Shown: positions 1 to 54,307 of the stretch, one piece after another
Position numbering within the stretch: position 1 is the first letter of the stretch
How the letters are laid out: every line of letters begins with the position of its first letter
NCBI GenBank assembly: GCA_019510095.1
Contig: JAEKLB010000023.1
Span: 1-54,307 of the forward strand
DNA length: 54,307 nucleotides
Origin: Acidobacteriota bacterium
GTDB lineage: Bacteria; Actinomycetota; Acidimicrobiia; Acidimicrobiales; CADCSY01
Reading direction: 5' to 3'
Program-made: the position numbers and the translations under genes
The notes under the pieces: generated by a model
What the model was told of the DNA's origin: nothing
Database searches by the model: none
What the model saw: the letters and a program-made list of their open reading frames with translations, nothing else

Positions 1-124
1 GTCGGCCACCGCCACGTGGAACGGCGAGCCTGCCGTCGTGATCGTCCTCCGCAGCGGCGGCGCCGAGCACGCCGACGTCATGACGACGAGTACCTGCGAG
101 ATCGTCGAGTCGGTCGACCTCTAG
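1..124 (+). CDS. 3' end of a CDS, possibly an RsmA-like anti-sigma factor
   Basis: Frame 2 reads SATATWNGEPAVVIVL...TCEIVESVDL-TAG (stop 122-124). Position upstream of trxB matches the actinobacterial sigM-rsmA-trxB order (inference). Confidence 0.45.
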   Translation, partial: SATATWNGEPAVVIVLRSGGAEHADVMTTSTCEIVESVDL

Positions 125-450
125 CGAACCGACACCGGGCGCAACCGGGCGCCGGCGGTGACCGCGGCTAGGGCCACGCCAACCCACGCGGTTCCCCGAA
201 TCGGCTCGAGCCCCCGGCCCGAGTCGATCCAGGCGGCCCACACGATCGAGGCGGCGGCAAGGACGGCGACGGCAGCCGCCGGCGCCGCGCCCCGTTGGCG
301 GCCGACCGCCAGCGCGATCTCACCCAGCGCCAGCCCAACCCCGACACCGGCAGCGACCGCCGTGAAGAGGGTGAGCTGGTACTCCCCCAGGATCAACGCG
401 CTCAATGCGGCGGCCCCGGTGACCGCCACCAGGGCAAGGATGGCCCGCAC
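121..450 (-). CDS. Small hydrophobic membrane protein (about 4 TM)
   Basis: Ala/Val/Leu-rich ORF; TACCCT -10-like hexamer 7 nt before the GTG. Confidence 0.6.
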   Translation of the reverse strand: MRAILALVAVTGAAALSALILGEYQLTLFTAVAAGVGVGLALGEIALAVGRQRGAAPAAAVAVLAAASIVWAAWIDSGRGLEPIRGTAWVGVALAAVTAGARLRPVSVR

Positions 451-473
451 GGGGCCGAGGGTAGGCTCCGGGA

Positions 474-770
474 GTGGCAGGCACCGACTGGGCGGCCCAG
501 GCTGCCGACACCATCGACCGGGTCGTGCTCGCCGTGCGCGGGAAGACCACGGCGCCGCTCGAGCGACTCGCTCGCGTCCTGGTGTTCGGCCTGCTCGCCG
601 CCATCGTCGGCGTCGCCGCCTTGGTCCTCTTCGCCATCTTGTGGGTCCGGGCCCTCGACATCGTCATCCCCGGCGAGGTGTGGTCGGCCGACCTGGTGGC
701 CGGGGGAATCTTCACCGTGGCTGGGCTGTTCCTGTGGCGGAAGCGAACCGTCAAGACCGTCAAGCTGTAG
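474..770 (+). CDS. Small 2-TM membrane protein
   Basis: Two hydrophobic helices and a basic C-tail; TAGGCT -10 at 462-467. Confidence 0.7.
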   Translation: MAGTDWAAQAADTIDRVVLAVRGKTTAPLERLARVLVFGLLAAIVGVAALVLFAILWVRALDIVIPGEVWSADLVAGGIFTVAGLFLWRKRTVKTVKL

Positions 771-797
771 TTCCCGACGTTCACGACTGAGGAACCC

Positions 798-1796
798 GTG
801 CCCGATCCCCGCAACGTCATCATCCTCGGCTCCGGCCCGGCCGGGCTGACTGCCGCCATCTACTCGGCGCGCGCCAACCTGGCGCCGCTGGTCCTCGAGG
901 GCGAGCTGTCGTCCACCAGCGACCAGCCCGGCGGCCAGCTCATGCTCACCACCGAGGTCGAGAACTTCCCGGGCTTCGTCGACGGGATCCAGGGCCCCGA
1001 GCTCATGGCCAACTTCCGGGCCCAGGCCGCCCGGTTCGGCACCGAGTTCGTCCAGGAGCGGGCCACCAGGGTCGACATGTCCTCCCGGCCGTTCAAGGTC
1101 TGGACCGGCGACCCCTCGGCGCCGGAGCCCTCCTACACGGCCCATGCCGTGATCGTCGCCACCGGCGCCCGCTCGCTGATGCTCGACATCGAGGCCGAGC
1201 GCCGCCTGCTCGGCCACGGACTCTCGACCTGTGCCACCTGCGACGGGTTCTTCTTCCGCGGCCACGAGATCGCCGTGGTGGGCGGCGGCGACTCCGCCAT
1301 CGAGGAGGCCATCTTCCTCACCAAGTTCGCCGACCGGGTCACCATCGTGCACCGGCGGGGCGAGCTGCGGGCGTCGAAGATCATGCAGGAGCGGGCGTTC
1401 AAGAACGACAAGATCACCTTCCTCTGGCACCACACCGTCGACGACCTCGTCGGTGAGAAGAGCCTCGAGGGCGCCGTGGTCCGCGACGTCCGGACCGGGG
1501 AGACCCACGTGCTGCCGGTGACCGGCCTGTTCGTGGCCATCGGCCACCGGCCCAACTCCGACCTGTTCACCGATCTGCTCGACATGGACGAGGCCGGGTA
1601 CCTCAAGACCGTGCCCGGTCGCAGCCTCACCAACGTCGTCGGCGTCTTCGCCTGCGGCGACGTCCAGGACCACACCTACCGCCAGGCGATCACCGCTGCC
1701 GGGAGCGGCTGCATGGCTGCGATCGACGCCGAGCGCTGGCTCGAAGCGGTGGGCGACGCCCCCGAGACGATCAACGAGACGCCCACCGAATGGTGA
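798..1796 (+). CDS. trxB: Thioredoxin reductase
   Basis: GSGPAG, CATCDG, GGGDSA and [12 protein letters not shown] motifs. Confidence 0.98.
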
Positions 1797-1831
1797 GCGG
1801 CCATCCTTCTGCATCACCCGAGAGGAGCCCC

Positions 1832-2155
1832 ATGGGAACGACCATCACGCTGACCGACGCCACCTTCGACGAGGAGGTCAAGGGCGCGAGCGAGGCCGTC
1901 GTCGTCGACTTCTGGGCCGAGTGGTGTGGGCCGTGCAAGCTCATCGCCCCCGTGCTCGACGAGATCGCCGCCGAGCAGGCCGGCAAGGTCCGCATCGCCA
2001 AGCTCAACGTCGACGAGAACCCCGAGCTGGCTCGCCGGTTCGACGTCATGAGCATCCCGACCCTGATCGTCTTCAAGGACGGCGAGGCCAAGAAGCGCCT
2101 CGTGGGCGCCAAGGGCAAGGGCCAACTGCTCGAAGAGCTGGCTGAGTTCCTGTAA
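1832..2155 (+). CDS. trxA: Thioredoxin
   Basis: WCGPC active site; GAGGAG RBS before ATG 1832. Confidence 0.97.
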
Positions 2156-2192
2156 AAGGCCTGGTCAGACGTCGAACATCAGTTCGGCACCA

Positions 2193-2225
2193 GAATCCAC
2201 AGAATTGTCCACAGGGTGTGGGTGG
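2193..2225. promoter_or_regulatory. Satellite DnaA-box cluster between convergent trxA and parB
   Basis: GAATCCACA 2193-2201, perfect TTGTCCACA 2205-2213, inverted TGTGGGTGG 2217-2225. Confidence 0.65.
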
Positions 2226-2244
2226 AGTGAAGGGTGAGGCAGTC

Positions 2245-3138
2245 TCAACCCTCAGCTGAGGGTCGGGGCTCGGTCATCGCCCGGTAGATCCGCTCCAGGT
2301 CGTCGAGATCGGCAAAGGTGACGACGACCTTGCCGCCGCTCTTGGCGACCTCCTGGACCTTGACCCTCGTCGAGAGGTGCTCGGACAGGAGCTGCTCGAG
2401 CTCGTGCATGCCCGCCTGGCGGAGACGGGGCCCGCTCGACGGCTTCGGCTCGCTGGTCGGGTCGAGCTCGACCCGGGCCCGCACGGCGTCCTCGACCGCT
2501 CGGACCGAGAGGCTCTCCTTGACCGCCCGGGTCGCCAGTGCCTCCTGGAACGAGCGGTCGGGCGTGCCGAGCAACGCCCGGGCATGACCGCCGGACAGCG
2601 ACCCCTCCCCCACCAGCTTCTGGATCGACGGCGGCAGCTGGAACAGTCGCAGCATGTTGGTGACCGTCGCCCGGCTCTTGCCGACCCTGGTCGCGACCTG
2701 GTCGTGGGTGAGCGAGAAGTCCTCGATGAGCTGCTGGTAGGCGGCGGCCTCCTCCAGCGAGTTCAGGTCCTGGCGGTGGAAGTTCTCCACCACCGCCTGC
2801 TCCAGTGAGGCCTGGTTGTCGGCCGTCCTGACCAGCACCGGGATGGTCGTCAGCCCGGCCCGCTTGGCCGCCCGCCAGCGGCGCTCGCCGGCAATGAGCT
2901 CGTAGTCGCCGTCGGCGACCTCCCTGACCAGCACCGGCTGGAGGACGCCGAGCTCCCGGATGGAGGCGGAGAGGGAGCTCAGCGACTCCTCGTCGAAGTG
3001 GCGGCGAGGTTGGTGGGGGTTGGGGCGGATGCTGGCCACCGGGACGTCACGAAAGGCTGAGTCGGTGGCCGGTGCGCTGGGGGAGTCGGGGGGGATGAGC
3101 GCCCCGAGTCCCCTACCGAGCCCGCTGCGGCGTGCCAC
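2245..3138 (-). CDS. parB: Chromosome partitioning protein ParB
   Basis: GLGRGLGAL N-terminus, NPHQPR, GERRWRA, HTH region. Confidence 0.97.
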   Translation of the reverse strand: MARRSGLGRGLGALIPPDSPSAPATDSAFRDVPVASIRPNPHQPRRHFDEESLSSLSASIRELGVLQPVLVREVADGDYELIAGERRWRAAKRAGLTTIPVLVRTADNQASLEQAVVENFHRQDLNSLEEAAAYQQLIEDFSLTHDQVATRVGKSRATVTNMLRLFQLPPSIQKLVGEGSLSGGHARALLGTPDRSFQEALATRAVKESLSVRAVEDAVRARVELDPTSEPKPSSGPRLRQAGMHELEQLLSEHLSTRVKVQEVAKSGGKVVVTFADLDDLERIYRAMTEPRPSAEG

Positions 3139-4117
3139 CGCTCACCTCCTTGGCCAGCTCGCGATAGGCGATGGCGCCCCGCGAGGTCGGGTCGAACGCG
3201 ATGATGGGCTGCCCGAACGACGGCGCCTCGGACAGGCGAACCGTCCGGGGCACCACGTTCCGGCACACCTTGTCGCCGAAATGGGTCCTGACCTCGGCCA
3301 CCACCTGGTCGGAGAGCTTGGTCCTGGCGTCGTACATGACGCAGACGATGGCGCTGACCTCGAGCTGGGGGTTGAGGTTGCGCTGTACCAGGGCCACGTT
3401 CCGCAGCAGCTGGCCCAGGCCCTCGAGGGCGTAGTACTCGCACTGGATCGGCACGACCACCTCGGTGGCAGCGGCCAGGCCGTTCACCGTCAGGAGCCCC
3501 AGCGACGGGGGGCAGTCGATGAGGACGAAGTCGTAGTCGTCGGCCACGGCCTCCAACGCCCGCTTCAGTCGTAGCTCTCGACTGAAGGCCGGCACCAGCT
3601 CGATCTCGGCGCCGGCCAGATCGAGGCTGGCCGGGGCGACGAACAGGTTGCGCACCGACGACGGCTCGACGCAGTCCTCCAAGGGGACGTCGTTGAGGAT
3701 GACGTCGTACATCGACGACGTCAGGTTGCGAGGGTTGAGCCCGAGGCCGGTGGTGGCGTTGCCCTGGGGGTCGAGATCGCAGACCAGCACCCGGTAGCCC
3801 AGGTCAGCGAGGCAGGCACCCAGGTTGACGGCCGTGGTGGTCTTCCCGACGCCGCCCTTCTGGTTGGCCACCGCCATGATCCGGGGCAGGGGCCGGGCGA
3901 AGTGCGAGGGCGAGCGGGCTTCGTCGGGGATGGCGACCGGCTCCGGGGGAGCGGGGACGACCAACTCGTCGGCCGCCACCGTTGGCAACGGTCGAGCTTC
4001 GGTGGGCGCCGGGGGAGCGGGGGCCGCAGGGGGGGCAGGGGCGGCGGCCGCCTCGGCCTCGTCGGCCCGCAGCCGCTCGAAGATCGACGCTGCCGATTCC
4101 GGCGAACCCTCAACCAC
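3113..4117 (-). CDS. parA: Chromosome partitioning ATPase ParA with a Pro/Ala-rich N-extension (start uncertain)
   Basis: NQKGGVGKTT deviant Walker A, DLDPQGN, DCPPSLG; GTG 4117 chosen as the first plausible start downstream of parS. Confidence 0.93.
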   Translation of the reverse strand: MVEGSPESAASIFERLRADEAEAAAAPAPPAAPAPPAPTEARPLPTVAADELVVPAPPEPVAIPDEARSPSHFARPLPRIMAVANQKGGVGKTTTAVNLGACLADLGYRVLVCDLDPQGNATTGLGLNPRNLTSSMYDVILNDVPLEDCVEPSSVRNLFVAPASLDLAGAEIELVPAFSRELRLKRALEAVADDYDFVLIDCPPSLGLLTVNGLAAATEVVVPIQCEYYALEGLGQLLRNVALVQRNLNPQLEVSAIVCVMYDARTKLSDQVVAEVRTHFGDKVCRNVVPRTVRLSEAPSFGQPIIAFDPTSRGAIAYRELAKEVSGGTPQRAR

Positions 4118-4165
4118 GGGCGCGATACTGACCGCTTGGGCCCGGTTCCGCAAGGACTGTCCCGA

Positions 4166-4181
4166 TGTTTCCCGTGAAACG
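4166..4181. promoter_or_regulatory. parS site 1
   Basis: TGTTTCCCGTGAAACG versus consensus TGTTTCACGTGAAACA. Confidence 0.9.
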
Positions 4182-4214
4182 TCAGTCGAGGGTCGGCGCC
4201 GCCTGTCCCGGCGA

Positions 4215-4230
4215 TGTTTCCCGTGAAACG
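4215..4230. promoter_or_regulatory. parS site 2
   Basis: Identical TGTTTCCCGTGAAACG, 49 bp from site 1. Confidence 0.9.
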
Positions 4231-4239
4231 TCGAGCGGC

Positions 4240-4839
4240 CTACCAGAGCGGGCGCTTGGCCGGTACGCCGACCCGGCGGGGAAACCGGGAGGGGGTGGCC
4301 TCGACCTTGGCCAGGACCGCGAGTGCCGGGGGACCGGGGTGGATCACCGGCGGCGCAAACCCCAGCTCGGCCAGCGGGCCGGTCACCCACCGTCCGGGCT
4401 CCCCGCCCGGCGGCTCGGAGACCACCAGCCGACCGCCTGGCCGCACCCAACCGGCGGCGCACTCGGCCAGCACCGGTGGCGGCCCGAAGCCCCGGGCCGT
4501 CACGGCGTCGGCCAGCTCTCGCCGGTCAGCCGGGACGACCTCGGCCCGCCCGGCGTGCACCGCCACTCGGTCGCCCAGCCCGAGCTGTGCCACCGCCTCG
4601 ATCAGGAAGTCGGTCCGGCGCTGGCCACCGTCGACCAGCAACCAGGTCGTCGCCGGCAGGAGCACCGCCAGGACGAGGCCGGGCACGCCACCGCCGCTCC
4701 CGAGGTCGACGCAGACACCCGTCGCCGGAAGGGCGCCGGCGAAGGCCCGCGCATGGTCGATGTGGTCCTCGACCGGGCCCGGGCCGAGAAAGCCCAGGTG
4801 ACGAGCGGTTCCGAGGACATCCCGGACCGCTGACAGCAA
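4240..4839 (-). CDS. rsmG: 16S rRNA m7G527 methyltransferase
   Basis: DLGSGGGVPG SAM motif, GRAE, VTARGF; canonical position; TTG start uncertain. Confidence 0.92.
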   Translation of the reverse strand: MLSAVRDVLGTARHLGFLGPGPVEDHIDHARAFAGALPATGVCVDLGSGGGVPGLVLAVLLPATTWLLVDGGQRRTDFLIEAVAQLGLGDRVAVHAGRAEVVPADRRELADAVTARGFGPPPVLAECAAGWVRPGGRLVVSEPPGGEPGRWVTGPLAELGFAPPVIHPGPPALAVLAKVEATPSRFPRRVGVPAKRPLW

Positions 4840-4843
4840 GGGA

Positions 4844-5689
4844 TCAGGCGTCGGGGAGGATGACCACGCGGCGCCGCGGCTCTTCGCCTTCGGACGTGGT
4901 CCGGACGCCATCGATGGTGTTGGCGGTGTCGTGCACGACCTTGCGGTCGGCCGCCCCCATAGCCTCGAGGGCGGTGGCGTTCCCGCTGGCCAGCACCTGC
5001 TCGGCGACCGATCGGGTGAACTTCTCCAGCGCCTCCCGGCGGCGCTCGCGGTAGCCACCGACGTCGATGCGCAGGCGGGTCGACGAGCCATGGGCGACCG
5101 CGCTGCGGGCCAGCTCCTGCAGGGCAGTGAGCGTCGCCCCCTTCGGGCCGATCAGCAGGCCGACGTCGTCCCCGGTGACCAGGCCTTCCACGACCTCGTC
5201 GTCCAGCGTGGCGACCGCCACCTCACCCTCGATGTCGAAGGCATCGATGACGCCTTCCAGGAAGGTCCGCAGGCCGGCGGCCACGGTCGGCAGATCGGGC
5301 GCATCGTCCACGGTGTCTCCTTTGACGGCGGCAGGCGCCGGCGCCGTTGCTCGGGGCGCACGGGGCGCTCGCTTGGGCCTTGCCGGCGCCGGCGCCGAGG
5401 GGGATCCCTCATCGTCGGCACCATCGGCGGTGTCCTTCGGGCGGCGCTCAGCACGCTCGCCGGTCCGGTCGCTCCGACGCTTGCGATCCCGCCGTTCGAC
5501 CTTCGGCCGGGGCGTGGTCGGGCGCACCCGCGCCCGCACCCGCGCCTCCGAGCGCAGGCGGCCGAAAAGTCCGCTCCTGGGCTCCTCGAGGACCTCGAAC
5601 TCGGCATCCTGCTCGTCGACCCCGAGTTGATCGAGGGCCGCTTCCTTCGCTTCGTCGAGGGTTCGCCCCGTCGTTTCAACCCACTCCAT
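4844..5689 (-). CDS. jag: Jag/EloR/KhpB RNA-binding protein
   Basis: Jag_N domain, KH (LLIGPKGATL) and R3H (RKVVH) domains. Confidence 0.95.
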   Translation of the reverse strand: MEWVETTGRTLDEAKEAALDQLGVDEQDAEFEVLEEPRSGLFGRLRSEARVRARVRPTTPRPKVERRDRKRRSDRTGERAERRPKDTADGADDEGSPSAPAPARPKRAPRAPRATAPAPAAVKGDTVDDAPDLPTVAAGLRTFLEGVIDAFDIEGEVAVATLDDEVVEGLVTGDDVGLLIGPKGATLTALQELARSAVAHGSSTRLRIDVGGYRERRREALEKFTRSVAEQVLASGNATALEAMGAADRKVVHDTANTIDGVRTTSEGEEPRRRVVILPDA

Positions 5690-5694
5690 TGGTG

Positions 5695-6579
5695 CTACTT
5701 CCGCTTGCGCCGGCGATGTTGGGGCTGTCCGGCGGAGGTCACTCGGCCCGTCGAGTAGTTCGTGGTGCCCTTGGGTGTGGGCTTGGCCTTCCCGTTGGGG
5801 CTGGGAGGCGGCTTGATCGGCGGCGGCGTCTTGATGGGCGGGGCGTCACCGCCGTACTCCAGCTTGGTGACCACCGCCTGCTGGCCGACACGCATGGCGT
5901 TCGAGATGAGCATGTAGATCACCACGCCGGCCGGCATGGCGATGGCGAACGGCAACATGATGAACGGCATGATCTTGGTCATCATCTGCTGTTGAGGGTT
6001 GGTGATCGCCGAAGGGTTGCGGCCCTGGATCTGGCGCTGCTGGTACCACTGGGTGGCCACGACCAGCACCACCAGGACGAAGAACGGCAAGGCGGTGCCC
6101 AACCCGCGATCGGTGAGCTCCTGCGTCGCGCTCCGGGACAGGTCCATCCCGAACGACATCATCTTCTTGGTGTGGGACAGGGCCTGGTAGAGGTCCGACT
6201 GGTGGTCGAGATACGACGGGCGGAAGAAGCCGCTGGTGACGTCCTTGTGGCCGGTGAGGCCCCGCAAGATGCGGAAGAGCACGAAGAACACCGGCATCTG
6301 GAGCACCATCGGCAGGCACGACGCCATGGGATTGACGTTGTTGGCCTGGTAGAAGGCCATCATCTCCCGGTTGAGGGCTTCGCGGTCGCCCTTGTACTGC
6401 TGCTGCAGCCGCTTCATCTCCGGCTGGAGCCGCTGCATCCGGATCATCGATCGCGTGCTCTTGATCGACAGCGGCGTGGTGAACGCCATGATCGCCAGGG
6501 TGAACAGCACGATGGCCCCGCCGTACGACGGCCACAGCTTGTAGAAGAAGGCCAGGACACCGGCCAGCGCGTTGAACAT
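5695..6579 (-). CDS. yidC: Membrane protein insertase YidC
   Basis: MQRLQPE, NPMASCLPMVLQMP, PAGVVIY motifs. Confidence 0.95.
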   Translation of the reverse strand: MFNALAGVLAFFYKLWPSYGGAIVLFTLAIMAFTTPLSIKSTRSMIRMQRLQPEMKRLQQQYKGDREALNREMMAFYQANNVNPMASCLPMVLQMPVFFVLFRILRGLTGHKDVTSGFFRPSYLDHQSDLYQALSHTKKMMSFGMDLSRSATQELTDRGLGTALPFFVLVVLVVATQWYQQRQIQGRNPSAITNPQQQMMTKIMPFIMLPFAIAMPAGVVIYMLISNAMRVGQQAVVTKLEYGGDAPPIKTPPPIKPPPSPNGKAKPTPKGTTNYSTGRVTSAGQPQHRRRKRK

Positions 6580-6825
6580 CTACGCCATCCTCCGCTCGGG
6601 CACCGGGTCCCACCCCGACCGACCGAAGGGCCGGCATCGACCGAGGCGACGGAGAGTGAGCCAGCCACCACGGACTGCGCCGTGAGCGGCCACTGCCTCG
6701 AGCCCGTACTCCGAGCAGGTCGGGGCGAAGCGGCAGGGGGAGGGCTTGCCCGAGCGCACCAGCTGCCAGCCCCGGAACAGTCCGAGCAGCGCACGGGCGG
6801 GGGGGCTGGGGCGGCGGGCGCTCAT
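6580..6825 (-). CDS. yidD: Membrane protein insertion efficiency factor
   Basis: [10 protein letters not shown]...RCRPF..GWDPVP. Confidence 0.93.
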
Positions 6826-7166
6826 GACCGCTCCGGCGCGGCCACGGCGTGTTCGATGGCGGTTCTCACGTGCTGTTCCAATGCTCGATGATCGATGGTG
6901 GCGACGGATGGCGACGCTCGCACCAGGTAGGCCCCCGCCGGCAACGTTTCCGACAGATCGGCGAAGATGGCACGAACCCGACGACGGGTGCGATTCCTGA
7001 CCACCGCGCCACCGACCTGGCGGTTGATGGCGCACGCCAACCGGGGCGGGCCGACGGGTGCGGGCAGCCAGGTGACCGACACCGAACCCGCTCGTCCCCG
7101 GCGACCGTGCCGGCGAAGCTCAGCGAAGGTCGATCGATCGCGGATGCGCCAGACCTCAGCGGCCAT
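6822..7166 (-). CDS. rnpA: RNase P protein component
   Basis: [10 protein letters not shown] (RNR motif); lies between rpmH and yidD. Confidence 0.92.
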
Positions 7167-7180
7167 CACTCCCGCCGGCA

Positions 7181-7315
7181 CTACGCCGACAGGCGGTGGC
7201 GGCCCTTGCGGCGCCGGGCGGCCAGGATGGCCCGGCCGGCGCGAGTGGACATACGGTGCCTGAACCCGTGGTTCTTGGCCCGCTTGCGGTTGTTGGGCTG
7301 AAACGTGCGCTTCAC
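7181..7315 (-). CDS. rpmH: 50S ribosomal protein L34 (not in ORF track)
   Basis: Manual translation [44 protein letters not shown]. Confidence 0.97.
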
Positions 7316-7561
7316 GACGCGTCCCTCTCTGGACGGAAAATGCAACGACGTGGCGCGACGGAACCAGGGGTCGCAGCCGACGTCCCAGCGGCCAGGCTAG
7401 AGCCTGCGGGCGGCGCGCGGCAACCGGGGAAGATTCCTCCGAAAACCCTGGTACGAGCCCTTGCTTTCGGCGGGGACGCCGGTGGTACCGTGCGCCTTCG
7501 TTCACTCGCCGGCACGCGTCCACCGGGGGGAGCGGGCCGGCCTGAGGCCGGGAACCCGGCG

Positions 7562-7581
7562 TTTTCCACAGGTGTGGACGG
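7562..7581. promoter_or_regulatory. DnaA boxes in the dnaA promoter region
   Basis: TTTTCCACA 7562-7570 plus inverted TGTGGACGG 7573-7581. Confidence 0.75.
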
Positions 7582-7630
7582 GTTTGTGGGTTCTCTGGGC
7601 GGCAGGGTCGGTGGCAGGGAGTACGAGCGA

Positions 7631-9019
7631 GTGGTCGAGGCGGAAGAGCTGTGGAGCGCCTGCGCAGAGGCCTTGCGAGCCGACGTGCCGGAGTCGGTGT
7701 GGAACAGCTGCTTCCAGGCCGCGGTCGGGGTCTCGTTGGAGAAGGACCTGTTGGTCGTGGCCGTGCCCTCGACGCTGGTCAAGGAGCGGCTGGAGAGTCG
7801 CTGGCTCGCCCCGGTCACCAGCGCGCTGGCTGACCTCGGCCGGCCCGGCCTGACCGTGGCCCTCGAGGTCCGCACCGACCAGCACCAGGAGGACGAGCCC
7901 ACCGTCGCCGCCGCCGGCTTCGCCAGTGCCCCGGCGCCGGCGAATGGCCAAACCCAGCTGGCGCTGACCGAGACCCGGGCCGACGAGCCCCGCCCCCAGA
8001 CGCTGAACCCCCGATACACCTTCGACGCCTTCGTCACCGGTGCGTCGAACCGCTTCGCCCACGCGGCGGCGCTGGCAGTGGCCGAGACGCCGGCCCGGTC
8101 GTACAACCCGCTGTTCATCTACGGCGTCGCCGGCCTGGGCAAGACCCACCTCCTCCACGGCATCGCCCACTACGTGCAGGAGAACTATCCGGCGTACAAG
8201 GTCCGCTACGTCTCCACCGAGGCGTTCCTGAACGACTACGTCGACGGCATCCGTACCAACTCGATGACCGCGTTCAAGCGCAAGTACCGGGAGAACGACG
8301 TCCTCCTGGTCGACGACATCCAGTTCATGGAGGGCAAGGAGGGGCTCCAGGAGGAGTTCTTCCACACGTTCAACCAGCTCCACGGGGCCAACCGCCAGAT
8401 CGTCCTGTCGTCGGACCGGCCGCCCCGGGCCATCGCCACCCTGGAGGACCGCCTCCGCAGCAGGTTCGAGTGGGGCCTCATCACCGACATCCAGCCGCCC
8501 GACCTCGAGACCCGGCTCGCCATCGTGCGCAAGAAGGCCGAGCGCGAGCCGATCCCGCCGCCGGCCGAGGTGCTGGAGTTCATCGCGACCCACATCACGA
8601 ACAACATCCGCGAGCTCGAGGGCGCCCTCATCCGGGTCTCGGCCTTCGCCAGCCTCAACCGGGCACCGATGACCGCCGAGCTCGCCGCCCAGGTGCTGGG
8701 TGACATCCTCACCGACTCACAGCCCCGGGCGATCACCGCCGGCATCATCCTGGACGCCACGTCGAAGATGTTCGGGTTCCCCGTCGAGGAGCTCCAGGGC
8801 AAGAGCCGGCGCCGCCCGCTCGTCACCGCCCGGCAGGTCGGCATGTACGTCTGCCGCGAGCTGACCGACCTCAGCTACCCGGCCATCGCCCGTGAGTACG
8901 GCGGGCGTGATCACACCACGGTGATCCACGCCGTGGAGAAGATCGGTGCCCTCATGAAGGAGCGTCGGCAGATCTACGACCAGGTCACCGAGCTCATCCA
9001 GTCGATCCGCTCCGGGTGA
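7631..9019 (+). CDS. dnaA: Replication initiator DnaA
   Basis: [34 protein letters not shown]; GTG start inferred. Confidence 0.98.
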
Positions 9020-9299
9020 CTGACCAGGCACAGGTAGTCCCTGTGGATGACCACCGCGCGACGGACAACCTTGTGCAGAGCCCTGTGGATGACTTGTGGG
9101 TAGCGGCGCTGACCACACAGGATCGGAACGAAGGTCACCGTTCGTGTCACACCGCTGTGCGACGCTGGGGACAGAGGTCGGACAGTGAAAGTGACTCCCA
9201 GCAGCCACATCGCGGAGTTATCCACGATCCACAGGTCTTACTGTTGTCACTAGAGAGATCTCTCCTTAGTAAGAGCAATAACCGAGGACAGGAGCGACG
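9020..9299. other. Replication origin oriC
   Basis: dnaA-dnaN intergenic region. DnaA boxes TGTGGATGA at 9042 and 9084, TGTGGGTAG 9095, TTATCCACG 9218, CGATCCACA 9225. DnaA-trio-like TAG TGA CAA CAG TAA GAC on the lower strand (9235-9252), then an AT-richer tract. Confidence 0.92.
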
Positions 9300-10391
9300 G
9301 TGAAGTTCCGCTGTGAGCGTGACGTGCTCGTCGAGGCGTTGGGCACCGCGACTCGGGCCGTCGCGAGTCGCGGTGGCGCGCTGCCGGTGCTCTCGGGCGT
9401 CAAGGCCGAGCTGATCGGCAACCGGTTGGTGCTCTCCGGCAGCGATCTCGACCTGACCATCCAGGTCGGCGTCGAGGTCGCCGGTCAGGCCGACGGGGTG
9501 GCCGTGCTGCCGGCGCGGCTGACCGCCGACATCGTGCGGGCGCTCGAGCCGGGTGCGGTCCACATCGAGGTCGAGGGCGAGGAGGGGCGCATCTCGTCGG
9601 GCCGCTCGCAGTTCGCCGTTCGCCTGTTGCCGGCCGACGACTTCCCGCGGCTGGCCGAGTCGGCAGCCGACGAGGTGACCCTCGACGCCGCGGCACTGGC
9701 CGAGGCCCTGCGCCAGGTGGTGCGGGCCGCCAGCCACGACGATGCCCGACCGATCCTCACCGGCGTGCTCATGGCGGCCGAAGGCGATGGGCTGCGCCTG
9801 GTGGCGACCGACTCCTATCGCCTCGCCGTGCGTGATCTGCCGGGTGCCAGTGTCCTCCGTGAGGGCCAGGCGGTGCTGGTGCCTTCCAAGGCACTGGGCG
9901 AGCTCGGTCGGGTGTTGACGACCGGCACGGTCACGCTGCGGCTCGGTGAGCGCGACGCCACCTTCGTGGTGGGCGACACGCGCCTCACCACCCGCCTGAT
10001 CGAGGGCGAGTTCCCCAACTACCGCCAGCTCATCCCGTCGACGCATCCCAACCGGCTCACCGTCGGGCGGGAGCCGCTGCTCGACGCCCTGCGCCGGGTC
10101 AAGCTCCTGGCCCGGGAGGCCACGCCGGTGCGCATCACGCTCAAGGGCGAGGGCATCGAGCTCACCGCCATCACCCAGGACGTCGGTCAGGCGCACGAGG
10201 ACCTCGATGCCAAGTACGAGGGCACCGAGATGGTGATCGCCTTCAACCCGGAGTACCTCGCCGATGGCGTCGAGGCCGTCGAAGGTGACGAGGTCACCCT
10301 GGAGACGGTCGATGCCCTCAAGCCGGCGGTCGTTCGCTCGGTCGAGAGCCAGGACTACCTGTACCTGTTGATGCCCGTCCGGGTGTCGTGA
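9300..10391 (+). CDS. dnaN: DNA polymerase III beta clamp
   Basis: ATDSYRLA, EGEFPNY, AFNPEYL, YLLMPVR. Confidence 0.98.
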   Translation: MKFRCERDVLVEALGTATRAVASRGGALPVLSGVKAELIGNRLVLSGSDLDLTIQVGVEVAGQADGVAVLPARLTADIVRALEPGAVHIEVEGEEGRISSGRSQFAVRLLPADDFPRLAESAADEVTLDAAALAEALRQVVRAASHDDARPILTGVLMAAEGDGLRLVATDSYRLAVRDLPGASVLREGQAVLVPSKALGELGRVLTTGTVTLRLGERDATFVVGDTRLTTRLIEGEFPNYRQLIPSTHPNRLTVGREPLLDALRRVKLLAREATPVRITLKGEGIELTAITQDVGQAHEDLDAKYEGTEMVIAFNPEYLADGVEAVEGDEVTLETVDALKPAVVRSVESQDYLYLLMPVRVS

Positions 10392-10395
10392 CGGT

Positions 10396-11472
10396 GTGTT
10401 CCTCCGTCATCTCTGGCTGACCGACTTCCGGAACTACGCCACTGCCGAGCTGGCGCCGGCCACCGGTCTCACCGCCATCGTCGGTGACAACGGCGAGGGC
10501 AAGACGAACCTGCTCGAGGCGATCGGCTACCTCGCCACGCTCTCGTCGTTCCGGGGGGCCCCGGGCGACGCGTTGCTGCGGTCGGGGTGTGAGCGGGCGA
10601 TCGTCCGGGCCGAGGTCGACAACGACGGTCGGGTGGCATCGGTCGAGGCCGAGCTCCACGCCATCGGTCGCGACCGGGTGCTGGTCAACCGCCAACCGTT
10701 GCGGCGGTCGCGCGACCTGCTGGGCACGGTGCGCACCACGGTGTTCTCCCCCGACGACCTCGCGCTGGTCAAAGGAGGGCCGGCCGAGCGGCGCCGGTTG
10801 CTCGATGACACCCTGGTCGCCTGCGCGGTCAAGCACGACGCCCTTCGCGCCGACGTCGATCGTGTGCTGCGCCAGCGCACCACTTTGCTCAAGCAGGCTG
10901 GGGGACGGCTCACGGCTGACATCGAGGCCACCCTCGAGGTCTGGGACGCCAAGTTGGCCGATGCCGGCGAACGGTTGGGTGACGCCCGCGACGAGCTCGC
11001 CACGCGCCTGGCCCCCTCAACCGCGGCTGCCTACGACGCCGTCGCCCCCCGCCCGGCCCGAGTGGGGCTGCGCTACGAGGCTCCGTGGCGGGACGAGGGA
11101 CTGGCCACCGCGCTGGCCAAGGCCCGGGCCGATGACGTCCGGCGCTCGGTGTCGACGGTCGGGCCCCACCGCGACGAGCTGGCCCTCTCGGTCGGTGGGT
11201 TGCCCGCCCGCACCCACGCCTCGCAGGGCGAGCAACGGTCGCTGGCGCTGGCATTGCGCCTGGCCACCCACGAGGTGGTGGGGGAGTCGGCCGGTAGCCC
11301 ACCCGTGCTCCTGCTCGACGACGTGTTCTCCGAGCTCGACGGCTTCCGCAGCGCCGCGTTGCTGCGCTCGCTGCCCGCGGGCCAAGCGTTGCTGACCACC
11401 GCGGGCGCCTTGCCGCCCGGCGCGGTGCCGGAGCTGCTCGTGCGCGTGCAGGGCGGCACGATCGTCCCGTGA
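10396..11472 (+). CDS. recF: DNA repair protein RecF
   Basis: FRNY, GDNGEGKTN, ASQGEQRS, LLLDDVFSELD. Confidence 0.97.
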   Translation: MFLRHLWLTDFRNYATAELAPATGLTAIVGDNGEGKTNLLEAIGYLATLSSFRGAPGDALLRSGCERAIVRAEVDNDGRVASVEAELHAIGRDRVLVNRQPLRRSRDLLGTVRTTVFSPDDLALVKGGPAERRRLLDDTLVACAVKHDALRADVDRVLRQRTTLLKQAGGRLTADIEATLEVWDAKLADAGERLGDARDELATRLAPSTAAAYDAVAPRPARVGLRYEAPWRDEGLATALAKARADDVRRSVSTVGPHRDELALSVGGLPARTHASQGEQRSLALALRLATHEVVGESAGSPPVLLLDDVFSELDGFRSAALLRSLPAGQALLTTAGALPPGAVPELLVRVQGGTIVP

Positions 11473-11789
11473 TCCGCCCGCTGCCCGGTGATGGTCCCGG
11501 TCCTCGCCGGGTGGGGGACTCGCTCGACCGCGTCACGACGTCGCTCGGCGTCCCTCGGTCGAGCACCTTGGCCAAGGTGTTCGCCGCCTGGCCCGATCTG
11601 GTGGGGGAGTCGGTCGCCGCCAATGCCCGGCCCCGCTCGCTGCGTGCCGGGACGCTCGTCGTGGCCGTGGAGGAACCGGCGTGGGCCACCCAGCTGCGGT
11701 TCCTGGAAGCCGACCTCCTGGCCCGCCTGGCCGAGGTCTTGGGAAGCGGCGAAATCGCTCGAATCGAGGTCACGGTCGCGAGGCGCTGA
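11469..11789 (+). CDS. dciA: DUF721/DciA helicase operator
   Basis: W..LVG..VA...P, AWATQLR; recF-gyrB position. Confidence 0.85.
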   Translation: MIRPLPGDGPGPRRVGDSLDRVTTSLGVPRSSTLAKVFAAWPDLVGESVAANARPRSLRAGTLVVAVEEPAWATQLRFLEADLLARLAEVLGSGEIARIEVTVARR

Positions 11790-11874
11790 CACACCTCGCT
11801 GGTACACTTTGGGCATTGCGAATCCGGCCGCTGACCTGCGATTTCACGCCGCAGCGGGCCTTCGCCTCGACTGA

Positions 11875-16283
<4,409 letters not shown>

Positions 16284-16331
16284 CCTCGTCTTCATCACTT
16301 CCCCCGCACAACCTGCGTTGACGGAGGACCG

Positions 16332-16679
16332 ATGGACACACGCGAGCGAGGCTCGATCATGCCGCTGGTGGCAGTGCTGGTGGTCGCCATGGGCGGCCTG
16401 TGCCTCCAGCTCGGACGGTTCGGCGGCCGCCTCGATGATGCCGCCCGGGCCCAGACGGCGGCCGACGCCGCGGCCTTGGCCGGCGCCGCCGACGGCCGTC
16501 GGGCGGCCACTGAGCTGGCCCAGGCCAACCACGGCGACCTGGTGGCGTACCGCCAGTCGGGATCCAAGGTCGCCGTCCGGGTGCAGGTCGGCGACTCCGT
16601 CGCCCGGGCCACGGCGGTAGCGGTCCCCCGGTTCGCCCCCGCTACGCTGACCCCCCGCTCGCCGGGTTCAGGAAGGTGA
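16332..16679 (+). CDS. TadE/TadG-like pilin-type protein
   Basis: ERGS prepilin-like site plus TM, then AQTAADAAALAGA; GGAGG RBS. Confidence 0.7.
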   Translation: MDTRERGSIMPLVAVLVVAMGGLCLQLGRFGGRLDDAARAQTAADAAALAGAADGRRAATELAQANHGDLVAYRQSGSKVAVRVQVGDSVARATAVAVPRFAPATLTPRSPGSGR

Positions 16680-16718
16680 CGCCCGGTTTCCGGGACTGAG
16701 CCTCCAGAACTCGGGGTT

Positions 16719-16792
16719 GGGGCTATAGCTCAGTCGGTTAGAGCGCATCCCTGATAAGGATGAGGTCGCAAGTTCGATTCTTGCTAGCCCCA
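16719..16792 (+). tRNA. tRNA-Ile(GAT), CCA not encoded
   Basis: Acceptor GGGGCTA/TAGCCCC, anticodon loop CT-GAT-AA, TTCGATT T-loop. Confidence 0.97.
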
Positions 16793-16828
16793 CTCGCACG
16801 TTCCCGGTCGCCGCTAGCTTCACCGCCG

Positions 16829-17638
16829 GTGCGCGTTCCCCGGTACTCCATCTGCCAGGCCGTTGTGCGGGGACACGACTTCGCCACCGATGTTGCGTGG
16901 ACAGCCGCCGCAGGGGCGACGGGGATCTGCCTCGCCGGTGATGCGGTCGAGGCCCACGGCGTCGAGGCGACCAAGGCGTTGCTCGCCGAGCACGGGTTGG
17001 CGGTGTCGAGCATCGAGCGGGCCGTCGGCTCGGTGTTGGCCGATGACCCGATCGAGGTGCAGGAGCAGCAGGTGGCCCGGGCGGTGGAGCTCTGCGTCGC
17101 GTTGGGCGCGCCGGCCGTGCTGATCACCACTGGTCCGATCGACGGGTCGGGCACCAGTGCGGTCGAGGCCGACCGCCAGTGCCGAGCGTGGTTCGAACGG
17201 ATGGCGCCGATCGCGGTGGCGGGCGGCGTGCGACTCATGCTCGAGCCGGTGCACCCGCTGCTGCGCTGGGTGAGCTACGTCCACACGCTTCGCCACGCGG
17301 TGGACCTCACCGGCGCGGCACCGGGCACCGGTGTGCTGGTCGACGTCGGCCATCTCTGGTGGGACCGCGATGTGCTCGACGACATCGCCACCCTTGCCGA
17401 CCAGATCGTGTCGGTCCAGATCGACGACGTCGATCCGGTGACGTTGCGCGAGTTCCGTTACACCCGTCTCCAACTCGGTGACGGCGCCATCCCGTTGCCC
17501 ACCCTGGTCGGGGCCCTCGAGGCTGCCGGCTACACCGGCTGGTACGAGAACGAGAACGGCATGCGCATGAAGCGCGAGGACCGGATCGAGTTCTTCCGTG
17601 AGGGTGGCCGTCGACTGGCCGAGCTGCTCGGCGGCTGA
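16829..17638 (+). CDS. Sugar phosphate isomerase/epimerase (xylose isomerase-like TIM barrel)
   Basis: LEPVHP, DVGHLWW, VQIDD, GDG, GYTGWYE; leaderless GTG after TAGCTT. Confidence 0.85.
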   Translation: MRVPRYSICQAVVRGHDFATDVAWTAAAGATGICLAGDAVEAHGVEATKALLAEHGLAVSSIERAVGSVLADDPIEVQEQQVARAVELCVALGAPAVLITTGPIDGSGTSAVEADRQCRAWFERMAPIAVAGGVRLMLEPVHPLLRWVSYVHTLRHAVDLTGAAPGTGVLVDVGHLWWDRDVLDDIATLADQIVSVQIDDVDPVTLREFRYTRLQLGDGAIPLPTLVGALEAAGYTGWYENENGMRMKREDRIEFFREGGRRLAELLGG

Positions 17639-17813
17639 CACACCCCCGCCGCACCGAGAAGATCATCGGCGGCCACGAATGCCGTCGTTCCGGCGGCACC
17701 CCCGCACGGACCGTGCGGCCGGCATCTTCCTGTGCGTTTGCGTTCCTCACGTTGTTGGGCACGCGAGCGCGCGCCCTCATCGCGAGAGCCAGCGACACAG
17801 CAGGAGGTTGGCG

Positions 17814-18629
17814 ATGGGAAGGAAGCACTGGATCAGTGCTGCGGCGGTCGGCTTGGCCGTCGCGGTGCCCTTCTTGGACGTGCCGGGAACGACTGCGGCG
17901 ACCCCGGCCGTGGCCATGGCGGCCGCTGCAGGCGGCGATGGCATCTGGGTGGCCGATGCCGGCGGTGGCGTCACGACGCATGGCGCCGCTGCGGGGTTCT
18001 ACGGGTCGGCGTCGCCAGCGGCACCGCGGAAGCCGATCACCGGCATCGCCAGGACGGTGTCGGGCAAGGGGTACTGGCTGGCAGGTGAGGACGGGAGCGT
18101 CTTCACCTATGGCGATGCCCCGTTCCACGGCTCGATGGGCGGCGTGCGGCTGGCGAAGAAGATCGTCGGCATGGCTGCCGACCCGGCCGGTCGTGGGTAT
18201 TGGCTGACCGGAGCCGACGGTGGTGTGTTCAGCTTCGGTGCGCCGTACTTCGGCTCGAGTGGTGCCATCAAGCTGCAGCAGGACGTGACCGGAATGGCTT
18301 CGACAGCGACGGGCAAGGGCTACTGGCTCGTCGCCAAGGACGGTGGCGTCTTCACCTACGGCGATGCCCGCTTCTCCGGCTCGACGGCGTCGATGCATCT
18401 CAAGCAGGCGGTCGTGGCCATGGCGCCCGACCCTGATGGCGTCGGTTACTGGCTCGCCACCGCTGACGGCGCGGTGTACTCCTTCGACGCCGCCTTCCAT
18501 GGCGCAGGCGTCGGCCGACTGGCCGCCGGCGATCGCGTCGTCGGCATGGTCGCCGCGCCCAACGACGGCTACTGGCTGCTGACAGCCAGCGGCAGCCTGC
18601 TGGCCTTCGGGGGGGCCCGCACGCTCTGA
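17814..18629 (+). CDS. Secreted protein made of six ~42-aa GYWL..DGGVF.GDA.F.GS repeats
   Basis: AGGAGG RBS, signal-peptide-like N-terminus, tandem repeats visible in the translation. Confidence 0.85.
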   Translation: MGRKHWISAAAVGLAVAVPFLDVPGTTAATPAVAMAAAAGGDGIWVADAGGGVTTHGAAAGFYGSASPAAPRKPITGIARTVSGKGYWLAGEDGSVFTYGDAPFHGSMGGVRLAKKIVGMAADPAGRGYWLTGADGGVFSFGAPYFGSSGAIKLQQDVTGMASTATGKGYWLVAKDGGVFTYGDARFSGSTASMHLKQAVVAMAPDPDGVGYWLATADGAVYSFDAAFHGAGVGRLAAGDRVVGMVAAPNDGYWLLTASGSLLAFGGARTL

Positions 18630-18638
18630 CGTGCGGGA

Positions 18639-18676
18639 GCGCGGGCACCGATCCTTGGCGGGGTCGGTGCCCGCGT
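18639..18676. terminator. Strong hairpin (I-shaped terminator)
   Basis: GCGGGCACCGATCC-loop-GGGTCGGTGCCCGC immediately after the stop codon. Confidence 0.65.
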
Positions 18677-18734
18677 CGGCACCGAGCATCCCGCTGCCCT
18701 CCAGTCGGTTGCGAGCGGGGTACCGTCGGCACCC

Positions 18735-18872
18735 ATGCGATTCCTGCGACGGGCCCTGGTCGCCCTCGGCGTGACGGGACTGATCGCCGCCGTCCTGCGG
18801 CTACGGGGCACCGGTGGCGTGCCGCCCCAGTCGGGAGGCTGGCGGGAGCTCAGCGGTCCCGACCTTCGCTGA
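18735..18872 (+). CDS. 45-aa single-TM small protein (not in ORF track)
   Basis: MRFLRRALVALGVTGLIAAVLRLRGTGGVPPQSGGWRELSGPDLR; TACCGT 8 nt upstream; ends 9 nt before the next gene. Confidence 0.7.
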   Translation: MRFLRRALVALGVTGLIAAVLRLRGTGGVPPQSGGWRELSGPDLR

Positions 18873-18881
18873 GGTGACCCG

Positions 18882-19880
18882 ATGAGGATCGCGGTCCTGG
18901 GTGCCGGCGCCGTCGGCGCCCGGACGGCACGCCAGCTGGCGTCGACCGACGCCGTCGAGTCCGTACAGGTCGCTGATGCCATCGGCCGGCGGGCCGAGTC
19001 GGTGGCCGATGCCATCGACGACCGGTCGCGGGTGCGGGCCGTGCCGTACGACAGCTGGGCCGACGGTGCCGACGTCGTCGTCCTGTGCCACCCCGGCGGC
19101 GATCACGGCGCCCTTGCCGAGGGTTTCGTGCAGGCCGGGGTGAGCGTGGTGTCGGTGAGCGACGATGTCGACGACGTCCAGGCCCTGCTGGCCCTCGATG
19201 GCGCGGCTCGGCGCGCGGAGGTCTCGGTGGTAGCCGGGGCCGGCTTCGCGCCCGGGCTCACCGACGTGTTGGCAGCCCATGCCGCCGCCCAGTTCGACGG
19301 CGTCGACGAGGTGCACGTAGCCAAGGTGGGTACCGGCGGCCCCGCCTGCGCCCGGGCCCACCATGGCGCCCTCGCCGGCGAGGCCACCGATTGGCGGGAC
19401 GGGGTCTGGCAGCACCGGCGGGCGGGCACCGGTCGGGAGCTGTGCTGGTTCCCCGACCCGGTGCGGGCCCAGGACTGCTACCGGGCTGCTGCGCCCGATG
19501 CGCTGCTGCTGGTGCCGGCGTTTCCCGGTGTGTCGAGGGTGACGGCGCGCGTCGCGGCCAACCGCCGTGACCGCCTCACCGCCCGCCTCCCGATGCTGCG
19601 GCCGCCCCATCCCGAAGGCGGCATCGGCGCCATCCGGGTCGAGCTGCGCGGGCGGCGGGGCCCGGTCCGGGAGGTCGTGGTGTTCGGGGTCATGGACCGC
19701 CCGGCGGTGGCGGCCGGCGCGGTGGCCGCCCTCGCCGCCGTGGAGGCTGGGGCCGGACGGCTGCGCCGCGCCGGGGCGGCCGGGTTGGCCGAGCTGGTGG
19801 AGCCGGTGCCGTTCCTGGCCGAGCTCGCCCGCCGTGGGGTCAAGGCCGCCGTGTTCGAGGGGTCGGCCCCCGGCCTCTAG
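18882..19880 (+). CDS. NAD(P)-dependent oxidoreductase, saccharopine dehydrogenase-like
   Basis: GAGAVG Rossmann motif; GAGFAPGLTDVLA. Confidence 0.75.
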   Translation: MRIAVLGAGAVGARTARQLASTDAVESVQVADAIGRRAESVADAIDDRSRVRAVPYDSWADGADVVVLCHPGGDHGALAEGFVQAGVSVVSVSDDVDDVQALLALDGAARRAEVSVVAGAGFAPGLTDVLAAHAAAQFDGVDEVHVAKVGTGGPACARAHHGALAGEATDWRDGVWQHRRAGTGRELCWFPDPVRAQDCYRAAAPDALLLVPAFPGVSRVTARVAANRRDRLTARLPMLRPPHPEGGIGAIRVELRGRRGPVREVVVFGVMDRPAVAAGAVAALAAVEAGAGRLRRAGAAGLAELVEPVPFLAELARRGVKAAVFEGSAPGL

Positions 19881-19889
19881 ACGTCCAGC

Positions 19890-19910
19890 TGTAACTGTGT
19901 AATTCTGTAA
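19890..19910 (+). promoter_or_regulatory. Three TGTAA direct repeats with 8-bp period (putative operator)
   Basis: TGTAA at 19890, 19898 and 19906, abutting the start codon. Confidence 0.7.
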
Positions 19911-20411
19911 GTGATGAGTGAGATCGCGGGATGGTTCACCGGCCGGCTGCCCGATGGGTGGTTCACCGCGCCGCCCGAGGTCGACGCCGACCGGGACGAG
20001 ATCCTGGTGGTGGGCACCCTCGTCCCGCCCGAGGTCGAGGGCAGCGACGACGCGGTGGCCGCGGCCTGTGCGGCCCGGGCCAAGCGGTTCCGCGAGGAGA
20101 CCCGAGCTACCCGGGTGGCGATCGCCGAGGAGGCCGAGCACCGGTTCGGGCGCAAGGTGGCCTGGGGCGTCGAGATCAGGGGCGACCGCTACCTGTTCAC
20201 TCATCTGGCCGTCCCGGTGATGACCCGCCTGCGGTTCAGCGAGCGGGTGGTGCTCGACACCCTCATCGACGCCGGCGTCGCCCGGAGCCGGAGCGAGGCG
20301 CTGGCCTGGTGCGTGCGGCTGGTCGACCGTCACCAGGGCGACTGGATCACCCAGCTCCGCGACGCGCTCGCCCACGTCGAGGAGGCCCGGCGGTCGGGCC
20401 CCGATCTGTAG
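19911..20411 (+). CDS. Conserved actinobacterial protein with a C-terminal ribbon-helix-helix-like segment
   Basis: PVMTRLRFSERVVLDTLIDAGVARSRSEALAWCV matches the beta-alpha-alpha RHH pattern (inference). Confidence 0.75.
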   Translation: MMSEIAGWFTGRLPDGWFTAPPEVDADRDEILVVGTLVPPEVEGSDDAVAAACAARAKRFREETRATRVAIAEEAEHRFGRKVAWGVEIRGDRYLFTHLAVPVMTRLRFSERVVLDTLIDAGVARSRSEALAWCVRLVDRHQGDWITQLRDALAHVEEARRSGPDL

Positions 20412-20421
20412 GAGCCGCTGG

Positions 20422-21063
20422 TTACGGCCGGGTGAGGCGCTCGAACAGGCCCAGCTGGTCGGGCTGGTGGCGCAGCAGCTCGGGGTGCCATTGGACGGCG
20501 GTGATGTGCGTCGCCTGCCTGACCTCGATCGCCTCGATCGTGCCGTCGTCGGACCAGGCCGTGACCGTGACGCCCGCCCCCGGCCGGTCGAGGGCCTGGT
20601 GATGCAGGGAGTTCACCTCGGCCTCGCGCCCGTCGTCGAAGGTGATGTGGTGGGTCACCGAGCGATGCCCGTCGATGTGCTGGATGAGCGAGCCGCCGAG
20701 GGCGACGTTGAGGATCTGGGCGCCCCGGCAGATGGCGAGGGCCGGCGTCCCATGCTCGAGGACGGCCTGCCAGAGGGCCACGTCGAACGCGTCCCGGTCG
20801 GTGTCGATGCCGTCGGTCTCGGGTTGCGTCTCCTGGCCGTACAAGGCGGGGTCGACGTCACCGCCCCCGGCGATGACCACGGCGTCGACCGACGCCAGCA
20901 GCTCGACGGCGTCGCTGGGGTCCACGACCGGGAGGAGCACGGGGAGGCCGCCGGCCTTGATGACCGAGCGGATGTAGGCGCGGGGCACGGTGTCGTTGGG
21001 CTCGTCGATCGTGCCGACGGGCACGTCGCGCGGCCAGGTCGTGATGCCGACCCGTTGCTTCAC
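20422..21063 (-). CDS. Peptidase C26 / gamma-glutamyl-gamma-aminobutyrate hydrolase family
   Basis: GGGDVDP, AICRGAQ, VNSLHHQ, VQWHPE. Confidence 0.9.
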   Translation of the reverse strand: MKQRVGITTWPRDVPVGTIDEPNDTVPRAYIRSVIKAGGLPVLLPVVDPSDAVELLASVDAVVIAGGGDVDPALYGQETQPETDGIDTDRDAFDVALWQAVLEHGTPALAICRGAQILNVALGGSLIQHIDGHRSVTHHITFDDGREAEVNSLHHQALDRPGAGVTVTAWSDDGTIEAIEVRQATHITAVQWHPELLRHQPDQLGLFERLTRP

Positions 21064-21845
21064 GGCTTGGTTGCCTTGAGGCTGTACGAGAGCGGAACCG
21101 TCGAATCGGGCAGCGACCACATCCCATCCTCGCGGCGCACCATGGTGTCGTCGTTGAGGTTCCACGTCGTGGACGGCCACTCGTGCAGCCACTCGATGCG
21201 GAGCCCGGCTGTGGCCACCGCGGTCACCACGTCGCCGATGCCGTGGCTGAACTCCCAGCTGGCGTTGTGCTCGAACACCGCCTCGCGATCGGCGTAGGTG
21301 CCGTCGGGCTCGTCGAAGAACGCCGCTGAGCCCCCGCCGTACCCCTCGCCCCAGCGCAGCGCCGTCGCATACGGGTGCATCTCGGCGAGGTAGAGGAACC
21401 CAGCTGATCGCAGCAGCGACGCCACGGCCTTGGCCCACCGCCGGAGGTCGGGGAGCCAGATGAGAGCGCCCCACGACACGTAGACGATGTCGAAGTCGCC
21501 GTCGAGGGTGGCCCGGGCGTCCTCCACGGTCGACACCACGAAGCTGGCCCGGTCGGCGAGGTCGATCCGCATGGCCAGCTGCCGGGCGGCGTCGATAGCT
21601 GGCGCCGAGAAGTCGACGCCCACCGTCTCGGCGCCGAGTCGCGCCCAGGTGAGGGTGTCGAGCCCGAAGTGGCACTGGAGGTGGCACAGGCGCTTGCCGT
21701 CGACCGGTCCGACCTCGTCGACCTCGAACGGGGCGAGCGTCGAGCGGCCGGCGACGAAGCTGTCGACGTCGTAGAAGTCAGACGCGACGTGCGAGGGCAC
21801 CCGCTCGTCCCAGAGGCGCCGGTTGATCTCGACCCGCTCGTCCAT
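21060..21845 (-). CDS. Class I SAM-dependent methyltransferase
   Basis: HLQCHFGLDT, GVDFS, FDIVY, GALIWLPDL. Confidence 0.88.
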   Translation of the reverse strand: MDERVEINRRLWDERVPSHVASDFYDVDSFVAGRSTLAPFEVDEVGPVDGKRLCHLQCHFGLDTLTWARLGAETVGVDFSAPAIDAARQLAMRIDLADRASFVVSTVEDARATLDGDFDIVYVSWGALIWLPDLRRWAKAVASLLRSAGFLYLAEMHPYATALRWGEGYGGGSAAFFDEPDGTYADREAVFEHNASWEFSHGIGDVVTAVATAGLRIEWLHEWPSTTWNLNDDTMVRREDGMWSLPDSTVPLSYSLKATKP

Positions 21846-21868
21846 GGCGAGCGCAGCGTAAAGGTCGG

Positions 21869-22942
21869 TCAGGACGGCCGGAACACGCTGGCCAGCTCTT
21901 CGGGCACCGGCCGGTCGAGCTGGTCGTAGGTGCACGAGGCCGGTTCGCGATCGGGGCGCCACCGCACGAACTTGGTGGCGTGGCGGAAGCGGTTGCCCTG
22001 GAGGTTGTCGTAGCCGACCTCGGCCACCTGCTCGACCCGCAGGGGCTCCCACGACATGTCCTTGTTGGCGTTCCACCGGTTGCCGGCGCCGGGAAGCCGT
22101 TGCCCCTGCTCGGCCATGACCGCGGTGGCCCAGTCGCGCCAGGGGTGCCCGTCGAGCGCGTTGTCCCGCAGTGGTGCCACCTCCTCGACCAGCTCTCGCC
22201 GGCGGGCGGCGGAGAACGATGTCGCCACGCCGACGTGGTTGAGGTGGCCGGCGTCGTCGTAGAGGCCGAGGAGGAGCGAGCCGATGCCTTCGCCGTCCTT
22301 GTGCCACCGGAAGCCAGCCACCGCGCAGTCGGCAGTGCGATCGTGCTTCACCTTCAGCATGACCCGCTTGTCCTCCTGGTACTGGAGGTCGACCGACTTG
22401 GCGACGACACCGTCGAGCCCGGCGCCCTCGAAGCGGTCGAACCAGTCGGAGGCCACGGTCGGGTCGGTCGTCGCCGGCGTGAGGTGCACCGGTGAGACGG
22501 CGTCGGCGAGCGCGGCTTCCAACGCGGCTCGGCGGTCGGAGAACGGTCGACCGCGGAGGTCGTCATCGCCGAGGGCGAGAAGGTCGAAGGCGACGAACGA
22601 CGCCGGCGTCTGCTCGGCCAGCAGCTTGATGCGTGATGCGGCCGGATGGATTCGCTGTTGGAGGGCGTCGAAGTCGAGCCCGTGGGAGGAGGCGATCACG
22701 ATCTCGCCATCGAGCACCACCCGATCGGGAAGCTGTTCACCGAGGGCGATCACCAGCTCGGGGAAGTAGCGGGTGAGCGGCTTCTCGTTGCGGCTGCCGA
22801 GCTCGATCTCGCTGCCGTCCTTGAACACGATGCAGCGGAAGCCGTCCCACTTGGGCTCGTAGACCAGGGAGTCGCCCGTCGGCAGCTCGCGGCTGAGCTT
22901 GGCCAGCATGGGCTTCACGGGGGGCATGACGGGGAGCTTCAC
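21869..22942 (-). CDS. ligC: ATP-dependent DNA ligase LigC
   Basis: EPKWDGFR adenylation motif, [23 protein letters not shown]. Confidence 0.93.
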
Positions 22943-23775
22943 TTGAGCAACCTCGAGAGACGTCGGTCGGCCAGGACCTTGCCGTCGGTCTGGCACGCGG
23001 GGCAGTAGGTCACCTCGTACGACTCGTACGACACCCGTTGCATGGTCTCGCCGCACGCCGGGCACGGCTGGCCGTGCTTGTGGTGGACGATCCAGTGGTC
23101 GCCGACCTTGGCGGGCAGACCGCCACGCCTGGCCCGCTCGTGGTCAAGACCCTCCTCGAGGACCTCGTGGATGGCGGTCAGCAAGCCCTCCCGTTGCGGC
23201 GCGCTGAGCGAGGCGAGTGACGCGTAGGGCGAGAGCTTGGCCCGGTGAAGGGCGTCGTCGGTGTAGCCCCGGCCCATGCCGGCGACGGTGCGCTGGTCGC
23301 GGAGGATGGTGTGGACCCGGCGCCGGTCGTCGCTGTGGCGAACGAGCTCGGCGAACTCGTCGCTGGTTGCCTCTGGGCCCAACCCCGCCATCGGGCCGTC
23401 ATCGCCCGGGCCGAGCACCCACCACCCGGCCTTGCGCTCGGTGCCGAACTCCTTGACGAGCACCGAGGGGCGGCCGGTGAAGCGAAGGCGCACGACGCCT
23501 TGCTTGGGCTTGGTGGCCTTGGGTGGGTCCTCGACATCGACCCGCCCGCCCTGGGACAGATGGATCAGCAGCCGCAGCCCGGCACCGAAGTCCCACACGA
23601 GGTACTTGCCGCGCCGCCCGACGCCTTCGAGGGTGCGCCCCACGAGGGAGGCCGGGTCGGGGTCGAAGGTCTTGAGGGCGGCGAACTGCAAGGGCTGGTA
23701 ACCAGCGAGCTCGCCGCCCGCCACCGCGGCATCGAGTCGTTCGGCCAGCGCTTGCATCTCCGGCAGCTCAGGCAT
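22939..23775 (-). CDS. Fpg/Nei family DNA glycosylase
   Basis: MPELPE N-terminus, RRGKY, H2TH region, C-terminal CPACG..CPACQ zinc finger. Confidence 0.92.
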
Positions 23776-24847
23776 CGTCAGCTCCGAGGAGCTCGCGTGC
23801 CCGGGCGGCGCGTGACGCCAGGTTCTCCGGGAGCCCGTCGAGGGTGGGCGGCAGCCCGGAGGTGGCCAGCGACACCAGCAGCTCGACCTCGGCCAGCCAG
23901 TCGTCGACCAGCACCGTCTCTGGCGCGATCCCCTCGCCGGCGTCAGCGGCGTTGTGGTAGTTGCCGAGCGGCACCGCCAGGCCCGACGCCCGGTACCCGA
24001 GGGCCGAGAACACTGTCGCCTCGCACACGCCGCCGTCCATCAGCTTGCGGCGGTAGGGCACACCGGCGCGCTCGGCCGCGGCGCGGAGGGCCTCGGTGAG
24101 GCCGTTGTCGAACACGCTCATGCGATCACCGACGCGCACGATCACGCCCGCTCCTTGCGGCGCCTCGGGCAGCGCCTTCGAGCACTCGAGGGAGACGACG
24201 CTGGCGTTGCTCGGCACGGTGCCGAGCCGGGCCGCTTCGAACGCGCCGAGCAGCCCGTCCTCCTCCGCCCTGGTGAACAAGCCCCAGACCGGCACGGCCG
24301 GCTCGGGCACCCGGTCGAGGCAGGCGAGGATGGCGGCCACGCCGAGCAGGTCGTCGCAGACCCGCACGGTGATGCGGCCGTCGTCGATCGACCAGCCGGG
24401 AAAGCCCCACATGGCGAGGTCGCCGGCGCCGGCCTCACCCTCGAGGAGCTCGGCGGTGGCGCCGGTCAACGACCCGTCGGGCCGGAGCTCGGCGGCGGTC
24501 AGTCGGGCTCGCCCGGCACGGTCGACCTCGCCAGGGCGGAACACATCGACTGGTGTGCCGGCGATGTCGCCGACCGGGCGGACCCCGCCGCGGAACTCGA
24601 GGCTGACCTGGCCGGCATCGACCGAGGTGACGACGAAGCCGGGGTGGTCGAGGTGAGCGACGAGCACCAGCGGTGGCAGGCCGTTGGCGGCGCCCGACTT
24701 CACCAGCACGTTGCCGGCGGCGTCCCGGCTGGCGTCGAGCCCCCGCTCGGCTGCGAAGTCGACGCAGAACCCGGCGGTGAGGTCCTCGAGGAACGGCACC
24801 GTGGGCAGCGACAGGAGCGCTTCGGCGATGGCGAGGGGATCGGTCAC
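23768..24847 (-). CDS. M20/M28/M42 family metallopeptidase
   Basis: AHLDH, CDDLLG, AEEDG and YHN metal-ligand motifs. Confidence 0.8.
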
Positions 24848-24879
24848 TCGCGGAGGAGGCTAGGGCCGCCCCGGGGCTC

Positions 24880-25665
24880 TCAGCCCGCGAACCGGCGGTG
24901 GAAGGCGATGGCCGCGGCCGTCGCCACGTTGAGCGAGTCGATCTCGCCGGCGAGCGGGATCCGCACGCGGACGTCGGCCGCGCTCAGGGCCGCATCGCTC
25001 AGGCCCGGGCCCTCGGCGCCGAGGACGAAGCACACCCGCTCCATGTCGTCGAGGTCGGCAATGGTGTGGTCGCCGCCTGGCGTGAGTGCGGCCACCGTGA
25101 GGCCCGCCCGCCGGGCCAGGTCGAGATCGCCAGGCCAGTCGCCCAGGCGGGTGAAGGGCACCGCCAGCACGTGACCGAGCGAGACCCGTACCGTGCGGCG
25201 ATAGAGCGGATCGGCGCAGGTCGGGTCGAGCAGCACGGCATCGACGCCGAGGGCGGCGGCGTTGCGGAACAGCACGCCGAGGTTCTCGTGGTTGTTGACC
25301 CCCTCGAGCACGGCCACGGTGCGGGCGCCGTGCAGCACCTCGTCGGGGTGGCGCAGGGGCGGGCGGTCGGCAACGGCGACGATGCCCCGATGCAGCGGGA
25401 AGCCGGCGACGGCGTCGAGGACCGGTTGGTCGGCGACGTACAGCGGGATGTCGATGCCGGCCAGCATGGAGGCCACCCCTGCGGCCCGGGACGGAGCGAC
25501 GAGAGCCGAGCGGAGGATCGCGCCGTTGGCGATCGCCCGTTCGAGCACGAGCCGTCCCTCGCAGACGAAGACATGGCCGGCCCGCTGGAGCTCGCCGTCG
25601 GTCATCCCGACGTAGTCGGCCACTCGCGGATCGCCGGGATCACCGATCGTCACGCTGGTGGCCAC
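24880..25665 (-). CDS. TrmH/SpoU family RNA methyltransferase
   Basis: NLGVLFRNAAALG, GAEGPGL, DSLNVATA. Confidence 0.92.
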   Translation of the reverse strand: MATSVTIGDPGDPRVADYVGMTDGELQRAGHVFVCEGRLVLERAIANGAILRSALVAPSRAAGVASMLAGIDIPLYVADQPVLDAVAGFPLHRGIVAVADRPPLRHPDEVLHGARTVAVLEGVNNHENLGVLFRNAAALGVDAVLLDPTCADPLYRRTVRVSLGHVLAVPFTRLGDWPGDLDLARRAGLTVAALTPGGDHTIADLDDMERVCFVLGAEGPGLSDAALSAADVRVRIPLAGEIDSLNVATAAAIAFHRRFAG

Positions 25666-25714
25666 CGCCGCGAGCGTGTCAGCTCCGGCGGCGGGGCGGG
25701 GTAGGGGCAGGACG

Positions 25715-27148
25715 ATGACGTGGCTGTGGTCGCCGGGCGACTGGTTGGGCCGGCTGCTCTTCCAGCGGGGGTTGGCGCTCGTCTACGTGCTCGCCTTCGT
25801 GGCGGCGGCCCGGCAAGGACCCGCGCTCCTCGGCGAGCGCGGCCTGTTGCCGGTGCCACAGTTCGTTCGGGGCCGCCGGTTCCGTGACCTCCCGAGCCTC
25901 TTCACGGTGCGGTACTCCGACCGGCTGTGGGTCACCGTCTCCTGGCTCGGTGCCGCGCTGGCAGCCGCCGCGCTGATCGGGGTGATCGACGCCGGACCGA
26001 TCGGGGTGTCGATGCTCGGCTGGTTCGTGCTGTGGGCGCTCTACCTGTCGATCGTCAACGTCGGTCAGCAGTGGTACGGCTTCGGCTGGGAGTCGTTGCT
26101 CCTGGAGACCGGCTTCCTCGCCATCTTCCTCGGCCCTCGCTCGATGGCGCCACCGTGGCTGGTGCTGCTGCTGCTCCGGTGGTTGCTCTTCCGCGTGGAG
26201 TTCGGGGCCGGCCTCATCAAGATCCGCGGCGACCAGTGCTGGCGCGATCTCACGTGCCTGCGGTACCACCACGAGACCCAGCCGATGCCGAACCCGCTCA
26301 GCTGGTACTTCCACCACCTCCCGATGTCGTTGCACCGCATCGAGGTGGGCGCCAACCACGTGACCCAGCTGGCGGTGCCCTTCCTGCTCTTCCTGCCGCA
26401 ACCCATCGCCGGCATCGGGGCCAGCGTCATGGTGATCACCCAGTGCTGGTTGCTGCTGAGTGGCAACTTCGCCTGGCTCAACACGGTCACGATCGTCGTG
26501 GGGCTCTCGGTGGTGGGCGGTCCGGTGGTGGGCCCGCTCCTCGGTGTGGACCCTCCAGCATTGGTGCACGACGGGCCGGGATGGTTCGCCGCCATCCTGG
26601 TCGCCGTCGCCGCCGTCATCGCGGTCCTGAGTCGCCGGCCGGCCCGCAACCTGGTGTCCCGCCGCCAGCTCATGAACGCCAGCTTCGACAAGCTCCACCT
26701 GGTCAACACCTATGGCGCCTTCGGCAGCATCACCAAGGTGCGCCACGAGATCATCGTGGAGGGCAGGCTCGGTTCCGAGTGGCGGCCCTACGAGTTCAAG
26801 GGCAAGCCGGGAGACGTCAACCGCCGCCCCCCGCAGGTGGCGCCCTACCACCTTCGGCTCGATTGGCTGCTGTGGTTCGCCGCCCTCTCACCTGGCTACG
26901 CCGAGCGATGGTGGCCCACCTTCGTCACCCGGCTGCTCGAGAACGACGAACCGACGCTCCGGCTCCTGCGCACCAACCCCTTCCCCGATCGACCCCCCGA
27001 GGAGATCAGAGCCCGGTTCTTTCGCTACCGCTACACGACGCCCGCCGAGCGGAAGGCAACCGGCGGCGCCTGGTGGCACCGCGACCTCGTCGGCGAGTTC
27101 ATGGCACCGGTCAGCCGTGCTGCCGAGGCCTCACGACCTCGCCGGTAG
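25715..27148 (+). CDS. Lipase maturation factor family membrane protein
   Basis: FGWESLLLETG, GLIKIRGD, HETQPMP, YEFKGKPG, APYHLRLDW. Confidence 0.9.
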   Translation: MTWLWSPGDWLGRLLFQRGLALVYVLAFVAAARQGPALLGERGLLPVPQFVRGRRFRDLPSLFTVRYSDRLWVTVSWLGAALAAAALIGVIDAGPIGVSMLGWFVLWALYLSIVNVGQQWYGFGWESLLLETGFLAIFLGPRSMAPPWLVLLLLRWLLFRVEFGAGLIKIRGDQCWRDLTCLRYHHETQPMPNPLSWYFHHLPMSLHRIEVGANHVTQLAVPFLLFLPQPIAGIGASVMVITQCWLLLSGNFAWLNTVTIVVGLSVVGGPVVGPLLGVDPPALVHDGPGWFAAILVAVAAVIAVLSRRPARNLVSRRQLMNASFDKLHLVNTYGAFGSITKVRHEIIVEGRLGSEWRPYEFKGKPGDVNRRPPQVAPYHLRLDWLLWFAALSPGYAERWWPTFVTRLLENDEPTLRLLRTNPFPDRPPEEIRARFFRYRYTTPAERKATGGAWWHRDLVGEFMAPVSRAAEASRPRR

Positions 27149-27165
27149 GCTCAGGAACCCAACTC

Positions 27166-27242
27166 GGGGACGTAGCTCAGCTGGCTAGAGCACCTGCTTT
27201 GCAAGCAGGGGGTCGTGGGTTCGAGTCCCATCGTCTCCACCA
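27166..27242 (+). tRNA. tRNA-Ala(TGC), CCA encoded
   Basis: Acceptor GGGGACG/CGTCTCC, anticodon loop TT-TGC-AA. Confidence 0.97.
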
Positions 27243-27376
27243 CGAAGGGCCTGATCACGGCGCTGCGATCGCGTCGTGCTGGCGTCTCGGGCGGAGCCCC
27301 TGGCGTCCGCGTCCCACTTCCGTGCCACAACGGCCAGAGTACGACGGTTGGCGTGACGCGACGCGAGAATCCATGG

Positions 27377-27859
27377 ATGGATTCGGACGGGCTGGAACGC
27401 GAGAGAGCAGGGATCCAGGCGTTCAGGCCCGTAGCCGAGCGGTTCTGCACGCTGGTCGAGTCCGAGCGGGCTCCGCTACGGGCCATCCTGGCTTCTGCCG
27501 TTGCACTCATCGCAGCGGCGCTTGAGCTGCCGGACATCGAGCCGAGCGAGGCCGACTACGACGACCCCGACGACCTCGATGACGACTGCCGGCTCGTCGC
27601 TACTCGGATCGGCGAAGCGGTTCGAGGCCACGACCCCTACTGGGAGGTGTTCGACCCTCGGCTCATGGATGAGCCGGTCGCGGGCAGCCTGATCGACGAC
27701 CTGAGCGACATCTACCGTGATCTGCGCCGCGGCTTGGCGATCGCGTCAGCCGGCTTTGCACCTGACGCGCTCTGGGAATGGAGGTTCTCGTTCGAGAGCC
27801 ACTGGGGCAACCACGCCGTCGATGCGATTCGGGTCTTGCATCGTGTCGTGGTGGACTGA
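27377..27859 (+). CDS. DUF5063-like protein
   Basis: DPYWEVFDP..GSLIDDLSDIYRDL..ALWEWRFSF..HWG. Confidence 0.75.
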   Translation: MDSDGLERERAGIQAFRPVAERFCTLVESERAPLRAILASAVALIAAALELPDIEPSEADYDDPDDLDDDCRLVATRIGEAVRGHDPYWEVFDPRLMDEPVAGSLIDDLSDIYRDLRRGLAIASAGFAPDALWEWRFSFESHWGNHAVDAIRVLHRVVVD

Positions 27860-27875
27860 TCAGACTCACGGATCG

Positions 27876-28272
27876 ATGGACAAACTTCTCTCGCGTCCAC
27901 GACTGGCGACGAAAGCTGCGTTCATCGCCGTCGCCGTCCTTTCGGCGGCGTCGGTCTTGTGGCTCCGGCAGACCGCGGAAGCGCTTCTGCGCGTCGACTC
28001 CTTCGCCGGCGGTGTAGCCGAGGTCTTGTTCTGGGCCGCGCCTACGTTCGTCCTGTACATGCTGCTTGCGCGGTCCCGACTCGCGATTGTGATTGATGGC
28101 TGTGTCGTCATCGTGCTCTTGGTCTGGGGATGGTGGTCGTCCGCGACCGACTGGCACTCGACGGCATCGCTCGGGCCGGGAGGGGACGGGCTGGTTCCTC
28201 GGGCCGTTCCTCGTTGTCGTCGTCTGGTTCGCTGAGCGCGTTTACCGAGCGAGATCGGTGCGGAGTACCTGA
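27876..28272 (+). pseudogene. Frameshifted 4-TM membrane protein
   Basis: Removing one G from the run at 28182-28185 gives GTGWFLGPFLVVVVWFAERVY..TGA (28270-28272), abutting the next gene. Confidence 0.6.
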
Positions 28273-28641
28273 TCAGCCGATCGGCAGACGACGCACCCGA
28301 ATTCGATCGTTGCCGATGACGACGATCGCACCTTCGCTGAGATCGTCCGCTACCGCGTCGAGGTTCGCCAGAAGCAGGGCCGCCTGGCGCTCTGCTCGAC
28401 GGGTGAACTCGCCTCTGAACAACACGATGCTCGGCACCGTCGCGTGTGCGTGGGCCACGAGGGTGCCGAAGTCGGTGTCGAGGGTGATCAACACGCGCTG
28501 GTCCTGGACGGCGTGGCTGAGGATGACCGGATCGGGAGCGCTCTTCAGGTTGATGTCGCGCACGTGGAGAACGTCGTGACCCGCCTCGCCGAGCAAACCA
28601 GCGACGCGTGGCGAGAGTCCTTCGTCGAGGAGGAACCTCAA
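28273..28641 (-). CDS. DUF5615 PIN-like toxin (VapC45-like)
   Basis: MRFLLDEGL, D..IL..A, LITLDTDFG. Confidence 0.88.
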   Translation of the reverse strand: MRFLLDEGLSPRVAGLLGEAGHDVLHVRDINLKSAPDPVILSHAVQDQRVLITLDTDFGTLVAHAHATVPSIVLFRGEFTRRAERQAALLLANLDAVADDLSEGAIVVIGNDRIRVRRLPIG

Positions 28642-28868
28642 GCGCCTTGGCGGAGTGGGAGCTCGCGCTCGCGGACGGCTTCAGCGGCGTACTCGAGCGC
28701 CTGGCGGATGTCATTAGCCTCGAGGTCCGGATAGTCGGAGAGGATCTCCTCGGAGGTCATGCCCTCCGCGACCATCCCGACGACGGTCGCGACGGGGATG
28801 CGCAGGCCGCGGATGCAGGGAACGCCGCCCATCTTGTCGGGCTCGATGGTGATCCGGTCGTAGCGCAT
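28638..28868 (-). CDS. DUF433 antitoxin (VapB45-like)
   Basis: GGVPCIRGLRIPV, EEILSDYPDL; 4-nt overlap with the toxin. Confidence 0.92.
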   Translation of the reverse strand: MRYDRITIEPDKMGGVPCIRGLRIPVATVVGMVAEGMTSEEILSDYPDLEANDIRQALEYAAEAVRERELPLRQGA

Positions 28869-28886
28869 CGGTCGGTCCTCCTTGGC

Positions 28887-29053
28887 TCACAGCGTACGAC
28901 CCCGAGCCCGGGCGAGCTCTTCGAGAACGCCCGTCCCTCTTCCTCGCTCAGCTCGTCGATGACCATCTCGTCGTGCGGCGGCAGCGGACGAGCGCGGTCA
29001 AGCAACTCCTCGACGGGCAGCTCCATGCTCGGCTCGTCCTGCACGTCGATCAT
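28887..29053 (-). pseudogene. Frameshifted small acidic antitoxin-like ORF
   Basis: GAGGAGG RBS; restoring one C near 28926 gives ..EEEGRAFLEELARARGRTL-stop (28887). Confidence 0.5.
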
Positions 29054-29126
29054 CCTGCCTCCTCACGCGGCCGCTTGATCAGGTCTTTCGCGCGAAACCG
29101 CTGGTAGCGGGATCAGGCGATCCCGG

Positions 29127-29170
29127 TTTGCAAGCAGGGGTCCTGGGTTCGAGTCCCATCGTCTCCACCA
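29127..29170 (+). repeat. attR-like copy of the tRNA-Ala 3' end
   Basis: TTTGCAAGCAGGGGTCCTGGGTTCGAGTCCCATCGTCTCCACCA. Confidence 0.9.
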
Positions 29171-29306
29171 CATCGGTCTCACGGCGCGACGACCTGGCCC
29201 CTTCTGCGGTCGGTACTGCGGCCGATGTGACCGGCGGGATCGGAACAGCGAGAGCACGATCCGAGGATCCTGGTGTCGAAGGTCCTTCGACCGGTAAGCA
29301 GACCGC

Positions 29307-30179
29307 ATGCATGTCACAGGTGTCGGCATCTGCGGGCCCGAGTTGCGATACAGCGACGAGGGCGAGCGTGCCGACGCGGCGGCCGAGCTCGAGTCGCTGG
29401 GCTTCACCGCGCTGTGGCTACCCGACACCGGCGGCGATCTGTTCGGGCCGCTCCGCCTTCTGCTCGGTGCGACCCAGTCGATCACCGTCGCCAGTGGCAT
29501 CCTCAACATCTGGCTGCACGACCCGGTTGCTGTCGCGACCGAGTTCGCCGACGTCGAGCGCGCGCATCCAGGGCGCCTCCTCCTCGGCCTTGGCGTCGGC
29601 CACGCATCCCTGGTCGATCGCACGACGGAGCCGGGCCGATACCGCCGTCCGCTTGCTGCGATGGAGGGCTTCCTCGACGCCCTCGACGGAGCGGCCTCGG
29701 TCGTACCCGTCGAGCGGCGGATGATCGCCGCGCTCAGCCCGAAGATGCTCGCGTTGGCGCGCGACCGGACCGCCGGCGCCTTCCCCAATCTCGTGCCCCC
29801 GTCGCACACCGCGTCGGCCCGCGCTGCCATCGGCGGCCAGCGCCAGCTGGCCGTGGAGCAGCACGCCGTCCTCGAAACCGACCCAGCAGCAGCGCGTGCA
29901 ACGGCACGGGCCACCCTGGAGGGCTACTTCCGCCTACCGAACTACGTGAACAGCTGGCGATCGCTCGGCTTCGGCGAAGAGGACCTCACCGGCGGCGGCA
30001 GCGATCGGCTCATCGACACCATCGTCGCGTGGGGCGACGAGCACGCCATCGCTTGCCGCGTGCAGGAGCACTTCGATGCTGGAGCGGACCACGTCGGCCT
30101 ACGCATCACCGATCCGTCGTCGCAACCAGGTCTGCCGCTCACCTCCTGGCGAAGGTTGGCGCCCGCGGTGAACAACTAG
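29307..30179 (+). CDS. LLM-class F420-dependent oxidoreductase
   Basis: ASGILNIW, LGLGVGH, AALSPKML, LPNY, AGADHV. Confidence 0.88.
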   Translation: MHVTGVGICGPELRYSDEGERADAAAELESLGFTALWLPDTGGDLFGPLRLLLGATQSITVASGILNIWLHDPVAVATEFADVERAHPGRLLLGLGVGHASLVDRTTEPGRYRRPLAAMEGFLDALDGAASVVPVERRMIAALSPKMLALARDRTAGAFPNLVPPSHTASARAAIGGQRQLAVEQHAVLETDPAAARATARATLEGYFRLPNYVNSWRSLGFGEEDLTGGGSDRLIDTIVAWGDEHAIACRVQEHFDAGADHVGLRITDPSSQPGLPLTSWRRLAPAVNN

Positions 30180-30257
30180 GCGCTGAGCCGTGCCGGCGGG
30201 GCCTCTCGCTGGCGGTTGGTGTTCGGTCGCGAGCAGCGGGGTACACACCACGCAGAG

Positions 30258-30366
30258 AAGTCCCCACCCTGTGGATGACGTTGTGCACAACGACGGTCCC
30301 GGTGGGGATTTCGAGCCGCGATCTGGGGACCAACCGAAAAGGTTGGGGGACAACCCTGTGACTTAG
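30258..30366. promoter_or_regulatory. Distal DnaA-box cluster
   Basis: AAGTCCCCA-ccc-TGTGGATGA, TTGTGCACAA, GGGGGACAA; CCCTGTGGATGAC is identical to two oriC copies. Confidence 0.75.
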
Positions 30367-30423
30367 AAAATAGGCCTTGACCAGGGCTTTCGCAGGGTGG
30401 ATCCTGTGCTTACGCCACCCACG

Positions 30424-30606
30424 CAGGGCCGGCTGGGACGGACCTGGCAACAGGAACGAGCCAGTCAGCCAAGGCAGGAGGCGGAGGGACGTCGGCCCGG
30501 GAGGGGCGCTCGCAAGAGCGACCCAACCACCCGGCGGACCGGGGGAGTGGGCCCCGAGAAGCGGGGTGGCTTCGGCCACTCGGCTACTCGGGGCCATCCT
30601 CGTTTT
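30424..30606 (+). ncRNA. Putative structured ncRNA of unknown family
   Basis: CCTG-GCAA-CAGG and CGCTC-GCAA-GAGCG stems, then a long cUUCGg hairpin followed by GTTTT; no credible ORF. Confidence 0.7.
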
Positions 30607-30620
30607 CGGCTGGCCTCTCC

Positions 30621-32429
30621 TCAGCGCTGCTCGGCGTAGAGCTGGTCGATCTCGGCTTCGTAGCGAGCGTGGATGCCCCGCCGCTTCAGCTTCAGCGTCG
30701 GCGTCAGCTCCTCCGAATCGGCCAACCACTCGTTCGGCAGGATCACGAACCGCTTCACCCGCTCGGCCTTGTTGAACGGCGCCATCGCCTCCTCGACGCC
30801 GGCTTCCACCTCGGCGATGAGGTCGGTGTTCGCTGCCAGCTCCGCCAGGGCTGCACCGGCGAGACCGTGGGCCGCGGCCCAGGCCCGTGCCGCGTCGGGG
30901 TCGAGCACCAACAGCGCACCCACATACGGCCGGTCGTCGCCGACCGCGCAGGCCTGGCCGACCAGCGGGATGGTCTTGAGCGCCGCCTCGAGGTTGGCCG
31001 GGGAGATGTTCTCCCCGCCGGCGGTGATCAGCAGCTCCTTCTTGCGATCGACGATCCGGAGGTAGCCGTCGTGGTCGAGCTCGCCGATGTCGCCGGTGTG
31101 TAGCCACCCGTCGGCATCGACCGACTCGGCGGTGCGCATCGGGTCCTCGAGGTAGCCGGCGAACACGTTGCCGCCCCGGCCCAGCACCTCGCCGTCGTCG
31201 GCGACCCGGATCTCACAGCCGGGCATCGCCCTTCCCACAGTGCCGAGCTTGCCGTCATCGAGGTTGCAGGTGAGCGGTCCGGTGAACTCCGACATGCCGT
31301 ACACCTCGAACAGCGGGACGCCGACGGCGATGAACCACTCGACGACCTGTCGAGGGATGGGCGCCGCGCTGGTGATCGGCAGCCGGCAGGCGTCGAGGCC
31401 GACCAGCTCGCGCACCTGGTTGAAGGCGACCTCGTCGAGGAAGTCGAGCGTGACCTCTTCGTCATGGGTCAACTCCCGCTGGCGTTGGGCCAGCCGCAGG
31501 GGCAGCGCTGCCTCCACACCCTCCTCGAATGCATGCGCCTTGTCGGGGTCGGCCGCTACCGCCGCCAGCACGCCCGCCCGCAGCTTCTCCCACACCCGTG
31601 GCACACCGAACAGCAGCTCGGGGTGCACCAGGCGGAGGTACTCACCGAGTTGGGCCAGGTCGGGGCAGGTCGTCACCTGGTACCCGGAGGCCAGCGCGTC
31701 GTAGTGGGTGACCATGCGCTCGGCGATGTGGGCCATCGGCAGGTAGCTGATGGCGCGGAAGCCGGCCGGGCGGCGACCGAAGGCGATCTCCTGGCTGGCC
31801 ACCGTCCAGGCCACGTTGTGGTGCGAGATCATGACGCCCTTGGGCGGGCCGGTGGTGCCGGACGTGTAGATGATGGTGGCGAGGTCGTTGGGGGTGACCC
31901 GGCCAGCAGTGGCGTGCATGTCGATGGGCTCACCCGAGGTCAGGTGCTCCCAGGGCATGCACTCGAGGCAGCCCTCGTCGACGACCACGATCTCGCGGAG
32001 CCCCGGGAGCTGGTCGCGAACCTCCAGGAACCGGTCGGCGATCGCCGGCCCGTCGACGATGGCCATGGTGGCCTGCGAGTGGTCGGCGAGGTAGCGGACC
32101 TGCTCTGGTGACGACGAGATGTAGATCGAGACTGGCGTACCGCCGGCGAAGACCACGCCGAGGTCGGCGATCTGGAAGGCGATGCGGTTGTGCAGCATCA
32201 GGATGACCCGGTCACCCCGCTCGAGTCCCGCGGCGCGGAGACCACCGGCGACGCGGGCAACCGCGTCGGCGTACTGGGTCCAGTTCAGCTCGGTCCACCC
32301 GTCGCCTGCACCGGCGCGCTCGCGCAGCGCCACGTAGTCGTCGCCCAGCTGCTCGACGGTGTCGAGGAAGAGGCTGGCGACCGTGTGGCCTTCGGCCAGG
32401 CTGTCGATCTTCTCCCGGGTCACGTCCAT
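30621..32429 (-). CDS. Long-chain fatty acid-CoA ligase
   Basis: IYTSGTTGPPKG, YGMSE, GWLHTGD, DRKKELL. Confidence 0.93.
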   Translation of the reverse strand: MDVTREKIDSLAEGHTVASLFLDTVEQLGDDYVALRERAGAGDGWTELNWTQYADAVARVAGGLRAAGLERGDRVILMLHNRIAFQIADLGVVFAGGTPVSIYISSSPEQVRYLADHSQATMAIVDGPAIADRFLEVRDQLPGLREIVVVDEGCLECMPWEHLTSGEPIDMHATAGRVTPNDLATIIYTSGTTGPPKGVMISHHNVAWTVASQEIAFGRRPAGFRAISYLPMAHIAERMVTHYDALASGYQVTTCPDLAQLGEYLRLVHPELLFGVPRVWEKLRAGVLAAVAADPDKAHAFEEGVEAALPLRLAQRQRELTHDEEVTLDFLDEVAFNQVRELVGLDACRLPITSAAPIPRQVVEWFIAVGVPLFEVYGMSEFTGPLTCNLDDGKLGTVGRAMPGCEIRVADDGEVLGRGGNVFAGYLEDPMRTAESVDADGWLHTGDIGELDHDGYLRIVDRKKELLITAGGENISPANLEAALKTIPLVGQACAVGDDRPYVGALLVLDPDAARAWAAAHGLAGAALAELAANTDLIAEVEAGVEEAMAPFNKAERVKRFVILPNEWLADSEELTPTLKLKRRGIHARYEAEIDQLYAEQR

Positions 32430-32441
32430 GCGGCGTCCCTC

Positions 32442-33644
32442 CTACAGCCGGATCACCATGCGGGTGCCCATCCCGTCGACCGGCTCGTCGAGGGTCAGGG
32501 CGGCACCGACCGCCCCCAACAGGGTCTGGGCCATCGGCAGCCCGAGCCCCATGCCCGGCACGGTGGTGTGCTCCTGGGACCGGGTGAATCGCTCGAAGAC
32601 ATGCGACCGCTCGTCGGGCCCGATGCCAGGCCCGTCGTCGACCACCTCGATCGACGGCTCCTCGGTCACGATCAGGCGGCACGACCCCGCGTACTTGAGG
32701 GCGTTGTCGACGAGGAATCCCACTGCCCGGCCGAGGAGGGCGGGGTCGGTGTCCACGATCACGTCCTTCGCCGGCACCTCGACGGTCACCTGCTCGGGGT
32801 GGCTCGACTGCCGGCAGGCATCGAAGGCCACCGGCCCCAGCCCAACGGGCCTGATCTCGGCGGCCACCACGCCGGCCTCGAGCCGGGCCAGCATCAGCAG
32901 CTCGTCGATGAGGCCGGACAGTCGGGCGGCGGCGCCGTCGATTCGCTGGAGCATCCGGCGGCGCTCGTCGGGGCCGAGTGCCTCGTCCTCGGTCAGCAGC
33001 GTGCTCACGAAGCCGCTGACGATGGTGATCGGCGTGCGCAGCTCGTGTGAGACCCGGGCGATGAAATCGCTCTTCATCACCTCGAGCTCGGCCACCGACT
33101 CGTAGCGGCGGGCGCTCTCGATGGCACCGGCCGCCTGGGTGGCGAGGGCCTCGAGGAACATCAGGTCGTCTTCGGTGAAGGCGTCGATCTCGGTGGTGGT
33201 GACCTGGAGCGTCCCGATCACCTGGCCGAGGGCCACGAGCGGCACGGCGAGGATCGACACCACGCCGGCGGCAGCGCTGCGCTCGGCTCCGTCGACGGCC
33301 ATCCGCGGATCGTCGGCCACGTTGCCCGACAGCAGCGGTTGGGCGGTCGCGAGCACCCGACCGGCGATGCCCTGCCCGATGGGGACGCGGTCCTGGTCGA
33401 GCTCGCGCCTGGTCGGTGGATCGGACGCCACCAGTTGTAGGCCGTCGTCGCCGAGGATGGCGATCGAGCCGGTGGTGAACGAGACGAGCGACCGCATGCC
33501 GTTGAGCACGATCTGGAGGACGGCCTGGAGGTTGAGTGCGGGCCCGATGTCGCGGCTGACCTGGTTGAGCACGCGCGACACCCGCTCGAGCCGCTCGTGG
33601 CGGTCGGGAAGCTTCTCGTCCGGCGGGGGGGACGATGTCGTCAT
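32442..33644 (-). CDS. GAF-domain sensor histidine kinase (cytoplasmic, orphan)
   Basis: GAF domain, SHELRTP, DNALKY, DDGPGI, GLGL. Confidence 0.9.
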   Translation of the reverse strand: MTTSSPPPDEKLPDRHERLERVSRVLNQVSRDIGPALNLQAVLQIVLNGMRSLVSFTTGSIAILGDDGLQLVASDPPTRRELDQDRVPIGQGIAGRVLATAQPLLSGNVADDPRMAVDGAERSAAAGVVSILAVPLVALGQVIGTLQVTTTEIDAFTEDDLMFLEALATQAAGAIESARRYESVAELEVMKSDFIARVSHELRTPITIVSGFVSTLLTEDEALGPDERRRMLQRIDGAAARLSGLIDELLMLARLEAGVVAAEIRPVGLGPVAFDACRQSSHPEQVTVEVPAKDVIVDTDPALLGRAVGFLVDNALKYAGSCRLIVTEEPSIEVVDDGPGIGPDERSHVFERFTRSQEHTTVPGMGLGLPMAQTLLGAVGAALTLDEPVDGMGTRMVIRL

Positions 33645-33764
33645 CGTTGGGATCATTGTGGCGAATGGGACCCGCGGCCACCATGACCACGACGGGCCGT
33701 TCCTGTCATGGTCAACGGCGGTGCCGCACATGCGGTAGCGCGACGACGGGGCACATACTTGGTC

Positions 33765-34952
33765 ATGCCCACTGCAGTCATCATCGATGCCGTCCGGACC
33801 CCCGGTGGCAAGCGGAACGGCTCGCTGTCGGGATGGCACCCGGTCGAGCTGGCCGCCGAGACGTTGAACGCGCTCGTGGCCCGCAGCGGGATCGACCCAG
33901 GGCTCGTCGACGACGTGATCATGGGATGCGTCCACCAGGCGGGCCGGCAGGCGCTCAACATCGCTCGCAACGCCGTGCTGTCAGCGGGTTGGCCCGAGGG
34001 GGTGCCGGGCACCACGATCGATCGCCAGTGCGGCTCGTCCCAGCAGGCTGCCCACTTCGCGGCCCAGGGCGTGCTGGCTGGCGCCTACGACGTGGTGGTG
34101 GCCGCCGGCATCGAGGTCATGACCACGACGCCGTTCGGCTCGAACCTGGTGCCCGGCGTCTCGCCGTTCGGGCGGACCCTCGAGGCCCGCTACGAGCCGG
34201 CCGGCGGGCTGGTGCCGCAGGGCATCTCGGCGGAGCTGATCGCCGAGCGCTGGGGCTTCAGCCGGGAGCAGCTCGACGCCTTCGGTGCCGAGTCGCAACA
34301 GCGGGCTGCCCGGGCTCGTGACGAGGGCCGCTTCGACAACGAGATCGTGCCCATGGCCGGCAAGAAGTGGGACCAGGAGAAGGGCACCTCGGTGGGCCTG
34401 GGCACCACGGTCACCGCCGACGAGGGCATCCGGCCCGACACCACGGTCGAGACCCTCGCCAACCTCAAGCCCGCCTTCCTTCCCGAGGGCAGGATCACGG
34501 CCGGCAACTCGTCGCAGATCACCGACGGTGCCTCGGCGATGCTGATCACCAGCGAGGAGACGGCGTCGAAGCTCGGCCTCCGGCCCCGCGCCCGGTTCCA
34601 CAGCTTCGCCCTCGCCGGCGATGACCCCCGCCTCATGCTCACCGCCCCCATCCCCGCCACCGAGAAGATCCTGCGGAAGGCCGGGCTCACGCTCGACCAG
34701 ATCGACCGGGTGGAGATCAACGAGGCCTTCGCCTCGGTGGTGCTGGCCTGGGCGACCGAGCACCACGCCGACATGAGCAAGGTCAATGTGAACGGCGGGG
34801 CGATCGCCCTCGGTCACCCCCTCGGGGCCACCGGCGCCAAGCTGTTCGCCACTCTGCTCAACGAGCTCGAGCGCATCGACGGCCGCTATGGCCTGGTCAC
34901 CATGTGCGAAGGCGGTGGCACGGCCAACGCCACCATCATCGAGCGGCTCTGA
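33765..34952 (+). CDS. Acetyl-CoA acyltransferase (thiolase)
   Basis: QCGSS, NEAF, GHPLGATG, MCEGGG. Confidence 0.95.
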   Translation: MPTAVIIDAVRTPGGKRNGSLSGWHPVELAAETLNALVARSGIDPGLVDDVIMGCVHQAGRQALNIARNAVLSAGWPEGVPGTTIDRQCGSSQQAAHFAAQGVLAGAYDVVVAAGIEVMTTTPFGSNLVPGVSPFGRTLEARYEPAGGLVPQGISAELIAERWGFSREQLDAFGAESQQRAARARDEGRFDNEIVPMAGKKWDQEKGTSVGLGTTVTADEGIRPDTTVETLANLKPAFLPEGRITAGNSSQITDGASAMLITSEETASKLGLRPRARFHSFALAGDDPRLMLTAPIPATEKILRKAGLTLDQIDRVEINEAFASVVLAWATEHHADMSKVNVNGGAIALGHPLGATGAKLFATLLNELERIDGRYGLVTMCEGGGTANATIIERL

Positions 34953-34965
34953 CCCCGTCTGACAC

Positions 34966-35024
34966 TTTTCCCCAGCCTGTCAACAACCCTGGGGGTAGTC
35001 ACACGCTTGTAACTCGACGGTCAC
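34966..35024. promoter_or_regulatory. Degenerate DnaA-box pair plus three GTnAC repeats with 11-bp period
   Basis: TTTTCCCCA-gcc-TGTCAACAA; GTCAC 34998, GTAAC 35009, GTCAC 35020. Confidence 0.55.
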
Positions 35025-35034
35025 CTGACGTTGG

Positions 35035-35292
35035 TCAGTCGTCGAGGCGGGCGACCAGGTCCATCTCGTCCATGCAGTGACGGGGCGGGATCGGGTCGTC
35101 GAGCGGCGAGGACTCGATCCGGAGCTCCATCCCACAGGTGGGGCACCGGTACCGGAGCCTGACCTTGCGCAGCTCCCCGGCCGGTGGGGGCTCGGGCACG
35201 GGCCGGCCGAAGCCCCGCAGGAAGGTGATGCCGATCCGCACCATCAGCCACGCCGCACCCCCGGCCAGCAGGAGCTTCAGGGCAAACCACAT
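35035..35292 (-). CDS. 85-aa membrane-anchored protein with a CxxCG...HC metal-binding motif
   Basis: MWFALKLLLAGGAAWLMVRIG...YRCPTCGMEL...PPRHCMDEM; starts 8 nt after the crgA stop. Confidence 0.75.
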   Translation of the reverse strand: MWFALKLLLAGGAAWLMVRIGITFLRGFGRPVPEPPPAGELRKVRLRYRCPTCGMELRIESSPLDDPIPPRHCMDEMDLVARLDD

Positions 35293-35300
35293 GCCGCCGC

Positions 35301-35591
35301 CTAGTGGAAGTTGGTGGCGGTGATGAAGCCGGCGGTGATGAACACCAGGCCGAGGAGGAGGTACTTGTTGTCGGCGTCGCCCGGCAGCAGGTTGAGGTAG
35401 TTGAAGACGATCGTCACCACGCCCAGCCCCAGCAGGATGAACATCAGGACGGGGACCCACGTGGGGCTGACCCGCTCCTCGCGGGGAATCGGCGGGGTGT
35501 AGCGCCCCCTCGTGTCGGGTGCGCTCGGGCGGGCGCCGGGACGCGATCCGGCCTTCGGGGTGACGCGTCCGCCTTTTCTGCGCTCGGGCAT
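35301..35591 (-). CDS. crgA: Cell division protein CrgA
   Basis: Basic N-terminus, SPTWVPVLM, two TMs; divergent from trpG/pabA as in other actinobacteria. Confidence 0.88.
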
Positions 35592-35619
35592 GGTGGGAGA
35601 GGATACAAAGGGGCCGGTC

Positions 35620-36195
35620 ATGGCTCGCGTGCTCGTCGTCGACAACTACGACTCCTTCGTCTACAACCTCGTCCAGTACCTCGGTGAGCTCGGCGCTGAG
35701 CCGGTCGTGCACCGCTGCGACCAGTTCACGCTCGACGACGCCGAGGCCATGGCTCCGGATGCCATCCTCATCTCGCCCGGTCCCGGGCGGCCCGAGGACG
35801 CCGGCCTCTCGAACGACCTCATCCGCACCTACGCCGGGCGGCTGCCGATCCTCGGCGTGTGCCTCGGCCATCAGTGCATCGGCCAGGTCTTCGGTGGCGA
35901 GGTGGTGCGGGCGCCGGCCGTCATGCACGGCAAGACCTCCCAGGTGCACCACACCGGGGTGGGTGTCTTCAGCGGCCTGCCCGACCCCATCGAGGCCACC
36001 CGCTACCACTCACTGGTGGTCGACCGGGCCAGCGTCCCCGCTGCCCTCGAGATCACCGCCGAGACCGACGACGGCATCGTGATGGGCCTTCGCCATCGTG
36101 AGCACGCGGTCGAAGGGGTGCAGTTCCATCCGGAGTCGATCCTCACCGGCTCCGGCCACGACCTCCTCCGCAACTTCCTCGCCCAGGTCGCCTAG
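35620..36195 (+). CDS. Anthranilate/aminodeoxychorismate synthase component II (TrpG/PabA)
   Basis: DNYDSF, SPGPG, GVCLGHQ, QFHPES. Confidence 0.95.
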
Positions 36196-36212
36196 CCCGA
36201 GCCCGATCGGTT

Positions 36213-38162
36213 TCAGCCGGTGGCGGCCGTCGTCGTCGTGGAGCTCGACCCGTTGGTACGGAAGGAACCGACGGTGATGGTGACGGTCGAGCCCTCGGCC
36301 GCCTGCGTCCCGCCCGCGGGCGACTGGTTGAGCACGACGCCGTCCTGGCCGGGGTCGCTGACCTCCTGGAAGGTCCGCTGCACGCTGTAACCGGCGGCGC
36401 GCAGCTCGGCGCCCGCTTGGATGTGGTTCTCGCCGATGACGTTGGGCACCTCGGGTGCGGGGCCGCTCGACGTGTAGATGTGGACGTTCGATCCCTTGTC
36501 GGCCGCGGTACCGGCCGGCGGATCGGTGCGAGTGACCTTGCCCTCCTCGACGGTGTTGCTGGGCTCGTCGGTCGTGCTGCTGTCGGCCACGAAGCCGGCC
36601 CGGCCGAGCTGGTTGGCCGCGTCGGTCGGGCTGAGCCCGGTCACGTCGGGTATCTGCACCTGGCCCGGTCCCTGCGACACGGTGATGCGCACGGCCGAGC
36701 CCCGCTGGGCCTGCTCACCCGGTTGCGGGCTCTGGTCGAGCACCGTGCCCGGGTCATGGGCGTCGTCGTTGACGCGGCTGATGCCGGCCTCCAACCCGGC
36801 CGCCCGCAGCGCGGCGAGTGCATCGGCCTCCGTCCGGCCGACGAGATCCGGCACCGTGACCGGTCCCTTTCCGGTGCTCACCTTCACCGTCACCGAGCTG
36901 CCCTTGCCGGCGCTGGTGTTCGGCGCCGGGTCCTGGCTGATGACCGCCCCCTCGGGGACGGTGTCGCTCGACTCGTCCTGGAAGTCCGCGTGCAAGCCGG
37001 CGTCCTTCAGCTTGATCCGGGCGTCGTTCTTGGTGAGCCCGAGCACCGACGGAACGGTGACGGTGCCACCTCCGCCCCCTCCGTCGCCGCTGAGGCTGGC
37101 GGCGATGGCGGCCGCGCCACCGGCGATCAGCAGGGCGATCAGCCCGACGACGACGTAGAACAGCGGGCTGCGCCGGGCCGGAGGCGGTGCCGTGCCGCCA
37201 CCGACGCTGGTCATGACCCGGGTGGAGTCGGCGAGGGGGATTGCCCGGGTGGCCTCGCCGGCAGCGGTGGTCCCGACGGCCTGGGTGAAGTCCTCGGCCG
37301 CCAGCACCGACTCGGCCTGCACGGGAGCACCCTCGATGAACCGGCGCAGGTCGGCGGCGAAGTCGTCGGCGCTGTCGTAGCGGTTGGCCGGGTTCTTGGC
37401 GAGGGCCCGCATCGTCACCGCCTCGAGCGGTGCGGGGATGCGGGGGTTGCGCCGCCGGGGGAGCTCGGCCTGCTCCGACACGTGCTTGTAGGCCACCGAC
37501 ACCGGGCTGTCGCCGGTGAACGGCGGCGCGCCCACCAGCAGCTCGTAGAGCACGATGCCGAGCGAGTAGACGTCGCTGCGGGGATCGACCGGCTCGCCCC
37601 TGGCCTGCTCGGGCGAGAAGTAGGTCGCGGTACCCATGACCGTGCCGGTCTGGGTGAGGTTCTCGCTGGCTGAGACGGCGCGGGCGATGCCGAAGTCGGT
37701 GACCTTGACCTGGCCCTGTGGCGCCAGCAGCACGTTGCCCGGCTTCACGTCGCGGTGGATCACACCGTTGCGATGGGCGAAGCCGAGGGCGCCGGCGATC
37801 GACTGGGTGATCTCGGCCGCCCGGGTGGGCTCGAGCGGGCCCTCGTCGCGCACGATCTGCGACAGGCTGCGCCCGTCGATGTACTCCATGACGATGAAGT
37901 AGGTGCTCCCTTCCTCACCCCAGTCGTAGACGGCGACGATGTTCGGGTGGTTGAGGTTGGCGGCGGCCTGGGCCTCACGGCGGAACCGCTCGACGAACGA
38001 GTGGTCGGTCGCGAACTCGGGGAACAGGACCTTCAGGGCGACTGGGCGGTCGAGCAGCGTGTCGCGGGCGAGGTAGACGTCGGCCATCCCACCGCGTGCG
38101 AGCCGGCGCTCGATCTCGTAGCGGCCGCCGTAGACCTCCGGTCCGGATCCCGAGTCGGTCAT
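36213..38162 (-). CDS. pknB: PASTA-domain Ser/Thr kinase
   Basis: HRDVKPGN, DFG, TM, four PASTA repeats. Confidence 0.95.
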   Translation of the reverse strand: MTDSGSGPEVYGGRYEIERRLARGGMADVYLARDTLLDRPVALKVLFPEFATDHSFVERFRREAQAAANLNHPNIVAVYDWGEEGSTYFIVMEYIDGRSLSQIVRDEGPLEPTRAAEITQSIAGALGFAHRNGVIHRDVKPGNVLLAPQGQVKVTDFGIARAVSASENLTQTGTVMGTATYFSPEQARGEPVDPRSDVYSLGIVLYELLVGAPPFTGDSPVSVAYKHVSEQAELPRRRNPRIPAPLEAVTMRALAKNPANRYDSADDFAADLRRFIEGAPVQAESVLAAEDFTQAVGTTAAGEATRAIPLADSTRVMTSVGGGTAPPPARRSPLFYVVVGLIALLIAGGAAAIAASLSGDGGGGGGTVTVPSVLGLTKNDARIKLKDAGLHADFQDESSDTVPEGAVISQDPAPNTSAGKGSSVTVKVSTGKGPVTVPDLVGRTEADALAALRAAGLEAGISRVNDDAHDPGTVLDQSPQPGEQAQRGSAVRITVSQGPGQVQIPDVTGLSPTDAANQLGRAGFVADSSTTDEPSNTVEEGKVTRTDPPAGTAADKGSNVHIYTSSGPAPEVPNVIGENHIQAGAELRAAGYSVQRTFQEVSDPGQDGVVLNQSPAGGTQAAEGSTVTITVGSFRTNGSSSTTTTAATG

Positions 38163-38178
38163 GAGGGCACCATAGGGG

Positions 38179-39642
38179 TCACTTGGTCACCGCCAGGGCC
38201 GCCTCCAGGACCGCTCGGCCGATGGGGGCGGCCACCCGCCCGCCTGTGGCCTCACTGGCACCGCGTTGGTTCTCGACGATCACCGCCACCGCGACGCGCG
38301 GGGCGTTGGCGGGGGCGAACCCCATGATCCAGGCATGCGAGCTGCCATTGCCGATCTGGGCAGTGCCGGTCTTGCCGGCTGTCGGGACGCCCGGCACGGC
38401 CAGTCGTCCCGCGGTGCCGTTGGTGACCACCCCGACCATGGCGTCGCGCAGGAGCGACGCCTCTTCGGGCGACATCGCCGTCGTCCACACCTCGGGGCGG
38501 AACCGGCGGATCACATCACCCTCGACGTCGTGCACCTCCTTCATGACATGGGGCGCCATCACCGAACCGCCGTTGGCGACCGCCGCCGCCACCAGCGCCA
38601 TCTGCAGGGGTGTCGCCCGCACGGTGGTCTGGCCGATGGCCGTGAACGCCAGCAGGGGTCGGTTGTGGGCGAAGAACCCGGCGTCGGCGATGGTCGACGC
38701 CGTGGCCTGGGGGAGGTCGAGCGGTGGTACCGAGCCGAAGCCGAAGCCATGGGCCGTCGACACCAGGGCGTCGCCGCCGATGTCGAGGCCCATCTGGCCG
38801 AACGAGGTGTTGCACGACACCCGGAGCACGTCGAACAGGGCGCCGCCGCAGCTCTCGTTGCCGAAGTTGGCGAGCGTCTCCTTGGTGTCGGGGAGGTCGA
38901 GCTCGCGCAGGTTCGGATAGACGGGCTGGGCCGGCGTCACCTTCCCGCTGGCAAGGCCGGCAGTCGCGGTGACCACCTTGAAGGTCGACCCCGGGAAGAA
39001 GGTCTCGCGGTAGCTGCGGGCGAGCAGCGGGTTGGCGGGGTTGGCGAGGAGGGCGTTCCGCCGGTCGCGTGCCGCGTTCTGGTCGAGCTGCGAGACGGTC
39101 TCGGGGTCGTACGACGGGAAGCTCCACATGGCGAGGATCGAGCCGTCGCGCGGGTCGATGGCGACGACCGAGCCCCGCCGGTTGCCGAGCGCGGCCTTGG
39201 CGACCTGTTGCACGCTCTTGCGGACGGTGAGCACCACGTCGTCGGTGGTCTCCTGGTCGCGGAGCAGGTCGACGAGGTGCTTGATCGACCGGGCCGGTCC
39301 CCGACCGGTGAGATCGGTGTTGTACGACTTCTCGACACCGTCGCTCCCGAAGGTGAAGGAGTACGAGCCGGTGATGTGCCCGAACAGGTCGTGCTCCGGG
39401 TAGAGGCGAGCGCGCCCGAAGTGGCTCCCGACGTCCTTCGAGCGGGCCAGCACGACACCGGGGTCGTCGCCGCTGATGATCTGGCCGCGCGGTCGCCCGA
39501 AGTCGCGCACCACGGCGCGCGTGTTGCGCGGGTCCTTGTTGTAGTGATCAGCGCGGAGCACCTGCACCACGTTGAGCCAGGCGAAGAGGACGCCGTAGAG
39601 CACGAGCATGGCGACGCCGAGGCGCCGGATCTGACGGTTCAC
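38179..39642 (-). CDS. pbpA: Class B penicillin-binding protein
   Basis: PGSTFK, SCN, KTGT; GTG 39642 overlaps the rodA stop. Confidence 0.93.
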   Translation of the reverse strand: MNRQIRRLGVAMLVLYGVLFAWLNVVQVLRADHYNKDPRNTRAVVRDFGRPRGQIISGDDPGVVLARSKDVGSHFGRARLYPEHDLFGHITGSYSFTFGSDGVEKSYNTDLTGRGPARSIKHLVDLLRDQETTDDVVLTVRKSVQQVAKAALGNRRGSVVAIDPRDGSILAMWSFPSYDPETVSQLDQNAARDRRNALLANPANPLLARSYRETFFPGSTFKVVTATAGLASGKVTPAQPVYPNLRELDLPDTKETLANFGNESCGGALFDVLRVSCNTSFGQMGLDIGGDALVSTAHGFGFGSVPPLDLPQATASTIADAGFFAHNRPLLAFTAIGQTTVRATPLQMALVAAAVANGGSVMAPHVMKEVHDVEGDVIRRFRPEVWTTAMSPEEASLLRDAMVGVVTNGTAGRLAVPGVPTAGKTGTAQIGNGSSHAWIMGFAPANAPRVAVAVIVENQRGASEATGGRVAAPIGRAVLEAALAVTK

Positions 39643-40949
39643 GCCGCTCGGAGTGTGGTCTCGTCGATCGCTTCGGCCGCCTCGGTCGTCATGTCGCCGC
39701 TCGACATGCGCACCAGGAGCGCTAGCAGCACGTAGTTGGCGACCAGCGACGACCCGCCGTAGGAGACGAACGGCAACGTCACGCCCGTCAGCGGCACGAG
39801 TCGGGTGACGCCACCCATGATGATGAACGCCTGCACCGCGAGGATGGTGGTGAGCCCGGTGGCGAGAAGGGTCTCGAACGGCCGCTCGGCGCGGGTGGCG
39901 ATGCGGAACCCGGCACCAGCCATGAGCAGGAAGGCCATGAGCACCGCGGCGGCGCCCAGCAGGCCGAGCTCCTCGCCGATGGCGGCGTAGATGAAGTCGG
40001 TGGTCGCCGCGGGGATGCGGCCCGGACTGCCGAGCCCGGGCCCGGTGCCGGCGATGCCACCCCACGCAAGGGCGAAGGTGGCCTGCACCACCTGGAAGCC
40101 CTTGCTGTCGGCGACCGACCAGGGGTCGAACCACACCGACACCCGGTCGGCGACGTGCTGGAAGGACGCGATGGCGAAGAGGGCGCCGGCCATGAAGAGC
40201 ACGCCGCCGACGGCGAGGTACGAGGCCCGCTCGGTGGCGACCCACAGCAGCACGATGAAGAGGGCGAAGAACAGGAGCGACGAGCCGAGGTCGCGCTCGG
40301 ACACCATCACCACCACCGAGACGCCCCACGCCAACAGCACCGGTCCGAAGTGCCGCAGCTCCGGCAGGGAGATCGGCCCGATCCGGCGGGCGGCCACTCC
40401 CAGCAGCTCGCGACGCTCGACGAGATACGACGCGAAGAAGACGCCGAGGGCGATCTTGGCGAACTCACCCGGCTGGAAGTTGAGCGGGCCGAAGCTGACC
40501 CAGATGCGGGCGCCGTTGATGGTGCGGCCCAGCACCGGCACGAGCGGGAGCAGCAGCAGCCCGATGCCGATGAGCATGAAGGTGTAGCGGTACTGCTCGA
40601 GATCCCGCACCCGCCTGACCACCGCGAGGGTGGCGACGTAGGCGCCGACGCCGACCAACGTCCAGGTGGCTTGGAGCGCGGCCAGGTCCTGGTTGATCCG
40701 GGCGATGAACACGTAGCCGATGCCGTTGAGCAGGGCGGCGAGTGGCAGGAGCGTTGGGTCGGCGTTCGGCGCCAGTCGCCGGGTGGCGACGTGGGCGGCG
40801 ACGAGCAGCGCCACGATGGCCACGAGGAAGGGCACCAGGTTGGCCGGCAGGCTGGCGGTGCGACCCAGGGTGGCCAACGTGTAGAGGCCGGCGGTGATCA
40901 CCGCGCCGAGGACGATGAGGCCGAGCTCGGTCGTGCGCCGGGCGTTCAC
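39639..40949 (-). CDS. rodA: SEDS peptidoglycan glycosyltransferase RodA
   Basis: FQPGEFAK, RDLG, TDFI..IGEELG, PLTGVTLPFVSYGGSS. Confidence 0.94.
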   Translation of the reverse strand: MNARRTTELGLIVLGAVITAGLYTLATLGRTASLPANLVPFLVAIVALLVAAHVATRRLAPNADPTLLPLAALLNGIGYVFIARINQDLAALQATWTLVGVGAYVATLAVVRRVRDLEQYRYTFMLIGIGLLLLPLVPVLGRTINGARIWVSFGPLNFQPGEFAKIALGVFFASYLVERRELLGVAARRIGPISLPELRHFGPVLLAWGVSVVVMVSERDLGSSLLFFALFIVLLWVATERASYLAVGGVLFMAGALFAIASFQHVADRVSVWFDPWSVADSKGFQVVQATFALAWGGIAGTGPGLGSPGRIPAATTDFIYAAIGEELGLLGAAAVLMAFLLMAGAGFRIATRAERPFETLLATGLTTILAVQAFIIMGGVTRLVPLTGVTLPFVSYGGSSLVANYVLLALLVRMSSGDMTTEAAEAIDETTLRAA

Positions 40950-42183
40950 GGCGTGCTGCTCGGCGTCGGCGCCGACGTCGGCGGGAGCACGGTCGTGCTC
41001 GTGGTGCCGGGCGTGGTGGTCGTGGTGGTCGTCGTCTCCTGGCGCAGCCGGTCGATGAACCGTTCGGCGGCGGCCTTGGTGGTGAACTCGTGCTGGTCCT
41101 CGACGGCCGCTCGGCGGGCCGGGGGGAGGTCGCCGAGCCGCAAGCCGGTGCGATGCTCGACGGTGGGATCGAGGAACAACACGCCGCCCGGCCGGCCCTG
41201 GAACAGCGTCACCCGGTGGCGGTCGATGCCCACGAAGTAGCCGGTGCGGGCGAACCACCACGTGCCGCCAGCGGCGCCGGCGACGATCGCCAACAGGGCG
41301 AGCACGAACAGCGCCGAGCGCCAGGTGAGGTGGCGTGTGGCCCGGCCCGCGCGCGGCCGCCGGTTCGAGGGTGCGGGTGCCGGCTCGGCGGGCTCGTCGT
41401 CGCGCACCACTCGCTCGACCGGCCGGCTCTTCGTGGTGGTGCCGGCCAGCGATGCCGACGCCGCCTCGGCCTTGCCGCCGTCGTCGACCACGTCGACGAG
41501 CACGACGGTGATGTTGTCGCGGCCACCTGCCTCGTTGGCCAGCGTCACCAGCTCGGCGGCGGCCTCGTTCGCGTCGGGCTCGCTGCGGAGCACGTGGACC
41601 ATGACGTCGTCGTCGACCATGTCGAACAGGCCGTCGCTGCACAGCAGCAGACGGTCACCGCGGAACGGGTCGAGCCAGAACTGGTCGACTTCCACGTCGG
41701 GCTCGTTGCCGAGCACGCGCGTCACGATGTTGCGCTGCGGGTGGACCTTGGCCTCTTCGGCGGTGAGGCGCCCGTCCCGCTCCATCTCCCCGACGAGGCT
41801 GTGGTCGTCGGTGAGCTGCACCAGCTCGCCGTCGCGTAACACATAGACGCGCGAGTCGCCCACGTTGGCGATGAGCAGCTGCGGCCGGCCGTCCTGCTCG
41901 ACGAGGGTGGCGGCGCACATGGTCGTGCCCATCCCCCGCAGGCTCGGGTCGTCGACTGCTCGCTCGAACACCGCCCGGTTCGCCAGCCGGACTGCCTCGG
42001 CGAGGCCCTGCCCGGCGTTGGTGCGCAGCGCGTCGATGGCGACCCGGCTGGCGACCTCGCCGGCGACGTGCCCGCCCATGCCGTCGGCCACCGCGAAGAG
42101 CCCGTCCTCGACCAGCGCCGAGTCCTCGTTGACCGAGCGCACCCGGCCGGTGTCGGTGGCAGCGCCCCACCGCAGCGAGATGG

Positions 42184-42187
<4 letters not shown>
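40946..42187 (-). CDS. pstP: PP2C Ser/Thr phosphatase
   Basis: NED, VADGMGGH, NVGDSR, CSDGL, GGRDN, TM. Confidence 0.94.
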
Positions 42188-42651
<464 letters not shown>

Positions 42652-42653
42652 GG

Positions 42654-43316
42654 TCAGCCCGCTTCGAAGCGGATCGTCGTGTCGCCGATCGTGATGCTGT
42701 CGCCGTCGGCCAGCCGCCGCTCGGTGATGCCGCTGCCGTTGACCCTGGTGCCGTTGGTCGATCCGAGGTCGACCACCAGCCAGGCCCCGTCGCCGGCCGG
42801 GCGGATCTCGGCGTGCTGGCGGCTGACGCTGGTCTCGGTCAGGCGGATGGCGGCGTTGGCGGCGCGCCCGATGGTCACGACGCTGTCGGCCAAGGTGATC
42901 CGGCTGTCATCGGGCAGCAGGAGCGTGCCGCCGGCAGTGCCGCCGGGCCCTTCCTTGAACCGGGCCGAGAGGCCGAACGAGCCCACGCCCAGGTCGGTGT
43001 CCTTTTGGAGGACCACCTCGACCGGACCCAGGAAGGTGTAGCCCTGCTCCCGGGCGTGGGTGCGGGCCTCCTCGGCGAGGGCCCGCAGCAGGCTCTCCTC
43101 GATCTCGGTGAACTGGGCGTGGTCCTCGGGGCCGAGGGTGATGGTGAACAGGTTGGGGGCGACGACGTTGCCGCCGACGTGCACCGTGCGCTGGTCGTCC
43201 ATCTCCCGGATCAGGCGCCGACCCAGCTCGACGGGCCGGAGCGACGACTTGAAGGCGCGTGCGAACACTCCTTCGACGAGGCGCTCCAAGCGGCGCTCAA
43301 ACCCCTTGAGGCCCAT
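42654..43316 (-). CDS. fhaA: FhaA (DUF3662 + FHA)
   Basis: FERRLERLVEGVFARAF, APN, C-terminal FHA. Confidence 0.92.
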   Translation of the reverse strand: MGLKGFERRLERLVEGVFARAFKSSLRPVELGRRLIREMDDQRTVHVGGNVVAPNLFTITLGPEDHAQFTEIEESLLRALAEEARTHAREQGYTFLGPVEVVLQKDTDLGVGSFGLSARFKEGPGGTAGGTLLLPDDSRITLADSVVTIGRAANAAIRLTETSVSRQHAEIRPAGDGAWLVVDLGSTNGTRVNGSGITERRLADGDSITIGDTTIRFEAG

Positions 43317-43386
43317 CGCCGGCAGACTCTACCCAGGCCCCCCTCTAGGAACGCCCTGGTCGGTTGCTACCCTTGCGGCTCCACTC

Positions 43387-43469
43387 GGGCGAGTGGCGGA
43401 ATGGCAGACGCGCTGGCTTCAGGTGCCAGTGTCCGTAAGGACGTGGGGGTTCAAGTCCCCCCTCGCCCA
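43387..43469 (+). tRNA. tRNA-Leu(CAG), CCA not encoded
   Basis: Acceptor GGGCGAG/CTCGCCC, anticodon loop TT-CAG-GT, long variable arm. Confidence 0.96.
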
Positions 43470-43520
43470 CTCGAGCTTCGTGCCGCCAGGCCGGCCCTGG
43501 CTGCTCCGTCGAGTATCCGG

Positions 43521-43549
43521 TTGCACATATATGTGCGATGGCATATGTT
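43521..43549 (+). promoter_or_regulatory. Sigma70-type promoter with overlapping ArsR operator
   Basis: TTGCAC-17nt-TATGTT; inverted repeat ATATG-N8-CATAT; leaderless GTG at 43556. Confidence 0.75.
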
Positions 43550-43555
43550 GATCGG

Positions 43556-43903
43556 GTGCCCGGAAGCCTTGCCGCGCTGGACGTGATCGCCGAGCCGACC
43601 CGTCGCCGCATCCTCGATGCGGTGCGAGGCGGCGAGCGCTCCGTCGGGGAGCTGGTGGAGGAGGTGGGCATGCACCAGCCCGGGGTGTCGCGCCACCTCA
43701 AGGTGCTGCGCGACGCCGGCCTGGTCGAGGTGCGACGCGACGCGCAGCGCCGCCTCTATCGACTGCGCCTCGAGCCGCTCATGGAGCTCGATGCGTGGCT
43801 CGAGCCCTACCGCCTCGAGTGGGCCAACCGGCTCGACTCGCTGGAGCGACACCTCCGGGACACCACCGAGCGGATCCGACCGACCGAGAAGGACTCTGGA
43901 TGA
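43556..43903 (+). CDS. ArsR/SmtB family regulator
   Basis: EPTRRRIL, QPGVSRHLKVLRDAGLV, QRRLY. Confidence 0.92.
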   Translation: MPGSLAALDVIAEPTRRRILDAVRGGERSVGELVEEVGMHQPGVSRHLKVLRDAGLVEVRRDAQRRLYRLRLEPLMELDAWLEPYRLEWANRLDSLERHLRDTTERIRPTEKDSG

Positions 43904-44433
43904 CCGAGATCGCTGCGTCCCCCGATGGCACGCTGGAGCGCACCCCCGACGGCGGGGTGATCCGCTTCGAGCGGCGGCTCCCCTATCCCGTGGAAGCGGT
44001 GTGGAGCGCCATCACCGACTCCGACCGCCTGGCGGACTGGTGGTTGCCCTTCGACGCCGACATCTCCGTCGACCTGCGCGAGGGCGGCCAGATGGTCTTC
44101 GCCGCTCGCTCCGGTGAGCCGGGGCCGATGACCTGCACGGTGCTGCGTGTCGAGCCGCCGGTGCTGTTCGAGCACACCCACTTCGTCGACGGCGTCACCC
44201 TGCGCTGGGAGCTGGAGGCGGTGCCGGAGGGCACGGTGCTCCGCTTCCACCAACACGTGCCCAACGTCGACGAGGCCGTCGAGGGGTGCTGGCTCGTCGG
44301 GATGCACACGTCGTTGTCCCGCCTCGAGCCCGCACTCGCGGGCGCGCCCGTGCCGTGGGACTGGGATGCCTTCGGCGCCGCCCGGGCCCGCTACGCCGAG
44401 GTCGGCTTGGCTGCACCCGACACGGAGGCCTGA
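43900..44433 (+). CDS. SRPBCC/AHSA1 family protein
   Basis: FERRL..PVEAVWSAIT...LADWW. Confidence 0.88.
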   Translation: MTEIAASPDGTLERTPDGGVIRFERRLPYPVEAVWSAITDSDRLADWWLPFDADISVDLREGGQMVFAARSGEPGPMTCTVLRVEPPVLFEHTHFVDGVTLRWELEAVPEGTVLRFHQHVPNVDEAVEGCWLVGMHTSLSRLEPALAGAPVPWDWDAFGAARARYAEVGLAAPDTEA

Positions 44434-44435
44434 CG

Positions 44436-45080
44436 ATGACCCAGCTGCTTCGCTGCCACAACTTCATGCTCTCCCAGGACGGGTTCGGCTCGGGTGAGGG
44501 CCAGAGCCTCGAGCGTCCCTTCGGCCACGCCGACCCCGCTGTCCTCGCGAGCTGGGCCGTCGCCACCGCCAGCTGGCCCAACCGCGCCCAGCCCGGCGGT
44601 TCCCGCGGCCTCGACGACTACATGGTCCGGGACTTCCACCGGAACATCGGCGCCGAGATCATGGGTCGCAACAAGTTCGGTCCCCAGCGCGGCCCGTGGG
44701 AGAACCACGAGTGGCAGGGGTGGTGGGGCGACGTCCCACCGTTCCACACGCCGGTGTTCGTGCTCACGCACCACGCGCGGCCGTCGTTCTCGCTCGCCGA
44801 CACGACCTTCCACTTCATCGACGCCTCGCCGGCCGACGCGCTCGCCCAGGCGAAGGCCGCTGCCGATGGCAAGGACGTGCGCCTGGGGGGTGGCGTCCAG
44901 ACCGTTCGCGAGTTCCTCGCCGCTGATCTGGTCGACACGCTGCACGTCGCCGTGGTGCCCATCGACCTCGGCCGCGGCGAACGCCTCTGGGAGTCGCCCG
45001 ACGAGCTCCTCGACCGGTACCACTGCGACCGCGTCCCCAGCCCCAGCGGGGTCACCCACCTCCTCTGCTGGCGCCGCTGA
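44436..45080 (+). CDS. Dihydrofolate reductase/RibD-C family protein
   Basis: S.DGF, IMGRNKF, PVFVLTH, LGGG, GRGERL. Confidence 0.88.
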   Translation: MTQLLRCHNFMLSQDGFGSGEGQSLERPFGHADPAVLASWAVATASWPNRAQPGGSRGLDDYMVRDFHRNIGAEIMGRNKFGPQRGPWENHEWQGWWGDVPPFHTPVFVLTHHARPSFSLADTTFHFIDASPADALAQAKAAADGKDVRLGGGVQTVREFLAADLVDTLHVAVVPIDLGRGERLWESPDELLDRYHCDRVPSPSGVTHLLCWRR

Positions 45081-45110
45081 AGGTCCGACCCGGCCCCTCC
45101 CGCTCGGCGC

Positions 45111-46016
45111 CTACGCGCGAAGGCGGGGCATGACCTCGGTGGCGAACCGTTCGAGGCTGGCCAGGTCGAATGGGGCCCGCAGGGCGATGTTGATCCACTG
45201 CGCGCCGGCGGCGACGTACTGGCGCACCCGATCCTCGACCTGGTCGGGCGAGCCCACCAGGGTGCCGCCCAGCAGCCCCGGCGATGCTGCGCCGAATCGC
45301 CGGCGCAGCGCCTCCTCGGGGTCGTCGTCGCCCATGACGAGGTACAGGTTCACACCGGTGGCGAAACGCTCCGGGTCGGGGCACTCGCTCATCACCAGCT
45401 CGAGCTTGCGGGCGTAGTCCTCGGGGGAGGCGAACGGCGTGTTCCACGCGTCGCCGATGCGGCCAGCCTGGCGGAGCGCCCGCGGGCCGGTCGCGCCGAC
45501 CCAGATGCGCGGCGACGGTTGCTGGACGGGCTTGGTGTTGCAGCGGGCCCCGCGCAGCGTCCAGAACTCGCCGTCGTAGTCGACGACGTCCTGTGTCCAC
45601 AGCAGCCGCACGATCTCGACCGACTCGGCCAGCCGCCGGAGGCGCACCGCCGGCGACTCGAATGGCATGCCGTAGGCCTCGTACTCGGCCTGGTGCCAGC
45701 CGGCGCCGAGGCCCATCTCGAATCGGCCACCGGCGAGGTGGTCGATGGTCGCCCCCGCGTTGGCGAGCACCGCGGGATGGCGGTAGCCGGCGCTGTAGAC
45801 GAGACAGCCGATCCGCACGCGAGTGGTGAGGGCGGCCATCGCCGCTTGGCATGCGACAGCCTCGAAGCAATCGGCGTCGTTGCCGACGTGGGCCGGATAG
45901 AAGTGGTCCCACACGCTCAGCCACTCGAAGCCCCACTCCTCCGTGCGCGTCCACACGGCGCGGAGCTCGTCGATGGTGCACTCCTGGGGCCCGGCGTGCA
46001 CGCCGAAGTGCACCAT
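45111..46016 (-). CDS. LLM-class F420-dependent oxidoreductase
   Basis: WDHF, YRHPAVLA, GLGAGW, IWVG. Confidence 0.88.
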   Translation of the reverse strand: MVHFGVHAGPQECTIDELRAVWTRTEEWGFEWLSVWDHFYPAHVGNDADCFEAVACQAAMAALTTRVRIGCLVYSAGYRHPAVLANAGATIDHLAGGRFEMGLGAGWHQAEYEAYGMPFESPAVRLRRLAESVEIVRLLWTQDVVDYDGEFWTLRGARCNTKPVQQPSPRIWVGATGPRALRQAGRIGDAWNTPFASPEDYARKLELVMSECPDPERFATGVNLYLVMGDDDPEEALRRRFGAASPGLLGGTLVGSPDQVEDRVRQYVAAGAQWINIALRAPFDLASLERFATEVMPRLRA

Positions 46017-48310
46017 CAGGTGGTGCTCGCGATCGGGGTCTCTGCGAGTGCGCCGGAGGCCAGCAGCCCGTCGATGCGCGCATCGTCCATGCCGATCTCG
46101 CGCAGGATCTCCCGGGTGTGCTCACCGATGGCCGGTGCGTGGCCTTCGTAGCCGACCTCGCAGCCTCGCCAGCTGGCGTAGCCGGACACGACCGTCGAGG
46201 TGCCGATGTCGGGCTGCTCGACCGTGTGGAAGAACCCGTTCTCGGCCAGCCACGGATCGGTGATGGCGAGCTGGCGGCGCAGGACGCTCGCCACGGTGAC
46301 GCCGATTGCCGCCAGTCGTTCGAGCACCTCGGCCGTCGTCTGCGCCGCGAAGCCTGCTTCGAGGTCAGCGGCACTCACTGCCCCGACCGCGTCGACGATT
46401 GGCGAGAGGGCGTCACCGTCGGCCGCCACCGCGACCCATCCATCGGCGCAGTGGTAGAGCCGACGCGTCGTGCTGGGGCCGGCCCAGTTGCGCCCGCCGA
46501 CGTCGGCGGGGCGGCGCCCGGCGAACCGCACGAGCTCGCCCGCCTGCAGCACCACCGACGAGCTGGCGAGCGAGAGCTTGACCTCCTGGCCCTCGCCGGT
46601 GCGGAGGCGTTGGTACAGGGCGGCGAGGATGCCGGCGGCGGCAAGGGTGCCGGTGCCGATGTCGTGAACGAGCATGGACGAGAAGACCGGATCGTCGTCG
46701 CCGCCCTGGGCGGCCATCAGCCCGCTGCGGGCCTGGATCAGCGGGTCGAACGCCTGGGTGTCGGCGAGCGGGCCGTGCTCGCCCCAGCCCGTCATCGAGC
46801 AACGCACCAGGCGGGGGTTGATCGCCCGCAGCGACTCGAACTCGATGCCGAGTCGAGCGCGGACGCCCGGGCGAGCGCTGTCGACGACGACGTCGGCCTG
46901 CCGGACCAGCTCGATGAAGGCGGCGTGGCCGTCGGGCTTCTTGAGGTCGAGGCCGAGGCCCCGCTTCGACTGGTTGAAGGCCGTCCACGACACCATGAAG
47001 CCGCGGTAGGGGTCGCCCGACGGTGTCTCGACCTTGATCACGTCGGCCCCGAGGTTGGCGAGGATCGAGGGCCCGAACGCGCCAGCGATGAACGAGCTGA
47101 GATCGAGCACGCGCAATCCCGCGAGCGGCCGGGCGCTCGTCGCCGATGCCGGCGCTGACGGACCCGGCTGGGCCCGCTCCTCGGTCCAGCACTCTCCCGC
47201 GGCGGCGCGGGGGCGGTCATCGGGTAGCGCCCGGATGCCGACGGTCGCGTCGGAGAACCAGAACGGGACCGCGGGGAGGTCGACCGCCCCCACGACGGGA
47301 TGAGACCGGTGCGCCCGCAGCCCGTTGGCGCTGATCGTCTCGCTGTCGAACCACGCCTCACGGGTGTCGACCGGCGCGCACGGCACGTCGACCGAGCGCA
47401 GCAGCTTGAGCCACTCGTCGCGATCGCGCTCGGCGAAGCGTTGCTCGAGCCGGGCGGTGACCGGTCGGGCCAGGGCAGGCACCATGAGGTTGGAGAACTC
47501 GCCGTCGATGCCCGGGGTCACCATCAGCTCGAGCAGCTCCATGGCGTCGAGGGCGGCGAGGAAGAACGGTTGGGTGAGCGAGCCGAGGTAGATCCACTGG
47601 CCGTCGGCGCAGCGGTAGTGCCGGTAGTGCGGCAGCGCGCTGGTGGCCGACTTGGGCCGCTCGACCATGCGCGGCGCGTCCGCTAGCACCGCCGCCAGCA
47701 TCGCCGCCACCGAATGCAGGCCCGAGACCACCACCGACTGGCCACCGTGGCCCTCGGCTCGCCGCAGCAGGCCGGCAATTGCCAGCGCGGCGCCGAGGGC
47801 GCCCTGCTCGTAGGCCAGCACCGGCACGACCGGGACGACCGGCACGTCCTCGGTCGCGTTGTACAAGTCGGACAAGCCCGTGACCACGGCCAAGACCATG
47901 GCGTCGGCGGGGAGCGAGCTCCACCGACCGCGCTCGCCGTACGGCGGCAACCAGACATGGATCACCGACGGGTTGTCCGCGAGCGAGCGGTCGGCGTCGA
48001 GTTGGTGCCGCTCGACGTCGGGCATGGGTTGGTCGACGACGACGACGTCGGTGGCGCCCAGGAGTCGCCGCGCCTCGGCGGCTCCGTCGCGTGCCTCGAC
48101 GTCGATGGTGACGAGGGTCTTGTTGCGATGCCAGCAGAGACGACCGGGATCGTCGTGCAGGTCGGGGCCGGCAGGCGGCTCGCCCCGCACGACATCGGCG
48201 CCGAGGTCGCCGAGCAGCATGGCCGCCATGGCGCCGGCGATGCCGGTCGAGAGGTCGAGCACCCGTACGCCGGCGAGGGGCCCGCCTTCGTCCAGGTCCT
48301 GGGCGATCAC
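46016..48310 (-). CDS. Tandem CaiB/BaiF (family III) CoA-transferase
   Basis: Two PLAG.RVLDLS...LGADV domains. Confidence 0.9.
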   Translation of the reverse strand: MIAQDLDEGGPLAGVRVLDLSTGIAGAMAAMLLGDLGADVVRGEPPAGPDLHDDPGRLCWHRNKTLVTIDVEARDGAAEARRLLGATDVVVVDQPMPDVERHQLDADRSLADNPSVIHVWLPPYGERGRWSSLPADAMVLAVVTGLSDLYNATEDVPVVPVVPVLAYEQGALGAALAIAGLLRRAEGHGGQSVVVSGLHSVAAMLAAVLADAPRMVERPKSATSALPHYRHYRCADGQWIYLGSLTQPFFLAALDAMELLELMVTPGIDGEFSNLMVPALARPVTARLEQRFAERDRDEWLKLLRSVDVPCAPVDTREAWFDSETISANGLRAHRSHPVVGAVDLPAVPFWFSDATVGIRALPDDRPRAAAGECWTEERAQPGPSAPASATSARPLAGLRVLDLSSFIAGAFGPSILANLGADVIKVETPSGDPYRGFMVSWTAFNQSKRGLGLDLKKPDGHAAFIELVRQADVVVDSARPGVRARLGIEFESLRAINPRLVRCSMTGWGEHGPLADTQAFDPLIQARSGLMAAQGGDDDPVFSSMLVHDIGTGTLAAAGILAALYQRLRTGEGQEVKLSLASSSVVLQAGELVRFAGRRPADVGGRNWAGPSTTRRLYHCADGWVAVAADGDALSPIVDAVGAVSAADLEAGFAAQTTAEVLERLAAIGVTVASVLRRQLAITDPWLAENGFFHTVEQPDIGTSTVVSGYASWRGCEVGYEGHAPAIGEHTREILREIGMDDARIDGLLASGALAETPIASTT

Positions 48311-48345
48311 GCGCGCAGGTTAGGGGCGCCTGTCACCATGGCGCA

Positions 48346-48525
48346 GTGCTCGACTTCGACTGCCCCCGGTGCCACCGACCCGTCAGCGAGGAGCTCTACG
48401 GTCCGTGTGCGCCCTGCCGCGACGAGCTCCGGTCGACGATGCAGCGAGCCGCTCGGTCGATGGCCGCGGCCGACTACGAGCCCAAGATGAACGTCGTCCC
48501 CAACCAGGTGGCGACCAAGGAGTAG
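48346..48525 (+). CDS. 59-aa CxxC-x11-CxxC zinc-finger-like protein (not in ORF track)
   Basis: MLDFDCPRCHRPVSEELYGPCAPCRDELRSTMQRAARSMAAADYEPKMNVVPNQVATKE; GC3-rich codons. Confidence 0.75.
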   Translation: MLDFDCPRCHRPVSEELYGPCAPCRDELRSTMQRAARSMAAADYEPKMNVVPNQVATKE

Positions 48526-48546
48526 CCGCCGGAGACTGCTGGCGAG

Positions 48547-48990
48547 TCAGCCGTTGAATCGGTAGCCGACGCCCCGCACGTTCTCGATGAACTCGCGGCC
48601 GCTCTCCTGCGCCAGCTTCTGGCGGATCCGCCGCACGTGCTCGGTGACCGTCGAGGCGACCTGCCACTCCACCGATGAGCTCCACACCTGAGCGAGCAGC
48701 TCGCCGCGGGAGAAAACTTGGCGGGGGTGGGCGGCGAGGAACGCCAACAGGTCGAACTCCCGCTTGGTCAGCGGCACTGGGCGCCCGTTGAGGGAGACCT
48801 CTCGGGCTTGGCAGTGGATCGAGAGCCCGCCGCGCTCGGCGGGAGCAGGACCGACCCCGAGCGCCTCGGTGATGGCGCCAAGGACCGTGCTGGGATCGAG
48901 CTCGACCGCCAGATCGAGGACGCGCGCCTCGTCGTCCCCGCTGAGGTGCAGGTGCACCGTGGTGATGGCCATCGGTCCGCACATCGGCAC
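48547..48990 (-). CDS. OmpR-type winged-helix regulator without a receiver domain
   Basis: LTKREFDLL..FSRGELL..VW..VTEHVRRIRQKL..VRGVGY; start uncertain. Confidence 0.82.
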   Translation of the reverse strand: MPMCGPMAITTVHLHLSGDDEARVLDLAVELDPSTVLGAITEALGVGPAPAERGGLSIHCQAREVSLNGRPVPLTKREFDLLAFLAAHPRQVFSRGELLAQVWSSSVEWQVASTVTEHVRRIRQKLAQESGREFIENVRGVGYRFNG

Positions 48991-49026
48991 ATTTCGCTGC
49001 CGACCTGACAGAAATTTTCGCAGGCG

Positions 49027-49398
49027 CTAACCGGCGACCACCACGATCAGGGCAATCAGGGCGAGACCAGCATTTCTGGCCAGCTCCCGGCCGGCTGGCA
49101 CCGGGCGGGCGGCACCGAAGCAGCCGCAGCCGACGTCGACGCCGCGTCGCCGCGCCAGCGCCAGGTGCACGCTGAAGCCGGCGAGCACGGCCAGGGCAGC
49201 GGTGGCTCCCCAGGCCGGGGCGACCAGCAGCAGTCCGGCCAGCACGATCTCGCCGGCCGGCACCGCGACGGCCAGCCTGGCCGGCGCGGGAAGCGCGGCC
49301 CCGGCGAACGCCCGGGTCGTTCCCGGTCGGTCGCGCAGCTTGGCGAAGGCGGCCCAGGCAAAGACGGCGGCGAGCAGGGCGGCGAGGAGCCGGCTCAC
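49027..49398 (-). CDS. MauE/DoxX family membrane protein
   Basis: AKLRD, CGCFG, RN; GTG overlaps the larC stop. Confidence 0.82.
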   Translation of the reverse strand: MSRLLAALLAAVFAWAAFAKLRDRPGTTRAFAGAALPAPARLAVAVPAGEIVLAGLLLVAPAWGATAALAVLAGFSVHLALARRRGVDVGCGCFGAARPVPAGRELARNAGLALIALIVVVAG

Positions 49399-50579
49399 GC
49401 GGGGGACGGATCGGGCCGGCGCCGCCAGGCCTCCTCGGCCAGCGAGACGACCTCGCGGACGGGCAGCCCGGTTGCGTCGGCCGCGGCGGCGGCGTCGTCG
49501 TGCTCGACCTTGACCCGGCCGGCCGTGACCTTGACCCGGACGTTGTGGCCGTGCACCTCGACGGCGTCGAGCGTTCGGGCCGCGGGCCACCGGTCGATGG
49601 TCGAGCCCCGCACGCCGAGCGTGCCGGTCTCCTTGCGCAGGACGTCGGACACGGTGCCGGCCAACGCTGGGTCGGCGAGGGCGCTGACGGTGTGGGCGGG
49701 CCGGCCTTTCTTCATCACGATCGGCGTGATCCACGCGTCGTGGGCGCCGGCTGCGAGCAGCGCGCTGATGGCATGGGCCAGCGTCTCCCCGGTGGCGTCG
49801 TCGACGTTGGCCTCGAGCAGCACGACCGGCTGGCCCTGCGACCGCCCGGTCGTTGCCGCTGTGCCCACCACGACTTGGGTCATGTTCGGGGTGTCGGCGA
49901 ACTCGCGGCTGCCGGCGCCGAAGCCGCTGGCGGAGATGGTCATCGCCGGCAGTGGTCCCCACGACGTGGCCAACGCGGCGAGGATGCCGGCGCCGGTGGG
50001 GGTCGTGAGCTCGACGCCGATGTCGATGCCGTAAGTGGGTGCGCCCTCGAGCAGGCTCACGACGGCCGGCGCCGGGTTCGGTAGGAGGCCGTGGGCGGTG
50101 CGCACCATGCCCATGCCCGTCGCCACCGGGCTCGACGCGATCTCGTCGATGCCGAGCACCTCGAGGGCGGCGGCGACACCGACGACGTCGACGATCGCAT
50201 CGATCCCGCCGACCTCGTGGAAGTGCACCTGAGCCAGCTCCCGGCGGTGCAGCTCGCTCTCGACCCGGGCGATGGCGCCGAAGACGGCGAGGGCTCGCTC
50301 CCGCACACGGTCGGGAAGGCTGGCGTTCTCGATGATCGAGCAGATGTTGGCGTAGGTCCGCACCACCGTGGTGTCCTCCGCCGTCACCAGTGCCCGGGTG
50401 CCGGCCACCCCACCGCGCAGCACCGGCTCGGCGGTCAGCGACCAGCCCTCGACGCCGAGTCCCTGGAGCATGCCCAGCACCGCGTCGAGGTCGGCACCGG
50501 CATCGAGGAGCGACCCCAGTGCCATGTCACCGGCGATCCCGGAGAAGCAGTGGAACCACGCAACGGTCCGGTCAGCCAT
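49395..50579 (-). CDS. larC: Nickel pincer cofactor biosynthesis protein LarC
   Basis: SGIAGDM, VHFHEVG..D, ELTTPTGA, MKKGRP. Confidence 0.94.
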   Translation of the reverse strand: MADRTVAWFHCFSGIAGDMALGSLLDAGADLDAVLGMLQGLGVEGWSLTAEPVLRGGVAGTRALVTAEDTTVVRTYANICSIIENASLPDRVRERALAVFGAIARVESELHRRELAQVHFHEVGGIDAIVDVVGVAAALEVLGIDEIASSPVATGMGMVRTAHGLLPNPAPAVVSLLEGAPTYGIDIGVELTTPTGAGILAALATSWGPLPAMTISASGFGAGSREFADTPNMTQVVVGTAATTGRSQGQPVVLLEANVDDATGETLAHAISALLAAGAHDAWITPIVMKKGRPAHTVSALADPALAGTVSDVLRKETGTLGVRGSTIDRWPAARTLDAVEVHGHNVRVKVTAGRVKVEHDDAAAAADATGLPVREVVSLAEEAWRRRPDPSPA

Positions 50580-51315
50580 GACGCTGCCGCACGCCGAGGA
50601 TCCGGGCCACTGCTGACGCCGCGCCGAAGCCGTTGTCGATGCCGACGACGGTGATGCCAGCCGCGCAGGAGGCGAGCATGCCGAGCAGCGCGGTGATGCC
50701 GTCGAGCCCGGCGCCGTAGCCCGCCGAGGTGGGCACGGCCACCACGACCGGCGCGGCGGCGATGCCGCCGACGACGCTGGCGAGCGCGCCTTCCATGCCG
50801 GCGACCACCACGACGGCGTCGGCTGCCGCGATGCGGTCGACCTCGGCGAGGAGGCGATGGATGCCGGCGACGCCGACGTCGCTCAGGCGGTCGGGGCCGA
50901 GGCCGAGGGCGGTGAGCGTCGCCGCGCACTCGTCGGCCACCGGGAGATCAGCGGTGCCAGCGGTGACCACCACGATCCGGAGCCCAGCGTCGGGTGCGTG
51001 GCGCCAGGTGACGGTGGTGCCCGTGACGGTGCCGGGCGGCACGGCGGCGATCTGCTCAGGGCTGGCCCGGGTCAGGATCACCGGCCCGCCCGCTCCCTCG
51101 AGCAGCTCGGTGACGATGGCCGCGGCCTGCTCCGGTGTCTTGCCCGGGCCGTAGACGGCCTCCTCCATCCCCTGGCGCAGCGCCCGGTGATGGTCGACCC
51201 GGGCGAAGCCGAGATCGACCCACGGGAGGCGGCGCAGCGCAGCCACCGCCTCGTCGGCGCTGACCGCACCGGACCGCACGTCGTCGAGCAAAGCCCGGAG
51301 GGCAGCCTCATCCAC
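50572..51315 (-). CDS. larB: Nickel pincer cofactor biosynthesis protein LarB
   Basis: VDHHR, AGTADLPVA, DVGVAGIHRL, AGMEGAL, IDNGFGA. Confidence 0.94.
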   Translation of the reverse strand: MDEAALRALLDDVRSGAVSADEAVAALRRLPWVDLGFARVDHHRALRQGMEEAVYGPGKTPEQAAAIVTELLEGAGGPVILTRASPEQIAAVPPGTVTGTTVTWRHAPDAGLRIVVVTAGTADLPVADECAATLTALGLGPDRLSDVGVAGIHRLLAEVDRIAAADAVVVVAGMEGALASVVGGIAAAPVVVAVPTSAGYGAGLDGITALLGMLASCAAGITVVGIDNGFGAASAVARILGVRQRHG

Positions 51316-51334
51316 AGCCGTATTGTGCTGCGCC

Positions 51335-52258
51335 ATGCCCCGCATCGGCTTCCTCGGGCCCCTCGGCACCTTCACCGAGCAGGCGCTGCTGAGCCAGCCC
51401 GACCTGGGGGCGATGGAGCTGGTGCCCATCCAGCCCATCCTCGACGTGCTGGCGGCGACCGAGGGCGGCACCGTCGACGTGGGCTTCGTGCCCATCGAGA
51501 ACGCCATCGAGGGCACCGTCAACGAGACGATCGACTCCCTGGCCTTCGAGCACGACCTGCTGATCCAGCGGGAGGTGGTGATCGGCATCCATCTCAACCT
51601 GATGGCGCCGGCCGGCACCGCGCTCGACGACATCCGCGAGGTCGTCTCCATGCCCGTGGCCTCGGCCCAGGTGCGGGGCTGGCTGGCCAAGCAGTTGCCC
51701 GGGGTCAAGGTGGTCGCCGCCAACTCGACCGCCGAGGCCGCCTCCCAGGTGGGGCGCGACCGGGTCCCGGGTGTGGCTGCCATCGCACCGGCGGTCGCCG
51801 CCGAGCTCTACGGCCTCGAGATCGTGGCCAAGGAGATCGAGGACCATCCCGAGAACAAGACCCGGTTCGTCGTCGTCACCCGCGAGGGCGTGCCCGCGCC
51901 CACGGGGCACGACAAGACCTCGATCGTGTGCTTCCAGTCGGCCGACCGGCCCGGCTCGCTGCTCGGCATCCTCCAGGAGTTCGCCGCGCGGGCCATCAAC
52001 CTCACCAAGCTCGAGTCGCGGCCGACCAAGCAGAGCCTGGGCGACTACTGCTTCATCATCGACTTCGAGGGCCACATCGCCGACGACGTGGTGGCCGACT
52101 GCCTCCGGGAGCTCAAGGCCAAGAACGGCGACGTGAAGTTCCTGGGCTCCTACCCGGCGGCCGGCGAGCACGGCGAGGCGGTCCGGCGGGACGCCCAGGC
52201 CTCATGGCGGGCGGCCGATGCCTGGGTCCAGGGCCTGCGGGGCGGCATCGACCGGTAG
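51335..52258 (+). CDS. pheA: Prephenate dehydratase
   Basis: [21 protein letters not shown] domain ESRPTK. Confidence 0.95.
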
Positions 52259-52268
52259 CGTCCGGCCC

Positions 52269-52353
52269 GGAGCGGTGGCAGAGCGGACGAATGCGCCGGT
52301 CTTGAAAACCGGAGACCCGCAAGGGTCCGGGGGTTCGAATCCCCCCCGCTCCG
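52269..52353 (+). tRNA. tRNA-Ser(TGA), CCA not encoded
   Basis: Acceptor GGAGCGG/CCGCTCC, anticodon loop CT-TGA-AA, long variable arm. Confidence 0.96.
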
Positions 52354-52422
52354 CGGAGAGGTGCACGTCACGCAGCAGTGATGACGGGTGCGGTCGTGGG
52401 AGGTCCTGGGTACGTGCCTGCC

Positions 52423-52581
52423 ATGGCTGATGAGCGGTTGGAGAAGGTCAAGGACGACATCGCGCGCGCCCGGAAGAAGGCTCAGGACGACGGTTTGCTC
52501 GACGATCCTGACGAGCCCACCTTCGCCGAGTCGGGCACGATCCATCCCGAGCTCGACGATCCGACGATCGCTCCGGGCTAG
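52423..52581 (+). CDS. 52-aa acidic hydrophilic protein
   Basis: [13 protein letters not shown]...; GGGTAC hexamer 9 nt upstream. Confidence 0.6.
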
Positions 52582-52603
52582 CTCGGCCGGCGCCGCCCCC
52601 CAG

Positions 52604-52933
52604 TCAGGCGGGCGGCCTCGATCGCTGGTGGTTGCGGGCGTGGAAGGGGCGGTCGACGTCGAGGACGGGCTGCTCGCACTCGTCGCAGGTCCACAGGCGC
52701 CGGACCGCGTCGCGCTTCAGGAACACGATTCCACCGACGGCCTCACCGAAGACGTGACGACTCTCGGCCTGCACGACCACGAGGCGGTTGACGTCGGCGG
52801 CGTCGATCTCGTCGGCGGCGACGGTGCGCCGGGCGACGAGCGCGCCGGAATCGATGAGGTCGTAGACCGCAGACGTCGAGATGCCCAACCGACGGGCAAC
52901 CTCCGGGATGCTGAGCCATTTCGACTCGGCCAT
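52604..52933 (-). CDS. Excisionase-family HTH protein with a C-terminal CxxC
   Basis: WLSIPEVARRLGISTSAVYDLIDSGAL; CDEC. Confidence 0.65.
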   Translation of the reverse strand: MAESKWLSIPEVARRLGISTSAVYDLIDSGALVARRTVAADEIDAADVNRLVVVQAESRHVFGEAVGGIVFLKRDAVRRLWTCDECEQPVLDVDRPFHARNHQRSRPPA

Positions 52934-52945
52934 CCCGGACCCGCC

Positions 52946-53089
52946 TCAGCCGGTCTGACCTGTGTCGCCGCCGTGGGATCGAGCGAGCTGGGTGTCGAGC
53001 TGCTGGAGGAGCTCGCGCGACTGGATCAACAGTCGGTCGGTGTGATCCAGCAGTTGGCCGGTGCTCTGTTCTCGGTCGTGGCTGTCCAC
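52946..53089 (-). CDS. 47-aa coiled-coil-like small protein
   Basis: GTG start preceded by a GTTT-N16-GGGTAC promoter-like element. Confidence 0.5.
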   Translation of the reverse strand: MDSHDREQSTGQLLDHTDRLLIQSRELLQQLDTQLARSHGGDTGQTG

Positions 53090-53182
53090 GGCCAGGTGAG
53101 TACCCCGCCGCGATTGGCGCGAAACGCGGGGATCGCTGCCGCTGACCGCAGGTCCTTCGCGGATCGGGTGTATATCCCTTCG

Positions 53183-53377
53183 ATGGCGGCATGGGCGGTT
53201 CTGGCACTGGCGCTCGTCTGGGGGGCTGTGGTGCTCGCCCGGCGAGTCGTCGAGCGCCGTCGCCACCCGACGGGCATGACGATGGACGAGTGGCAGCGGG
53301 CGCTCGATGCGATGGCGCCAGCGACCGATCCGCCGGACGGGTCGGACCAGCCCGGGAACGACGGGCCGGCCACCTAG
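53183..53377 (+). CDS. 64-aa single-TM small protein
   Basis: MAAWAVLALALVWGAVVLARR...MDEWQRALDAMAP. Confidence 0.55.
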   Translation: MAAWAVLALALVWGAVVLARRVVERRRHPTGMTMDEWQRALDAMAPATDPPDGSDQPGNDGPAT

Positions 53378-53445
53378 ACCGGCGCGAACCGAACTGATTA
53401 GACTGGGCGAACGACCTGATTGCTTGATGATCCCGGGGGTGCACT

Positions 53446-54307
53446 GTGTCCGAGAAGCTTTGGTCCAATTCTGGTGACTCGCATTTCTCCGAGCCGCCCG
53501 ACCTCTGGCACGAGATCATGCCGAAGGCGCTGGCCGACCGCATGCCGAGGAGCGAGAAGGCGCCCGACGGGTCGAGCGAGACCGTCTACGTCGACGGCAA
53601 GAGCTTCACCCGGCCCATGCCAAAGCTCTCGCAGAAGAAGGATGCCCAGGGTCGCACGATCGGCGACCTGGTCATGTCGGCGCCGGGCGCCCGCGACCTC
53701 GAGCTGCGGATGAAGGACCTCGACTCCGAGGGCGTGTGGGCCGAGGTCATGTACGCCTCGCTCGGCCTGTGGGAGAACATGATCGAGGACCGCGACCTGA
53801 TCCGCGCCGCCACCAGGGCCGAGAACGAGTACAAGGTCGAGAAGATCCAGGGTCGGGCCCCCGACCGCCTGATCCCCGCGGCATCGATCCCGATGCTCGA
53901 CATCGACGATGCGGTGGCCGAGCTCCAGCACGCCGCCGAGATCGGCCTCCACTGCGCTTCACTCCCGACCGGCGTGCCCGGAGGCCTGCCCGATTACAAC
54001 CGCGATCACTGGGAGCCGCTGTGGGCGGCGGCCGAGGAGTGCGGGATGGTGCTGGGCTTCCACATCGGCTCCGACAACGACGGCAACGACAACACCAAGT
54101 TCAGCGGGCCGGGCGGTGCCGTCCTCAACTACGTGAACACCACCTTCGGCGGCCAGTTCGTCGCGCTCAAGATGGTGACCTCAGGTGCCCTCGATCGCCA
54201 TCCCAACTTGAAGATCCTGATCTCCGAGGGCGGCGCGACGTGGGTGCCGTTCATCGGCGATCGGATGAACGAGGGCTACCGCCAGCACAGCATGTTCGTG
54301 CGGCCTG
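53446..54307 (+). CDS. Amidohydrolase_2 family protein (runs off the window end)
   Basis: SGDSHFSEPPDLW, DLDSEGVWAEV, WEPLW..AEE, FHIG, SEGG..WVP. Confidence 0.88.
   Translation, partial: MSEKLWSNSGDSHFSEPPDLWHEIMPKALADRMPRSEKAPDGSSETVYVDGKSFTRPMPKLSQKKDAQGRTIGDLVMSAPGARDLELRMKDLDSEGVWAEVMYASLGLWENMIEDRDLIRAATRAENEYKVEKIQGRAPDRLIPAASIPMLDIDDAVAELQHAAEIGLHCASLPTGVPGGLPDYNRDHWEPLWAAAEECGMVLGFHIGSDNDGNDNTKFSGPGGAVLNYVNTTFGGQFVALKMVTSGALDRHPNLKILISEGGATWVPFIGDRMNEGYRQHSMFVRP

What the first reader, a model, noticed from the sequence alone, without database searches (positions are those of the whole stretch)
30424..30606. Unrecognised ~180-nt structured RNA near oriC
Seen in sequence: this ORF-free region folds by eye into three domains. 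P1 pairs 30427-30436 with 30461-30470, has symmetric GA/AG and GA/AA internal loops and is capped by CCTG-GCAA-CAGG. P2 is GTC/GAC, CCGGG/CCCGG and CGCTC-GCAA-GAGCG. P3 is a perfect 9-bp GGCCCCGAG/CTCGGGGCC stem plus GGGTGGC-TTCG-GCCACTC, followed by GTTTT. Established: GNRA and cUUCGg tetraloops are hallmarks of functional RNA, and here they fix the + strand. A purine-rich linker (30471-30490) holds an SD-like AGGAGG with no start codon behind it, and there are nine GGA triplets. No gene lies downstream on this strand, so it is not a cis riboswitch. Inference: a trans-acting RNA such as an RNAP-binding Ms1/6S analogue, a CsrA-type sponge, or a new class.
Basis: partly seen in the sequence, partly recalled or inferred. 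Interest (0 to 1): 0.82.

Follow-up and report, generated by a model that had tools for sequence, protein, structure and literature searches.

The report
New small RNA behind DnaA boxes
This is a real structured RNA gene of about 195 bases, found in RNA libraries and belonging to an undescribed family found mainly in Acidimicrobiia; its promoter sits behind a regularly spaced row of sites that look like binding sites for the replication initiator DnaA, which hints at a link between chromosome replication and RNA-based regulation.

Summary
The three-domain fold is in the sequence as described (+ strand z = -5.6). It is part of a stand-alone gene:
- a -35 TTGACC (30377-30382), a 17-nt spacer and a -10 GATCCT (30400-30405);
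- an RNA of about 195 nt (about 30412-30606);
- a conserved 3' hairpin followed by UUUU.

No Rfam 15 family matches it or 18 homologous loci.

Homologues of 190-400 nt occur in 38 of 150 sampled genomes of its class and in 9 genomes elsewhere in the phylum. They share the promoter and an almost invariant terminal hairpin with compensatory changes. The neighbouring genes vary.

Upstream of the -35, most homologues carry same-strand DnaA-box-like hexamers at fixed positions (-107, -85, -74, -53, -32, -20). The spacings are 11, 21-22 and 32 bp. The distal box is identical to two boxes in this genome's dnaA-dnaN origin.

Short contigs from four RNA libraries lie on the RNA body.

"Near oriC" holds here (21 kb from dnaA) but not in ten other genomes (0.26-0.50 genome lengths away).

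A CsrA-sponge role is not supported: 26 of 38 carrier genomes lack csrA. An Ms1/6S role has no positive support.

Best reading: a new sRNA family that is probably controlled by DnaA. Its downstream function is unknown.

The parts
30269..30363 (+). Array of DnaA-box-like sites upstream of the promoter. Boxes start at 30270 (CTGTGGATGAC), 30303, 30324, 30345 and 30357. That is -107, -74, -53, -32 and -20 from the -35. An inverted TTGTGCACA lies at 30281-30289.
   Evidence: The sequence is. The 11-mer at 30269-30279 is identical to two boxes in the dnaA-dnaN spacer at 9041-9051 and 9083-9093. The positions match the family-wide preferred positions. Family-wide, the hexamer is enriched to 2.47 per 130 nt against 0.06-0.15 in controls.
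30377..30382 (+). -35 hexamer TTGACC
   Evidence: TTGAC/TTGCC, then 16-18 nt, then NANNNT lies 150-380 nt upstream of the hairpin in 108 of 133 hairpin hits.
30400..30405 (+). -10 hexamer GATCCT, 17 nt after the -35. The predicted start of transcription is near 30412.
   Evidence: Homologues have CATGCT, CAGAGT, CATGGT or CAAGGT at the same spacing. This is inference from promoter geometry; the start is not mapped.
30412..30606 (+). The RNA, about 195 nt
   Evidence: Fold. RNA-library contigs lie on 30422-30607. The homologue in L009 aligns over the full length at 99.1 bits.
30413..30483 (+). Domain 1: a long irregular hairpin.
   Evidence: Minimum-energy and centroid folds agree. The aligned homologues keep the helices: 87-98% of cells are paired in helices 1-4.
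30486..30540 (+).
   Evidence: The basal helix CGUCGG/CCGGCG becomes CGAGAG/CUUUCG in L009 and CGGAGA/UCUCCG in L015, which are compensatory changes.
30542..30601 (+). Domain 3: the conserved terminal hairpin. It has a lower helix, a 9-bp stem, an R-A mismatch, AGC/GCU and a variable upper stem capped by UUCG.
   Evidence: 125-sequence alignment A2. Pairs that the search pattern did not fix show changes on both sides in 3 to 29 sequences each. Model R1 scores 61.4 bits on the + strand and 34.9 on the - strand.
30602..30606 (+). GUUUU tail. Together with domain 3 it forms an intrinsic terminator.
   Evidence: Sequence. RNA-library fragments run into sequencing adapter at 30592 and 30601.

Best explanation
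This is a stand-alone gene for a structured small RNA of about 195 nt. It belongs to a family that is not in Rfam 15 and that my literature searches did not find.

**Shown or directly read from sequence**
- It has its own housekeeping-type promoter: TTGACC, 17 nt, GATCCT.
- It ends at a conserved hairpin that also serves as an intrinsic terminator.
- The family occurs patchily in Acidimicrobiia and in a few other Actinomycetota.
- Family members share the promoter, a conserved 5' strand, the single-stranded joints (GAGGGAC-like and GGACCGRGG) and above all the 3' hairpin. The middle domains vary in sequence and length.

**Inferred**
- Directly upstream of the promoter lies a row of same-orientation DnaA boxes at helically phased positions. 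DnaA, probably as an ATP-dependent oligomer as on origin arrays, binds there and sets the transcription rate. The level of the RNA would then report the state of the replication initiator.

**More speculative**
- The RNA then acts in trans through its invariant terminal hairpin, most likely as a binding site for a protein.
- It thereby couples replication status to some downstream process.
For: **Structure**
- z = -5.6 on the + strand. The minimum-energy and centroid folds agree.

**Family**
Nearly all named records are labelled Acidimicrobiia or Acidimicrobiales.
- A covariance model of the hairpin (R1) hits 38 of 150 genomes sampled from the class, in 34 of 81 genera.
- In a sample of 150 genomes from the phylum it hits 12, of which 9 lie outside the class.

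**Promoter**
- The promoter motif is present in 108 of 133 hairpin hits, always with a 17-18 nt spacer.

**Box array**
- TG[GT]GGA occurs on average 2.47 times in the 130 nt upstream on the same strand, against 0.06-0.15 in three control windows and 0.16 on the opposite strand.
- 67 of 87 distinct loci have two or more boxes.
- The boxes sit at -107, -96, -85/-86, -74/-75, -53, -32 and -20. The spacings are 11 (40 times), 21 (50), 22 (32) and 32 (32).
- The window has boxes at five of these positions.
- The distal box CTGTGGATGAC is identical to two boxes in this genome's dnaA-dnaN spacer.
- Both box types also cluster beside dnaA in five other genomes.
- Four loci carry canonical TGTCCACAA/TTATCCAGA boxes at the same place.

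**Covariation**
- Hairpin pairs outside the search pattern show changes on both sides in 29, 17, 24, 19, 14, 13, 7, 5 and 3 of 125 sequences.
- Domain 2 helices are compensated in L009 and L015.
- Over the whole structure, 90.5% of cells are paired against 69.8% in shuffles. There are 567 double changes against 177, and 0 of 500 shuffles reach this.

**RNA-library contigs**
- Contigs of 141-207 nt from four RNA libraries of four studies lie on 30422-30607.
- One is 100% identical to the window.
- Three run into Illumina adapter, at 30544, 30592 and 30601.
Against: **No experiment here shows DnaA binding.**
- Most boxes are TGGGGA-type.
- 14 of 87 loci have no strict box.
- Members outside the class mostly lack the array.

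**Ends and strand are not mapped.**
- Contigs cannot show strand or true ends.
- One RNA-library contig (X18, from a relative) runs on into the neighbouring gene.

**Distribution is patchy.**
- The RNA is missing from 112 of 150 class genomes with the strict filters.
- It is missing from both genomes of the same genus. This argues against an essential cell-cycle role.

**Limits of the covariation evidence.**
- The whole-RNA covariation count comes from an alignment fitted to the window's own fold, and that alignment contains some minus-strand and partial rows.
- Only one homologue (L009) aligns strongly over domains 1 and 2.

**No target or partner has been identified.**
Confidence: 0.5

Rival explanations
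1. An Ms1/6S-like RNA that binds RNA polymerase and stores or sequesters it. It would fill the gap left by the missing 6S RNA.
For: - The Rfam 6S model finds nothing in G000 or in 0 of 101 genomes sampled from the class.
- The family's length range (190-400 nt) and its fast-evolving sequence with conserved ends resemble what is reported for Ms1 (PMC9130861, sections read).
- In this genome the gene is 21 kb from dnaA. Ms1 is reported to lie close to ori (PMC4191392, passages read).
Against: - The fold is three independent domains. The 5' and 3' ends do not close a rod, and there is no large central bubble.
- No HAD-IB hydrolase is a neighbour.
- The gene is read away from dnaA, whereas Ms1 is reported to be read towards ori.
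- It lies 0.26-0.50 genome lengths from dnaA in ten other genomes.
- It is found in only 38 of 150 class genomes and is absent from both congeners. This is unlike the syntenic, widespread Ms1.
- No Rfam family hits. I did not confirm that Rfam 15 holds an Ms1 model; the 2022 paper says Rfam lists Ms1 candidates.
- A DnaA array is not a known Ms1 feature (recalled).
Confidence: 0.12
2. The functional unit is the DNA. The locus would be a DnaA-binding site away from the origin (a datA/DARS-like titration or reactivation site, or an origin-like remnant). Transcription from the adjacent promoter would modulate DnaA occupancy, and the RNA would be secondary.
For: - The phased same-orientation boxes resemble origin-type arrays.
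- The locus sits at mid-replichore to terminus positions in ten genomes.
- Some genomes carry tandem or paired copies: L009, L015 and L047, and G087, G144 and G179.
Against: - The RNA itself is under selection. The hairpin sequence is nearly invariant, helices carry compensatory changes, and members outside the class keep the RNA but not the array.
- The patchy distribution is odd for a replication-control site.
Confidence: 0.15
3. A CsrA-sequestering sponge RNA. GGA motifs would titrate the translational regulator CsrA.
For: - There are nine GGA triplets in 183 nt.
- G000 does encode a CsrA homologue, at 86.9 bits on contig C31.
Against: - Only 12 of the 38 genomes with the RNA have csrA. 26 lack it, many of them 96-100% complete. 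Independence would predict about 10.
- All three hairpin loops are GCAA, GCAA and UUCG, and none presents GGA.
- Several GGA triplets are predicted to be paired.
Confidence: 0.03
4. Nothing but terminator hairpins of the two convergent genes in a long spacer.
For: - The flanking genes converge.
- P3 plus the U tract is terminator-like.
- A separate terminator-like site lies at 30191-30214, right after the upstream gene.
Against: - The same promoter-RNA-hairpin module recurs in more than 100 loci with unrelated neighbours. Only 1 of 129 loci shares the acyl-CoA synthetase neighbour.
- The upstream gene already has its own terminator-like site.
- RNA-library contigs lie on the module.
Confidence: 0.02

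Closest known systems
Ms1 RNA (MTS2823 / scr3559) of Actinomycetia
   Same: It is an actinobacterial stand-alone sRNA of 200-300 nt with a housekeeping-type promoter. Its sequence evolves quickly, and it occurs in a phylum without a recognisable 6S RNA. In this one genome the gene also lies near the origin.
   Different: The predicted fold is three domains, not a rod with a bubble. There is no HAD-IB hydrolase synteny. It is read away from dnaA and lies far from dnaA in ten other genomes. Its distribution is patchy. It has an invariant 3' hairpin and a DnaA-box array that are not reported for Ms1. RNAP binding was not tested.
6S RNA (Rfam RF00013)
   Same: The size is similar, and it could in principle act by binding a protein.
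   Different: There is no match to the model. There is no closing stem, central bubble or terminal stem architecture.
CcnA of Caulobacter crescentus (PMC8959179; title and abstract seen in the listing)
   Same: It is a non-coding RNA tied to the control of chromosome replication; its abstract links CcnA to the master cell-cycle regulators CtrA and GcrA. From recall, not seen in the abstract: its gene lies at the origin and a master regulator drives its promoter. This is the nearest analogue in concept.
   Different: The phylum differs. The regulator from recall is CtrA, not DnaA. There is no sequence or structural likeness. Here the link to the cell cycle is inferred only from the boxes.
DnaA-box clusters outside the origin (E. 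coli datA, DARS1/2; B. subtilis DnaA-box clusters) - recalled
   Same: It is a cluster of DnaA boxes away from oriC, at mid-replichore to terminus positions in most genomes.
   Different: Those elements are not known (from recall) to be fused to a promoter that drives a conserved structured RNA. Binding here is untested.
CsrB/RsmY-type sponge RNAs
   Same: It is purine-rich with several GGA triplets, and a csrA gene exists in this genome.
   Different: The GGA triplets are not in hairpin loops. Most genomes with the RNA lack csrA.

Membership tests
Ms1 RNA | [quoted passage not shown] | not testable with these tools
   This needs co-immunoprecipitation or a pull-down.
Ms1 RNA | [quoted passage not shown] | tested here: not met
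   The minimum-energy and centroid folds give three separate domains. The ends are not paired to each other.
Ms1 RNA | Synteny with a HAD-IB hydrolase / phosphoserine phosphatase gene (PMC9130861) | tested here: not met
   The neighbours are a luciferase-like monooxygenase, an acyl-CoA synthetase, a GAF histidine kinase, DUF5063 and LMF1. The neighbours are not conserved in the family: 1 of 129 loci shares one.
Ms1 RNA | Close to ori and transcribed towards it | tested here: not met
   The gene is 21 kb from dnaA but read away from it. In ten other genomes it lies 0.26-0.50 genome lengths from dnaA.
6S RNA | Match to Rfam RF00013, with closing stem, central bubble and terminal stem | tested here: not met
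   There is no hit in the window at the gathering score or at E up to 10. There is none in G000.
CsrB/Rsm sponge | Co-occurs with CsrA; many GGA motifs presented in loops | tested here: not met
   12 of 38 carrier genomes have csrA. The loops are GCAA, GCAA and UUCG.
Any Rfam 15 family | Score at or above the gathering threshold | tested here: not met
   Only tRNAs pass in the window. The best local hits are hairpin look-alikes: mir-935 at 27 bits against a threshold of 73, and F6 at 22 against 46. Nothing was found on 18 homologous loci.
DnaA-regulated promoter / DnaA-box cluster | Several DnaA boxes like those of the organism's own oriC, in ordered arrangement | tested here: met
   The 11-mer is identical to two oriC boxes. 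The enrichment is 20- to 40-fold. The positions are fixed and helically phased.
DnaA-regulated promoter / DnaA-box cluster | DnaA binds and changes transcription | not testable with these tools
   This needs a footprint, ChIP or reporter assays.
Intrinsic terminator | GC-rich stem followed by a U tract at the RNA's 3' end | tested here: met
   The stem is 30542-30601 and GUUUU is 30602-30606. In most of the 125 aligned homologues the tail is CGCGUCC, without a U tract.

The most novel reading that the evidence does not exclude
Acidimicrobiia wire a structured small RNA directly to the replication initiator. A phased, origin-like DnaA oligomerisation array acts as the control region of an sRNA promoter. 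The RNA level would then track DnaA-ATP, and the RNA (or the transcribed locus itself, in the manner of datA or DARS) would feed replication status back onto DnaA or onto cell-cycle genes. I found no description of a DnaA-driven riboregulator.
Probability: 0.3. Interest if true: 0.85.

Novelty: new variant of a known kind. Interest (0 to 1): 0.66.

Why it matters
**An undescribed RNA family in a poorly studied class**
- Acidimicrobiia are abundant in soil, water and sponges, yet I found almost nothing in print on their regulatory RNAs.
- The literature searches found no description of this RNA, nor of an sRNA driven by a DnaA-box array.
- The RNA has a clear gene structure, contigs from RNA libraries lie on it, and it occurs in a cultured strain with a complete genome. 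It is therefore ready for experiments.

**A possible link between replication and RNA regulation**
- If DnaA binds the phased box array, this would be a direct link between replication initiation and RNA-based regulation.
- It would also show an origin-type DnaA array reused as a promoter control region.

**A candidate protein-binding module**
- The terminal hairpin is nearly invariant and survives even as a hairpin-only mini-gene in other classes. It may be a protein-binding module shared across Actinomycetota.

Tried and rejected
1. **Rfam.** The gathering-score scan of the whole window, and E-value scans of the locus and of 18 homologous loci, gave nothing usable. The weak F6 hit (22 bits) did not recur on homologues, so I treat it as a chance GC hairpin.

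2. **SRP RNA resemblance.** A recalled likeness of the domain 1/2 joint to SRP RNA domain IV was checked. G000's own SRP RNA lies on contig C78 and shares at most a 7-mer with this RNA. Rejected.

3. **CsrA sponge.** Rejected on co-occurrence.

4. **Conserved synteny.**
   - tblastn of 11 window proteins against 129 oriented loci found one shared neighbour in L010 and one in L011.
   - In the same-genus genomes G001 and G002, the orthologous flanking genes have other neighbours and no RNA.

5. **'Near oriC' as a property of the family.** Rejected. GC skew within the window shows no switch at 30.3 kb.

6. **Alignment problems.**
   - Plain MAFFT alignment of full-length RNAs misaligned domain 1.
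   - The model R2, built from the window's sequence alone, aligned only L009 strongly. Most other matches rest on the hairpin.
   - Covariation for domains 1 and 2 therefore rests on few sequences.

7. **Promoter scan.** The E. coli-style scan found no promoter. The -10 GATCCT scores 3 of 6 against TATAAT. The promoter call rests on conservation instead.

8. **Read laying.**
   - No RNA-library contig lay on 30250-30421 or 30608-30640.
   - Missing cover in contigs proves nothing, so I do not use it for the RNA's ends.

9. **Rows dropped.**
   - Before alignment A2, I dropped L073 and L082 (labelled Flavobacterium and Chloroflexia) as chance hits, and I dropped exact duplicates. L040 and a few other doubtful rows stayed in.
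   - One search counted only loci with at least 700 nt of flank on each side: 87 distinct loci.

Full report
**1. What the sequence shows**

The region lies in a 441-nt spacer (30180-30620). On one side is a luciferase-like monooxygenase gene (+, 29307-30179). On the other is a converging AMP-binding acyl-CoA synthetase gene (-, 30621-32429).

A codon-bias gene call finds no coding ORF in the spacer. The mechanical ORFs there have no Pfam match.

Folding 30424-30606 gives -109.2 kcal/mol on the + strand, z = -5.60, with 0 of 200 shuffles as good. The - strand gives z = -3.59.

- The lower part of P2 pairs in another register (30490-30495 with 30531-30536).
- The nine GGA triplets are there.

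**2. It is a gene with a promoter**

Homologues were first found by BLAST in related genomes. In them the hairpins are preceded at a set distance by TTGACC, 17-18 nt, and cANNNT.

In the window these are TTGACC at 30377-30382 and GATCCT at 30400-30405. That puts the start of the RNA near 30412.

Folded from there, the RNA has three domains. Minimum-energy and centroid structures agree.

| Domain | Coordinates |
|---|---|
| D1 | 30413-30483 |
| D2 | 30486-30540 |
| D3 | 30542-30601 |
| GUUUU tail | 30602-30606 |

The 5' leader pairs with the purine-rich 'linker'. The SD-like AGGAGG is therefore probably not free.

**3. The family**

- Nearly all named records are labelled Acidimicrobiia, Acidimicrobiales, Acidimicrobiaceae, Microthrixaceae or Iamiaceae.
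- They include the cultured Aquihabitans daechungensis DSM 27986.
- A few are labelled only Actinomycetota or Actinomycetes.
- Two (Flavobacterium, Chloroflexia) look like chance.

Of 133 hairpin hits, 108 have the promoter motif 150-380 nt upstream. By my own estimate from base composition, chance would give about 5. The RNAs are therefore 190-400 nt long, and the window's is among the shortest.

A covariance model of the hairpin (R1, built from 125 sequences) gave these counts:
- 38 of 150 genomes sampled from the class, in 34 of 81 genera. It found none in several well-sampled families: 0 of 35 and 0 of 17.
- 12 of 150 genomes sampled from the phylum. Nine of these lie outside the class, including 5 of 5 in one genus.
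- None in the two other genomes of the window's own genus, which are 91% and 97% complete.

In those two genomes the orthologous flanking genes have other neighbours.

Neighbouring genes are not conserved: 1 of 129 loci shares the synthetase.

Some genomes carry two copies close together: L009, L015 and L047, and G087, G144 and G179.

**4. Structure is conserved**

*The hairpin alignment (A2).* The columns fixed by the search pattern are invariant by construction. The pairs outside the pattern show changes on both sides in 29, 17, 24, 19, 5 and 3 sequences (lower helix) and in 14, 7 and 13 sequences (upper helix) of 125.

*The whole RNA.* A model of the window's own sequence and fold (R2) aligns the homologue in L009 over its whole length at 99.1 bits.
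- The basal helix of D2 changes from CGUCGG/CCGGCG to CGAGAG/CUUUCG in L009 and to CGGAGA/UCUCCG in L015.
- The apex keeps a GCAA loop on a different stem.

*Pair counts over 94 aligned matches.*

| Measure | Observed | Control |
|---|---|---|
| Cells paired | 90.5% | 69.8% in shuffles; 34-47% with slid partners |
| Changes on both sides | 567 | 177 in shuffles |
| Shuffles reaching the observed values | 0 of 500 | |

That alignment was fitted to the window's fold. It also holds partial rows and some minus-strand rows, so it leans towards the structure.

*Conserved and variable parts.* The single-stranded joints are conserved (GAGGGAC-like between D1 and D2; GGACCGRGG before D3). The bodies of D1 and D2 vary.

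*Not a coding region.* Gaps between the window and L009 are not multiples of three, which argues against one.

**5. The array in front of the promoter**

Upstream of the -35, homologues carry repeats of [CT]TG[GT]GGA[CTA][GA]A on the RNA's strand.

*Enrichment.* The strict hexamer TG[GT]GGA occurs 2.47 times on average in the 130 nt upstream. It occurs 0.16 times on the other strand and 0.06-0.15 times in control windows.
- 67 of 87 distinct loci have two or more.
- 41 have three or more.
- 14 have none.

*Fixed positions.* The boxes stand at -107, -96, -85/-86, -74/-75, -53, -32 and -20 from the -35. The spacings are 11 (40 times), 21 (50), 22 (32) and 32 (32), which are multiples of one helical turn. 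The window has boxes at -107, -74, -53, -32 and -20.

*Why I read them as DnaA boxes.*
- They are one mismatch from the canonical box (recalled consensus).
- The distal one, CTGTGGATGAC, is identical to two boxes in this genome's dnaA-dnaN spacer. That spacer also holds TGGGGA-type boxes, inverted TTATCCAC-type boxes and an AT-rich stretch.
- Both box types cluster beside dnaA in five other genomes.
- Four loci have textbook TGTCCACAA/TTATCCAGA boxes at the same place, in the opposite orientation.

Binding is inferred, not shown.

**6. Evidence from RNA libraries**

Four metatranscriptome runs from four studies hold short contigs (141-207 nt) that lie on the RNA.

| Run | Covers | Note |
|---|---|---|
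| X5 | 30422-30544 | 100% identical; runs into Illumina adapter at 30544 |
| X16 | 30462-30601 | Two contigs; one runs into adapter at 30601 |
| X17 | 30473-30592 | Runs into adapter at 30592 |
| X18 | 30474-30607 | A relative; continues into unlike sequence resembling the neighbouring gene |

The adapters mean the sequenced fragments ended at those points. Contigs cannot give the strand, the level or the true ends, and DNA can be present in RNA libraries. This is supportive, not proof.

**7. 'Near oriC'**

dnaA (7076-9019) and dnaN (9282-10391) are in the window. The RNA gene is therefore 21 kb from the origin and is read away from it.

In ten complete or nearly complete genomes of other families, the gene lies 0.26-0.50 genome lengths from dnaA. 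In five fragmented genomes of the same family it is on a different contig from dnaA.

Proximity is therefore not a property of the family.

**8.

*Rfam.* Nothing matches.

*6S RNA.* It is absent from G000 and from 0 of 101 genomes sampled from the class. The niche is open, but the fold is not 6S-like.

*Ms1.* The testable features are not met, and binding cannot be tested.
- Rod with a bubble: not met.
- HAD-IB hydrolase synteny: not met.
- Read towards ori: not met.
- Wide syntenic conservation: not met.

Sources: PMC9130861 (outline and sections 7, 19, 22, 23 read) and PMC4191392 (passages read).

*CsrA.* G000 has a csrA gene. However, only 12 of the 38 genomes with the RNA have one, and the loops do not present GGA.

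**9. Mechanism**

- Shown or read from sequence: a stand-alone gene, a conserved promoter, conserved structure, a terminator, and the box array.
- Inferred: DnaA oligomerises on the array and sets promoter activity. The RNA acts in trans through its invariant hairpin, probably by binding a protein.
- The main rival is that the DNA array is the functional part, like datA or DARS, with transcription modulating it.
- The patchy distribution argues for an accessory role rather than an essential one.

**10. Novelty**

No Rfam family matches. Literature searches found no description of this RNA or of an sRNA driven by a DnaA-box array.

The nearest analogues in concept are:
- CcnA of Caulobacter (title and abstract seen in the listing);
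- DnaA-box clusters outside the origin (recalled).

I rate it a new variant of a known kind: a new sRNA family with an unusual control region.

**Rows from unpublished genomes.** L011 (G006) and L199 (G347) are single rows or examples.

Noticed in passing
window 9020-9281: The dnaA-dnaN spacer looks like oriC. It holds CTGTGGATGAC twice (42 bp apart), a TTGTGGGTA box 11 bp after the second, a TGGGGACAG box, inverted TTATCCAC/ATCCACAGG boxes and an AT-rich end. dnaA is at 7076-9019 and dnaN at 9282-10391.
   Followed up: partly
L206 (G301:C19), L085 (VAWS01000079.1), L199 (G347, unpublished): In other Actinomycetota classes, the conserved hairpin occurs as a mini-gene. A TTGNNN-17-TATNNT promoter is followed within about 7 nt by the hairpin alone and a U tract, giving an RNA of about 55-60 nt. 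This suggests the hairpin is the functional core of the family.
   Followed up: partly
L201, L202, L203, L205, L208 (genus g135, outside the class): All 5 of 5 sampled genomes of one genus carry an RNA of about 235 nt that ends in the same hairpin. A single CTGGGGA box overlaps the -35, and there is no array.
   Followed up: partly
G000 contig C31:6490-6645: A csrA homologue (86.9 bits) is present. csrA is found in 39 of 150 genomes sampled from the class, which I did not expect for Actinomycetota.
   Followed up: partly
L009 (G009:C357), L015 (G011:C184), L047, G087:C1:21634-22239: The whole box-promoter-RNA module occurs in tandem or as a divergent pair within 0.5-1 kb. In L009 and L015 the two copies differ in their middle domains.
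   Followed up: no
alignment A2, upper stem of the hairpin: Many homologues have a purine-rich symmetric internal loop (GGA/GAA, or GGAC/GGAC with tandem G-A pairs) in the upper stem. The window has plain Watson-Crick pairs there.
   Followed up: no
window 30191-30214: A terminator-like hairpin lies right after the monooxygenase gene, so that gene does not need the RNA's hairpins to terminate.
   Followed up: no
window 36213-38162: A PknB-type Ser/Thr kinase with four PASTA domains lies here, and a GAF histidine kinase at 32442-33935. This gene content is typical near an actinobacterial origin.
   Followed up: no
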